A stretch of 64,000 nucleotides of DNA, taken from Octopus vulgaris. Its lineage: Eukaryota. The translations under genes and the position numbers were made by a program. Shown here piece by piece: positions 1 to 64,000 of the stretch (the first letter of the stretch is position 1; each line of letters begins with the position of its first letter). The DNA lies in NCBI GenBank assembly GCA_951406725.2, contig OX597820.1:33666001-33730000 (forward strand), written 5' to 3'. The notes beneath the pieces were generated by a model, which saw nothing but the letters and a program-made list of their open reading frames with translations, was not told where the DNA came from and made no database searches.

Positions 1-145
1 TCTTTCTTCCTTCTCTTATGTTTCCGACGAAGAGCTCCGCTCGAAACGTCATACCTTCCTTCTTCCATTTTCCTGAGCGCCTAATAATAATAATACTGTA
101 ATTGTTCCACGTGTTGTTGTTTTTTCTGTTTTCCCGTTTGGATTA

Positions 146-149
<4 letters not shown>
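1..149 (+). mobile_element. 3' terminal repeat (pLTR) fragment of a Penelope-like element carrying a minimal hammerhead motif, ending at (TA)n
   Basis: CCGACGA(24-30)-A-GAGC-TCC-GCTC-GAAAC-GTC, followed by about 100 nt of T-rich tail and then (TA)n at 150-195. A diverged inverted copy follows the tract. Confidence 0.65.
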
Positions 150-195
<46 letters not shown>

Positions 196-197
<2 letters not shown>

Positions 198-470
198 TAA
201 TCCAGACATGAACAAAGAGAAAACACAACAACGCAAGGACGTGGAACAAGTATTGTGTTATTGGACGCTCAGGAAAGGAAAGAAAGAAGGAAGATTTAAT
301 GTTTTGAGCAGAGCTCTTTGTTAGAAACATAGAAAAGGAAAAGGTCCAAGGATGGGAAGACGGAGAAAGAATATCGTCAACGATACACACGCGGTCACAT
401 ATTGAAATGACCGGAAGGGAATGGGTGAAGAAAAAGTTCTTTCAAAGACATGAGAGTGCAAGAGAAGGAG
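196..470 (-). mobile_element. Decayed inverted copy of the same pLTR family
   Basis: The reverse complement of 196-340 aligns with 1-149. The HHR core is decayed to CTAACAA...GCTC AAAAC ATT, largely by CpG-type transitions. Confidence 0.6.
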
Positions 471-918
471 GTATGTGTGTATATGTGTGGGTATATGCGT
501 GCGCGCAGCTGTATGTGTGTGTGTGTGTGGTTGTGGCTGTTTATCTATGTGTGTGGTTGGGCGTAGTATCGTTTAAGGCCATAGGAAGAATTTATAGTAA
601 GAATTTTGGTAGGAGTGGCTGCCTGTTGTGTGTCTTCCTACACATGTGCGTAGGAGAATGGTCAGTAGAAGGTACTGGTAGCTTGAAGTATGTGTGTGTA
701 TGTGCGTGTATGTGTATGCAGTGTATGTGTGTTTTGTTTGTAGTGTGTGTGTATGTATGCATGTATGTGTTCGTGTGTATATGTGTGTATCCGAAGGGAT
801 TGTGTGTGGGGGGGGAGTAACTGTACTTTATTCTGTGTATGTGTGCGTGTGTGCTTGTATATGTGTGTACATGTATGTATAATTGTGTACGTGTATATAT
901 GAGTGTGTGCTGTATGTA

Positions 919-3474
919 CAGGCATAATTTGGCTTAAGTCGTTTCCATTTGAGTCATTCTCGATTATACGTCGGTTTTCAAAAATAACATGGAAAAATAT
1001 AAATCAAGTCAAGTCATTTTACACATCTTTATGTCTGTCCGCCTCAAATATTGGAATCGTAAAATCACTGGAAAACCGTTAGAAGTACATAAAATCATAT
1101 TACTGTACAATAAATAAGAATAACAGCATATAAAAATCAAATTAAAATAAGTAAAGTAAATGTTAAGATACACACCATACAGCAGTGTAGCTTAGTGAAC
1201 GAAATCATGAAATCAGCTGTGTTGTCTTATTTATCGGTCTTTCGGAGCTCATATTGCACTATAGTTCCAATATCTACCGTTAGGCGTTGTTGTCACTCGC
1301 GATTCCCGCGATTGTTTTGAATTCAGATTCGTTTACGTCTGTTTATCGGCTATTTTCTCATTTTCATTCATTGTGACTTAATTTTTCACCCCCATGGCTC
1401 CTAAGAAAATACGTAGTGAAAGTTCTAAGCGTCATGCTATAATGCTGGAACATAAACTGATAAAACGCCATGAAAAAGGTGAAAAAGTGGTTGCAATTGC
1501 ATGATTTGGGGGATGAGTCGAACAACTGTATCGACGATTGTACATAACAAGAATATTTTAGCACACATCAAATCTGAAGCCTCGGGGATTAAGAACACTG
1601 TCATCAGTAAGAAAAGGGGCAAAATCTTTGAAGAAATTAAACGTCTTCTTTCTCTTTGGGTTGTTAGGTTGAATCGTCAGTGTGCTACTATTTGTCAGAA
1701 AATCACTCAAGAGAAAGTGTTATCTGTTTGAGGACCTAAAAAAATATCCAGAGGAGAAAGGTGTAGAGTTCAAGGCAATCCAAGGATGATTCCTGAGATT
1801 TAAGAGCGATGAAGTCATCACTATATTAAGAAGCAAGGTGAAAGTACATCAGATGATGAACAAGCAGCAGCGGAATTTCCTAATGCATTAAAGAAAATCA
1901 TCGAAGAAACCGGGTTTCTTCCCGAACAGGTTTTTAATGTAGACGAAACTGGATTGTATGGAAAAAATTGCCAGACCGTTCGTTCATTTCCAAAGAGGAG
2001 AAAACTATTCCAGGCTACAAGGTCTCAAAAGAACGAGTGAACATTATGTTGGGAGGTGATTGTTCAAGAGATTTAAAGATAAAGCAATTGCTTGTGTATC
2101 ATGTACACAACCCCCGGCCCTGAAGAACATACTCCCCTGTTATATTGATGGCTAATTCAAAAGCGTGGGTTACTGTTGTTGTTTTTGAAAATTGGTTCTT
2201 CAATCATTTTATTTCAGCAGTAGAAAGGTACTGTTAGGAGAAGGTGATTCCATTTAATTCTTAGATAATGTTCCTGATCACCCGCAAAACATCGTAGATT
2301 TTGACTCCAACGTTACCGTCGTATGCCCCACCCCCCTAACACCACGTCTCTTCTGCTGCCAATGGATCAGGGAATAATTGCTATCTTCAAGCATTACTAT
2401 ATGAAGCGTACGCTGCGGCAAGCAATAGCTACAACTGATCTTGAGGAGTCCATCACACTTAGTGACTTTTGGAAGAGAAACGATATCTACAAGGCTGTAC
2501 AGAACATAGCAGCGGCATAGAATGATGTGCAGAGCACGGCTATGAACAGTGTATGGAAGAAGATATGCCCTCAATTCGTGAATGACTTTAAGGGGTTTGA
2601 TAATGTTGCAATCACAAAACGTTGGTGACTATGAGCAAAGAACTGGAAATGGATTTGGAGGAGGAGAATTTCACAGATTTATTTGAAAAAGACATGTATC
2701 CTCTGACGAACGAGGATTTTATAGAGCTTCACGAGCAGCAAAATAAAGAAGAGGAAATGGAACCTGAGCCACGTCATTTTACCATTAAGAAAATTCAGTA
2801 AGTATTTGCCTACATCAAAAAAGATCTTTCTATGGTTGAGGATATGGATCCAAATGCTCAACGCTTTTCCAAGATTTTGGGGGCTTTTCACGAAGCTCTT
2901 GTTCCTTATAATGTAATCATTGTGGAAAAGAAGACAGTTCAAGGAACACTGAACCGGTTTTTTAAGCGCATCGAACAAGAACAGCCAGAGTCAGCTGTTG
3001 ATGTTGACGAGCTACAACCATCTACATCCTCGACTTAAACCACCAAATTGTATGTACGTATTGGTAAATTTCAAATAATTTAGTTTCTTTACTATTGCAA
3101 AATAATAATACTTACTGAATTTGTTTTTTAAGCTTAAAATGGTTTTATTTTATCATGTCGTACTGCAAACCGCGTTCATAAATAAAGCGTCCGCAATGTA
3201 CGGTAAACACCGCCAAACTATGTTAATAATTTTAGATTACATTTTTTAATTGCATTGTATTAAAAAATAAAAATTATTTGTTTGTAAGCTTAAAATAGGT
3301 TTTTATTAACCATGAATTATTGAAAATGCATTCATAAATAAAGTACAGAACTGGGAATGGTTATTATCGGTTTAGCCTAAAGTCAAGTAAATTCAGCCTA
3401 GTCTAGCCTAGAGACAAGTTAATTCTAGTTGTGTCTCCTGGAACCAATTAACGATGTAGGGTGAGGTATGCCTG
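919..3474 (+). mobile_element. Tigger/pogo-type DNA transposon, full length but decayed
   Basis: TA|CAGGCATA...TATGCCTG|TA termini enclose a broken transposase ORF. Confidence 0.88.
1394..3038 (+). pseudogene. Tigger/pogo (CENP-B HTH + DDE) transposase pseudogene
   Basis: MAPKK start, GMSRTTVSTIVHNK (HTH), EQVFNVDETGL, LDNVPDHP and PPNTTSLLLPMDQGIIAIFKHYY motifs. Many frameshifts and stops. Confidence 0.9.
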
Positions 3475-3603
3475 TATACACACACACACAGCTAAATCCG
3501 ATTGAAAAGGTACTGAACTGACGGCCATTGTGGACTGTAAGCTTTTACTGTACAGCATATACTTGTGTCTGTCTATGTATTTTCTTTCTTTTCTTTCTTT
3601 CTT

Positions 3604-3643
3604 ATCCCCTGACGATGTTAATATAAACGAAAGCATTTGAGAT
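3604..3643 (+). ncRNA. Degenerate hammerhead-like motif
   Basis: atccc-CTGACGA-T-GTT-AATATA-AAC-GAAAG-CA-TTT-gagat. Stems are weak. Confidence 0.4.
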
Positions 3644-5949
3644 TAGGTGTTTTATTTCATCCTATGGTAAACAATTTGATTGTGGGTGTATGTGTGTGTG
3701 CAAGGAGTAGAGGATAGGGAGTAACTCGTTTTTAACTTTATCGACTGGAGTTACTCATTTTTAACACTTTTACTTGAAAGATTAACCATGAAAATATAGG
3801 TAAACGTGTTCTTTGTTTTGGATTATCTTGGTTAGTTAAGAGGTTATGACCATTTGATGTTGGGCTAAGTTAAAAAGTGGCAAAATAGTGATGCTTTCTC
3901 ATTCTGTTATTTTACCATATTCCACTCCGATGATTCTTTGGAACTTTTTGTATATCATAGGAAACCTTTATCCAAGACAAATAACACTGGTTTCGTTTCT
4001 GTTGCAATTAGTGGTGAATACTGGTGTACATTTACTGAATTAATACAGCGAAAAAGCATTAGATACAATATTTAGTAGAAATGGATGTACAAACGCCCAC
4101 ACATACGTGGTCTGGTGAATGTACACTCGCTCGTACAAACGCATGCGTTGTTTGGAGCACATACGCTCACACACAGAATTAAGTAGATATTAATAAAGTC
4201 AGTGCCTATCACTAGCTAGTGATAGGACTCTGCTTGGTAAGGAGTTACAGATTCTGTTGTGCGGTTCACTGGATCTGGCTGGTATACTTATAGCAGTTGC
4301 ACAGTCGTAAATACTGACATAAATATGGACACAAATACTGACATAAATATGGACGCAAATACAGTGTATTTTTTTAATGACTAATGAAATCATCGATAGC
4401 CTGTAGAAAGCAATCAATGCTAGTCGATAGGTTCACCAGTGCAGATTGGCGTTGGCTTTTTGCATTTCCATGCTACGGTAAGCTATACTTATTGAGAGAC
4501 TCAAATTCGTATTTTGCTCACTTTAAGCGGTATACAATGGCCAAGTGTTGTCCCAGTGATGTTGGTAACTAGTGTGGCATTGTATTTATAAAAATGCGGA
4601 GGTTGCAGTTATTCATCCATACGTTCAGGTAAAGTGTGGTTATTAATCTAGTCGGAAATTTCTCTAATTCATACCCTCTGCGATCGATTTCAGCGTCGGA
4701 ACATCATCAGATATCGTATTCTTGGATCAGTTTGCAAGTTTCGTGTCTATATGCAGGTCGTTGAACAAATTTCTAAGTTGAGTTTATTTTAAAGTATGAT
4801 TACGATACTTCGGAATATTAACTTAATCTTTAGAAATTGATTTTTAAAATTTAATTTAAGTTCTTTATTCTAGTTATCACTATACTATAGGACTGTGTGG
4901 GCTGATTTGTTAAGTGCGTCGGAAAAAATTTCTTACTGCTTCTTTTCCGTCTCTATACATTCAGAGTTCCAATTCTTTCGATTGTAAATTGATGGAGCCA
5001 ATAAAAGCGAAGAAATAAAGTAGACATCATCAATTATCCCCAGTTCTTTGGGTTTCAAGCCTTGTGCCAATCTGAGAAGCATTACTTACATCCATAGCTC
5101 TCGTTGATGATTTGATCATCAAAACGTGTTATTTTTGATGAATAATACTAGATTAAGATTCGAACGAAAAACCGTCATATCAAAATTAAGTGTAATAAAC
5201 GCTCTTACCGACTACATCGTTCACTATCAGACACTGTAGTTTAGCAGAAGAGAGAATAAGCCGTTGATAAGATCGCGAGAGGAGACGAAAGAAGTCTGAC
5301 GAGCTCTAAATGATTGATTGATTGATCAAACGATTAATCAAACAATCGATTGATTAAATGGTTAAATGATCAACTAGTTCACTAATAGTAATAAAAGAAG
5401 TGAAATAAAACCGGTGAATGCATTTCTTATTGTTATAATGACTTTCCAAAGATAAAAACCAAATCTCCTTCAACATACGATTTCACCTCGAGAATATTGC
5501 AAAACAGATACAAAGCTTAAATATACAATTAAGATATTTGAGATATTTGACGTTTCCGTTTCGTCCAGCAAATCGTGTGGAGTTTAGCTACTATGCAAAT
5601 AAGCCCTGCTCTAGAAGTTGATTAATTATAATTAGTGAACTGAAATAGAACCAGTGCGTGTGTTTCTCATTAGCATAAGGACCCTTCCAAGGTGTAACAC
5701 GTTGTCTATATCGGAGGGGGAAATAAACAGACTATCGAGCAGACGCGACCGTCATGTTTGGAATGCTTTTGATAAGAGGTTAACAGGATCAAAGCTGATT
5801 TAGATGACACCTTACAAAAATGGTAACAAGAACAACATACTTACTCGTAATGTAAAGTGTGGCCAATACACAAGCGGTTAATCCAATTAAAGTCACTTTT
5901 TTGTATCGATGAAGTCTGAAAAACATTTTTTCTGGTTTCTAATTGTCCT

Positions 5950-6037
5950 CTTCTTCTTCTTCTTCTTCTTCTTCTTCTTCTTCTTCTTCTTCTTCTTCTT
6001 CTTCTTCTTCTTCTTCTTCTTCTTCTTCTTCTTCTTC
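5950..6037. repeat. (CTT)n microsatellite
   Basis: Direct read. Confidence 0.97.
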
Positions 6038-6279
6038 TCTCTCCCTCTCTTTTTCTCTCACCTTTCACGAAGTGTCGTTGTTGTTATAATTGCTGTTGTT
6101 ATCTTTGTTCTTATTCTTGTTCTTGTGCTGTGGATTTTAACGTCAGAATGTGGACTGTATTGTTGTTGGGCTGTGACTAGTTCGAACAATGCTGTGGTGT
6201 TTCAAACAAGTTTATTGTTAGTGTTAGAAGGCATGTATGCTAAGTATAAGAATGTGCATGTATGCTAAGTTTATATTGT

Positions 6280-6860
6280 AAGCGTGTGTGTGTGTATGTA
6301 TGTGTGTGTGTGTGCGTGTGCAATGTGTGAGAGGGAGAAAAGAGAGATATATAGAGAGAAAAGAAGAGAAAGATATAGAAGAAAAGAGAGAGTGTTGATG
6401 TGAGGATGGAGTCAGTGACTTTAAAGGTAAATCTTTATGAATGTGTATACATACATATTTACACACTCACAAAAACACTTACACGCACACAAATACACAC
6501 ATGCACAAACGCATGCATATATATATATATAAGTTTATACAAAGACCACCACCACCGCCACCACCACTACCACCACCACCACCAGTACCTCTACCATTAC
6601 CATAAAATAATATCACATACTGTAAATATTACGTGTTGATGTATACGATTGTATGTGTGTATATACATACATACGCATATATATATATATATATATATGT
6701 AAATGCATGTGTATGTGTATGCCTATATATGTGTATGCACACACGCACACACACTTGCATGCACACACTCATGTATACATTCATGCCCATATGTGTGTGT
6801 ATGTGTGGTGTGTGCGTCGGTGAGTCCAGAAGTTTCTCTGATTTGGGCCTTGTTTGCATA

Positions 6861-6924
<64 letters not shown>

Positions 6925-7058
6925 TGTGTGTGTGTGAGATGATAGTGATGGTGGTGGGATGGGTAAACTTGATAACGAAGAGGATCAAGAAAATATAAGC
7001 AGTGGTAGTGGCGGTGGCGGTAACGGTGGTGGTGGTGGTGATGGTGGTGGCGGCGAAT

Positions 7059-7094
<36 letters not shown>

Positions 7095-7220
7095 CAAGGA
7101 GGAGGAACAGGAGGAAGGAGCAAGGGAAGAGGAGCAGGAGGATCAGGAGCAGGAGGAAGAGGAGCAGGAGGGGCAGGAAGACCAGGAGGAGCAGGAGAAG
7201 GAGGGGCAGGAGGCAATGAT
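6280..7220. repeat. Compound low-complexity block: (TG)n, (CAC)n, (TA)n, (GGT)n, (TAG)n, (GGA)n
   Basis: Direct read. It accounts for the low-complexity ORFs at 6224-7253. Confidence 0.9.
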
Positions 7221-7459
7221 GGCTGTGTAAGAAAGAAGAAGGTTAAAATCTAATAATTATAATATTGTAATTACTGCATTCACAGCTGCTGCCGTTGCAG
7301 CAACAGTTGCTGTTACTTTTGCTGTTGCAGTTGCTGCCACTGTTTTCTGATATAAGTATAACTTGGACTACATCATCCAACGTGTCTTCTTTCTTCGCTT
7401 TAAAATGCTTCGAGCACATGCAACTGCTTAATGTTTAGCATCTCTGTTATATATCAGTT

Positions 7460-7627
7460 TCACATTTTGACACAAGGCCAGCAACTAGTACTTATTTTAT
7501 CGACTCCCAAAATAATGAAAGGCAATGTCAACTTCGGCGGAATTTGAACTCAGAACGTAAAGACTGACGAAATGCCAGTAAGCATTTTTTGCCTGGTGTG
7601 CTAATGATTCTGCCAGCTCGCCGCCTT
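7460..7627 (-). mobile_element. tRNA-derived SINE family A, decayed
   Basis: Reverse complement of GGCGGCGAGCTGGCAGAATC...GAGTTCAAATTCCGCCGAAGTTGAC with A-box and B-box-like motifs. Confidence 0.8.
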
Positions 7628-7881
7628 CATCTCTATCGTATGTTGTGCATTACATCTGATTATAGCCGGAAAAAGGTAAAACACTCAATAAAAATTCCTT
7701 GATAGAATGAAAGTATATATCAACGCGAGTGTTAGGCCCTCTAAGCACCTGCTGCTTGAGGTAGCCATCGCTGTTACGTTTTTGCAAAATTGCATAGGTT
7801 CTTAGCAAAGCAGAAAACCCACGTCGGTGCTGATCATTCTTAAGATATCAATCAAGGCGGTGACATTGCCTGAAATCTAGT

Positions 7882-8547
7882 TGCAGTCGAGGTGGCAGAA
7901 GCGTTAACACGCCGGGCGAAATGCTTAGCGATATTTCGTCTGCTGCTTGTGGGTAGCCCCTTGTGGGTAGCCCCTTGTGGGTAGCCCCTTGTGGGTAGAC
8001 CCTTGTGAGTAGCCCCTTGTGGGTAGTAAAGAAATAGGTATTTCGTCTGCCGCTACGTTCTGAGTTCAAATTCCGCCGAGGTCGACTTTGCCTTTCATCA
8101 TTTCGGGGTCGATAAAATAAGTACCAGTAATGCACTGGGGTCGATATAATAGACTTAATCCGTTTGTCTGTCCTTGTTTGTCCTCTATGTGTTTAGCCCC
8201 TTGTGGGTAGTAAAGAAATAGGTATTTCGTCTGCCGCTACGTTCTGAGTTCAAATTCCGCCGAGGTCGACTTTGCCTTTCATCATTTCGGGGTCGATTAA
8301 ATAAGTACCAGTAATGCACTGGGGTCGATATAATCGACTTAATCCGTTTGTCTGTCCTTGTTTGTCCTCTCTGTGTTTAGCCCCTTGTGGGTAGTAAAGA
8401 AATAGGTATTTCGTCTGCCGCTACGTTCTGAGTTCAAATTCCGCCGAGATCGACTTTGCCTTTCATCCTTTCGGGATCGATAAATTAAGTACCAGTTACG
8501 CACTGTCTCCTCTGTGTTTAGCCCCTTGTGGGTAGTAAAGAAATAAG
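7882..8547 (+). mobile_element. tRNA-derived SINE family A, multimeric (about 184-bp internal unit x3, plus a 14-bp minisatellite)
   Basis: B box GAGTTCAAATTCC and central GCCTTTCATCCTTTCGGGGTCGATAAATTAAGTACCAG. Units restart at about 8039, 8222 and 8406. (CTTGTGGGTAGCCC)n at 7947-8025. Confidence 0.88.
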
Positions 8548-8639
8548 GGATTTCGTCAATGTGCTACTAACAGATTGGCTTTGGAGAATTTCGCCAGTTT
8601 TTGTAACTTATTAACATCGGTGAAACGAACTAGTATTTC

Positions 8640-8660
8640 TAGGGTTAGGGTTAGGGTTAG
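8640..8660 (+). repeat. Short interstitial (TTAGGG)n
   Basis: TAGGGTTAGGGTTAGGGTTAG. Confidence 0.8.
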
Positions 8661-8668
8661 TAAGTTTT

Positions 8669-8748
<80 letters not shown>

Positions 8749-9495
8749 GGCAGGAACGATTCAACCTGATACCGGTGGAGCTGCGCAAGGTAACTCTTTC
8801 AAAGAAGATGATGTTAAAACTTAGGTAAATAAGTGATAAGACATAACAAGTCTGGGAACCTTTTGATTCAACCTCCTATATGCATTGTATATATATATAT
8901 ATATATATTTATAATAAGATTAGCTCGTATACGAGTGGGTATATATTTGTAAAAAATGAAGTTCGAAAATGCTGCTATATTAGACAAATTTTTAATTTTT
9001 ATATATACATTATTTATTTAACATGTTTCGGTTCTTGAAATGATGAACCTTATGAAAAAAAATTATATATAAAAAAAGATAGTTCATGCTATCAAATATA
9101 AAAAATTCATATATAATATACAATAGAGTCAGACATCAAAAGTTCATATATAGTGAAGTGAGTTCATGCTATATGTTTAAAGAGTATGATGTAGTAGTTC
9201 ATAGTGGTGATATGCATTCAATATAAAAAATAGTTCATAGTGGTGATATGCATTCAATATAAAAATTGATGTTCTTGAAAAAGCGAGGAATTCATTTTAG
9301 ATTTTACCTTGAGCAACTGTGATGACTTTTGGTCGGTGTCGCTAAGGACCTTTTGCGATTCGCCCTGCGGCGACTTTTGAGCTGCATTTTTATATTGAGT
9401 AAGAGATGGAAGTCTACTGGTGCTAAATCTGGTGAATAGAGCGAGTGTGGAAGCGATATCATCTTGTTTTTGGCTAATAAAGAAGTCATGTGATC

Positions 9496-9542
<47 letters not shown>

Positions 9543-9545
<3 letters not shown>

Positions 9546-9697
9546 GATCACATGACTTCTTTATTAGCCAAAAACAAGATGATATCGCTTCCACACTCGC
9601 TCTATTCACCAGATTTAGCACCAGTAGACTTCCATCTCTTACTCAATATAAAAATGCAGCTCAAAAGTCGCCGCAGGGCGAATCGCAAAAGGTCCTT
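9543..9697 (+). pseudogene. Mariner transposase fragment (mirrored at about 9345-9498 on the minus strand)
   Basis: LPHSLYSPDLAPVDFHLLLNIKMQLKSRR, matching the mariner HPPYSPDLAP motif. Confidence 0.85.
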
Positions 9698-9975
9698 AGC
9701 GACACCGACCAAAAGTCATCACAGTTGCTCAAGGTAAAATCTAAAATGAATTCCTCGCTTTTTCAAGAACATCAATTTTTATATTGAATGCATATCACCA
9801 CTATGAACTATTTTTTATATTGAATGCATATCACCACTATGAACTACTACATCATACTCTTTAAACATATAGCATGAACTCACTTCACTATATATGAACT
9901 TTTGATGTCTGACTCTATTGTATATTATATATGAATTTTTTATATTTGATAGCATGAACTATCTTTTTTATATAT

Positions 9976-10027
9976 AATTTTTTTTCATAAGGTTCATCAT
10001 TTCAAGAACCGAAACATGTTAAATAAA
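9976..10027 (+). ncRNA. Inactivated hammerhead-like motif (mirrored at about 9013-9065)
   Basis: TTCATAA-GGTTC-loop-GAACC-GAAAC-AT-GTT. The homologue at 35874-35920 has TTGATAA. Confidence 0.55.
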
Positions 10028-10123
10028 TAATGTATATATAAAAATTAAAAATTTGTCTAATATAGCAGCATTTTCGAACTTCATTTTTTACAAATATATA
10101 CCCACTCGTATACGAGCTAATCT

Positions 10124-10198
<75 letters not shown>

Positions 10199-10199
10199 A

Positions 10200-10355
10200 T
10201 ATAGGAGGTTGAATCAAAAGGTTCCCAGACTTGTTATGTCTTATCACTTATTTACCTAAGTTTTAACATCATCTTCTTTGAAAGAGTTACCTTGCGCAGC
10301 ACTACACCGGTATCAGCGTTCCTGCCACTTTTGGAATACGGCCTGGAAATTATTA
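10200..10355 (-). mobile_element. Mariner 3' end and TIR (mirrored at 8744-8880)
   Basis: FQAVFQKWQER*YRCSAAQGNSFKED matches a mariner C-terminus. It is followed by a TIR-like GGGAACCTTTTGATTCAACCTCCTA. Confidence 0.75.
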
Positions 10356-10803
10356 AAGATAGTATGTTGTTACAGAATGATACAGGAGAAAAGACAGAAA
10401 TAATGAATTTATTTTATTTGTTTATTCATTAGAGGGTTACAGCGATTCTGAAAAATAAAATCTTAGTAGGCGGTTCTCCGTATTTTCAGTCAATCAATCA
10501 ATCGATTGATGAAACTAAGCCACTGACCAAACCGTCGACGACGACGACGTCAAAGTCGACATATGAATGTTCAGATTTTTGCCGAACGGCCTTTCTCAAA
10601 TGATTTGATTATAGTGATCAAATGTATGTGCTGTAGATTAGCTCACACCCTCCATTGTGTATTACACATCAGCTATTATCGAAGTGATCTCAGTGTTCAA
10701 AAACACAACGCACACCCGGTCTATGTATGTATGTATGTATGTATGTATGTATGTATGTATGTATGTATGTATGTATGTATGTATGTATGTATGTGTGTGT
10801 ATG

Positions 10804-10989
10804 TGTTATGTCGCACGTTCGGATGACCTCTACTCAACTCCACTCTGCTCTCAACTACTCTACTACCCTGCTATTCTGTTTTAGTCTACTATTTCTCAAC
10901 AGTTCTAGTCTCTGACGACGTCGAGACTTCTCCCTCTATATCTACGTATTGGGCTAGCCGAATTCATCGTCTGGGGGGTCCACACAACA
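10804..10989. mobile_element. Candidate short (186-bp) solo LTR
   Basis: TGTTATGT...ACACAACA termini, with a 5-bp TSD GTATG on both sides inside a (TATG)n tract. Confidence 0.55.
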
Positions 10990-11654
10990 GTATGTATGTA
11001 AGGTCATTTATGAGGTTCTCACAAGTGCTGCTGGTAACATGGAATCTAGTACAACCTGTAGCATGGTCGGGTTGTCGGTGACTAAACTGGAACCTCCACC
11101 AGGCTACCCTGGTGAGGAGAGTTGCTAAAACAAGACCTGTTGAAAGGTCGGATGAACCTAGTGCAGGCTCAACGGCTATCTAGCAGTAGCACAGGTACGC
11201 AGATATTCCGAGATGGTGTCCATTGTGCTAGAAGACCACAGGGAGTGAGGCACCCCTCAGCTTCTGTTGAAGCATGTCTCTACGAGAAGGTCACTCTGTT
11301 ATAAAACCAGATATTTTTTTTTTTAATCTAGTTTCAGCTCACGAGCTATTTCCATGCATGGAATGGCATTAGACATTTTTGGGATCTTTGGTTTGTGCTA
11401 GAGATCATGGCGCTCCCACATCCCTGAGCCTGTGACTCATATTAGCACCATACATCTTGCTCTGGCTTGTCTCTGGATAATGTCAAGAGAGTGGGGAAGG
11501 TCTATGAGGCGCCGTGCAAGCCTTATTGGACCTAAAACTCTGCACAGGCATTGGTGACCTCTGCTCGATATATGCTGCACCCCCCTATATATATTTATTT
11601 TGTTTTTAGTATATATTTAATTTATTTTTAGTATATATTTATTTTATTTTTATT

Positions 11655-13300
11655 CGGCGGTCCTACGGCGGTAGGAATGTCGCGAAGTATGCACGCCTGA
11701 CGGGTTGGAAGCATGTAGTCGGCGACCTGTACGTAGGCGACCCATGCTAGATATAAAGTCGTCTCCTTGTCGTCCAAGACAGTGATAGGATTCGGTTGCT
11801 GCATGGGTGTCTGAGCAGCTCCATTTGGAGAGGGCACTGCTCACCCGGAGACCGGGAAGATTCTAGAAATAGTGAACCTGTCTTTCTTTATCTAGTCAGT
11901 TTAGCGCGACTGACGAATGTCCACCCTGCACTCGAAAAACAAAGAGGCTTTTTTTTTTAAATCTGGATGGAAATTGAACTTTCATGTTGGAATGTCCGCA
12001 CTCTGCTGTATAGCGAGAGTGATTGTAAACCTGAAAGACGCACTGCACTTGTTGCTCGTGAGCTGAACCGTTATAAAATTGATATAGCTGCACTTTCAGA
12101 GACTCGTATAGAAGATGATGGTCAGCTTGAGGATGTAGGAGGTGAATACATCTTATTTGGGGGGGCTGGAGGCAGAAGGAGGAGCGCAGCGAGGCTGGTG
12201 TTGGCTTTGCAGTTCGATCTGATATCCTTAAGAAGTTGTAGGAGCTTCCTGTTCCTATAAATGAACGTCTAATGACTCTACAATTGCACCTGAAAGGTGG
12301 GCGGTTTGCTACTCTAATAAGTGCCTTTGCACCTACTTTGACTAGTTGTGATGAAGATAAAACTATTTCTCATACACAGCTTAGGAAAATCCTCAATTCT
12401 GATAATGCCATTCTACTAGGGGATTTCAATGCCAGAGTTGAAACAGACTAACAAACATGAAACTCTCCGGGACGTTTTGGTATAGAGAAAATGAATAGCA
12501 TTGGTCTCATGCTACTGGAGCTTTGCAATGAACATGGACTTTACATCGCGAGCACTCATTTTATGCACGAAGGCGGTCACACAACAACGTGGATGCATCC
12601 AAGATCTAAAGTTTAGTACTTGCTGAATTATGTTATCATCCGCAAGCGTGACATCTATGACATTTGTAATATCAAGTCCTTTCATGGATCGGAATGCTGA
12701 ACAGACCACAGTCTGGTGCGAGCAAAGTTCCGGATGATGATTAGAGTGAAAGATAGAAGTGTAAAATCACTACTGCAGCGATCTCTCAGGAAGATGTTGA
12801 ACACTTAGTGGGAGGATCTTACTCGTAATGTTCAGGCTGCAGCTGATGCAAATGACAGCAAGAAGCTTTACCATCATATAAAGCAGATTTATGGACCTAA
12901 GTGCTCTGCATCAGCTCCTTTGCTTTTCAAAGAGTCTTCTTACTCTATTTACTAAATCAACAGAAATCACAGGTCGCTGGATTGAACACTTCTCTAAACA
13001 CACTCCTAAACCATGAGTCAGTTGTAGATGAAACAGTTACTGATACTATGCAACAAAAACCAATCATTGGCTCCTGAAATTCCACGCCCTCAATAGATGA
13101 GGTAATGACACTGATAAGTAAATTGGATCTTGGTAGGGCACCTGGAAACGATGGAATTTGTGCCGGGGTCTTGCGATATGGTGGTAATTACATCATACAG
13201 TTCCTTCATGAACTTATTAGTGTAGTCTGGAGGGATAGCGCAATGCCTAAGGACTGGAAGGATGCAATTATTCTTCCTCTCTATAAAGGAAAAGGAGCCA
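11655..13300 (+). mobile_element. RTE (BovB-like) LINE, 5' part: UTR, AP endonuclease and start of RT; decayed
   Basis: WNVRTLL...RRTALVARELNRYKIDIAALSETR, GDFNARV, TTWMHPRSK, TDHSLV, RAPGNDGICA...PKDWKDAIILPLYKGKG. Truncated at (CA)n(TA)n. Confidence 0.9.
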
Positions 13301-13302
13301 AA

Positions 13303-13370
<68 letters not shown>

Positions 13371-13372
<2 letters not shown>

Positions 13373-16300
13373 CCTCCATTTCCACCCCACTTTCCACTCT
13401 GCTACACCACTCCTACCCATACTCCGTACTACATCCTACCGCCTTATGCGTGCCACCATTCACTCCAATCTCTCCAAAATATACACCATCGACCGTCTTC
13501 TCCCTCTTGCTTTTTCCATCTTCTCCTCTCAGTCGCCCTCCCATGCCAACACCACGTTACGTTACATAATTTATTTAAATCATCTCTTTTATCAATTTCT
13601 CGCTAACACCAAACAACGTAAGCTCCACTCACTCCTCCATTCCATCACACCCGATGTCACTACCCCAACTCCCCCACTACCCCAGTTCCTCCCTGATACG
13701 CTCCCCCACCTTCACCCAAACCCCACGTCCCTCTAAATCCCCACACACATACCCCATCGCCTCCTTCCCAGCCTTCCACCAGTCCCACCACCCCTCCTAC
13801 TTCTACTCTATCCACCGCTCCTACATCTATCCCATCCACCCCTTCTCCACTTCAGTCTGTTGCTACCATTCCTCCAGATCTTCCCCTCTCTGAGGCGGAG
13901 AACTCCCTCCTTAGTAGGGGGTCTCTGCTTCATCCCCCTCACTCCATCCAGCAACGAATTTCGGACTCGTGCTGATATCCACAGCTTTGTGCGCCGTGTT
14001 AGGTTGTGTGCGCTTTCCCGCGGCACTCCACCTGCATCTAATGAGGAGGACTGCTTCACCGACCTGGGCCGCCGACCATCCCTGTGGACGCTAGCTCCTG
14101 GCCAGTTCCAAGCAGTTGATCTTTTTTCGGGCGCCTGCCAGCTCTCTGTGGACCGGTTTAACTTTTCCAGGTGGCCCCGTCATCTAAACATCTCCCCAGC
14201 CGAACTCTCGGCTCTTCCATGTCTCCGACGCCGCACTGACATCATCATAAAATCGGCCGACAAGAGTGGAGCCGTGGTGGTGTGGTGCGCAGACCTCTAC
14301 AAGGCTGAAGCTCTCCGCCAACTTCAAGACACTTCCTTCTACTGCCTTCTGCCCTCTGACTCCACGCCCAGCTACCAACAGACTGTGTCCTCCACTATCC
14401 ATGACCTCATCTCCTCCTCCCGTCTCCCCCACCACCGCCTCCAACCTCATTGTCCGCACCCGTCGCACCCCCACCATTTACTTCCTCCCCAAAATCCACA
14501 AACCTAACAACCCTAGCCGCCCCATCGTCTCCGCCTGCAACTGCCCCACTGAACTCATCTCCCGATATCTTGACCGTGTCCTTGCCCCCCTAGTGGCTTC
14601 CCTCCCGTCTCACATCCATGACACTAACCACGCGTTTCGTTTGTTCACCTCTTTCTCCTTCCCTCCTAGCCCCTCTAAATTCCTCTTCACTCTCGACATC
14701 CAGAGCCTTTACACGGCGATCCCTCACCACGTGGGGCTGCGTGCACTCCAACATTTCCTTGACCTTCGACCTAACCCCCAGTCCGACACATCCACACTCG
14801 TTCGTCTGGCTGAACGTGTCCTCTCACTCAACTGCTTCTTGTTCGCGGGTGATTTCTACCAGCAAATCTCGGGAGTGGCCATAGGAACGAGAATGGGCCC
14901 CCAACTATGCAAACCTGTTCGTTGGCTACGTTGCGGCTCAAATATTCTCAAGTTTCACTGGTCCTACTCCCGAACTATATGGCCATTATATTGACGACTG
15001 TATCAGTGCGACTTCACTCTCCTGCGAACATCTAGACTCCTTCTTCTCTTTTGTCAAATCTTTCTATCCTGCCCTCCACTTCTCCTGCACTATCTCTGAC
15101 ATCTCTGTCTCCTTTCTTGACATTTCGGTCAGCATTCATCACTCCACTCTCACCACCTCCATCCACTAGAAACACACAGACTCACACTCATACCTCAACT
15201 TCTCCTCCTCCCACCCCAAACACATCAAGCTTTCCATCCCCTACTCCCAATTCCTCCGTCTACGCAGGCTCTGTAGTGACGACCATAACTTTAAGACTCA
15301 GTCTCAACTCATGGATCGCAACTTCATCCTACGTGGATATCTCCTCACCACTATCCACACCGCCCTTGCCAGAGCACGTTCCGTGGACCGTGCATCTGCT
15401 CTCTCCCCCCGAACCCACCCCGCCATCTCTCGCCTCTCAATTTCCCCTTCACCTACCACCCCACCACCCTACCTCTCCAACATCGTACATCTTCCCTAAC
15501 CTACCCCTTCCTCCTTCAAATGAGCCCTCAACCTACGAGACCTCTTGGTCCACAGCTTCTTCCCTAACCCAACTTCTCAACCCGGTTCGTTCCTCTACTC
15601 CCGCCCACACTGCCACACTTGCCCTTACCTCTCCAACAACACCTTCCTCACCGGCACCCATCATCGACCCTATCACATCACCGAATATCATCTACTGAAT
15701 CTCCTGCTCTCTCTGCCCTTCTCTATACATCGGGCAAAAGGGACGCCACTTAGCTGACCGGTTTGCGGAACACCTCCGAGACATCCGACTCGGCAATGAC
15801 ACCCCGGTCTCGCGCCATTTCTGCTCTACCGATCACTCTTTGCAACACCTGTCCGTGTTCGGATTGTCCTTGCACAGGGCCATCCGGACTCCCGTTTGCG
15901 TCGTGAACAGGGATTAATCTTCTCTCTTCGCTCCTTTGCGTCACATGGGCTCGTCTCTCCTCTCCTCTTCATCTAACCTACTCTCCTCGCCTCTCTCCCC
16001 CTCACACCTACTTCCTCCCACCTCTCCTCTCCTCTCTTGCTCCGACTCCTACTTCTTCTCTTCACTCCTACTCTCTTTCTCTCTTCTCTTCACTCCTACC
16101 CATCTTCTCCTTCCCCTTCATTGTCACCCCTCCCTCGTAAGCCCACCCCACCCCTACAATTCCAACCCCACCTTCCCTATTCTTCCCCAATCCCTTACAC
16201 CCACTCCCACATACCTCTACCTCCAACCTCTGCCTACCCACATACCCCACCCTCAGCGTAGCCCAAGCCCCACCCTTGCTTTCCCCACTCTCGCCTACCC

Positions 16301-16560
16301 CACTTCCCAACACCATCACACCACACCACACACGCACACGTCAAGATCACCAGCTCTCTTCCACACGCACATACCAACTCTCTTATACACACGCACGCGC
16401 ACCTTCGTTTTTGGATCACCACTACTTTATTATCTCCCCTTCTCCCTAGCTTTCGTGTCCAGCATTCGTTAAAGACATTTTCACTTCCCGAGCGTTATAC
16501 TAATACAGCTGTTTGTTGTCTACACCACCTACCTTCGTCTTTTGTTTTTTGTGAAATCGT

Positions 16561-16562
<2 letters not shown>
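13371..16562 (+). mobile_element. Penelope-like retroelement (RT + C-terminal GIY-YIG, Neptune-like linker), decayed, flanked by (TA)n on both sides
   Basis: IIIKSADKSGAVVVW, YFLPKIHKPNNPSRPIVS, LDIQSLYTAIPH, QQISGVAIGTRMGP, YIDD, IPYSQFLRLRRLCS, CHTCPYL, IIY*ISCSLCPSLYIGQKGRHLADRFAEH. Confidence 0.93.
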
Positions 16563-16648
<86 letters not shown>

Positions 16649-16739
16649 TGCTATCATACATAAATTTGTACATGTGTCTGTATATAAATATGTAAGTGCA
16701 TCTTTTGTATTTGTGTATGAGTAAGCAAAGAAATATCAA

Positions 16740-17015
16740 ATTTCCTTCCCTAGTCAAATTTCTTTCCCTCATTGACCGGTTTCCCGGATTATGTGACGTA
16801 TATATCCTCCACACAGTGACACAGAGACACAGACACACTGGCCGAGGCGTTGATCCGTTACAAGATTATGCATTGTTGCCGGTTGAGAGGGCTGGGGTAA
16901 CATGAAATGAACTGTTGTGTTTTAAGAACACAACACATCACTCGGTTCAGGAATCGAGGCTAAAATCTGACGATCATGTGTTCAACACTCTAATCACTAA
17001 GCCACGCGCTTCCAC
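16740..17015 (-). mobile_element. Decayed tRNA-derived SINE related to family C
   Basis: Reverse complement GGAAGCGCGTGGCTTAGTGATTAGAGTG...CGATTCCTGAACCG. Similar to 29585-29805. Confidence 0.6.
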
Positions 17016-17344
17016 GCATATATAGGCACACACACATATATGCATATGTATATGCGTGTGTGTACAAACGTGTGTGTGTCTGCGCATATTTATAGATACA
17101 CATACGCACGCGCGCAGACGCAGATGCATGCGCATACATGAATAACGTATCCATTATGCATACATCATTATATAGAGTGTCAACGCAAATTTTTGAGGTA
17201 AAATATTTATTGTATATAAAGTGTTATGCAAATCGCTTGAAATTAATTTTCAACGAGGAATGCCTTACTTAATTCATTTTCTCGGTTCGCAAGCTGTTGC
17301 CAATCTAGCTAACATTAGCAAAAAGAAAAAAAAATAATAATAAT

Positions 17345-17561
17345 AATCCTTTCTACTGTAAGTACAAGGCCCGAAATTTTTGGAGGGAGGGGTAAATCGA
17401 TTACATCGATTCCAGTATTTCACTGGTACTTAATTTATCGACCCCCGAAAGGATGAAAGGCAAAGTTGACATCGGCTGAATTTGAACTCAGAACGTAAAA
17501 ACTGACAAAATGCCGCTAAGCATTTTTCCCAGTGTGCTAACGATTCTGCAGGCTTACCACC

Positions 17562-17562
<1 letters not shown>
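17345..17562 (-). mobile_element. tRNA-derived SINE family A
   Basis: CTGGTACTTAATTTATCGACCCCCGAAAGGATGAAAGGCAAAG...TTTGAACTCAGAACG. Confidence 0.85.
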
Positions 17563-17619
<57 letters not shown>

Positions 17620-17648
17620 TGATGATAATAATAATAATAATAATGATG

Positions 17649-17704
<56 letters not shown>
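17563..17704. repeat. (AAT)n/(GAT)n microsatellite
   Basis: Direct read. Confidence 0.97.
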
Positions 17705-17705
<1 letters not shown>

Positions 17706-17779
17706 CGGCTGGACGTGACAGCAGCTGGACGTGTTCTTCGCTGCTCTGGCTGTCAGCAGCTGAAGACACAGAAACACTT

Positions 17780-18800
17780 ATACAACACAGCAGGACAACT
17801 GAAAAATAACTCTAAAAGACTGGAATATCTACGGTTTTCTGTGAATATTTTGAATTTCCCTCAAAATAAGTTAAGGAACTTACATATGTACGGCTTTCGA
17901 ACACAATCAGCTTTAAAACCTTTAATATCTGCACCTTCTGAGAATACCTATCATTTTTCCTTTCCCCCTGAGAATTCGAAAATGTAAGCATCCTCTTTAT
18001 TCCAAGAACACTACAGTTTTTTATGTTAGGACAGACAAAAATTTTTACCTCCCTGTTCTTTTGGTTCCTTTTTTCCTGAATATTCGAAAATGTAAACGTC
18101 CTTTTTATTGTAAAAAAAGTTTTCTCTGAAACTTTAATATCTCCAATTTTGTGTGAACACTTTGTCTTCTCTTCTTCCCTGACTAACAGAATATATAAAC
18201 ATGCCTTTTATTGTAACAACACAATTAAATGCACGATAAAGAAATTAAAGAAGTAAGCACCTGCCAATATACAAACTGCACAACTACAAAAACTGTAAAC
18301 CACAGCAAAACTTTTAAAAAGAAAAGAAAAATTCCAGAAGAAAAAGAAATTCAGAAATTCAAAAATCCAACAAGGTGAACATCTCTTCCTCCTACTATTC
18401 CCAAAGACTGGAATATCTACAATTTCCTGTGATTTGTTTTACTCGCTCTCAAAACAAAATAAGTTAGGAAACTTAAATACCTACAGCTTTCGAACACACA
18501 AACGATCCTCCTTTTTATTCTAAGAACACTGCCATTTCTCTCTGTGCGGTCATACAAAAGAACATATTTAGTAAATCTTAAAACTTTACTATCTACGACT
18601 TTTTTCCTTTTCTTTTTGACTTTCCCTGGGTATTCGAAAATATAAACATCCTTTTAATTGCAAAAGTCCTACTGTATTCTCCAACTGGACAGACACACGA
18701 ACTTAAAAACTTGATATATTATCCAAATAAGTAAACACACTTTTATTGCAACAACACAATTGAATTCAGAAATTCAAAAATTCAACGACGTGAATATCAG
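17780..18800. repeat. Diverged tandem duplication (about 590-bp period) with internal subrepeats of about 100 bp
   Basis: AAAGACTGGAATATCTAC at 17815 and 18402. ATTCGAAAAT(G/A)TAA.C.TCCT..TT recurs at about 17974, 18082 and 18632. Confidence 0.7.
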
Positions 18801-18831
<31 letters not shown>

Positions 18832-19059
18832 TATTGTTTTTTTCTACCCGTAATTACAAATAGAACCGGTTGAGTTGCTTCTTTTCAAGGCAGTGCTCTC
18901 AGCGGCCACTGGTAGTAGTAAATACATTTGACCTCTGCTGACCCAAAAGGTGCGAAGATTCTTTTGTCTCTATGACTGACCTCTCCACCATCTGCCGAAA
19001 GGAGCAGTGGTAGTTTACTTGATGAGAGACATATAGATGATCTAAAAGAAAACAATAAA

Positions 19060-21165
19060 ACTAATAGCAATATGACCGATGAACAAAAGGCAATTTACGA
19101 CAGAATAAAGGTAAGACTACAGGAGAACGATAGAGACATTATTTACAACCTTAAAAAGGTTGATCGATGGAAATTGAACCAAGAAACGTAAAATGTCAAG
19201 GAAATTCTGAAATACATCAGAACAAACAACACCACAGAAACAAATAATTTTATCAAGGTAGCAAGTATTGTTGTAGCAGAAAACGTGGATGTTGAAACAT
19301 AATGGGAGTGACAAAAGAAAAGATCCATGGTGGAAAAGAAGAATTCAGGCAGTGTTAGACATGCTCTCAAAGGAAATCTCTGTGTTAGACCAAAAAGAGA
19401 AAGGGGAGCTTAAAAGCGAACAAAAATACAGTGCTTGAAAAGGAAGTATAATATTGAAAGAAAGGGCCTGAAAGTAGTAGTGGGGGAATTGAAACAGCGC
19501 CTCGTTGCAAAGAAAGCAAAGATGGTAAGATACGACCAAAGAATGAAGGATTACCACTAGAATAGGTTATTCAGAGTAGGTCGGAAGAGATTCTATAAAG
19601 AAACAAATGGAGAGTGTACAGATGAAAAGTTGATACCAGATAACATTGAAAGTCAAAGGTTTTGGAGTGACATCTGGAGCAAAGACAAGGAGCACAAGAA
19701 GGATGCTGAATGGTTGCAAGAACTGAAACAAATAGTAGTCTGTCCAAAACAGGCAGAACTAGTCATTTCGGTTAGGGAAGTGAAGGAAATCTTCAAAAAA
19801 ATTAGCAACTGGAAGTCCCCGGGACCAGATGGAGTTCAAGGCTACTGAATCAAAAGATTTGGTGAATGTCATGCATGAATAGCTGCGCAACTCAACACCT
19901 TGTTAAATTCTGACCAAGTAACACCAGAGTGGTTGACATTGGGTAGGACAGTGCTGTGTAGAAATTAGGAGGGGCATCTTCCAGGGGGACTGCCTGTCCC
20001 CACTGATCTTTGTACCGTGCTTAATACCACTAACACTGATTCTGAGGAAAGCAAAAGCTGGGTATGTATTCAAAATCCACCAACAAAAAGTGAACCATTT
20101 GTTATTCATGGATGACCTCAAACTTTATGGTAAAGATGAATCCCAAGTCAGTTCCCTCGTTGATGCGGTGTATACTTTCAGTGCTTATATCAGAATAGAG
20201 TTCGGACTGAGAAAGTGTGGTGTGTTAGTCTTGAAGAGAGGCAAAATCAAATGTATAGACGGGCTAACGATACCGTCGGTGGAAGTTATGAAGCAGATAG
20301 AAGAGACGGGCTATAAGTACTTGGGGATTTTGGAAATGGATAAATTGATGGAGAAAGAAATGACAGAAAAATTTAAGGTGGAGTAGTTGCGCAGACTGAG
20401 ACTGATCCTTAAGTCGAAATTAAACGGACGGAATAAGATTGAAGTTATCAACAGCTGGGAAGTTTCACTCCTTAGATATGGAGCAGGGGTAATTGCATGG
20501 ACAGTAGACGAACTAAACAGCTTAGACAAAAAGATAAGGAAGTTGCTAACTAGATATGGGTCACTCCACCCAAAAAGTGACACAGACAGACTGTACGCAC
20601 CAAGAAAACGGGGGGGGGGAAGAGGACTTATTGGATGTGAACATAGCATTAGAGCAGAGGAAAACAACATAGCATGGTATGTAAAAAATGTCACAAAACC
20701 GCTGTTATTAGAAGTAAGAAGGCCAGATTTGTGTAGGATGAAAGATTGCAAAGATAAAGCACTATACAAGAAATTGAAAGCGAATGAAACTGAAAATAGG
20801 TGGGTAAAGAAAAGAATGGATGGTCAATTTCATAGAGATGTTGAAGATAAGACAGACAGAGAAAAAAGATGGCTGTGGATGACTAAATGTGATATAAAAC
20901 TGGAGACGGAGGCTCTAATCTATGCTACTCAAGAGCAAGCACTAAGAACATACTACATAAAACACAGAATAGACAACACAGCAGAAAGTGATAAGTGCAG
21001 AATCTGTGGACAAAATGGTGAAACCGTATGACATATTACCAGCCAATGTACGCCACTAGCCCAGAAGGAATAAGAGACACCACGACAATATAGCCGGGCT
21101 TGTCCATTGGACACTTTGCAAAAAGTATGGACTTGACAGAGCAAAACATTGGTACGACCACAAAC
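19060..21165 (+). mobile_element. R4/Dong-like non-LTR retrotransposon (RT + CCHC), decayed with an internal RT deletion
   Basis: NWKSPGPDGVQGY, GIFQGDCLSPL, NHLLFMDDLKLY, YKYLGI, GGRGL, QEQALRT, CRICGQNGETV*HITSQC, RHDN. Confidence 0.9.
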
Positions 21166-21400
21166 CCTCCATTTAGCGGGTGTTGACAGCAAATGGCGCG
21201 CCTGGCCAGTATAACGCGCCCCTTCCATAGAAAGCGGAAAAGTAGGCGCTCCAGTTTGGTCAGATTCGAAGCGGGACGGAGCACGACGGTGAGACAGTAG
21301 TAGATGACGGCTGCGATGTAAGCATTCGCCACCTCTGCCCGACCTTTCAGAGATAGTTTTCTCTCAGTCCATTTCTGGGTGAGATTCAAACGTGGTAAAC
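21166..21400 (-). mobile_element. Tx1/L1-clade LINE fragment (post-RT region)
   Basis: KWTERKLSLKGRAEVANAYIAAVIYY...LERLLFRFLWKG...ICCQHPLNGG. Confidence 0.8.
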
Positions 21401-21419
21401 TGACAGCTAATACCACGAA

Positions 21420-22690
21420 CCAACCTGATCATGATACATCTATCGAGGACCTGGACCAAGAAGGTTTTTATAAGTATCTTGGAATATAGGAAGTGAAAAA
21501 TATTCAACACGGATCAATGAAATAAAAAATCAGGAAAAACGTATTATAGACGTGTTATAATGGTCTTGAATACTGAGCTGAACTCTCGGAATAGAATTGC
21601 AGTTATAAACTCCCATGCGGTACCAGTTATCCAGTATAGCCTATGTCATCAACTGGAATCTGAGTGATCTCTAGCGTATAGACATAAATACTAGGAAACT
21701 TTTTACGCTGAACAAGATACACCACCCAAAATCAGACGTCCACAGGCTCTATCTCCCACGAAAGCAAGGCGGCGGAGGCTTGAAACGTCCGATAAAACGA
21801 CCACGGTAGGACACCAAGAGTACATCCAAAGTAACACCGACTGGATGATACAGCTGGTAAGGCAACACGGACAAAGTAAGAAACTGCACTCAATCTCAAA
21901 GGAGGAATATAAATACAGACGATAGGATAAACTCCTTGATTATGATGATGATAAGGAGGACATACCACCCACTAAGGCAGCAAGAAAGTGTAAAACAAAA
22001 GTCGAACAAGAAAGCTTGAAGGAAATATCAAGACTGTGGAAAGAAAAGCCATTGCATGGGTAATACTCCAAATGAGTTAAGAAAGCTGATGTAGATAGGG
22101 GAAGAACCCATCAGTGGCTGCAGAGTGTTGGTTTGAAAGCTGAAACTGAAGGATTTATCCTAGCAGCCCAAGTTCAATCTCTTCACTCGGAATTATCAAG
22201 CTAATGTCACCGGCAATGAGGTTAGACACAAAGTGTAGATTCTGCAATGACAAACTTGAGGGTATTGACCACATTGTTGTTGGGTGCTCAGACCTTGCCC
22301 ATACAGAATATAAAGCCAGGCATGATCGAGTTGGCCAACACTTGCACTATAGCATATGTTGTCACTATGATATTCTGCACCCTGGTATGAACACCATCCA
22401 GAGCCAGTCACTAAGGGAGAGAATGTTACCAATTAAAGAAAATGTTATCAGTTAACATGCCTGTTAATTGATATGACAATGCCTACTGCTAGAAACACCT
22501 CAGCAAAGGAATTTGAAAAACTATCGAAACCTTAAGATTGGGATATCTAAGACGTGGAAATTATGAACAAAACCATCCCTGTTGTTGTAAGTGCCCTGGG
22601 AATGATCAGGAAAGGTACTGACAATTTTTTGACCAGATCTTTAGGAAACCAACAATCTATGAAACCCAAAAAGTTGTGTTGACATCAGCC
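21420..22690 (+). mobile_element. Second R4/Dong-like LINE 3' part (thumb, CCHC, restriction-like endonuclease), decayed
   Basis: YKYLGI, RLYLPRKQGG, GLKAETEGFILAAQ, CRFCNDKLEGIDHIVVGCSDLAHTEYKARHD, TIPVVVSALG. Confidence 0.88.
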
Positions 22691-22691
22691 A

Positions 22692-23023
22692 TCCACTGGT
22701 ACTTAATTTATCGACCCCGAAAGGATGAAAGGCAAAGTCGACCTCGGCGGAATTTGAATTCAGAACGAAGAAGGGTAGATGTATTGACGAAATACCTATT
22801 TCTTTACTACCCACAAGGAGCTAAACACAGAGAGAACAAACAAGGCCAGACAAACGGATTAAGTCGATTATATCGACCCCAGTGCGTAACTGGTACTTAA
22901 TTTATCGACCCCGAAAGGATGAAAGGCAAAGTCGACCTCGGCGGAATTTGAACTTAGAACGTAGCGACAGACGAAATACTGCTAAGCATTTCGCCCGGCT
23001 ACATTTCTGCCAGCTCGCCGCCT
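22692..23023 (-). mobile_element. tRNA-derived SINE family A, dimeric
   Basis: Two central domains joined by the same GACGAAATACCTATTTCTTTACTACCCACAAGG junction seen at 8010-8050. Confidence 0.88.
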
Positions 23024-23639
23024 TTAGGTTGTAACTATTGTAGGGAATGTCATTAAAAAACTATCACTAAGAACTGAGGCGACAACAGTCACAAACAGAA
23101 TTAGGTTATCGATAAGAATATTCTTGGGTGACAGCTTGTCTGTGCTATTGGTAGTGAATACCTTATCAGACTTATTGGAGAAATGCCAAGGAATCATGTT
23201 ATGCTCTGCAGAGAAGAAAATTAATGTCATTAGCACATTTTCTGTCGGTTACCTGAAACGGTATTCAGGTAATAGATTCTAGTTTACGCTGTGGACAGGT
23301 GCGATAGTTAGAGCGCTGGACGAGATGTCTAGCAGTATTTGTGCTGAATCCTTGCGTTCTAAGTTCAAATCCTATCTTGGCCTTTTTTGCATGGAACATT
23401 TAATCTTTCACCCAGTTTAGCACCATCATCTGGTTCTTAGAATCCACTCCGTTGCAATCATGCAGATCAGGTCTCCAATTTGGATATAATTTCGTCCCTC
23501 TCCTCCCCCTTAGAGATTCGGGGACTTTGTAAAGCGTTGTGAGTACCGTTCTTTCCCTTAATTAATCAACACACACACACACGCATGCACACAAGCACAC
23601 ACACACGCACACACACACACACATATATAGATATATATA

Positions 23640-24713
23640 TTATATAAAATCCGTTGTCTGTCTGTGTGTCTTCTAGGATCTCGGGCATCCTCCATCCGAT
23701 TGCGCTAAAATATTGATATGTAGATACCGACGGTATCAGGACGTGTATAAGTTTTGAAAAAATTACAAAAATCGATGCCAGGTGAGAATGTGATCGATAA
23801 AGCCGTGGGAAAGTGCATTTGTAAAACCGTTTTTCTTGGAATAGAAAAAAGTCTATCTTTATTCCTTCTTTTGCTGGTATCTCAAATTTAGGTTAAATCA
23901 GTGATTCTCAAGGGGGAGGCCTATGTGACGGTCGGACAAGTTGTTTTGAGAAAATTTGGTTTAAATATTTGACAACTCAGCACCATCTATTGGACGGGGG
24001 GAGGGCGTTTTGCTTGTCTATTATATAAAAACCGTTCTGTCTGTCTGTGTGTCTTCTAGGATCTCGGGCATCCTCCATCCGATTGCACTCAAATTTGATA
24101 TGTAGATACCGACGGTATCAGGGCGTGTATAAGTCTTGAAAAAATTACAAAAATCGATTCCAGATGAGAATGCGATCGATAAAGCCGTGGGAACATGCAT
24201 TTGTACGCTCAAGCACATCAGCTATTGCAATCAGCTATTGCGTACGCAAGAAAAATGCACGTACAGTTTGCGCAAAAAAATCATCATGCTTTTCCATCTA
24301 GATTTACCTCCAGCTAACTCATTTGCATGCATCGTTTTTGTCCTGCTTTTCTTCCGTCAACCTGTACATAACTGCACCTTCTATTTTTTGTTGTTTTTGT
24401 ACTGCTTAAAGGCACGTTTTTTTCTTGCCAAGCTTACTGTTTAAACCATGTTTGTGTTCTCCCAGTCAACAGCCTTATCATTACTGGTACTTTAAACTCT
24501 TCGGTTGCATATTTGTGTGAATAAAATCGTTTTTCTTTGGAATAGAAAAAAAGTCTATCTTTATTTCTTCTTTTGCTGGTGTCTCAAATTTAGGTTAAAT
24601 CAGTGTTTCTCAAAGAGGAGGCCTATGTGACGGTCGGACAAGTTGTTTTGAGAAAATTTGGTTTAAATGTTTGACAACTCAGCACCGTCCATTGGACGGG
24701 GGGCGTTTTGCTC

Positions 24714-24715
<2 letters not shown>
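23640..24715 (+). mobile_element. Two head-to-tail non-autonomous Helitron copies
   Basis: 5' ends TATATAAAA..CGTT(C)TGTCTGTCTG at about 23640 and 24020. 3' hairpins CC(G/A)TC(C/T)ATTGGACGG followed by GCT(T/C)GT. Confidence 0.75.
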
Positions 24716-24763
<48 letters not shown>

Positions 24764-24999
24764 CACGGTATTCTTTCAGTTTCAGCAACATTTTTGAAAG
24801 AAACTAGGTAAGCATGGACTATGTTGAGGCTGTTCAGATTGTGATACAAACAAAAGCTATTACTTAGCAACTGGGGCCGGGAGCAGTCTTTGTAACTAAT
24901 ATTTATTTTCACGTAAGCTGCGGTAATCGTCCAGACAAATCATTTTGTATAGACGTTAAGTGCTAAAAAAAAGCACAGATTATATTAGCAGACGAATGT

Positions 25000-25372
25000 T
25001 TACCAACCACATGGTTCTGGGTTCAGTCCCACTGCGTGGTACCTTGGGTAAGTGTCTTCTACTATAGCCTCAGGCCGACCAAAGCCTTGTGAGTGGATTT
25101 GGCAGACGGAAACTGAAAGAAGCCCGTCGTATATATGTATATGTATATGTGTGTGTGTTTGTGTGTCTGTGTTTGCCCCCCCTCCCCAACATCGCTTGAC
25201 AACCGATGCTGGTGTGTTTACGTCCCTGTAACTTAGAGGTTCTGCAAAACAGACCGATAGAATAAGTACCAGGCTTACAAAGAATAAGTCCTGGGGTCGA
25301 TTTGCTCGTCTAAAGGCGGTGCTCAAGCATGGTCGCAGTCAAATGACTGAAACAAGTAAAAAGAATAAAAAA
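25000..25372 (+). mobile_element. tRNA-derived CORE-like SINE family B, 5' truncated
   Basis: GGTTCAGTCCCACTGCGTGG.ACCTTGGG.AAGTGTCTTCTACTATAGCC, an internal microsatellite and an AAAAG tail. It resembles the octopus OR2-type CORE SINE (from memory). Confidence 0.85.
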
Positions 25373-26014
25373 GAGACGAAGGTTCATCTGCACCGGCGAT
25401 TGGAACTGTTGTATTACATGATTTCAATGTAAATTGCACTTCATCACCAACTTAGCACTCTACCATCGAATGCCAGATTCAAAATTCATTAAACCGATAT
25501 TCTTTTAACACTGACTTAACAGTTAATGGTGTCGCAAATGTCTATACGAAAAACTTCCTCAGCAAATGCCTACACGAGATTATTTGTCTGGACCATTACC
25601 GCAGCCTACGGTGTTCAAAACAAGACAACCAAGTTAAGTTACTAAGGCTGCTTCAATTGCTAATAGCAAACTTATACACAACGCCAAATTTTTCAACATC
25701 ACACTGTGGTCGATAATTTTTTCCCTACCAACCCAACAGCCAGGTTCGAGTAATATGCCGGAGGAATAGGAATCGACATGAGGGTAGAGCAGGCCCAAAA
25801 AAACTGTTCTGTTGGGGACAGCTAGGATACTGAGATTGGTGCTTGGGTGTGGAATGTCTTCCGCGATAAGTTAACATCCAAGCACCTAAGCCTATAATTA
25901 GGACACAGAACTCTAAGAAGTAATAACAATGATAATGATGATGATGATGATGATGATGATGATAATGGTGGTGGGGGGGGTGATGATGATGATGATGAGG
26001 ATGATGAGGATGAT

Positions 26015-26400
26015 GTTTGTGCCTTCTCTACCAGATCCCCGACGACAAGCACCAATCTCGTAGCTAATACCTTGGCCAAAATTTTGAACTTTGTATTCAG
26101 CAGAGTTATGAGCCTCATGTTGTCAGAACAATCCCCCTTGTTTGGGTCTTTTCTCAGCAACCACACCGCTCTTCAGCTCACAAAACTAGGAATTCTCGCA
26201 CTCTGTTGCCAGTTGCAGTAAACGTTTCCTAAGAAGTCATCGAAGAAGTCTGGCATGTAAGCATAAAGCTCGTATGGTAGGCCATCCAAACTAGGCGATT
26301 TACCCCACGTGCAACTAGCCAATGCTTCCGTATATCAAAGACTATTATCAGCCTTTCGCAGCGCTCCTCCTCCGTCGCCGAGAGCCGAGGTAGGACGTGA
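26015..26400 (-). mobile_element. Tx1/L1-clade reverse transcriptase fragment
   Basis: GKSPSLDGLPYELY, VWLLRKDPNKGDCSDNMRLITLLNTKFKILAKVLATRL. Confidence 0.85.
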
Positions 26401-26894
26401 AATCTAACCTGTGACCCGGCTCACCGCTGCTCCATTTTCCAGTAACCGGATCCCTGTCTATGAAGCTTATCTAAGTCGACTGTACAGATCACGAATTTGT
26501 GGTCTGTATAGTCGACTACTTTAACCTGTGGTCAACCTACGCTATCCTCATCTACTACTCTACTCTAGATACGATCTGGATGACCCGAAGCAGTTTGACC
26601 AGGACCACTCTGGCACATCTGGGAATCGTCTGAGCAGGTTTGCGAGGCTTTTTCACCTTCTTCTCCTATCTGCTAAACCTACACAGTCCCACTCAAATTA
26701 GTCAGTTTAAAACATCACTAAACAGTTATGCCCGGAAACATAGCTACCAAAAACAAAAGTAGATACGATTTTCGATCTATCAGCCTTCGATATGACAAAT
26801 ATATCCATTTGGAAAACAAGCGGTATCATGTCAAAAAGTCAGCCCTGAACAAACAGATCCGTCTCCTATTGTCACCGTCAATGCTAAGCCAAAA

Positions 26895-27330
26895 CTCATG
26901 CCAGATCGGTCATCGCCCGAGACGAGGACCTCGTTACCCAGTGGGGAATGAGACTCGGGTCGAAAAGTCTGCTGCTGGAACGAACTCTCAAAAAAACGAA
27001 CTACCAGGTAACCAGAACCAGGACAACCCTACCCCTAGACCTGTAATGATACCACCTAAAGCAAAACGCACAAAATGGACTACAGAGGTTTAGAGAGATG
27101 TGTTGAAAGCTTTCTATACAACCCAACAAAGCCCAAATAATAACCTCATTGTACAAACATACACTTAAGAGAAACTTAGTAGGCAACGAAGTACGCAGAT
27201 ATATAGACGTAAATAAATTAATGTACATAGAGACATCATTAAGAATAAAAGTTTAACTGACGCTGAAATTAGTCAAATTAGGACAAATATCTCATGGTAG
27301 AACAAATGAAAACAGCAACAATGCAGATGA
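26895..27330 (+). mobile_element. N-terminal fragment of an R4/Dong-like ORF
   Basis: KRTKWTTEV*RDVLKAFYTTQQSP...IIKNKSLTDAEISQIR resembles the Myb-like N-terminus of R4-clade proteins. Confidence 0.55.
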
Positions 27331-27689
27331 AATAGCTTCTTTCAGTTTCCGTCTCTACGAAATCCACTCAGAAGGGCCGAGGTTTAGCAGAACACAATTT
27401 CAATTTTAACTCAAGGTAACCGTTGTACTGTTGCACTCGACTGCTGGCTTGTCTTCGACCGGGGAGGTCATGGAGATATTGTTGGTGATGTCTTTTTGTT
27501 GTTGTTACTTTTCTTCTGCATTTTTTATCTTTTACTTGTTTCAGTCATTAGTCAGCGGTCATGCTGGGGCCCCGCCTGGAAGGGTTTTCAGTCGACCGAA
27601 TCGGCCCCAATATTTATTCATTTTATGTACTTAATATTATTTCTTAAATTTTCCTTTGATTAAGAATATTGTTGAAATTCCAAGGTTTA

Positions 27690-27977
27690 TTAGATACAAC
27701 AGACATAGGTCCCATGTGACCTACTTGACAGCTTGAGCCTACAATTTCGAAAAAGACCCTTTTTCCCTAGTTAGAAGCAGACTCTCCAGGACTCAGTTGG
27801 ACGAGAGCGAAGAAGAAGAGGCAGATAAATATATCTTGATTTAGCAAGACCGAGGATGGGACGGATCTCAGCAGAGCGGCCATTCGGCTTGTAAGGCAGA
27901 ACAGATGCCAGTAGAGATTTGCTGACTGAAGGGCATCCAGAACTGTATGCCCGACTATTGACTATGCTAGTCACGGG

Positions 27978-27990
<13 letters not shown>
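27690..27990 (+). mobile_element. 3' end of an RTE-type LINE with a (GAT)n tail
   Basis: TLQDSVGRERRRRGR-type C-terminal motif, then a short UTR running into (GAT)n. Confidence 0.5.
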
Positions 27991-28720
<730 letters not shown>

Positions 28721-29154
28721 GACAGACAGAGAGAGCAGCAAAATCACAGCTCTCAAGAGCATTGTGCGCTCCGTACTTCCACCACCTCTCACCAACGATT
28801 CAAATTAGTATTCAAGCAGTAAGTCATTTTTTACTTCTGAGTGTCACATCTGCTGGCGAAGCTCAATAACATGACTATACTGACTGCATAGGACTTGTTT
28901 TAGCTGAAACCTTCCCTCTGTGTACTCACGCTCACATGTGCACACACGCCCGGATGCATACGTCGGTGGTGGTGGTGCAACCTACAATTATTATAGGTTC
29001 GTTCATTGATCGGTTTTACTCAATAAGTCAATTGATCAGATGAGAAAAGTTGAACGATCTAATGCTATTTTCGTCGGAGTCAGAGCATTCTAGTGGAAAA
29101 TTTTTTGCTTGCTAGGTGTATTTTATATTAATTGTTTCATCCTTTAGAAGGAAC

Positions 29155-29492
29155 AGTTGTTTGTTCCTTCTCGAGCCATGCCTGGCTCATAAGGGCCGGT
29201 TTCCCGGTTTCCTTGGCGTATAGGTTCCCCACCTGGACGAGACGCCAGTCCGTCGCAGGTGAGCTGCACGATGCAGGAGGAAAGAGTGAGAGAAAGTTGT
29301 GGCGAAAGAGTCAGCAGAGGTTCACCATTACCTACTGCCGGAGCCGCGTGGAGCTTAGGTGTTTCGTTCAAAAACACACCACATCGCCCAGTCTGAGATT
29401 CGAACCCGCGATCCCTCGACCGCGAGTCTGCTGTTCTAACCACTAGGTCATGTGCCTCCACTGCTCTAACCACTAGGCCATGTGCCTCCACT
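29155..29492 (-). mobile_element. tRNA-derived SINE family C with a V-domain-like central motif
   Basis: GGAGGCACATGGCCTAGTGGTTAGAGCAG (duplicated head), GGTTCGAATC B box, CTGCGACGGACTGGCGTCTCGTCCAGG, and an (AAC)n-type tail. Confidence 0.85.
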
Positions 29493-29584
29493 CTCTATTT
29501 ATATTAAAAGAGACTGTATAAACTCTCTATTTGTATTAGTAGAGAGTTTATAAAATATTTTGCCTGGATTAGAAAAACGTAAAG

Positions 29585-29803
29585 TTTCCTTCTCGAGTTA
29601 TACTGGCTCATAAGGGCCAGTTTCCCAGTTTGCATGACGTATATATATATTCCCCATCTGGACGGGACGCCAGTCCGTCGCAAAATAACTCATTTATGCA
29701 AGCTGAGTGGAAAAGAACTTTGTGAAATGAAAGTCCAAGAATCGAAACCACATTCTTACGATCATGAGTCCAATACCCAAACCACTAAGCCACGCGCCTC
29801 CAC
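29585..29803 (-). mobile_element. Decayed SINE related to family C
   Basis: GGAGGCGCGTGGCTTAGTGGTT...GGTTCGATTC...TGCGACGGACTGGCGTCCCGTCCAG. Confidence 0.7.
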
Positions 29804-29950
29804 TTTTTTGCCCGAATACTGATCCTTCATTAATAACTCTTTATCATAAAGATTTATTAATATATATCGTACATAATTATATTCGGAAACAGCTGTTAGT
29901 CGAATTTCCAACATTAAAAGAATATGTAGACTATTATCTCTACCTTGTCT

Positions 29951-30450
29951 CATACATACATACATACATACATACATACATACATACATACATACATACA
30001 TACATACATACATACATACATGCATGCATGCATGCATGCATGCATACATACATACATGCACGCATATATACATACATACATACATGCATGCATGCATACA
30101 TACATACATACATACATACATACATACATACATGCATACATACATACATACATACATGCACGCATACATACATACATCCATACATACATACATACATACA
30201 TGCATACATACATACATGCATACATACATACATGCATACATACATACATACATGCACGCATACATACATACATACATACATGCATGCATACATACATGCA
30301 TACATACATACATACATATACACACACACACACATACAGACAGACATGCATATATACATACACAGATACATGCATGCATACATACATACATACATGCATA
30401 CACACACACATGCACACACTCACACATGCACACGCACACGCACACGCACA
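29951..30450. repeat. (CATA)n/(CATG)n/(CA)n microsatellite
   Basis: Direct read. Confidence 0.95.
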
Positions 30451-30454
30451 CATA

Positions 30455-31305
30455 TCCGCTGACAACCACAATAAAGACAATGGCGACGGCGATATCCGTG
30501 GCGGCAGCAGTGGATCAAGTAACAGAGACAACAATATCAACAGTCACGAGGGCAACAGCAACACCAACATCAACATTGCGGCAGGAAATGGCTGCTACGC
30601 GAGCAACAACAGAATCACCAGAACCACGTTCAGGAATATCAACGCCGGCAGCAACTCCAGCAACAACAACAACATTGAACCCGAAGTTAACGACAGAAAC
30701 ATTAGCGGTGGTAGCACGTCCAGTACACAGATACGAAAATATGTCGGTTTCTACAGGGCCCAAGTTTAAGCAATGTCTGAGCAACCATAGACCTCTTTTA
30801 GTACACCAGAAGACGTAACATCACATCCCTGGCCATCCACGTATGGCATTTAAAAGAGGAAGGAACCCCACAGATAATTAGTTGGAAGCTCTTTGGATTG
30901 CCGGGGACTTTGGCAGAGAGAGCAAGAATTCTAAAAACTTCGGTCGACCCAGGAACTGTTTTTAAACTCCAGGAAAGAATTATTTAGTCAATACCCTCGC
31001 CTAAAACGTTTCCCACAACGAACTTGGAATCCCCATTCGCTGAATAGTCCCGTGGCAGCTTCTTCGAATATCACCACGGCGGGGACCGAGGTAAGGGGGA
31101 TAACCTAGTCCTATCTACAACACCTCTCGCAATAATTTCTTCTTTTTTTTTCTACACACAACTAACTGACGTATTTCTTCCACCTGTTGTAGAGAAGTTA
31201 TGTGCGCCTTCGGCCATGTGCGTCTGCCGAGTCGCCTATACGGCTAAGTGTTTTATAGGTGCAAAACAAATGGTCACTATATGACCGGCCATAACAATTA
31301 ACTTC

Positions 31306-31308
<3 letters not shown>
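30455..31308 (+). mobile_element. Penelope-like element 3' fragment (GIY-YIG with a long Asn/Ser-rich insert) ending at (TA)n
   Basis: Across frameshifts: KYVG(S)TGPKFKQCLSNHR..., ITSLAIHVWHLKEEGTPQIISWKL, FLNSRKELFSQYPRLKRF. Confidence 0.7.
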
Positions 31309-31380
<72 letters not shown>

Positions 31381-31384
31381 TTAT

Positions 31385-31682
31385 TGTTGTTGTTGTTTGT
31401 TCCTTCTCGAGCCATGCCTGGCTCATAAGGGCCGGTTTCCCGGATTCCTTGGCGTATAGGTTCCCCACCTGGACGGGACGCCGGTACGTCGCAGGTGAGC
31501 TGCAAGATGCAGGAGGAAAGAGTGAGAGAAAGTTGTGGCCAAAGGGTCAGCAGAAGTTCGCCATTACCTTCTGCCGGAGCCGCGTGGAGCTTAGGTGTTT
31601 CGCTCATAAACACACACATCGCCCGGTCTGAGATTCGAACCCACGAGTCCGCTGCTCTAACCACTAGGCCATGTCCCTCCAC
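31385..31682 (-). mobile_element. tRNA-derived SINE family C
   Basis: Near-identical to 29155-29492, with an (AAC)n tail. Confidence 0.88.
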
Positions 31683-31816
31683 TGGCCGCTGATATTTATA
31701 GTGTTAAACACTTTCGGTATGCCAATTAGGGACTCCTTCATAGAGTAACTGCTGCATTTGTTGAGTATATAAACAGTTTGGCGACTTGTTTCTGTGGAGA
31801 TTGTCAAAATGATGTG

Positions 31817-31866
31817 GACGCCTCAGATGAGCGCCCAATAAGGTTCGAAAATCGATTAAGGTTGTT
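31817..31866 (+). ncRNA. Degenerate type-I hammerhead motif (U4>A)
   Basis: gcct-CAGATGA-GCGCC..GGTTC-GAAAA-TCGA-TTA-aggt. Stem III is palindromic. Confidence 0.5.
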
Positions 31867-32039
31867 CATTTTTTTCAGACTGTGGAGAAATGGCTAAAAT
31901 TTGCCCTTTTTATAATTATACCATATGTTATATATATCAATAATAATATGACAACAAAAGAATGAATGAGACCTCAATATTGTGTAAAATAGAGGAATTT
32001 ATCTATAAATATAATATGTGACAATTAGTTGGTTGTCAT

Positions 32040-32100
32040 AATAAAACTCAGAGTTTCGGATACCGGGGCTTAAGTCTGCTCCGGTATCTCATCAGTTACT
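32040..32100 (-). ncRNA. Type-I hammerhead ribozyme motif
   Basis: AGTAA-CTGATGA-GATACCGG-loop-CCGGTATC-C-GAAACTC-T-GAGTT-TTATT. Intact core, 8-bp stem II, GUU site. Confidence 0.8.
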
Positions 32101-32189
32101 AAGACAAAATGCTATGAAAAAAACCGTTAAATAAAGGGAAATTATTCCTATAAGCATGCTGAAAGTAATACTTCATTCATAGAATCTGC

Positions 32190-33868
32190 ATATGCACACA
32201 TATACACACACACATACATGTACGTACACACATACACACACACACATATGTATGTATATTTATCTATATACACACGCGTATACAAATACATACAAACACA
32301 CATATATACATATTTCTACGCATACACGCACTTATACTCATGCACACATCACTGCGCTCATATATACAACTCTACACACACACACATACATACGCGGATA
32401 TACAAAATGTAGTTTATATGCACCTGCGTATACATACGCGGAAAACGTATATACAAAAACACATACTCAAAAACACACTCATCAATATGTTCATATACAC
32501 ATCTCTATACGCAAATACACATACATACGCGGATTTACAAAACATAGTCTATACACATATGCACATACATACGCGGATAGATGTATTGGGTTGTCCGGAA
32601 AGTTCGTGCCGATTTATAGTAGCTTAACTTTCGACTTATTTTAGAACATGGTTGAGTCCATAAAATAGGATTTGACTACACCTCCATTTAGAGCACAGTT
32701 TAAGCTATCTTTTCGTGGAAGAAGGTTTATGTTCCTATAACCTGTGTTAATTATGTAACCCTTTAAAATGGAAGATAAGAAAGTTTATATTCGGCACTTG
32801 ATGCTTTAGGGAACCAGACAAAAATTACTGCAGCTTGGCTGGAATGTGTTACCCCACCCTCCATATTCACCAGATATTGCTCTTTCGGATTTCCACTTAT
32901 TCAGGTCTCTGCAGAATAGTCTTAATGGTAAAAATTTTAATTCCTTCGATGACGTAAAAAGATACCTTGATGAATTCTTTGCCATGAAACCACCTCAATT
33001 CTGGGAAGAGGGTATTTTCAAGTTAAAGGAAAGATGGAGATGGATTGTGCAACAAAATGGTTCATAATTGGTTGATTAAAAATGTAATGGCAAGTGTTTA
33101 TTGACCTTTTCCTTTCCTTTAAAAGTCGGCACGAACTTTCCGGACAACCCAATATATACAAACAAAAACACATACGCAAAAAAAGTACATAAACCGTAAA
33201 ACATTCAGCGCCGCAGAACTTGAATATACAAATGAGTTATATATGTATATACACAAATACACATCTACACCTGCAGACATATAAACGTATAAACATACAT
33301 ATATGTCTCCTTCCTTCATACACTCATATATGTACGTATATTCGTTTATATGTCTGCAGGTATAGACGTATTTGCCAGACAGGAGGGTGCCTCATTTGTA
33401 TATTCAAGTTTTGCGGTTTACGTATTTCTTCTTTTTTTTGCGTATGTGTTTTTATTTATATATACGTCTATATTTGTCACACAGGAGGGTGTATTTGTGT
33501 ATATACATAGATAACTCATTTTTATATTCAAGTTTTGTGGCGAAGGTGAATGTTTTACGGTTTATGCGTTTGTGTTTTTGATTTGTATATACGTCTATCA
33601 GCGTATGTGTGTGCATGTGTGTATAGACTATGTTTTGTATATCCGCGTATGTATGTGAATGTGCGTATAGAGATGTGTATATGAACATATTGATGCGAGT
33701 GTTTTAGAGTATGTGTTTTTGTGTATGTTTTCTGCGTATGTATATGCATGTGCGTATAAACTACGTTTTGTATATCCGCGTATGTATGTGTGTGTGCGTG
33801 TAGAGATATATATATGAGCGTAGTGATGCGTGCATGGGTATATATGTGTGTGTTTGCGTAGAAATATG

Positions 33869-33900
<32 letters not shown>
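32190..33900. repeat. Fold-back element: diverged inverted arms of about 500 bp built from microsatellite-like sequence
   Basis: About 32300-32583 plus 33153-33270 is the reverse complement of about 33480-33880. Confidence 0.8.
32586..33152 (+). mobile_element. Internally deleted mariner element (567 bp)
   Basis: TA|TTGGGTTGTCCGGAAAGTTCGTGCCGA...TCGGCACGAACTTTCCGGACAACCCAA|TA. MEDKKVYIRHLML is fused to LPHPPYSPDIALSDFHLFRSLQNSL. Confidence 0.95.
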
Positions 33901-33943
<43 letters not shown>

Positions 33944-34165
33944 ATATGTTTTTATATGTCTATATGGTTTTATTTAATATACATATAATCATATACTTCT
34001 CATTTATTTAGTTTTTCTTCCCTTTATCCTTCCTCTTTCTATAGGCTACCTCTGACTTTATATCCTATAACGTTGTTTTGAAACAAGGTTAATAGCGTTC
34101 AGTTAATCACTATACATATCTATCATTTTCTGTTAAAATGTCTTATTGAAGAGTTTCATTTCTTC

Positions 34166-34251
34166 ATTTCCCTGAAGAGATTACATTGTTTTACACCATT
34201 TTATTCCTTTGGAATAATACCAGTGATTTCTTCGAAACATGTGTCGGAAGT
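34166..34251 (+). ncRNA. Type-I hammerhead ribozyme motif
   Basis: ATTTCC-CTGAAGA-GA...TC-GAAAC-ATGT-GTC-GGAAGT. 6-bp stem I, GUC site, about 35 nt upstream of (TA)n. Confidence 0.8.
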
Positions 34252-34284
34252 AAAAAAATTTGAATAACACCTGCATTTAACTCC

Positions 34285-34358
<74 letters not shown>

Positions 34359-34443
34359 AAGGGTGGAAAGGAACACACGAGTTGATGTATATGAAAAAAC
34401 AAGTCAAAAATAGAAAATGCTAAGATAATTTTATAGTGAATCT

Positions 34444-34486
34444 TTCAGTACCGGTTTCGGTCATTTTGAGACCTTTTCAACTGTAA
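34444..34486 (-). ncRNA. Hammerhead motif with U3:A8 core
   Basis: TTACAG-TTGAAAA-GGTC-loop-GACC-GAAAC-CG-GTA-CTGAA. Confidence 0.7.
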
Positions 34487-35125
34487 CGATTAAATAATTA
34501 AATTTAGAAAAATTAGAAGAAAAGTTTTTTTAAATGAATATTTCTGTAGTAGTGTTCAGATATAAGTAGCATTCTGCCTTTCTCTGACTCCCTTGTTTGC
34601 ACTTGTGTGTTCGAGGTCGTTTTGAGTTCTTGGTAGGATAGGTGAAGAATAAGGAGGCTGATGTGGAGAGAGGGTGGGGAAATCTGGGAATGCCTTAATG
34701 GTCGTATTTTGAATGGTCAGTGGCTGACAGTAGTCGCAGTTCAATTCAGGAATTGTTTATGGAATTTGCGTAGGCGTTATACTGAAAGACATTAGTGACA
34801 AGGTTAAGGGGTGGAAGGTGGAGAAGTAGAAGAAGAAGAAGATGACGATGTTGATGATGATGATGAAGAAGAAGAAGAAGAAGAAGAAGAAGAAGAAGAA
34901 GAAGAAGAAGAAGATGGTGGTGATGATGGTGGTGATGATGATGACGACGATGATGATGATAATGATGATGATGAAGAAGAAGAGGAAGAAGAAGAAGAAA
35001 AAAACAGCGAAGGGAGAATATGAATGGGTGAAAGTATAGCTGTGATGGGGCTGATTAGTAATGGATTCTATGGAGTGTAATATTTGTGTGTGTATATATT
35101 TCTTTTATTCTAAAGTTGAGGTATA

Positions 35126-35500
35126 TTAATTGTTTGTCGTAGACCCGTTAAGAAGTGGCTTGTATTTTGTAATAAAGAGATTTTCTTTACTTATTCGTTG
35201 TCTCGAGGTTGTATCGTCCCTAAATTGGTAGAGGGGGAAAATCCTGAAGTTTGGTGTTTTTTTGTTGGCGCAAGTATCTATGTGTTGGCTAAAAGCTATT
35301 TTTCTGTTTTGGAGAATTTTTATCTGGGATCTGTGCAGGGCCATTCGTTTACGCAAACCATTTTTTGTTTGGCCTATGTACTGCTCTTGACACCCGGAGC
35401 AGGTTAGTGAGTATATTAGGTTCTCCGAAGCACATGTGAAGTTGCTTTTCACTGTAAACCGTTGTGCCTGTTTGAAGGAGAACTCTGATCCCTCAATTAG
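35126..35500 (-). pseudogene. PLE GIY-YIG endonuclease domain (open frame, 5' truncated)
   Basis: FTCASENLIYSLTCSGCQEQYIGQTKNGLRKRMALHRSQI...RISKENLFITKYKPLLN. Confidence 0.9.
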
Positions 35501-35617
35501 ATATCTAATTGAGGGATCAGAGAAAGGCAGAATGCTACTTATATCTGAACACTACTACAGAAATATTCATTTAAAAAAACTTTTCTTCTAATTTTTCTAA
35601 ATTTAATTATTTAATCG

Positions 35618-35660
35618 TTACAGTTGAAAAGGTCTCAAAATGACCGAAACCGGTACTGAA
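35618..35660 (+). ncRNA. Hammerhead motif with U3:A8 core (inverted pLTR copy)
   Basis: Same sequence as 34444-34486 on the opposite strand. Confidence 0.7.
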
Positions 35661-35707
35661 AGATTCACTATAAAATTATCTTAGCATTTTCTATTTTTGA
35701 CTTGTTT

Positions 35708-35773
<66 letters not shown>

Positions 35774-35776
<3 letters not shown>

Positions 35777-36616
35777 ATTAGCTCGTATACGAGTGGGTAT
35801 ATATTTGTAAAAAATGAAGTTTGAAAATGCTGCTATATTAGACAAACTTTAATTTTTATATATACATTATTTATTTAACATGTTTCGGTTCTTGAAATGA
35901 CGAACCTTATCAAAAGAAAATTATATATAAAAAAGATAGTTCATGCTATCAAATATAAAAAAATTCATATATAATATTCAATAGAATCAGACATAAAAAA
36001 ATCATATATAGTAAAGCGAGTCCATGCTATATGTTTAAAGAGTATGATGTAGTAGTTCATAGTGGTGATATGCATTCAATATAAAAAATTCATGTTCTTG
36101 AAAAAGCGAGGAAATAATTTTAGATTTTACCTTGTGTTCCAATGGGAGCAACTGTAATGACTTTTGGTTGGCGCCTGTTCGTATAGTTTTGGTGAATCTT
36201 GTGAATTGTTTGGGTTTTATATCAGTTCAGCTTAGCTGTCTCACTTGCATTTTTCACTGACGTCATATAGTTCCCAACCAATCAAAACTCAGTCTCAACG
36301 AATATATCTTGTTAGGAAACCAACCAAGCAGAACGACAGTTTGGCCACGGGAGAAATATGTCATCCTTGTTTTTGACGGATTGGAATTTGATCTGATCCA
36401 TGACTGTAGCCTGTTAGGTGGCTAGTCAAGCGGAACGAGACGTCATCAATGTTTTGACTGATCATCTCGTTAGGTGGCTAGTCCAGCAGAACGGGACGTC
36501 ATCAATGTTTTGACCAGTCATCCCGTTTGGTGGCTAGTCTAGCAGAACGAGACGTCATCAATGTTTTGACCAATCAGAATCGGGTCTGACCTATAGCTGT
36601 ATTAGATCTGACCCAT

Positions 36617-36620
<4 letters not shown>
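35774..36620 (-). mobile_element. Non-coding HHR-bearing element between two (TA)n tracts (pLTR-like)
   Basis: HHR TTGATAA-GGTTC..GAACC-GAAAC-AT-GTT at 35874-35920. 35774-36175 is homologous to 8913-9340. About 55-bp tandem repeats at 36410-36580. Confidence 0.65.
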
Positions 36621-36683
<63 letters not shown>

Positions 36684-36699
36684 GATAAATGTATATATA

Positions 36700-37568
36700 C
36701 AGGGTTCAGTGAATAAACTGTCGTCTAAATTACGCAAGAATGAAAGTAACACTGACATCTCATTTTGAAAGATACATTTACCAAAATTACATAAATATAT
36801 CTTGAAATTCTAAAGGGTAAATTAATTCAATAAAATCGCCGTTAGCTTCGACCACGGCATCCCGACAACTTCGGAATCCCTTGCAACTCCTGCGGACGGT
36901 TTCCTTGTTTAAGTTGGTGAATGCTGCCATAATCCTTGCCTTCAGTTCATTTTTGGTGTTACAATGAGTTTTGCTGGTCTCTCGCTCAACTTCGCTCCGC
37001 ACATAATAATCAAGGGGGATGCAGCCTGGAGAGTTAGATGGCCAGATGTTAGGGGTAGTGTGGTCACAGAAATTGTCTGACAGCCATGATTGGGTGCTCC
37101 TGTTTGTGTGGCATAGTGCAGAGGCCTGTTGCCAGACACAGGGTTTTCTAGCCGCCACCCTCCAGACCCAAGGTAGCAGTACCTCCTCCAGGGCACTTGA
37201 TGTAGTCCTTCGTGTTGAGTCTGAGGCTGTGTGGTAAGATGAATGGAGGCATAACACGCCATCACTAGTGATCACGCGAAACACCATGATGTTGACTCGA
37301 TGTTTGATTTTTATCACTTTCGGTACATGTCCTCAGACTGCACTGTCCTCAGACACTGAAATGTTTGTATTCGAGCTTCTAGTACGAATGCCAAGCAGTA
37401 CAGCGTATAGCTTCCAAACATCTGGCAGAATGAATTGCGTCATGGTGCTGTTTTTCTCACAGACGGTGCCCAATTGACCCTACTATACTGTGTGGTCGAC
37501 AAAATCAAAAACAATGCGCATGCACGAAAGTAAAAGTGAGATGATGATAATTTACCCATCACACCCTG
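36700..37568 (-). mobile_element. Internally deleted Tc1/mariner-superfamily transposon (maT/DD37D-like)
   Basis: TA|CAGGGT...ACCCTG|TA. MVFRVITSDG, VWQQASALCH, WPSNSPGCIPLDYYVRSEVE, AVVEANGDFIE. Confidence 0.88.
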
Positions 37569-38198
37569 TATATATATACGCAGAGTTATATACATGTACA
37601 CACGCTATACATTGTTTTATACGCACTCGGACACGCATTTTACACATACGTATAGATAATACATTGTATGTATTTATGTGTGTACCGAGGCATTTGTGAG
37701 CGCATGAGTGTGCGTGGGGGTGTGCACAGTTAGACAGTTTCAGCTAAAACAAGTTCTATGCAGTCAGTATAGTCATGCTGTTGAGCTTTGCCAGCAGATG
37801 TGAAACTCAGAAGGGTAAATGTATTGACGAAATGATTTACTGATTCAATACTAATTTGAGGCATTGGTGAGCGGTGGGGGAAATGCTGAACACACAATGC
37901 TCGCTGATCTGTCTGTATGTGTATGTTTGTGTGTGTGTGTCTCAGACTTTTCGATAAACGCATGAAGTATCATGTGATAAAGTAAATTAGAAGCGTCATT
38001 TGCATAAACACACACACACACATGTATGCTTATGTGTGCATGTTATATATATATATATCTGTCTATATATATATACATGGATATATACATATATATATAT
38101 GTATATATGTATATATATATATACATATATATATGTATATATACGCATATATGTATGTATGTATATATATATATACACATATATATATGTAGCTATAT

Positions 38199-38264
<66 letters not shown>

Positions 38265-38349
38265 CATTTGTAATTAAGATGGTATTATCTGCACACCTCG
38301 AAGTAAGATGAATAAAAAGCAAATATGTAACAAGTGCACCTAGGTATTA

Positions 38350-38438
38350 CTACTATACGGTCGTTTCAGGTGGCTCCATTTATTCGAACAATGCAAGCAT
38401 TACATCACTTTGAAATACACCGCCATCTTCGGTTGCAA
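38350..38438 (-). ncRNA. Type-I hammerhead-like motif (U4>C)
   Basis: TTGCAA-CCGAAGA-TGGC...GCCA-CCT-GAAAC-GACC-GTA-TAGTAG, about 90 nt from (TA)n. Confidence 0.55.
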
Positions 38439-38932
38439 ATATATAGATTTTCAACAGAGAGGATATTCTATTATAATTTTTAGCAAATATTTCGTCGGAG
38501 ATAGAGAATGAAAAAATTCCATGCTACTACTATTGTAGCAGGTTAAACTTAGAGAAAAGCAACTACAATTTTGGTAGAAGTGGTCAATACAGAGTGGCAG
38601 AAGTGGTCCACAGTGGGTGTCATGGTAATTTAGCTACAATTTTTATCTATCCCCTTATCATCATCAAAAGACCTAATTCAGTTAGTGAACTGCATATATT
38701 AAGAATTAAAACCACTTGGAGTTGACAGCTAAGTTCTAGCAGCTGGTCACAAATTCAATAATTGTTAGATATTCTCTCAAACCTTAATTCACTGTGACAA
38801 TATAATTCCCTTGACACATAAAGAAATAAATCTCAGAAGTCATTTGGATAGTGGTAAATGCCCAGAAAAAGAGGTTGGGTAGAGGTGACATAAACTTTTT
38901 TATTACTATCAGTCTCCAATAGAAAACATAGG

Positions 38933-39628
38933 ACGCTACAATGAGATGTAGATGGGCATTAAAGGTACAGAGGGAAAAGATATTATATTTTGTATAATAA
39001 ATGTTAATTTTTTTAAATTTAAAAAGGGATATGAGAACCGGGTAAAGTAAAAAGAATATATAGACCAATTTAAGCACAAAAAAATGGAGATTACTTTTAT
39101 ATAAAATATAAGCTTCATAATACTTCATCTTAGCAGGACTTTCAGGTGGTTATGATACTTACATTCAGAATTTTTCTGGGAAAGGGATATACATTTCCTA
39201 TTGATTGAAAACAGGGGTCCAAAAGCAGAAATATAAGATACATGGTTCTCTAACAGATGAACTTATTTAAAATTATATTATACATATATTTTTAAACAAG
39301 CTTATCTGTTATGAACCATTTATCTTATTTTTCTGCTTTTGGACCCCTGTTTTCAATCAATAGAAAATGTATATCCCTTTCCCAGAAAAATTCTGAATGT
39401 AAGTATCATAACCACCTGAAAGTCCTGCTAAGATGAAGTATTATGAAGCTTATATTTTATATAAAAGTAATCTCCATTTTTTTGTGCTTAAATTGGTCTA
39501 TATATTCTTTTTACTTTACCCAGTTCTCATATCCCTTTTTAAATTTAAAGAATTTAACATTTATTATACAAAATATAATATCTTTTCCCTCTGTACCTTT
39601 AATGCCCATCTACATCTCATTGTAGCGT
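38933..39628. repeat. About 700-bp fold-back palindrome
   Basis: Near-identical ORF text on opposite strands (MKYYEAYILYKSNLHFF...). Centre at about 39280. Confidence 0.93.
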
Positions 39629-39784
39629 TCTGAATGTAAGTTGAGTTCATTGTTTGAATAATTGTATCATAACCACCTGAAAGAGCAATTTTTTACAATT
39701 ATGAAAAGTCGTAAAAGATGTAATGATATAAGGAGATATAACAGCATAAAAATATGGCATACACATATATATACAAAGAAAACA

Positions 39785-39833
<49 letters not shown>

Positions 39834-40117
39834 GTTTATATATTTGTTGTGCAAGATTTTTTATGTGAAGGCGTGTGTTGAAACAGATATTGTTATATTT
39901 CGGAATGGTCATTTTGCCAGTTTAGCCAATAAAATAAGAAAGAAGAAAACAAAGGACCACTGGTGCGGTCACAGGAGTGTGACGAAAGAACCCTGACCGA
40001 AATAAGATTAAGATTAATGTAAAAGATAAAAAATAAAAAATAAATAACACTGAAGCAAAATAACACCAAATATATAGTGCGTGTGTTTTTATTGGCTAAA
40101 CTGGCATTCCGAAATAT

Positions 40118-40154
<37 letters not shown>

Positions 40155-40534
40155 TTTATCGAGGATCGGAACTCAATCCTTGTTTTTGTTTATCTTTATT
40201 TTATTTACTGAGTTCTCTCTTCCATATTATACAAATATAGGGACATTTACTTATTTAAGTAGCTTCAAATCTGGTTACTTCTAAACAAAAATGGTAATAT
40301 TTTAATATCCATTATTATAGCCTAACTCTATATCTATGGGGTAATATAGGTTGTAGTTATTGTAGCTCTAAGTTTATCTTTATATTTATTACGGAATTCT
40401 CCCTCCGATAAGCTAAATAAATAAAGAACTTTTATTGTTAGTTGCTATAAACAATTTTTTTTTACATCAATAACTTTAAATAAAAGAGAAAAGTTGTTAT
40501 AAATTACCAATATGATAGTGTAATATCATTTATT

Positions 40535-41616
40535 CTTTTGTTCCAGTCATTTGACTACTGCCATGCTGGAGCACCGCCTTTAATCGAGCAAATCGACCCC
40601 GGGACTTATTCTTTGTAAGCCTAGTACGCTAAGTTACGGGGACGTAAACACACCAGCATCGGTTGTCAAGCAACGATGGGGAGACAGACACAGACACACA
40701 AACATATACATATTGTTACGAACATGCCGTCGCTCAACTCGAACCCGGGACCCTATTAAGTCGAGCGACGACGATGACCAGGCTCAGTCAAACGGGAATC
40801 CGCCACACAGAAAACGGTGGTGGAGATGACAGCGAACTCAAACCGGTAACCGGAGATAACAACAACAACAACAGGAAGAGAGAGACACGGCGGAAGGCAG
40901 TAGCTTATATTTACAACAGTTTATACAATTTTTACAACATCAAATAAAACGTAATACATATCAGATACATTAAAGAAAATAACATGCAACAGAATTAAAA
41001 AGAAAACCAACAAAAATATGCACAATACAACAAGTCCGAAGACAATCAAAAACAGTTCAAATCAAAGTCTTTCTCTTTCTTTAACACAATGTTCTTTTCC
41101 TTTTTTTTAACACAATTCACAGTTCTTTTTCTTCTTTTTACAACAGATTACAGTTTACGTCATAATCTCGTTTCTTTTACATTTCACATCAAAAACATAA
41201 ACAAAGCATACCGCATGTTTCCTCGTTTACAAACTCCTACTACAAGCATTCTAGCCTTCTCGCCGTAATCTCCCTTTCGCTTTACATGTCCTCAATACTA
41301 TCTGCCTGTCCCTCTCGCCTCTTACCAACTGTCATCTCTGCATCGACCCTCACGCCAACTGACTCTGTTGCCAACTCAACTCCTCTCGCCAACTGCCATC
41401 TCTCAGGCAAAACTGACCAACCCAGGCCAACAGCTCCCGCATTTTAAAGGGTAGCATTTTTTTTTCCTTAAACTTTGCCTGACCGGATAGGGTCAGATGT
41501 TTCTTCCAAACTCATTAATTTCCCTAGAAATTGACAGGACAAAGGCTTTTCCCCGTCTGTCTGGCGCCAAACCACGAAACCAGGCCACAGCACTCTTTCT
41601 CCGAATGACCCCGTAT

Positions 41617-41682
<66 letters not shown>

Positions 41683-41770
41683 GACAGGCTTCTTTCAGTT
41701 TCCGTCTACCAAATCCACCGGAACCATGTGGTTGGTAAGCGAGCTACTTACCACACAGCCACTCCAGTTC
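40535..41770 (-). mobile_element. SINE family B split by a solo-LTR insertion
   Basis: 3' half at 40535-40710, 5' half at 41680-41770. Confidence 0.8.
40714..41618. mobile_element. Solo LTR (905 bp), Gypsy-like
   Basis: TGTTACG...CGTATCA termini with a 4-bp TSD ATAT. It interrupts a SINE. Confidence 0.75.
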
Positions 41771-42123
41771 CTATATTATTTATATTTATTTACATGTTTT
41801 ATTACAGTCCCTGAATTGAGTAAGACCCTGATACTTAATTTATATACCTATACATTGTTGTTGTGTGTTATTATAAAAGCCAAAGATTGTCTTCGACCCA
41901 AACGATTTGGGATTAATGTTATTTGATAGATAGAAATATATTTCGATAGTTGTAGACTCTATTTCCTTAATTATTTTGTCCGTTATAATTTTATTGTTTT
42001 TTTTAATTGTAATTGTTATGTAGTTGAAAAGTTAACGCTCACGCTCATAATACACACATTTGAATTATTTTTTTTACAATCCAACCGTCCTTTCACACGG
42101 AATTTCGTCTGTCTGTAAACCAA

Positions 42124-42202
42124 AGCTCTGATGAGACTTATATAAGTAGATATGCATTGTATAAAGCAAATAAGATATATAAGTCGTAACAAATTGTTGG
42201 CT
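42124..42202 (+). ncRNA. Type-I hammerhead motif with one core mutation (GAAAC>GTAAC)
   Basis: AGCT-CTGATGA-GACTTATATA...TATATAAGTC-GTAAC-AAATT-GTT-GGCT. Perfect 10-bp stem II. Confidence 0.7.
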
Positions 42203-42769
42203 ATTTTGGTTTTTTGATGTTGTTTTATGTTATATTATATTATATTCATAGTATATTATGTTATAATATAATATAAATAAATTATCGGATTGTCAATTGA
42301 ATCTCTCTATTTAATTTATTGTTTATGTGTGTGTGTGACGAATATATTAAATTTATAAGATGTAATTATAAATAACAGAAAAAATATAAATCTAAGTATC
42401 ATATTGCATTACATCTCACTATGCTTACCTGCAGAGAGAAGTAACATACTCCGTAAATCATAGAATGTTACACTAGTATATACGAAGGTAAATAGGAATA
42501 CAAAATATAACATTTTACGATATAATACAATGTAAACTGCAAGAATAAATAAAATATAGTACACCAAAAAAATAAATAAATAAAATGTAATATATATTTA
42601 TATGTTTATATATATATATATATATATATTTATATGTTTATATATATATATATACAAATAAAGAAATTCGGGGTGAGTACTTGATAATTGTAAGCACCTG
42701 TATATACCGTTTGGTGGTGTAGGTGGTGGAGTAAATTAATCAAAATAAAAACACGATGCCAAGGATTCA

Positions 42770-42847
42770 GCGGTACATATGTTTCGGGCCTTTATTAGAC
42801 GGATTTATAACAATGCATAATGTGTGTCTGTGGCCTTCTTCAGCCGC
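42770..42847 (-). ncRNA. Type-I hammerhead ribozyme motif
   Basis: GCGG-CTGAAGA-AGGCC...GGCCC-GAAAC-ATAT-GTA-CCGC. Intact core, GUA site. Confidence 0.82.
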
Positions 42848-43474
42848 GCACAACTACTTCCTCAAGGACATGTATTACATCAAAAATTCTTGGTTGGGGA
42901 TGCAAATCCTCTCATTCGAGTACGACATAATGCGGCAACAGCATAAAAATGAAGCGTCCATCTCGTTCTTCTCTCAATGTAGAATGAGGAAGTTTGGATG
43001 TTGAGGTAATATAAATAAATGAATAAATAAATATATACATATATAAATGCAGACAGACGTGAAGGAACCTAGTAATAAGAGCAAATAGAGATAAAGATGG
43101 AGGGGCGAGAATTCAGGACGAAGGATAAAAATATATATAAAAAGTGTAAGTATAGAAAAATATAAAAATGTAGAGTATAAAGATATAAAGAGATATAAAA
43201 AATATTAAAAAAATATAAATGAATATAAAGGTATAAAGTTATAAAAAAATAAAATAAAAAAATAAAAAATAAAAAAATAAAAAAATAAAAAATAAAAAAA
43301 TAAAACATAAAAAATAAAGAAAATAAAAAATAAAAATTAAAAAATAAATGTGTATGTAAGTGTATGCGCACACGCACGTATAGACACACAGATGTGTGTG
43401 TGTGTGCGTGTGGATACGTGTGCGTGGGTCCGTGTGTATGTATATATGCGTGTATGTATGCATTTGACTGTATC

Positions 43475-43690
43475 CTGTTAGGTGGCTAGTCCAGCGGAAC
43501 GAGACGTCATCAATGTTTTGACCAATCATCTCGTTAGGTGGCTAGTCCAGCAGAACGAGACGTCATCAATGCTTTGACCAATCAGAATTAGCTGTATCGT
43601 ATGTGGAAACCGACCAAGCAGGGTGACAATAGCTTGCCCACTGAGGTAATACGTCATCAGTTTCTTGACGAATCAGGATTAGATCTGCTC
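43475..43690. repeat. 55-bp tandem repeat module with GACGTCA and CCAAT motifs, shared with 36300-36580
   Basis: GTTAGGTGGCTAGTCCAGC.GAACGAGACGTCATCAATG.TTTGACCAATCA x2. Confidence 0.8.
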
Positions 43691-43716
43691 GTAGAGATCT
43701 TTTTATAAATTTTTTT

Positions 43717-43753
<37 letters not shown>

Positions 43754-44475
43754 CAGCGTATTTAATCGATCAATTGGCTTACTGATCAATTGATTGTTTA
43801 GCCAATCAGTTGTTTGATTGATTAGTTAGTTCACTGATTATGTACTGAGTAGTTAACCAAGAGACTGATCGGTGGCTTTATAAATTTTCAATTTAGACCA
43901 TTTTTTAACCCTTTTCTTACCTCCTTTTAACCATATTTAATCTTAAATGCCCAAGGAAATTTTTTCATTGTTATTTTTTTTTATTTTACACTTCAATTTT
44001 ATTGAGTTAAAAGGCTTTATAATACTTTCCTCCACCTTCTAAATTCCTAATTGTCCAAATAGGTAGTTCTCTAAATTTTAATGTTATCTTATTATTCTTA
44101 TTTTATCTCATTTTATTGTATTTGATTTTAGTTTTATTTTGGGCCCCTTACAGCATATATAATTTATTTATTTATTTGTTTATTTATTTATTTTACCCCT
44201 ATCAACAGTTTTAATAACAGGTCTTTTGTTTCTATATTCTAACTAACCAATTATATCGGGCATTTGACCCTGGTCTATCTCACTTTGGGCAATGGGTGGA
44301 TTGACTGAAATGCCTACTATTAAGTAAAAATTACATTTATCGATAAGCACTTTATTATGATCAATACTATTACTTAGTACTACAAACATAATTATTAATA
44401 ATAATTATTATTATTATTTTAACACCTTACTGCATCTTTACTCTTTGCCTCACCTATCCTATTTGCGTAAACAGC

Positions 44476-44521
<46 letters not shown>

Positions 44522-44856
44522 GAGTGAGAGAGCAGTTCATGCCATCAAAGTGACACTGGGGTAAAATATACGAAGCCCAATATACCCATCATGACTACCC
44601 GTCTGATAAGGGTACACCAGGCACATGCATCACAACCATATGTGCGCGACATGGTGATCTCATATCAAGATAAACAGCACATGAGCTTGCAGGTGGGGCC
44701 CAGTTAGAATTTTCTTCGGGTTGAGTAGCCCATCCCGCTCAAAAGGTCCCTGAATAAGGGTTGCTTAAGGATGTTGAAAGAACCACCCATGTTTCCAGAG
44801 GTGAATTATTCAAACCCCAAAGAATCCCTCTCAACACATGGCTATGATGCTCCCCC

Positions 44857-44857
<1 letters not shown>
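44522..44857 (-). mobile_element. About 336-bp non-coding element inserted in (ATT)n
   Basis: Clean (ATT)n tracts on both sides, no ORF and no tRNA head seen. Orientation is inferred. Confidence 0.6.
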
Positions 44858-44908
<51 letters not shown>

Positions 44909-45082
44909 TATTCAACCTATGCCCCCCCCGTAATATAGAACAATCCAACCAAATATCCCTTTAGGAGTTTAGTCATTTACTTAACGTCCTAGTGAGATAC
45001 ACACGTAACATGACATGATTCTCATCATATTCAACCTTTCCTTCTTCTTATCTGGTCTCTTCTTTTTATTTATTTATTTATT

Positions 45083-45191
45083 TTCCACTCTGATGAAGTT
45101 CCATGATTCAAATCAGTTTTATTACCAACTATGATATATTTTAGCATAATAATAGTGATACATTGGCAGCAGAAACAGCTGTTAGATGGGA
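45083..45191 (+). ncRNA. Type-I hammerhead motif with a long stem-loop II
   Basis: TTCCACT-CTGATGA-AGTTCCA...TGGCAGCA-GAAAC-AGCT-GTT-AGATGGGA. Confidence 0.65.
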
Positions 45192-46019
45192 TGCAGTATT
45201 TTTGTAAATAATAAATAATAATTGATGCAAATCAATTGTTGTTCATCTAAAAGGCCGATTTTTTCCAATTTTAATATCAAAACAAACGCAGTTATAATGA
45301 AGACAAAAGGCATCTGAGGAGTGATGCATACCCTGCGCGCAGATAATTTTTTTCTCAAATTATCGTAAAGCTTATAATGCGTTGCTTACCCATGCTTTTT
45401 AACTGAACCGAATTAAGGTGATCAAAAGAGGATTAGAAGGCTAAGAACGCTGAAATTAAGAAATAAACTCGTAAATAAACGAAACCCTCGAATCCATCAC
45501 TGTACACACACACGCACACACACACACACAGTCGAACATGTATGTATGTATGTATGTATGTATGTATGTATGTATGTATGTATGTATGTATGTATGTATG
45601 TATGCGTGTATGTATGTATCCACACGTGTCTACGCGCATAGGTAATAGGTACACCATGATATAAACACACGCAGACGAGGATCGGTTCATATGAAAAAGA
45701 AAGCGATGAAAATGAAATACTTATAGAAAATATTGCATAGCAACGTCTGAAAATGATGGCAGGTGAATCAAACGCACTGTACTTCGTTGTAGGACATAAA
45801 TAATATGAACACCTGCTTACTGGGAAATTTGTAAGTTCAATTTTTTTTTTATAATTCTTTTTTTTTTTAAGTATCACCATTATAGGTATTTATACTACGA
45901 TGAAATTAAGAAATCAATTCGTAAATAAACGAAACCCTCGAATCCATCACTGTACACACACGCGCGCGTACACACACAGAGTCGCATATTTGTGTATGTG
46001 TTTATATATGTTTGAAGAT

Positions 46020-46175
46020 AAACTAAATTTTCATCATTTCAAGCTACTCACCCAATGAGTATTTCTGCCAAATTTGGTGAAAATCCTTTCAGCTGTTTTC
46101 TGGTAATTTTGCAAACACACAAACACAGACGAATGATTACAATACCCTGCTTTAGCTTACGCACGCAGGGTAATA
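46020..46175 (+). mobile_element. Helentron/DINE-like non-autonomous end
   Basis: CCAAATTTGGTGAAAATCC...ACAAACACAGAC...TACCCTGC-loop-GCAGGGTA hairpin followed by (TAA)n. Confidence 0.5.
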
Positions 46176-46693
46176 ATAATAATAATTACATATGGAAAAA
46201 TAATCCTTCAAATCATTCCAAACATTTTTTGCGGCACACACAAAAAGACATACATACATTTACACATTTATTGGAATATAAATAATACACCGCTAATACT
46301 AACACAATATTGGAATACAATATTTTTTTTTAATTATTGTCTTCCATACATTAACATTTTGGAAATGACTTTTTTGTATGCGTATACTGAAATTGAAAAA
46401 TTGATGTGACCATGATAGTCTGTTGATTTGGTGAGATAACTGTCTATACCTGCATTCGTTTGTAAAATGTACAGTAGTACTGTGCAATTTATAACATACA
46501 CACTAATGTAGATATGTAAAATAATTTATTATACACTAGAATAAATTATTTTTGTATGATGTTGGCTGCGAAACAGCCGTCATCTTATGGATATCAACTG
46601 ATGAAATAAATATATTCATCTCATACCGGATCTTTGTGGTTTTCATTACTGTTTGCAATTATCTTTAAAAAAAGTTTTTTAATGTATCATATA

Positions 46694-47873
46694 CGAGGGG
46701 TGTCTGAAAAGTCTTGAGCCTCAAAAAAACAAAACATAGTACAAGACTTCTGATGACTGAACACTAAGAAACTTCCTACAGTGTCTATGACGTCATTGTC
46801 AGTGGCAAAATGGCAACCAGCCAGGCCTTTTTTCAATTTGGGGAATAGATGAAAGTCAGAGGGGACTAAGTCTGGCGAATAAGGGAGATGGGGAACAAGT
46901 TCGTCTCCACAATCACGAATTATTGAGGTGTGGGCTGGAGCATTGTCGTGATGAAAAAGGACTCCTCTGGTGAGCATTCCTGGCCTTTTTTCTTTGATTG
47001 CTTCCTGGAGGCATTACAGTACCTGAGAATAATACAGCCCTGTCACAGTGTGACCCTTTCCAAGGTAATCGATCAGCAAGACACCTTCAGAATCCAAAAA
47101 AAACTGACGCCATGACCTTGCCAGCTGAAGGAATGACCTGGCCTTCAGGAGAAGATGATGTGCTTCCATTGCTTTGATTGTTCTTTGGTTTCAGGCTGGT
47201 AGTGATGAACCCAACTTTCGTCCATAGTAATAAAACGAACAAGAAAATTCTCTTCATCGGCTTCAAACAGTTCCAGATTGCTCGTGGACAAAGTGCACCT
47301 AGTGCGTTTCTGTTCAGGAGTCAAAACCCGAGGAACCCACCTTGCAGAAACCTTTGAGAACCCATGTTCTTTTGTCCCAATGTTGTCTGCTCTTTCATTT
47401 GAGATGCCCAGTCTCTCAGCTATCTGGCGACATGATATTCGACGATCTTGCGTTATCATACCAAGAGCAAGGTCAATGTTGTCCTCGGTGGTTGCAGTTG
47501 GAGGCCTCCCTGGTCTGGGATCATCTTCCACACTCTTCCTGCCACGCTGGAATTCATTTACCCAGCGTTTGAATGTTGCATATGAAGGAGCATTTTCTGT
47601 TAAGGTTCTCACCATATCTTCATGGATTTCTGAAGGAGTCATGCCTTTCAAATGAAGGTACTTCATTACAACACGATACTCAGTTTTCCCCATTTTCCTT
47701 GTAACCTCGACACTTGTTTATTCAAAAATCTGTAACAAAAAAAAATTAAAATATCAGAATCATAAAAATGAGCAAGAATACTCCGATAAGACTGTACTTA
47801 CCAGAAAACATTGTTTCAGCTACCTAGCAGCCCCGTTTCTATGTTAGGCTCAAAACTTTTCATACACCCCTCG
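46694..47873 (-). mobile_element. Mariner transposon with both TIRs
   Basis: TA|CGAGGGGTGTCTGAAAAGTCTTGAGCCT...AGGCTCAAAACTTTTCATACACCCCTCG|TA. Confidence 0.95.
46760..47693 (-). pseudogene. Mariner DD34D transposase, frameshifted with the C-terminus deleted
   Basis: SARWVPRVLT, ITMDESWVHHY, FHHDNAPAH, PHLPYSPDLVPSDFHLFPKLK. Confidence 0.93.
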
Positions 47874-48944
47874 TAGATGTAACTTTTGACGCTAAATCCG
47901 AATTTGTTATTCATTTATTCCGGAAAAATCTTGCAAAAATGTTACGGGTGTTCAAAGTTTGATAATTTTCAGAATTTTCAACCAATCAGAAAACAGCGCG
48001 TTCACTGCCTCTTCCATCATCAGGACGTGGAGGCGGGGAGCATCAGCATGTCAAAACATCAAACCAGGTACGCGAGCAAATGAAATATTTAAAATCTACG
48101 AACAAACAAAACCAACAGGAGTTACTAGAAATAATAGTCAAAACATAAAAATATACACCAGTAAAATTTATATTAAAACATTCGCGAGCAAAGCTACGAA
48201 CAAGCCAACAGAAATAACAGACAAAACATTGTTTAAAACAGACGTTTATTAGTTAACAAAAATTCAAGCACGAAAGTTTGCAGTACACTCTAGGATTTTA
48301 TAAAATAAATTATCTTTCTCATATCTCCTTCTCTGCATAAATTCACAATTATAAGAGTCAACCATGTCCAGGTACTTTCAATTATAGTGCAAGTAGTGGT
48401 TACACTCCTTGTACGTATGTGCAGCATCTTTGGTTACTATGAAAACAGAGTTCTTCGCAATCAGCTATGGAACAAGTGGTGCTTCTTTGCTTTGGTTACT
48501 ATAGAAACAGACTTCTTCGTCACGGTGATGTCTAAAGTACTCGCTTCTTATTAGCTAAAATACCCAAATGTTGAAAATCTTAAAAGCTAATAATTTTTTA
48601 ATAATGGGTTTATAGGGGAAAATGAATTGCATTTTCATAATTAGTATACAAAACTGAATCCATATGCCAAATTTGAAAACAACTGGAACAAAATTGTAGA
48701 CAGTGACGAAAACCACAAAGATCCCTCATACCTCCCAACTTTCTTTATACTCTATAATCCTCATGAAATAATCTACACTGATTGAATTTACTGGATTTCA
48801 ACTGCGTAGGATTCTATATTACACTCCTGCATAATGGTTCACTAAGTGGTTTACTATGTGGTTTGTAGCTTGGTCCACTGAATGAGCGTTTTTGTGATAA
48901 CCCATTGGATTACATAAATCCATATGTTGTTTATTAAAGTTATA

Positions 48945-49003
48945 AACAGACAGACAGACAGGTACAGACCGACAGGCACAGACCTACAAACAGACAGATA
49001 GAC

Positions 49004-49052
<49 letters not shown>

Positions 49053-49321
49053 CATACATACATACATACATACATACATACATACATACATACATACATA
49101 CATACATACGTACATACGTACATAGACAGAGCGACAGACAGACAGATAGACAATGAGACAGACAGATGAATAGACAGAGACAGGCAGATAGACATACAGA
49201 TGGAGAGACAGACAGACAGACAGACAGATAGACAGACAGATGGAGAGACAGACAGACAGACAGATAGACAGACAGTCAGGTAGATAGATAGACAGATAGA
49301 CAGACAGGCAGTCAGATAGAC

Positions 49322-49364
<43 letters not shown>

Positions 49365-49373
49365 TAGACAGAC

Positions 49374-49420
<47 letters not shown>
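48945..49420. repeat. (GACA)n/(GATA)n/(CATA)n microsatellite
   Basis: Direct read. Confidence 0.95.
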
Positions 49421-49422
<2 letters not shown>

Positions 49423-49784
49423 CGAAAGAAGGTTTGAAAATGCAATTTAAAAGATGTTTATTTACTTAACCGGTTTCACTCTTTGGAAAAAGTAACATAT
49501 GGAAGTTTGGTTGCGTTAATTATTGGTTGTTGCAAATTGCCACATTACATGTATATATACAGTCTTTGGTAACAGGGACATGTTAAGGACATAAAAAAGT
49601 ACAACAGTATGATGAGAATATTTGAAAAAATGGGCAGAAAAGATTAAAACAAATATATTATACATCTCGGGGTAATTTCCAGGAGGAAATATCGTGATGT
49701 GTTCATATGTACATGGAGGTGCGTTACCGCCAATGTTTTTAAGCATATAATTCCACTCGTGCGATACCCCACAACTCAACTTTG

Positions 49785-49848
<64 letters not shown>

Positions 49849-50166
49849 ATGTACTGGCGTATAAATGTGAATATATACACTCATTGCTACATAATAGAAA
49901 CACACACATGTATATAAGTATATATGTGCACACATGTGTGTACATAGACATGCACATATACACCTACATACATACGTGCATACACACACACACAATATAC
50001 ATATAATTATACATATTACATCTATGAGACATTAACACGGGCTCGAATATATTCACAAGTGCGAATAAATGAATAACTAAATCATACTTAAATATCTGTC
50101 AGCATATATACACAACAGTTTATATACATGCTGACAGAGACACCTGTATACGTACATAAAGGAATA

Positions 50167-50239
<73 letters not shown>

Positions 50240-50274
50240 TATGATAATGATTATAATAACAACCAGAATAATAA

Positions 50275-51098
50275 GTACAAGGACATGAATAATTACGCAA
50301 GAAGAGACTGCACAATCAATTCCATGTAGCCACAACAGAAATAGCTGGAAAAATAGGTGGTATTGGCTGATGAAAGGAAGCCTAAAAAAGGAGACCGAGA
50401 ACACTATACTGGCAGCACAGGACCAAGCTCTGGCCACGATCTGGAGGATCAATCTGAGGAATTAGCAATGTCTCCGCTGTGCCGCATCAGCAATAGAGTG
50501 GATGAAACCATTGCCCATATCACGAATGAATGCCTTAGACTTGCACAAAGCCACTACAAATTGTGGCGACACGACCAGGTAGCGAAAGTGCTACATTGGA
50601 AACTGTGAAAAGTGGGGGCTAGAGAGAGATATGATGTGGTATAAGCACAAACTGCAAAGAGTGACAGAGTTGGAGACTAGCAAAATCCTCTGGGATCAGG
50701 TGCTAGAACATAATAGACCAGACCTAGTGGTGGTGGACAAGGTGCACCACATATGCTATATAGTTGAAAGTGCATGCTCCTTTGACCCACGAATAGTCAA
50801 GAAGAAAGGCGAACTGATAGATAGATATAACCCTCTTAAGTACGAAATAGCCCGGCTATGGAAAATGAAGAAGGTGAAGATAGTGCCAATTATGGTTGGG
50901 TCCTTGGGAACAGTATCAGAAGGCATCATGAGGAATATAAAGGAAAATGGAATAGAGTGCCCAGTAGAGCTGTTACAAAAGGTTTGCCTCCTTGGCATGG
51001 CCAGAATAATCAGCTGAAAAGAACGAATAGCATGGTACCATAGGCTGCAGGTACTAAGACCGCTTTGCATGCAAGACTCCAGGAGCTCCAACAAAACC
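50275..51098 (+). mobile_element. R4/Dong-like LINE 3' fragment (CCHC + RLE), flanked by (TAG)n/(TAA)n-type repeats
   Basis: CRISNRVDETIAHITNECLRLAQSHYKLWRHD, EHNRPDLVVVDK, RYNPLKYEIARLWKM, VPIMVGSLG. Confidence 0.88.
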
Positions 51099-51114
51099 TA
51101 TGATGATGATGATG

Positions 51115-51185
<71 letters not shown>

Positions 51186-51244
51186 AAGAAGAAGAAGAAG
51201 AAGAAGAAGAAGAAGAAGAAGAAGAAGAAGAAGAAGAAGAAGAA

Positions 51245-52195
51245 ACAACAAAAGCTATAAAACAAATGAAATCCAAACTAAAACTAGAACAGCAACAAAC
51301 TATGATAAAACGATGGCAAGAAAAGCCCCTTCATGGCAAATACTGGACTAAGCTAAATGCAAAAGAAATAGACAAAGAAAAATCCCAGCAATGGTTGATA
51401 AGCTCAGGACTCAAAGCAGAGACAAAGGGATTTTTAATTGCAGCACAAGACCAAAGCCTCCCCACCAGAAATTACCAAAAACATGTAATGAAAAGAAATA
51501 TTACAAGTAACTGCAGAATATGTGGAGATGGACAAGAAACAATAAATCATATTATCTCTAGCTGCCCAGTCCTGGCTAAGAAGGAAGATATTCACAGACA
51601 CGACAGAGTTGGGACCTACATACACTGGAAGCTATGCCAACATTATGGAATAACAACAGAAAAAAGATGGTATAGGCACACACCAGAAAAGGTCACAGAA
51701 AACGAGGAAGCAACCATACTCTGGGATATGCCAATACACACAGATAGAGAAATTAAGGCCAACAGACCAGATATAGTTGTCAGAGATCATAAAGAAAAAA
51801 ATGCTTTCTAATTTATGTATCAATACCAGCAGATGACAACGTGTCTCTAAAAGAAATGGAGAAACGTTCAAAATACAAAGACCTGGAAATAGAGGTAACT
51901 AGAATGTGGAATCTGAAAACAGAAACAATTCCTATCATAGTAGGTGCATTAGGCACGATAAAAAAATATTCAGACAAATACATAGCAAAAACACCATGAC
52001 TTACAAACACATATAACATACAGAAAATTGCACTACTAGGCACTGCACACATCCTACGCAGAACACTTTCAATACAGTAACCATCAGAGCATCACAACAA
52101 ATCACAGCACATACCCAAGGCACACAGAGCTGCGCTCGGTAGTGAAGTGAAAGCACGTTATAAAAAAAATACTGAATGATGATAATAATAATAAC
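51245..52195 (+). mobile_element. R4/Dong-like LINE 3' fragment (CCHC + RLE + 3' UTR + TAA tail), relatively young
   Basis: EKPLHGKY, GLKAETKGFLIAAQDQSLPTRNY, CRICGDGQETINHIISSC, RHD, ANRPDIVV, KYKDLEIE, IPIIVGALG. Confidence 0.93.
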
Positions 52196-52199
52196 TAGC

Positions 52200-52730
52200 G
52201 GGGACATGAGGAAATCAGCTGCGATTTGGAGTTTAACAGTCTGAATGGCAGAGTTAAGATGTTAAGTTTTTTGCTAAGCAGAGTTGACAATTTTTACCGA
52301 TAAAATGTGTTGGAGCCGATTCTATAATGGACCTTTTAATCTTGTAGTTAGTTCCTTTGTTTTATTTTGATTTTTACCTCCAAATATACCTTGAAACAGT
52401 TATCGCAGGTTTTTATCTTTGTGTTTGAAAGTGTACGTACGTATGTATGTATGTATGTATGTATGTATGTATGTATGTATGTATGTATGTATGTATGTAT
52501 GTATGTATGTATGTATGTATGTATATATTGAGTATGTCTCGATTTAAAAGTGTTCTCAGTGTGGCCTGTATAGCGTTTTGCATTATTGTCATTATTATTA
52601 GGTGACACTTCAGCACTGTAAACGACATTTTTTAAAAGCATTTACCGTTTAGAAGGCATATACTTTTATTGAGGCAGTTGCATATAGGTGATGGTTCATT
52701 AGTAGAGAGGGGCTTAGTTTTTTCGATTAA
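52200..52730 (-). mobile_element. Penelope-like GIY-YIG fragment interrupted by (TATG)n
   Basis: NGKCF/LKNVVYSAEVSPNNNDNNAKRYTGHTENTFKSRH...RYIWR. Confidence 0.7.
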
Positions 52731-53120
52731 TTCTAGTTAAAGAATAGGCGAAATTACCTGTGCTGCTGCCTGGTTTGTCTGACATATGTATATCAATGTG
52801 TATCTATACATAAGCATGCTAGTGTATGTATACGTGTCTGAATATGCAAGTATATGTGTATGTATATCTATTTGTGTACGTGCATATTTATTTATGTATG
52901 TATACATTTGTGTATGCGTGTGTTTGTGTGTGTGTGTACATATAATAACGTAGGCAGCTATATGCGATATAAAACTAAAAAAGAAAAATTCAATTGTTAC
53001 TAATTGTGAGGATTGGGTAGCACCTATATTGCTAGAAATAAGAGTTAAACCCTTAGAACTGCAAGGAAACACACTTTCATATACTGACAGGGGAGATAAC
53101 CACCCCATAATTGAAGCTAG

Positions 53121-53176
53121 AATCACTGGACTAGACTAGTTTCGTCTGTAAAATTGCAGAGTCGTCAGCAGCGACT
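53121..53176 (-). ncRNA. Type-I hammerhead ribozyme motif
   Basis: AGTCGCTG-CTGACGA-CTCTGCAA-TT-TTACAGAC-GAAACTAG-T-CTAGTC-CAGTGATT. 8-bp stem I, GUC site, C.C mismatch at the base of stem II. Confidence 0.8.
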
Positions 53177-53800
53177 ATTCCATTGCCGAATGGCTTAGCT
53201 AAATCCAGACTATCAGTATATATATTTACCATATAAATTTATGGCTGAGTAAGCGATATGCTACCAAACTTGTGTGTGTATATGCATGTATGTATGTATG
53301 TATGTATGTATGTATGTATGTATGTATGTATGTATGTATGTATGTATGTATGTATGTATGTATGTATGCATGTATGTGTGCATGTATTATGTATGTATGG
53401 GACAAAAAGAAAATACGAAGACCAGATAAAAAAAAAACAATCAAACAAACGGAGTATATTAGTTGACACTCAGGAAGAATTAGAAGTCATTTGCGTTTCA
53501 AGCATACGCTCTCCTACAAGAAAAATAGACGAGGAGAGAAAAAAATGGAGACATATAAGAACAAACGTGTCTCAATTAGACGGTCACCGCATACTGAAAT
53601 GACTTGAAGAGGGCTCCAATGGTGTGTGTAGCAAGAGAGACAACTGTAAAGCTAAACTGGGGCCTGGTTTGCAAGGGAAGCAACAGTGACCTAGTATATA
53701 TGTGTTAGCAAGCACGTCGATGGGTGTAAAGTTAATGCATGCGTGTGTATGTTTGTATGGATGCTCGCATGTGTGTGTAAGCAGGCACGTATGTATGTAC

Positions 53801-53845
<45 letters not shown>

Positions 53846-54304
53846 GCTAATGTGTGCGTGCATGGGCATGTGTGTATGTGTATGAGTAAGCACCCGTGTA
53901 TCTATAAAGCTTATGTGTGGGTGTATATTTTGTGCGCGTGTATACTTTGTGTGTTGCGCATGTGTACACGTACGTATGAGCGCGTGTATGTGAGTGTGAG
54001 GCTATCTGATGTATGTGTGTATATATGGTTATCAGACGTGCGTACGCGTGTACGTGTGCATACAAGTGCACGTGTGTATACAGCTACTGTGTACGTGTAT
54101 ACTTTGCACCTTTAATTGTGTGTATGTGTGTACGTATGCGTTCTTATTTTTTGTTTATGTGTGTGTAAGAGGCTATCGGAAATGTGTGTCTGCATACACC
54201 TGTGTATGTATGAAGCTATTGCGCGCGTGTATATCGTGTGTCTTTATGCGTGTGTGTATGTGTATGTGTGTGCGTGTTCGTGTGCGTGTGCGTGTATCCC
54301 TGTT

Positions 54305-54527
54305 CTAAGTTTCTTATTTCTTTATTGCCTGCAAAGGGCTAAACATAGAGGGGACAAACAAGGATAGACAAACGGATTAAGTCGATTACATCGACCCCAG
54401 TGCGTAACTGGTACTTAATTTATCGACCCCGAAAGGATGAAAGGTAAAGTCGACCTCGGCGTAATTCGAACTCAGAACGTAGCGGCGGATGAAATACAGC
54501 TAACGTTTCTGCCAGCTCGCCGCCTTG
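54305..54527 (-). mobile_element. tRNA-derived SINE family A
   Basis: Same central domain and tRNA-like head as other family A copies. Confidence 0.87.
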
Positions 54528-55184
54528 CTCTAAGTTTCTGTGTGTCAGAGGCTCTCGGACAATGTGTGTGTGTGGTGTGTGAAACTAATTTGCGCGCGTA
54601 TGCTCCGTGTATGTGTACATGTGCATATATGTGTATGGACGTGTATGTAGGAGGGTGTTAAGTGCACTATGCTGGATAGAGGTGTCTATCCAGCATAGTG
54701 ATAGTTGTTGCGTGATAGTTGTTGAGAAGTGCGGGTGCGGGATTATATATTTACTACTGTAAATGTGAAGATGGATTTGGAAGTGTTGCATCTTTTAAAG
54801 TTGTAATTATTGATGATTCTAAAATAATGCTATATCGAAACATGTATATGTACGTAGAAAATCTTTTCTTGATAATTTTGGGTTCTTTTGTTGGTTGAGA
54901 AGCTTCCTTTTATAATCTTATAGTTATGTTTTTTCATCTTTTAATTTGTATTACTTTTCCAATAAAACGAAACAAGCATTTTTTTTTTTCATTTTTCTTT
55001 ACCATTTTCTTTTATTGACTTTTTTGATTTTATGAGACTTTATATACATATATATTGATGAAGTTCCTATCAATATATTTGGTTAAACCCAGTTGGCATC
55101 AGGATTGTTTATAACAATCCCTTACGTGGATATTGTTTCCTCAAATTCTGAATACTCACACACACACACACACACACAAATATA

Positions 55185-55218
<34 letters not shown>

Positions 55219-55220
<2 letters not shown>

Positions 55221-55331
55221 TTAGAAGAAATAAGGTACTCAGAAATATGGATGGTTTTATATTTACAGATATTTATTAATATCTGTTATATAAAACCATC
55301 TAGATTTCTGAGCACCTTATTTCTTCTAATA
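55219..55331. repeat. About 113-bp hairpin (MITE-like)
   Basis: TATTAGAAGAAATAAGGTACTCAGAAAT...ATTTCTGAGCACCTTATTTCTTCTAATA. Confidence 0.85.
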
Positions 55332-56020
55332 TATAATACCTGTACATCATCTCCAAACCTTCATATATATATATATATATATGGGAGTGGAACAGGATGT
55401 CACGAACGATGCAAATAACATGAAATACGTATACAAACGAGTAAACACAGAGAAAGGACCCTTGGTCAGTTGTCGACTGTCTATCTTGTCATTTCGAGTA
55501 TTCAACGATAAATGAGTCTTCAAAGACAGTTGCTCCCATAAGTTCTAAAATAAAATAAAACTTTGGGATTTATGGAGTGTCAAAGTTGGAAACAAAAGAA
55601 TGACAGTGAAGACATACAGGGAAGCCGAACGAAAACAAACATGGAGGATCGTTAGACCAGTACGAGAGGAAAATAGTGAACGCTGGGAGAAACATTTTTC
55701 GAAAAAGTAAAAGATAGAAGACAGAGAAAAAAGACATGTCCACTCGTTTAAACGTCCGTGCAGGAAAAGAAAGATGGTCACGTGAGGAAAAGAAAGATGG
55801 ACGATGGTCACGTTCGAGTAACGAGAGAGAAGGAGGGAGAAAGAGAAAGAGGGGAGAGGAAGATGCAGATAGAAAACGGTGAAGGGGTGGGGGAGAAAAG
55901 GGAATTAGAAAAGGAAGGAAGAAGAAAACAGTATAGAGTAGAGAGTTGCATCAAAAAGGTGAAGATAAACTGACTTGGAAATAGATGCCTCGCGTTCAAT
56001 TAAATAATACATAATAAATA

Positions 56021-56094
<74 letters not shown>

Positions 56095-56224
56095 GAATGA
56101 CCACTAAGTGGACATCCATTATGCTAGAGGTAGACCCCATATCGTCTGACTACTAAGAAAAAATTCAGCAAACGCCAGGACGTAAGCGAGCAAGACAAAT
56201 GAAAAGATACAAAATATAAAGATT

Positions 56225-56297
56225 AATCACAATTCTGGTTTCATTGATACCATTTACGTAATACTTACGTAAATGTCCGCAATTCATCAGTGTGATC
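56225..56297 (-). ncRNA. Type-I hammerhead motif with a mutated cleavage triplet
   Basis: GATCACA-CTGATGA-ATTG..CATTTACGTAA-GTA-TTACGTAAATG..CAAT-GAAAC-CAGAAT-TGTGATT. Confidence 0.7.
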
Positions 56298-56603
56298 GTC
56301 ATAGCAAAATATAATTTGCAGACCTATACACGAGATGTCCGCATGAGATTGAACATGCATATAGTTCTACCAATTACATTTGGGGTTCTATTTCAAAAGT
56401 CTTCATTTTTGGCGCGCCAAAATACCGGAAATAATTCTGCAGAAAATAATTCTCTGCAGTGAATTTTGCCGGTTAGAGAACATGGTTATTTAAATTTAAA
56501 TAATATGGGCTAAAAATTGAATATTAATTTAATTAATATCAATTTAAAAGCAGTGGCCTAGCATATTGAAAAATCTGCATATAATTGTGTATATGTATGT
56601 ATG

Positions 56604-56645
<42 letters not shown>

Positions 56646-56757
56646 GCATATATACATACAAAAATTATGTATATATATATATATATGCATATATGGGTAC
56701 AGGATGTCACAAAACGTAAACATGAAATACGAAATATGAAAACAACATAAAATACAA

Positions 56758-56931
56758 AGACGTCATATGGATATTTTAAATAGCTTTTCAGCGCATAGTT
56801 AGGGAGTGTATTTTCCGCTTGACTGAATTTGCGCTAAAGGAACTTACTTATCCAGCTCAAATTCAGTCAAGCGGAAAATACACTCCCTAACTACGCGCTA
56901 AAAAGCTATTTAAAATATCCACATGACGTCT
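56758..56931. repeat. About 175-bp inverted repeat (arms about 73 bp)
   Basis: AGACGTCATATGGATATTTTAAATAGC...GCTATTTAAAATATCCACATGACGTCT. Confidence 0.9.
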
Positions 56932-57424
56932 GAACAATAAGAACAATAAGAATTTTCAGCCTGAACAATAAGAATTTTCAACAACGCTATTTTCGAAAAT
57001 TCTAAACATTCACGTGACCTCTCTATTATGACCACATCCACGTGACCTCTTTATTATGACCAATAAGAAATTTTATGCGCGACACTAGCCAAATTTTAAC
57101 TTCTCTGGAGCCTTTTTTCTTACCCCAACACCAACTTCCATTCAAACATTCACATGACCCCTTCATAATGACCAATCAAAATTGTATTGACCATTGTCCA
57201 CAAGAAATTTTAGGCGCGAAACCAAGCAAATCCAAAACAACTCTGGAGTCTCTTTTTTCACATATAACAGCAAACCCAACATAAAGTCAGATAAGAGGAA
57301 AAAATCTATCAGAAAAGAAACTCTAATCTCTCTTTAAAAAATATATTTTGATAAGCATAACAAATGCGCAACTGAACTTTCACCTAATTAAATTACTTAA
57401 ATTATTTTGTAATTTTCTTCATTT

Positions 57425-57458
<34 letters not shown>

Positions 57459-57461
<3 letters not shown>

Positions 57462-58130
57462 CAATCCCCGGCGTTGCTCAGGTTTGTAAGGAAATAACTA
57501 TAAAGCATTTTAGAGAGTTATAGCCAAAAAATAGCAAAAATGGAAAAAAATGATGGTAAATTTTTTTGAAAGTTAAAAAAGGTGGAGTTGCGTCCCTAGA
57601 CGGTCTGTGGTTTGGGTTCTAATTCTCGACCCCATGTCGAATTTATCGATTTTTCAGAACTGGGGGAACTTTTCAAAATTTTCGCTGCGTTAGTTTTGAA
57701 TTATGACCTAAGTTTCATCAGAATAAAGCCGTGGTCAATTATAGAGAGAGATGAGCCAATGAGGAGACCACATGGTAGCTAGACCTGGTAGAAATAGCAA
57801 ATCTCCTCAAATCACACCTACTCTCTTATGTATGTATATATGTACTAGCAGTATCGCCCGGCGTTGCTCAGGTTTGTAAGGAAATAACTATAAAGCATCT
57901 TTAGAGAGTTATTAGTGGAAAAAAATGATGGTAAATTTTTTTTGAGAGTAAAAAGGTTGAGTTGCGTCCCCTAGACAGTCTGTTTTGTTTTTTATTCTCG
58001 ACCCCATGTCGAATTTATCGATTTTTCTGGGGGAACTTTTTTTCGCTGCGTTAGTTTTGAATTATGACATTGGGCTATGCGTGTCATTTCATAATCGGTT
58101 GAAAGCCGTAGGTGAGGTATGCCGTTTATA
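57459..58130 (-). mobile_element. Two copies of a second non-autonomous Helitron-like family (57459-57740 and 57844-58130)
   Basis: Reverse complement 3' end CCTGAGCAACGCCGGG...TGCTAG(T): a hairpin followed by CTAG. Confidence 0.7.
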
Positions 58131-58164
58131 TATAGAGATATATATATATATGCACATATATGCA

Positions 58165-58555
58165 AGTGTGGCTGTGTGAAGCTAGCTTCCCAATCACATG
58201 TTTCCAGGTTCAGTCCCACTGCGTGGCACCTTGGGCAAGTGTCTTCTACTATGGACACAGGCCGACCAAAGCCTTGTTACTGGATTTGGTAGACGGAAAC
58301 TGAAAGAATCCCGTTGTACGTGTGTGTGTGTGAATGTGCGTCTTTGTGCCTGTGTTTGTCCCCCCATCATAGTTTGATGATCGGTGTTGGTGTGTTTATG
58401 TCCTCGTAAATTAACGGTTCAGCAAAGAGACCAACTTAACAAGTACAAGGCTTCAGAAAATAAGTCCTGGGAGCGATTTTTTTTTCGACTAAAAAACCAT
58501 TCAAGCCGGTGCTCTAGCATGGCCACAGTCAAATGATTGAAACAAATAAAAGAAC
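58165..58555 (+). mobile_element. SINE family B (CORE-like)
   Basis: GGTTCAGTCCCACTGCGTGGCACCTTGGGCAAGTGTCTTCTACTA. Confidence 0.85.
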
Positions 58556-58577
58556 ATATATATATAATTATTATTTA

Positions 58578-59200
58578 AGTCGGTGAGCTGGTAGAATCGT
58601 TAGCCTGCAAGACAAAATGCTTAGTGGCATTTCATCCATCCTTACATCTTCAGTTCAAATTCCGCCAAGGTCAATTTTTGCTTTTCATCTTTTCGGGGTC
58701 GATAAATTAAGTATCAGTTAAGTACTGGAGTCGAAGTAATCAACTAGGCCACTCCCACAAAATTCCAGGTGTTGTGTCTTTAATAGAAAGGATTGTTATT
58801 CAGGCAGTGAGCTGGCAGAATCGTTAACACCCCGGGTGAAATGCTTAGCAGTATTTCGTCTGCCGCTACGTTCTGAGTTCAAATTCCGCCGAGGTCGACT
58901 TTGCTTTTTATCCTTTCAGGGTCGATTAAATAAGTACCAGTTACGCACTGAGATCGATATAATCGACTTAATCCGTTTGTCTATCCTTGTTTGTCCTCTC
59001 TGTGTTTAGCTCCTTGTGGGTAGTAAAGAAATAGGTATTTCGTCTGCCGCTGTATTCTGAGTTCAAATTCCACCGAAGTCAATTTTGCCTTTCATCCTTT
59101 CGGGATTGATAAATTAAGTATCAGTTGTGTATTGAGGTCAATGTAATCGACTTTATCCCTTCCCCCAAATCTGAGGCCTTGTGTTTCCAGTAGAAAGGAT
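58578..59200 (+). mobile_element. Tandem SINE family A copies (a monomer plus a dimer), with an (ATT)n tail
   Basis: Heads at about 58580 and 58803. Internal junction GTAGTAAAGAAATAGGTATTTCGTCTGCCG at about 59020-59050. Confidence 0.88.
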
Positions 59201-59899
59201 TATTATTATTATCATTATTATTATTATTATTATTATTATCCTCATTATTATCATTATTATCATCATTATCATCATTATTATTATTGTTATTATTAGCAAT
59301 TAAAACAGTATTAATTCAAAAATAGCATTCTGTATATCTTACTTAACAGCGTATATCCACGTTAAGACATACATACGTACATGCATACGTGTACATACAT
59401 ACATAGAGTGGTCAGCAACAGGTTAGCTACAACTCTTAAGTAGGCCCGTCAAGTGTTCTCTGTGAGCCATGAATCTTTTCTACAAACTATTTTGAAACTC
59501 AACATAATAGTCACCCAGCTGTTGTAGCTTTTAGACTATATTTTGCTTTGGGATTTATTTTTTGCTTACATAAGCATTTGCTTGTATAGGCATTGCTGCT
59601 TAAGGAGATGCGTGGTAAGGGATAAGCGGGGATATTTTTATGTTATTTATATTAAAAGTTGACACGAAAGATTTAATGCTATCAAAATACATTTTAACAT
59701 GTCACAGTAATCTGATTATAAATTTTAAGAAAAGGGAAGCTTTTTGCACGGTATAGTGCTATATAAACCCTCGGCTTCTGGTGTGGTTTGGGAGTGGGTG
59801 GGGGTACTGTAGTTTTATACTGTGTGTCTTGGGCATTCTTAGAGCTGGCAGAGTCCATCTTATTCCCCCTACAGGTCTGACAACAGTCGACTTTTTAAA

Positions 59900-60111
59900 G
59901 AAAGGAAGGAAGGAAGGAAGGAAGGAAGGAAGAAAGGAAGGGAAGGAAGGAAGGAAGGAGGGAGGAAGGAAGGAAGATAGGGGGATGGGGAGGGGAGGGA
60001 GGAAGGAAGGAAGGAAGGAAGGAAGGAAGGAAGGAAGGAAGGAAGGAAGGAAGGAAGGAAGGAAGGAAGGAAGGAAGGAAGGAAGGAAGGAAGGAAGGAA
60101 GGAAGGAAGGA

Positions 60112-60178
<67 letters not shown>

Positions 60179-60186
60179 GAAGGAAG
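59900..60186. repeat. (GGAA)n(GAAA)n polypurine tract
   Basis: Direct read. Confidence 0.97.
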
Positions 60187-60548
60187 AGTTGGTACTTTAT
60201 CAAGTCAAACAACAAAATTGACCTCGGCAGGACTTGAACACCGAGCATACAATGTCAAAACATACGGAGCAAGACAATGCATTCAACACACTAAATCTCA
60301 TCTCATCTAGGTCGTTCCATAGGACTAAAAAAAGGGTCAATTTTAAGAAAGGAGAAGCTTTTTGCATGGCATTGTGCTATATAAACCCTGAGCTTCTGGT
60401 GGGCATACTGTCATTTTATACTGTCATTTCATCATTTATATTTGGAAATAAGATGGAATGGTCATGTATGGAACGCCTTAATAATTCTGTTTGCTGAAGC
60501 CTAACTTGTTATAGACAGCAACTGTAAAGTGTTAGATTATCACCAACA

Positions 60549-60763
60549 AGGCGGCGAGCTAGCAGAAACGTTAGCACGCCGGGCGAAATGCTTAGCAGTA
60601 TTTCGTCTGCCGCTACATTCAGAGTTCAAATTCCGCAGAGGTCGACTTTGCCTTTCATCCTTTCGGGGTCGATTAAATAAGTACCAGTTACGCACTGGGG
60701 TCGATAGAATCGACTTAATCCGTTTGTCTGTCCTTGTTTGTCCCCTCTGTGTTTAGCCCCTTG
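60549..60763 (+). mobile_element. SINE family A
   Basis: GGCGGCGAGCTAGCAGAAACGTTAGCACGCCGGGCGAAATG... Confidence 0.9.
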
Positions 60764-61169
60764 TTCTTGTCACCTTTTTTTACCCCTCCGCAAAAAAATT
60801 TTATTTAATTCATTTTGTGGGAAGGACTGTTCTGCCCTTACCTTCGAAACACGCAATGAGTCGAAACAGGGGCAGCTGAAGAAGGGGAATGTTCCCTCTG
60901 TTGTTTGTCTTATACTCTGTTTTTTCGTTGTTAAAAAAAGTCCGTTTCCTTGTTTTGTTTTTAAGCTTTCGTTTCTCTTTATGTTCTACGTTTATTTGTG
61001 GTGTCCTGTACTCATATATGCATGTATATATACTTATAAATGTAGGTATGTACATATATGTATGTATGTATGCATATGTTTTATTTATCAAATTGTTATT
61101 ATATGATCGAACGCACGCGTCGTTGTCTTCTTCTTCCAAGTAAGTTTTATATATATATATATATATATA

Positions 61170-61714
61170 CACGAGCAAACCTCCCCCCGTCCAATGGACG
61201 GTGCTGAAACATACCTGTTAAAAAAAGACAATCAGTGTTTTCTTTTCATTAAAAAATAATTAAGTATGCCTTTATTTCAATAAAATTTTTGGTTTTATTA
61301 AACGAAGTTAAGGTGAAAAAAAAAAACCTTCTTGAGAAACCAAATAGTCTTCCTTTCCTTCATGCCACGTTTGAAGAAAATATTTCTTTTGCATCTTTTT
61401 TTTTTTTTGGTCTCTTAAATATACTGCATTTTCTAGCATTATTTCAAGCCAGCCGGATTTTTTTTTTGCGCAAACTTCATGTGCATTTTTCTCGCGTACG
61501 CATAGTATCGATCTCAACAGCTTGCGCGTACAAATGCAGGTTCCCACGGCTTTATCGATCGCATTCTCACCTGGAATTGATTTTTGTAATTTTTTCAAGA
61601 CTTATACACGCCCTGATATCGTCAGTATCTACACATCAAATTTGAGTGCAATCGGATGGAGGATGCCCGAGATCCTAGAAGACAGACAGACAGACAGAAC
61701 GGGTTTTATATAAT
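61170..61714 (-). mobile_element. Non-autonomous Helitron, same family as 23640-24715
   Basis: Shares the 5' about 200 bp and the 3' CCGTCCATTGGACGG hairpin plus GCTCGT. Confidence 0.78.
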
Positions 61715-61765
61715 AGATGTGTGTGCGTGTGTGTGCGTGTGTGTGTATGATTATATATGTGTATG

Positions 61766-61807
<42 letters not shown>

Positions 61808-62547
61808 CGCGCGTGTGTGTGTATATATGCATATGTATGTATATGAATATAGACTATGATATGCAACCCCATTATAGTACCAATGATTGGATTGATTGAT
61901 TAATTGATTAATTGGTTGGCTGATTAATATGTTGTTTGACCTAATTAAATCTAGAGTTACCTCCCTTCGTTTTATTTATAAATAAACTCCCAACTCTATT
62001 GCATCTCCTAAATATAACATCATCATCATCATTTAACGTCCGCTTTCCATGCTATAGCTGGATAGATATTTTTAAGGACTAAACGACTAAAGGGTTTATT
62101 AATTAAGTGACTTAACAATATTACATGGAATCTTGCATTTTAGGCATTTTGTCAGATGGAGTCTTGCATTTGAAGCAATTTGTCAGATATCATAGATTTT
62201 AAACATAATTTTAGCGATAATGACTACAATTTGGTAATATGTTGGTATGGTTATATATAGAAGAGGATATGTGAGGATTCAGAGAAGGAATTTTAGGCGT
62301 AATTTTAACGATTAACGACAACATGATGAGACGATATATACGGCATATATTTTATTTCATAAATTTTATCGCCACATGTGCAAGTAGCACTTGTGTATAA
62401 ACAGTTAATGCAGAGTGACTTTCTACATGTCCCTCTCCACTATGGAGAGCACTTCATTCAGCTTTGAACCCAACAATGATACTTCATGCATTGAGTACAT
62501 ATTAAATTTTATTAAACTTGAACAATATTTTTCAAACAATTAACAAT

Positions 62548-62710
62548 AGGCACAGGAGCAGCTGTGTGGTAAGTAGCTTGCTTACCAACCACATGGTTCC
62601 GGGTTCAGTCCCACTGCATAGCAACTTGGGCAAGTGTCTTCTACTATAGCCTCAGGCCGACCGAAGCCTTGTGAGTAGATTTGGTAGATGGAAACTGAAT
62701 GAAGCCCGTC

Positions 62711-62747
<37 letters not shown>

Positions 62748-62972
62748 TGTGTGTATATGTTTGTGTGTGTGAGTCCCCCCAACATCGCTTGACAACCGAT
62801 GCTGGTGTGTTTACGTCCCCGTAACTTAGCGGTTTGGCAAAAGAGATCAATAGAATAAGTACTAGACTTATAAAGAATAAGTCCTGGGGTCGATTTGCTC
62901 GACTAAAGGCAGTACTCCAGCATGGCTGCAGTCAAAATGACTGAAACAAGTAAATGAGTAATGAATAAAGAG
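62548..62972 (+). mobile_element. SINE family B, full length
   Basis: GGAGCAGCTGTGTGGTAAGTAGCTTGC...GGTTCAGTCCC...CORE-like segment, internal (TA)n and tail. Confidence 0.9.
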
Positions 62973-63013
62973 AGTTTTCATCAAAATAATGATATAATTT
63001 GTCTATTTGGAAG

Positions 63014-64000
63014 TTATTGCAAAGCTTCATGATAAACAACATTTTTGGTCTTCCCATTCGGGGTCAGTACAAACAGCTTATTTCCATTTCTAACCCTTGA
63101 ACAACCAGCATAGAGCTGGCCGTGAGAAAAGCAGAGTTCTATCAGATGAAGCCCTGTTACTGTTAATGATTGTCCTTGGGACTTATTGACTGACATTGCA
63201 TAGCCCACTCTCACTGGAAACTGAAGTCTTTTGAGCTCAAAACGAAGATCTGGAGAAATTAAGGGGATTCTTGGAATTAAATCTCTTTCCTCTTTTCTTA
63301 GACCAGTAAGGATCTCTACTTCCAAGAGATGACGAAGCATCTTCTTGACAATTAACCTTGTTCTGTTACAAAACTTTGGAGAATCCAGATTTCTTAATGA
63401 CATAACTGGTACATTTTCTTTTAGTTCCAGGTTGTGTGATGGCATTCCAGTAGGATTCAATGAGTTCAGGAACTCTGTTGATAATTCACTGCGTGCTCTT
63501 GTTCAGCCACAGTGTCAATGAAAATGTACTTCATGCTTTCTTTTGGAATTTCTTGGAGAGGTTTCCAGTTGATGCTATCCACAGTTTTATTCTTCATAGC
63601 TAATATGGCCGAATCCAAAAAATGATGTTTAATGTTTGGATAAACATGGTTAATCAAGTCTTGTCTACTTGAGATTGAAACTTGAGATTTGGGAGTGAAA
63701 TATCTCCATTTTGGTCCATCTTGATGGTTCCATTGCCAAGTTGCAACAACAAAGCAGCAAATCTTCATGTTTCAAGGTTACCCGTGATTCTAGCTTTCAT
63801 GTTTGTTTTCAGGCTGAGTGTTTGAACATTCTCCAGATGTAAGAATTATTCAGGCAAGCATTGGTTTCATCAACTGGAGTTCCTCTTGCAAAGACTTGTA
63901 ATGTTTGTCTAAGATCACCAGAGAATAGCATAGTGATACCTCCCATGATTTGTGAATTTTGTCTAATATCTTGGAGTATTTTGTCCAGAGTCTCAAATGC
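63014..64000 (-). pseudogene. Helitron RepHel PIF1-type helicase C-terminal part, decayed; runs off the window edge
   Basis: GGITMLFSGDLRQTL, SAILAMKNKTVDSIN, GMPSHNLELKENVPVMSLRNL, RLQFPVRVGYAMSVNKSQGQSL, FSHGQLYAGCSRV, TKNVVYHEAL. Confidence 0.93.

What the first reader, a model, noticed from the sequence alone, without database searches (positions are those of the whole stretch)
34166..35920. Convergent hammerhead pairs facing each other across single (TA)n tracts
Seen: 34166(+)/34444(-) flank (TA)n at 34288-34354. 35618(+)/35874(-) flank (TA)n at 35712-35773. The same geometry occurs at 1-335, at 31817/32040 (short TA remnant) and loosely at 42124/42770. Except at 1-335 the partners are different families. 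Inference: (TA)n is self-complementary, so an endonuclease can prime reverse transcription on either strand and one tract collects tail-to-tail insertions. The tracts act as landing pads and may be regenerated or extended by insertion.
Basis: partly seen in the sequence, partly recalled or inferred. Interest (0 to 1): 0.75.

Follow-up and report, generated by a model that had tools for sequence, protein, structure and literature searches.

The report
Penelope transposons stacked in TA repeats
The facing ribozyme pairs are real but ordinary: three Penelope-type jumping elements sit stacked in TA repeats, the two inner ribozymes are the two ends of one element, and facing pairs likely arise whenever such insertions pile into the same repeat.

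Summary
The pairing is misread. The 34446(-) and 35621(+) motifs are the two 100%-identical inverted arms of one Neptune-type Penelope-like insertion (B, 34355-35711, GIY-YIG end inside). B likely split a tract already flanked by elements A and C. Such two-armed insertions with a 36-nt tail on one arm are described (Craig 2021). Each insertion points a ribozyme end outward at TA, so stacked insertions face each other without special targeting. In 119 random 10-kb loci, hammerheads have TA downstream in 68/104 and upstream in 47/104 (background 16%), and 1/815 tracts is tail-to-tail (1.3 expected by independence). Beside young insertions, 17/170 tracts face another family: twice the genome rate (P=0.003), but not significantly above other tracts in the same loci (Fisher P=0.09). 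Priming on both strands is supported within one event: 18 of 20 two-armed B copies pair one tailed and one tail-less arm. Tract regeneration is unproven. The scan found TA-targeted Penelope hammerheads and two-sided insertion before, on other DNA of this genome.

The parts
33869..33941 (.). Short (TA)n plus (TG)n run at the head of element A; likely the left edge of the original microsatellite
   Evidence: homology of A copies starts at 33943
33943..34287 (+). Element A: one-armed, truncated hammerhead-bearing end, about 345 nt, the most diverged of the three
   Evidence: 2447 first-look candidates, best relatives 93-95% identical; extent from BLAST on fetched loci
34166..34251 (+). Type I hammerhead of A (C3-G8 core, long helix II, palindromic helix III)
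34288..34354 (.). (TA)n tract between A and the tailed arm of B
34355..34391 (-). 36-nt 'tail' of B, present on this arm only; bounded by short AT-like motifs of the element
34355..35711 (-). Element B: two-armed, 5'-truncated Neptune-type Penelope-like insertion
   Evidence: inverted repeat 34385-34587 / 35517-35719, 203 nt, 100%; full-length relative L031; relatives 99% identical
34446..34483 (-). Hammerhead of B, tailed arm (U3-A8 core variant)
35126..35500 (-). C-terminal GIY-YIG endonuclease part of the B ORF
   Evidence: PF01541 E=5.6e-05, 23.8 bits, above the 22.6 cut-off
35486..35523 (.). Head-to-head junction of the B arms: 19-nt fold-back hairpin, then a short microhomology into the second arm
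   Evidence: sequence; other copies continue the ORF at 35503 (loose ends)
35621..35658 (+). Hammerhead of B, tail-less inverted arm, identical to 34446-34483
35712..35774 (.). (TA)n tract between the tail-less arm of B and element C
35775..36619 (-). Element C: one-armed, about 845 nt, tailed end at the TA, no ORF of 120 aa or more
   Evidence: relatives 97-99% identical; many copies share the same extent; ORF list
35877..35913 (-). Hammerhead core of C (U3-A8 variant, weak helix I)
36620..36681 (.). (TA)n tract at the head of C; likely the right edge of the original microsatellite

Best explanation
Three hammerhead-bearing elements of different families lie stacked between TA tracts, the middle one is a single two-armed Penelope-like insertion with a ribozyme end facing outward on each side, and the facing pairs are likely a by-product of successive insertions into pieces of one (TA)n tract. 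Shown: the anatomy, the GIY-YIG/RT identity of B, TA adjacency of young ends, the one-tailed/one-tail-less rule, and pair counts near the independence expectation. Inferred: the endonuclease nicks the self-complementary (TA)n on both strands; each 3' end primes reverse transcription at one of two start sites 36 nt apart downstream of the hammerhead; the two cDNAs grow inward and are joined head to head by fold-back and microhomology, which splits the tract in two. When only one strand is extended, a one-armed copy results (A, C, most B). Inferred order from divergence: A, then C facing it, then B between them.
For: Arms 203 nt, 100% complementary. GIY-YIG inside. Full-length L031 has tandem plus inverted pLTRs, RT (PF00078 E=3e-08) and the CX4CxxC linker. 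A TA tract lies within 250 nt downstream of the index hammerhead in 131 of 141 young copies of five families (B 26/26, C 29/29, A 20/28, D 28/29, X 28/29). There are 303 exact tail-less B/TA junctions in the genome, control 0. Two-armed B copies: 18 of 20 tailed/tail-less, 1 cut by the locus end (tailed in L035), 1 tail-less on both arms, 0 tailed on both. The tail-less arm is the longer one in L012, L033 and L046, so it is not a mere fold-back copy of the tailed arm. Random tracts: tail-tail 1 of 815, 1.3 expected. All 17 facing partners beside young insertions belong to another family. In vitro a Poseidon PLE cuts and extends both strands and starts RT at two sites that bound the tail (PMC11167929).
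Against: Facing ends beside young tails are about twice the genome rate (17 of 170 v 7.8 expected, P=0.003), while head-side tracts show no excess (2 of 58 v 2.4); a weak tail-to-tail preference is not excluded. The random sample holds only 3 doubly flanked tracts, so it has little power against a two- to three-fold effect. The hammerhead library is incomplete (unscored family ends are visible across tracts in L200, L241, L255). No empty allele was seen, and the order of events rests on divergence alone. Families X (0 of 29) and C (2 of 29) are rarely two-armed within 1.5 kb, so two-armed insertion is not general.
Confidence: 0.8

Rival explanations
1. Tract-level landing pad: a tract next to an existing Penelope end is a preferred target, and the newcomer is preferentially set tail-to-tail.
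For: 17 of 170 far sides are facing ends v 7.8 expected from length-matched random tracts (P=0.003); head-side tracts 2 of 58. Three facing pairs in 36 window tracts.
Against: Other tracts in the same 3-kb loci are also enriched (44 of 706 sides, 12.7 expected for the 170); Fisher P=0.09, and P=0.29 for all adjacent tracts (19 of 228). Non-self hammerheads are 2.6-fold denser across these loci (0.237 v 0.092 per kb). Tail-head pairs occur (6 of 170, 4.2 expected). Random tracts show no excess.
Confidence: 0.12
2. Insertion lengthens or regenerates the tract (target duplication or repeat addition by the telomerase-like RT), so targets renew themselves. This can hold together with the best explanation.
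For: TA runs at tail-less B ends have median 39 nt (n=48), longer than the 22 expected from splitting tracts chosen in proportion to length (KS P=6e-05), and are compatible with no shortening at all (P=0.08).
Against: The same data fit a simple preference for tracts over about 20 nt (expected median 35, P=0.28). An apparent 25-nt mode (9 of 21) did not replicate in the unselected set (4 of 47, P=0.36). Another abundant repeat end supplies TA independently (77 of 140 copies next to TA).
Confidence: 0.25
3. The convergent arrangement is functional or selected (for example paired ribozymes releasing or bounding a transcript across the tract).
For: None from these calls beyond the geometry.
Against: The ribozymes lie on opposite strands, so no single RNA holds both. 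Partners are unrelated families in 17 of 17 cases. Many partners are decayed. The frequency is near chance.
Confidence: 0.03

Closest known systems
EN+ Penelope-like elements, Neptune/Nematis type (Craig et al. 2021, PMC8557442; passages seen)
   Same: RT with C-terminal GIY-YIG, CX2-5CxxC linker, pLTR partial tandem, inverted 5'-truncated copy framing the unit, 30-40-bp tail at one end, hammerhead in the pLTR; linker hypothesised there to drive microsatellite bias in Neptune; (TA)n targets reported for Naiad and Hydra.
   Different: The passages seen do not count facing ends across shared tracts or state the strict tailed/tail-less pairing of arms. Clade placement by tree was not done here.
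PAc Poseidon element of Anolis in vitro (Frangieh et al. 2024, PMC11167929; parts 1-2 of 4 read)
   Same: Both DNA strands cut and extended, AT-rich cleavage, two internal RT start sites that bound the tail, predicted dimer; hammerhead cleavage not needed for insertion.
   Different: Different clade without the linker Zn finger. There the RNA start site is not homologous to the cut DNA, whereas both B ends (and both C ends) stop at short AT-like motifs of the element, which could pair with the TA target (inferred).
Minimal type I hammerheads of metazoan PLEs (Cervera and De la Pena 2014, PMC4209133; parts 1-2 of 4 read)
   Same: Short helix I, palindromic helix III, U3-A8 covariation, extra nucleotide at helix II, many dispersed single copies; dual motifs 100-700 bp apart on opposite strands already noted in Schistosoma.
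   Different: That text does not give the direction of the opposite-strand pairs or link them to (TA)n.
Animal non-LTR retrozymes (Li, Clavereau and Pollet 2026, 10.64898/2026.07.22.740005; part 1 of 5 read)
   Same: Hammerhead-bearing non-coding PLE derivatives; element C may be one.
   Different: Defined by tandem units each with a hammerhead; B is a fragment of a coding PLE, and A and C carry one hammerhead each here.

Membership tests
EN+ Penelope-like element (B) | RT with C-terminal GIY-YIG endonuclease | tested here: met
   P0001 from L031: RVT_1 E=3.3e-08, GIY-YIG E=0.0047 (below cut-off, frame breaks near the end); window piece GIY-YIG E=5.6e-05, above cut-off. The L031 ORF is in two frames.
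EN+ Penelope-like element (B) | pLTR partial tandem with inverted 5'-truncated copy | tested here: met
   L031 map; window arms; 15 of 50 B loci two-armed within 1.5 kb
EN+ Penelope-like element (B) | 30-40-bp tail at one end | tested here: met
   36-nt offset between the two end types; 18 of 20 two-armed copies tailed/tail-less
EN+ Penelope-like element (B) | Hammerhead inside the pLTR | tested here: met
Neptune clade | CX2-5CxxC linker before GIY-YIG and CCHH within the endonuclease | tested here: met
   CX4CxxC and CxxC...H...H read in P0001 and the window ORF; motif definition from PMC8557442
Neptune clade | RT phylogeny placing it in Neptune rather than Nematis or Hydra | not tested
   No named reference PLE proteins were fetched; no PDB match
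Minimal type I PLE hammerhead | Core boxes, 3-8 pair, G10.1-C11.1, palindromic helix III | tested here: met
   A C3-G8; B and C U3-A8; all with palindromic helix III
Minimal type I PLE hammerhead | Self-cleavage | not testable with these tools
   Needs in vitro assay; monomer folds are weak
EN+ Penelope-like element (A, C) | Linked RT/GIY-YIG ORF | not tested
   No long copies were sought; assignment rests on hammerhead type, TA-anchored ends, two end types (C) and two-armed copies (A 5 of 28, C 2 of 29)
Non-LTR retrozyme | Tandem non-coding units, each with a hammerhead | tested here: not met
   At this locus B carries a GIY-YIG ORF piece and A and C have one hammerhead each; other copies of A and C were not examined for tandems

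The most novel reading that the evidence does not exclude
Penelope ends and their TA tracts form self-renewing landing pads: a dimeric RT-endonuclease cuts (TA)n on both strands, always loads one start site on each strand, leaves two tracts no shorter than the one it used, and thereby draws further families tail-first into the same spot about twice as often as chance.
Probability: 0.15. Interest if true: 0.55.

Novelty: new member of a known kind. Interest (0 to 1): 0.27.

Why it matters
The finding itself is a stack of known-type elements. Its value is as a clean genomic record of Penelope integration, whose steps after priming are unresolved: one tailed and one tail-less arm per two-armed insertion matches the two RT start sites and two-strand cleavage seen in vitro, and family B is young (99% identity, 303 exact tail-less junctions) with a near-intact full-length copy, so it could be assayed on (TA)n targets. 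If tract renewal were real it would link Penelope activity to the very high TA content of this genome.

Tried and rejected
Rfam scan: no hammerhead among the 150 of 205 matches shown, only miRNA models on simple repeats. Monomer folding: not significant. A 25-nt mode of TA at tail-less B ends looked strong in the BLAST-ranked set (9 of 21, P=3e-06) and failed in the pattern-selected set (4 of 47, P=0.36): rejected. Empty-site test: Logan contigs of four runs were laid on 33400-37000; no piece spans a TA tract and none of the 15 joints shown (77 more not shown) skips B; uninformative. Earlier versions of the pair count had faults and were replaced: mis-projected hits displaced family A, and a false seed inside element C inflated the 'other tract' control; final numbers are, except the TA-adjacency of index copies and the window tract list. 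One search timed out after its first map. (CA/TG)n control: 23 downstream, 17 upstream of 104, background 10.5%, no orientation bias. Considered and rejected: 9020(-)/9984(+) as a two-armed C insertion; both arms are tailed and the symmetry extends past the TA tracts. Literature searches found no paper that counts facing Penelope ends across (TA)n; the library lacks most subscription papers, Arkhipova 2006 was not seen, and no supplements were read. Forty further B loci could not be fetched, so partner counts rest on 165 conditioned loci.

Full report
Setting. The window is G000:C7:33666001-33730000 of a 2.8-Gb assembly in 227 contigs. It is rich in microsatellites and animal-type repeats.

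Observation. The four motifs and two tracts are present. A (34166-34251, +) has a C3-G8 core. The motifs at 34446-34483(-), 35621-35658(+) and 35877-35913(-) have the U3-A8 variant described for PLE hammerheads (PMC4209133, part 1). All have a short palindromic helix III. The scan found 28 hits at score 15 or more in 120 random 10-kb loci, against 0 in shuffled and 0 in reversed DNA. Rfam and monomer folding add no support.

34385-34587 and 35517-35719 are a 203-nt, 100% inverted repeat. Between them lies the end of a GIY-YIG ORF on the minus strand. So the right member of the first pair and the left member of the second are the two arms of one insertion, B (34355-35711). A full-length relative (L031) shows tailed pLTR, ORF, internal pLTR, partial tandem and an inverted tail-less arm. 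Its protein has RT, a CX4CxxC linker and GIY-YIG, the Neptune/Nematis layout of PMC8557442 (passages). That paper's Fig. 2 legend already describes the inverted truncated copy and a 30-40-bp tail at one end. BLAST against fetched loci delimits A (33943-34287) and C (35775-36619) as one-armed elements, each with TA or TA/TG at its head. The block therefore reads TA-A>-TA-<B..B>-TA-<C-TA. Nearest relatives are 93-95% identical for A, 97-99% for C and 99% for B, which suggests that B came last and split an A/C tract (inference).

How insertions are built. Young ends abut TA: 131 of 141 index copies of five families have a tract within 250 nt downstream of the hammerhead, and 303 exact tail-less B/TA junctions exist genome-wide with 0 for the control. 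B ends are of two kinds, 36 nt apart. Among 20 two-armed copies, 18 pair a tailed with a tail-less arm, one is cut by the locus end (tailed in L035), one is tail-less on both arms and none is tailed on both (8 of the 20 were selected for having one tail-less end). Either arm can be the longer. One-armed B copies are mostly tail-less. The arms meet head to head, in the window through a 19-nt hairpin and a microhomology. This fits, by inference, priming from both strands at two RT start sites in one event. PMC11167929 (parts 1-2) shows two-strand cleavage and extension and two start sites bounding the tail in vitro. Two-armed copies within 1.5 kb are common in B (15 of 50) and D (13 of 29), rarer in A (5 of 28) and C (2 of 29), and absent in X (0 of 29).

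I drew 120 random 10-kb stretches from 14 contigs, within length ranges known at that point, so not uniformly over the genome. One overlapping locus (L170) was dropped. A seed-and-BLAST library found 110 hammerhead copies in them (a reversed-sequence control of the previous library version gave 0). Of 104 copies away from locus ends, 68 have (TA)5 or more within 250 nt downstream, 47 upstream and 38 both, against a background of 15.8% per side; the orientation bias has P=0.001. Many copies have TA on both sides because short one-armed insertions sit inside a split tract. Of 815 tracts at least 330 nt from locus ends, 1 is tail-tail, 2 tail-head and 0 head-head; independence predicts 1.3, 1.5 and 0.4. 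A process that splits tracts at random gives exactly the square of the end frequency (my derivation). Extrapolated, the genome would hold about 3,000 or more facing pairs.

Conditioned test. I used 165 loci centred on young copies (B 50, C 29, A 28, D 29, X 29). Window-overlapping and duplicate loci were dropped, and L321-L340 were not included. At tracts on an index tail, the far side is a facing end in 17 of 170 and a head in 6. Length-matched random tracts predict 7.8 (P=0.003) and 4.2. At the index's other end it is 2 of 58 (2.4 expected). Other tracts in the same loci show 44 of 706 sides, predicting 12.7; Fisher P=0.09, or 0.29 for all adjacent tracts. Non-self hammerheads are 0.237 per kb in these loci against 0.092 at random. 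Changing the distance to 150 nt or the merge rule to 60 nt gives the same picture (P=0.07 and 0.20). So Penelope ends cluster regionally, and a tract-level effect, if any, is under two-fold. All 17 partners are other families, as expected with dozens of families. The window itself has 17 copies in 64 kb, a Penelope-rich region. The library misses some families, so absolute rates are lower bounds.

Regeneration of tracts. TA runs at tail-less B ends (median 39 nt, n=48) are longer than simple splitting of length-weighted tracts predicts, but fit either a preference for tracts over about 20 nt or no shortening. A 25-nt mode did not replicate. No empty allele could be read from contigs. The point stays open.

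Verdict. Real feature, known kind of element, geometry mostly a by-product of nesting. Searches found no published count of facing ends; opposite-strand hammerhead pairs 100-700 bp apart were noted in 2014. PMC9977147 (passages) had nothing on this geometry for PLEs; PMC4486113 was seen only in a listing. Interest 0.27.

Noticed in passing
window 8744-10331: An inverted duplication of about 800 nt per arm centred on (TA)23 at 9498-9543. It includes a tailed family C end, a TA tract and flanking DNA in each arm. A fold-back rearrangement at the TA hairpin, or an assembly artefact.
   Followed up: partly
window 13737-15698 (+): Decayed ORF pieces of another Penelope-like RT (motifs resembling those of P0001; RVT_1 E=0.016).
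   Followed up: partly
window 35775-36619 and L173-L200: Family C copies often share one 850-900-nt extent between TA tracts, have no long ORF and contain 36- and 56-bp internal tandems: a candidate non-autonomous Penelope passenger.
   Followed up: partly
window 15-149; L261-L290: Family X is very young (99-100% identical copies), has a C at core position 4 instead of U, and was never two-armed in 29 loci. A C4 core also occurs in other families.
   Followed up: partly
window 41683-41760; random loci L051-L169: The end of a very abundant repeat (140 copies in 1.19 Mb; SINE-like by recall, not tested) lies next to (TA)n in 77 of 140 cases and heads a B insertion in L005. It may be a source of the TA targets.
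   Followed up: partly
window 34355-34391 and 35775-35810; L176, L179: In both B and C the two end types stop at short AT-like motifs inside the element, 36 nt apart in B, which could anneal to the TA target.
   Followed up: partly
random loci L051-L169: Dozens of unrelated hammerhead families; 110 copies in 1.19 Mb, which extrapolates to over 200,000 in the genome. L159 holds a family in tandem at about 485-nt spacing.
   Followed up: partly
window 38930-39631: Inverted repeat of 319 nt, 98% complementary, 64 nt apart, with no hammerhead detected.
   Followed up: no
window 32582-33151, 36700-37370, 47145-47717: Remnants that look like Tc1/mariner transposases (ORF translations; family name recalled, not scanned).
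   Followed up: no
window 63014-63502 (-): ORF piece that looks like a PIF1/Helitron helicase end (name recalled, not scanned).
   Followed up: no

What the first reader, a model, noticed from the sequence alone, without database searches (positions are those of the whole stretch)
34444..35920. Two unrelated families share a compensatory U3:A8 hammerhead core
Seen: cores TTGAAAA (34444-34486, 35618-35660) and TTGATAA (35874-35920) replace CTGANGA, with different stem II sequences. Established: C3 and G8 form a Watson-Crick pair in the active hammerhead, and U3:A8 is a tolerated covariation. Inference: the double change in two families reflects selection for cleavage rather than decay, and standard CUGANGA searches would miss these motifs. 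The copy at 9984 (TTCATAA, G5>C) is a natural dead control.
Basis: partly seen in the sequence, partly recalled or inferred. Interest (0 to 1): 0.72.

Follow-up and report, generated by a model that had tools for sequence, protein, structure and literature searches.

The report
Variant hammerheads of sister Penelope retroelements
These are self-cutting-RNA (hammerhead) motifs with an already described U3:A8 core, carried by two related jumping-gene families, and rare genomic copies fused to U6 RNA exactly at the predicted cut show that this core likely does cut in living cells.

Summary
The motifs are real: minimal type I hammerheads in the pseudo-LTRs of two Neptune-like Penelope elements. 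U3:A8 is fixed (family A: 1,747 of 1,907 copies match the full motif, 1 has C3:G8; family B: 25 of 31 sampled). The families are not unrelated: their RT-endonucleases are 64-68% identical and neighbouring families also carry U3:A8, so the pair is most likely inherited once. Natural U3:A8 cores, also in Penelope elements, are published (2011, 2014). Multi-copy U3:G8 and C3:A8 families exist too, so the pair is not strictly required for spreading. G5C is one insertion event.

The functional inference is supported by other evidence. 17 family-A insertions begin exactly at the predicted cut. Both U6-family-A fusions found within positions -22..+8, one U6 fusion of sister family B', and one retrozyme cleavage product join at that nucleotide. 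This points to in vivo cleavage and ligation. I found no paper on it in two searches; the scan noted the same U6 fusions in another genome (e1-8159350). Most copies were made from uncut RNA. Family B itself and bench cleavage are untested.

The parts
34351..35503 (-). Family A Neptune-like PLE, 5'-truncated main copy: GIY-YIG C-terminus (35129-35503), 3' UTR/pLTR, hammerhead, tail; (TA)n to its left
   Evidence: tblastn 95% to the intact ORF2 of L035; blastn to the full element in L031
34449..34480 (-). Family A minimal type I hammerhead: U3-U4-G5-A6-A7-A8-A9 core (34474-34480), stem II GGUC/GACC, palindrome ACCGGU, GUA triplet; predicted cut between 34449 and 34448
   Evidence: junction data
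35512..35719 (+). Inverted 5'-truncated arm of the same family A insertion, ending in (TA)n
   Evidence: 203-nt 100% inverted repeat 34385-34587/35517-35719
35624..35655 (+). Second copy of the family A hammerhead (same event); predicted cut after 35655
35788..36624 (-). Family B Neptune-like PLE, 5'-truncated 3' end (UTR repeats, pLTR, tail) inserted at (TA)n
   Evidence: blastn 91% to full-length L069
35877..35913 (-). Family B minimal type I hammerhead: UUGAUAA core (35907-35913), stem II GGUUC/GAACC, palindrome ACAUGU, GUU triplet, weak A-U stem I
8888..10152 (.). Palindromic family B insertion (two head-to-head arms, centre 9520)
   Evidence: inverted repeats I1 and I6
9984..10020 (+). 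Family B hammerhead with G5C, right arm; predicted inactive
9020..9056 (-). Family B hammerhead with G5C, left arm of the same event
34172..34243 (+). Neighbouring third repeat end (33943-34299) with a C3:G8 hammerhead-like motif, expanded loop 2 and G17; probably degenerate
   Evidence: (L177)

Best explanation
The motifs are minimal type I hammerheads in the terminal repeats of two related Neptune-like Penelope retrotransposons, whose U3:A8 core was likely inherited from a common ancestor and likely self-cleaves a fraction of transcripts in vivo. Shown: U3:A8 is fixed in both families; the motif lies in sense orientation behind the RT-GIY-YIG ORF and, in the upstream repeat, 123 nt before the ORF1 ATG; some insertions begin exactly at the predicted cut and are fused there to U6 or to another ribozyme's cut end. 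Predicted: stem III cannot form in a monomer, so two motifs pair through the 6-nt palindrome, perhaps helped by the element's protein. Inferred: cleavage leaves a 5'-OH that a host RtcB-type ligase occasionally joins to 2',3'-cyclic-phosphate RNAs before reverse transcription. Cleavage is partial, and most insertions are copied from uncut RNA. The likely job is trimming the 5' end of the two-ORF transcript out of read-through or tandem RNA.
For: Fixation: 1,747 exact 41-nt motifs of 1,907 anchors, 1 C3:G8 copy, 19 G5 changes; all 30 family-A loci TTGAAAA; family B 25 of 31 motifs. Identity: RVT_1 (E 3e-8) and C-terminal GIY-YIG (E 1.5e-4, just under the curated cut-off) in L035; full-length units of about 4.4 kb with direct repeats in L031 and L069. 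Relatedness: A-B 64-68% aa, 70% nt over 2.2 kb, shared T-TTT-TTA overlap into the -1 frame; A, B, B', H and E all U3:A8. Fold: family A stem II P about 0.96, stem I P 0.79, monomer stem III P 0; the homodimer MFE pairs the palindromes. Cleavage record: 25 hits at the cut give 17 true 5' junctions; the control at -12 gives 0 of 6; -39..-35 gives 4 of 7 over five positions. U6 (RF00026) joins at position 0 in 2 of 2 family-A fusions within -22..+8 and in the single event found for B'. A U3:A8 retrozyme motif ending at its own GUC is joined to position 0 in L261. U6 ends in a 2',3'-cyclic phosphate and RtcB joins it to 5'-OH RNA (PMC6789731, abstract and opening text).
Against: No cleavage assay and no raw RNA reads. 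By total count the cut site is not the only peak: position +5 has 18 junction rows as well, explained here by (TA)n microhomology and fold-back, and +3..+8 is generally high. None of 21 ORF1-bearing family-A copies begins at the cut; 13 run through the motif, which does not support 5'-end trimming as the main route. Family B itself gave one junction, at -1/0, and no U6 fusion; it has GUU and an unstable stem I, and 13 of 175 copies have G5 changes. Multi-copy U3:G8 and C3:A8 families exist. In one type III mutational scan only the C:G to G:C swap rescued activity (PMC9901934, passages). For the anole element, HHR mutants did not affect insertion in vitro and no reads ended at the cut (PMC11167929, passages). 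The root of the ORF2 tree is weak (bootstrap 65) and family F rests on one partial locus.
Confidence: 0.8

Rival explanations
1. The ribozyme cuts, but the fusions arise when the reverse transcriptase runs off the cut 5' end and jumps to the 3' end of another RNA; no RNA ligation is involved.
For: Many position-0 junctions go to inverted self sequence, target repeats or two tRNA-like SINE pieces rather than to known cyclic-phosphate RNAs. Internal deletions also end at the cut. Template jumping by R2-type RTs is recalled, not checked here.
Against: The identified small-RNA partners end exactly where a cyclic phosphate is expected (U6 U5 tail; retrozyme C17), and both arms of L370/L371 carry near full-length U6.
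Confidence: 0.3
2. U3:A8 is a weakened or nearly neutral state fixed by hitch-hiking in an AT-rich lineage. The motif is kept as a protein-binding or folding signal, and the junctions reflect RT stalling or a host nuclease.
For: U3:G8 families reach C3:G8-like copy numbers (615 against 613). Most templates were uncut. G5-defective copies recur in family B. PLE minimal HHRs cleave poorly in vitro (PMC4209133).
Against: Single-nucleotide coincidence of three U6 fusions and one retrozyme fusion with the hammerhead scissile bond in two families whose downstream sequences differ. Core and palindrome are conserved while stems vary across families.
Confidence: 0.12
3. One reading: U3:A8 arose independently in two unrelated families by convergent compensatory change.
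For: Stem II, loop 2 and the palindrome differ, and the pLTRs do not align by blastn. C3:G8/U3:A8 switching does occur between 90%-identical retrozyme monomers, so the pair can change repeatedly.
Against: ORF2 64-68% identical; all of A, B, B', H, E and a subfamily of C carry U3:A8.
Confidence: 0.07

Closest known systems
Minimal type I hammerheads of metazoan Penelope-like elements, including the U3-A8 variant in Schistosoma Cercyon PLEs (Cervera and de la Pena 2014, PMC4209133; parts 1-2 of 4 read, supplements not seen)
   Same: pLTR location, palindromic helix III, G10.1-C11.1, predicted dimer, inverted pairs 100-700 bp apart, and the U3-A8 covariation (about 1,300 hits there with its own descriptor)
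   Different: Different host. Here U3:A8 is the majority state. No extra base between positions 9 and 10.1. A genomic record of cleavage is found here; that paper states that in vivo evidence was absent.
Natural U3:A8 hammerheads (Perreault et al. 2011, PMC3088659; passages read)
   Same: C3-G8 covaries to U3-A8 in several natural ribozymes; activity in vitro is cited there to Przybilski and Hammann 2007 (not held, not read)
   Different: Not tied to PLE family phylogeny. U3:G8 and C3:A8 families are not described in the passages seen.
Neptune-clade EN+ PLEs (Craig et al. 2021, PMC8557442; passages read)
   Same: RT, CX2-5CxxC linker, C-terminal GIY-YIG, pLTRs, inverted 5'-truncated arm, optional tail, (TA)n target
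   Different: Clade placement was not tested against reference sequences. These families have a separate ORF1 overlapping ORF2 at a conserved slippery heptamer.
U6/LINE-1 chimeras formed by RtcB ligation (Moldovan et al. 2019, PMC6789731; abstract and opening text read)
   Same: Complete U6 3' end with U5 tail fused to a 5'-truncated retroelement
   Different: There the L1 partner is variably truncated; here the join is fixed at the element's own ribozyme cut.
Anole Poseidon element PAc (PMC11167929; passages read)
   Same: PLE hammerhead upstream of the tail; uncut RNA is the main template
   Different: PAc has C3:G8 and needs its protein to cleave in vitro; no RNA-seq ends at the cut were detected there.

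Membership tests
Minimal type I hammerhead (PLE type) | Core N3-U4-G5-A6-N7-N8-A9 ... G12-A13-A14-A15.1, U16.1-H17 | tested here: met
   H17 = A (family A), U (family B)
Minimal type I hammerhead (PLE type) | Watson-Crick 3:8 pair | tested here: met
   U3:A8 fixed; not the canonical C3:G8
Minimal type I hammerhead (PLE type) | Stem II with G10.1-C11.1 | tested here: met
   4 and 5 bp; P 0.96 and 0.55
Minimal type I hammerhead (PLE type) | Stem I closing the motif | tested here: inconclusive
   Family A 3 bp at P 0.79; window family-B copy in-register P 0.02
Minimal type I hammerhead (PLE type) | Palindromic stem III allowing a dimer | tested here: met
   ACCGGU and ACAUGU; homodimer MFE
Minimal type I hammerhead (PLE type) | Site-specific self-cleavage | not testable with these tools
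   Indirect genomic support for families A and B' only
Rfam hammerhead models | Covariance-model match | tested here: inconclusive
   No hammerhead family among the 150 listed of 205 window hits at E up to 1; 55 weaker hits not shown
Neptune-like EN+ PLE | RT followed by C-terminal GIY-YIG | tested here: met
   (GIY-YIG 22.4 bits against cut-off 22.6)
Neptune-like EN+ PLE | CX2-5CxxC linker and two cysteines inside GIY-YIG | tested here: met
   CGRPNCGIC and IYSLTCSGCQEQYIG in L035; equivalent motifs in L069; definition
Neptune-like EN+ PLE | pLTRs, inverted truncated arm, tail, (TA)n target | tested here: met
Neptune-like EN+ PLE | RT phylogeny with reference Neptune against Nematis | not tested
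   No reference PLE proteins were fetched
Naiad PLE | N-terminal endonuclease | tested here: not met
   The endonuclease is C-terminal
Non-LTR retrozyme | Non-coding tandem repeat of about 300 bp | tested here: not met
   Families A and B are coding 4.4-kb elements; separate 359-bp retrozymes exist

The most novel reading that the evidence does not exclude
Penelope insertions keep a genomic record of their ribozyme's activity: U3:A8 minimal hammerheads cut in the germ line, and the 5'-OH product is ligated by a host ligase to U6 or to other ribozymes' cut ends before retrotransposition. Junction mapping then becomes an in vivo assay for each core variant, including multi-copy U3:G8 and C3:A8 families that look like the intermediates of a compensatory switch.
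Probability: 0.55. Interest if true: 0.65.

Novelty: new member of a known kind. Interest (0 to 1): 0.45.

Why it matters
The U3:A8 core itself is known. What is open is whether the weak, dimer-dependent hammerheads of animal Penelope elements cut in cells: the two papers read here report low activity in vitro and no in vivo ends. Fusions of U6 and of a retrozyme end to the exact scissile position give DNA-level support, for a non-canonical core. The genome also holds all four 3:8 combinations in closely related repeats, a ready panel for testing how a tertiary base pair switches. In practice, CUGANGA-only screens miss most hammerheads of this shape in this genome.

Tried and rejected
Rfam scan of the window listed no hammerhead among the 150 rows shown. 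Run search: no RNA holder listed, contigs only, so no transcript ends could be seen; this is no evidence either way. Laying four contig sets from four coded organisms showed the family-A repeat in all four. In the 40 rows shown (26 not shown), the only common change inside the motif was at the C11.1 CpG. Naiad identity was rejected. The test whether full-length family-A copies start at the cut was negative: 0 of 21. A survey of the first 30 of 166 U6 3'-end loci found no PLE tail; most are SINE fusions or U6 genes. The U6 pattern for B/B' found nothing because the one B' chimera has a variant U6 end. Family C (U3:G8): 2 of 6 hits are junctions at position 0, without a control, so no conclusion. 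G5-defective family-B copies do not form one clear clade. ARAGORN found no tRNA in five junction loci. L240, first classed as foreign, is family-A ORF1 sequence. L249 was dropped as ambiguous. Lunse 2017, Przybilski 2007 and Martick 2006 are not held and were not read; Lunse 2017 may already report assays of U3:A8 PLE dimers.

Full report
Observation. A descriptor scan of both strands found five hammerhead-like motifs with stem I pairing: family A at 34449-34480 (-) and 35624-35655 (+), family B at 35877-35913 (-), and G5C versions of B at 9020-9056 (-) and 9984-10020 (+). The A pair are arms of one 203-nt inverted repeat and the G5C pair are arms of one palindrome, so these are three insertions. 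The window lies in a 2.8-Gb, microsatellite-rich animal genome; earlier scan notes call it a cephalopod, which I did not test.

Is U3:A8 fixed? The family-A stem II/III anchor has 1,907 exact copies (control 0). 1,747 match the whole 41-nt motif, 1 has C3:G8 and 19 have a G5 change. All 30 loci read have TTGAAAA. The family-B anchor has 175 copies; 25 of 31 motifs read have TTGATAA and 13 of 175 have a G5 change, 4 of them G5C. The closest relatives of the window's G5C copy have G5, so it is a private change.

What carries them. Pairs of motifs 4.4 kb apart enclose ORF1 and an RT-GIY-YIG ORF2 (L031, L069; intact 784-aa ORF2 frame in L035), with a CX4CxxC linker, inverted truncated arms, a tail and (TA)n targets. 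These are Neptune-type features as defined in Craig et al. 2021 (passages); clade placement was not tested with references. The motif is in sense orientation about 55 nt before the 3' end and, in the upstream repeat, 123 nt before the ORF1 ATG.

Relatedness. ORF2 of A and B is 64-68% identical, and the DNA 70% over 2.2 kb. In a tree of 16 full or partial ORF2 sequences, A, B, B', H and E carry U3:A8 (one B element, L069, has C3:A8), C carries U3:G8 and F carries C3:G8. E is sister to C+F (bootstrap 90); the root is weak (65) and F rests on one partial locus. A subfamily of C also has U3:A8. One inherited U3:A8 state is the simplest reading, so the 'two unrelated families' argument fails.

Does the pair covary anywhere? 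One generic pattern gave (control in brackets) C3:G8 613 (104), U3:A8 with N7 not A 2,195 (55), C3:A8 194 (58) and U3:G8 615 (85); only the first 100 rows of each were listed. In 359-bp retrozyme-like repeats, C3:G8 and U3:A8 monomers are 90% identical over 361 nt, a C3:A8 group is 94% identical to C3:G8, and U3:A8 and U3:G8 versions are 92% identical over 200 nt (46 motifs). The Watson-Crick pair dominates but is not required for spread.

Fold. Family A folds with stems I and II. Stem III cannot form in a monomer, and the homodimer minimum-energy fold pairs the ACCGGU palindromes. The window's B copy has a poorly registered A-U stem I and a GUU triplet.

Evidence for cleavage. If the RNA is cut, some cDNAs should end at the cut. 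None of 21 ORF1-bearing family-A copies does; 13 run through the motif. For short copies I used patterns forcing mismatches just upstream of a chosen position. At the cut, 25 hits gave 24 unique rows: 6 indel-type, 1 ambiguous and 17 true junctions. At -12, 0 of 6 were true; at -39..-35, 4 of 7. For -11..-1 and +3..+8 I classified 88 and 57 unique rows from 206 hits; hits that looked like indels in the listing were not fetched, and +1 and +2 were not covered. True junction rows numbered 0-7 per position, except 18 at +5, where (TA)n microhomology and fold-backs dominate. The filters differ slightly between sets, so counts are rough. By number alone the cut is one of two peaks.

By kind the cut site stands out. 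Six of its junctions are foreign sequence: two U6 3' ends with the full T5 tail (RF00026), two tRNA-like SINE pieces (by eye), one short unknown piece, and L261. In L261 the other arm is a U3:A8 retrozyme motif, slightly degenerate, ending at its own GUC and joined to position 0. Elsewhere 8 rows over 22 positions were classed foreign, at least two of them self sequence by eye. A direct search for U6 joined anywhere from -22 to +8 returned 2 hits, both at 0 (about 1 in 1,000 if joins were uniform). The same junction test in sister family B' returned one event: near full-length U6 in both arms, joined exactly at that family's cut. Family B itself gave one uninformative junction.

Mechanism. U6 ends in a 2',3'-cyclic phosphate and RtcB joins it to 5'-OH RNA (Moldovan 2019, abstract and opening text). 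A hammerhead leaves a 5'-OH on its 3' product and a cyclic phosphate on its 5' product (established knowledge). Ligation before reverse transcription explains the partners seen; template jumping from the cut end is the main rival. Both need an RNA end at the scissile bond. Cleavage must be partial, as most copies span the motif. This fits the anole element, where uncut RNA is the template and cleavage needs the protein (passages). One mutational scan found no rescue by U:A in a type III ribozyme (passages), so tolerance depends on context.

Comparison with print. Natural U3:A8 cores: Perreault 2011 (passages). U3-A8 in PLE minimal hammerheads, about 1,300 hits: Cervera and de la Pena 2014 (parts 1-2 of 4). 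Retrozymes: Cervera 2020 (passages) and a 2026 preprint (part 1 of 5). Two full-text searches for U6 or ligation chimeras at PLE ribozyme sites listed no such paper; the library is incomplete, Lunse 2017 was not available and no supplements were read. The scan had noted U6 fusions at Penelope cuts in another genome (e1-8159350), which I saw after finding mine. The idea of testing junctions at the cut came from note e1-8662772.

Verdict. Real motifs, known variant, wrong premise of independence, and a plausible function now supported by genomic junctions for families A and B'. New member of a known kind; interest 0.45.

Noticed in passing
window 33943-34299 (+), motif 34172-34243: A third repeat end next to element A, with a C3:G8 core, an expanded loop 2 and G17; related to L177. 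Three ribozyme-bearing repeat ends sit side by side in (TA)n tracts.
   Followed up: partly
L031, L035, L069, L169, L174 (ORF1/ORF2 overlap): A conserved T-TTT-TTA heptamer at the ORF1 end leads into ORF2 in the -1 frame in families A, B, B' and C; likely a programmed frameshift.
   Followed up: partly
L169, L186, L158 (family C); L154-L168 (retrozyme-like): Two multi-copy families with a U3:G8 wobble core; family C includes full-length elements and has only a 2-bp stem II.
   Followed up: partly
L146, L147; G000:C4:80857199-80857948: A retrozyme subfamily with a C3:A8 mismatch core in tandem 360-bp copies, 94% identical to a C3:G8 family.
   Followed up: partly
L212, L215, L221, L224, L230, L237, L247/L248, L243: Recurrent internal deletions of family A that end at the predicted cut; the 12-nt one removes GAAA, lies between near-repeats and occurs in about 10 of 56 hits.
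   Followed up: partly
L338-L367: Most dispersed U6 copies in this genome are fused to SINE sequence; L345-L351 is a tandem U6 gene cluster.
   Followed up: no
L210:1440-1503: Both arms of an inverted family-A insertion start at the cut and share a short foreign hairpin-like spacer of unknown origin.
   Followed up: no
window 13911-15791 (+): A decayed, more distant PLE (about 30% aa identity to family A) with no hammerhead found by the descriptor.
   Followed up: no
window 8775-8913 / 10167-10340: The family B palindrome is flanked by a 139-nt inverted duplication of neighbouring sequence, and has a (TA)n tract at its centre (9520).
   Followed up: no
window 47145-47717 (-), 63014-63502 (-), 20387-21031 (+), 51158-51811 (+): Fragments that look like a mariner transposase, a Helitron helicase and LINE reverse transcriptases (by eye from the ORF list).
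   Followed up: no
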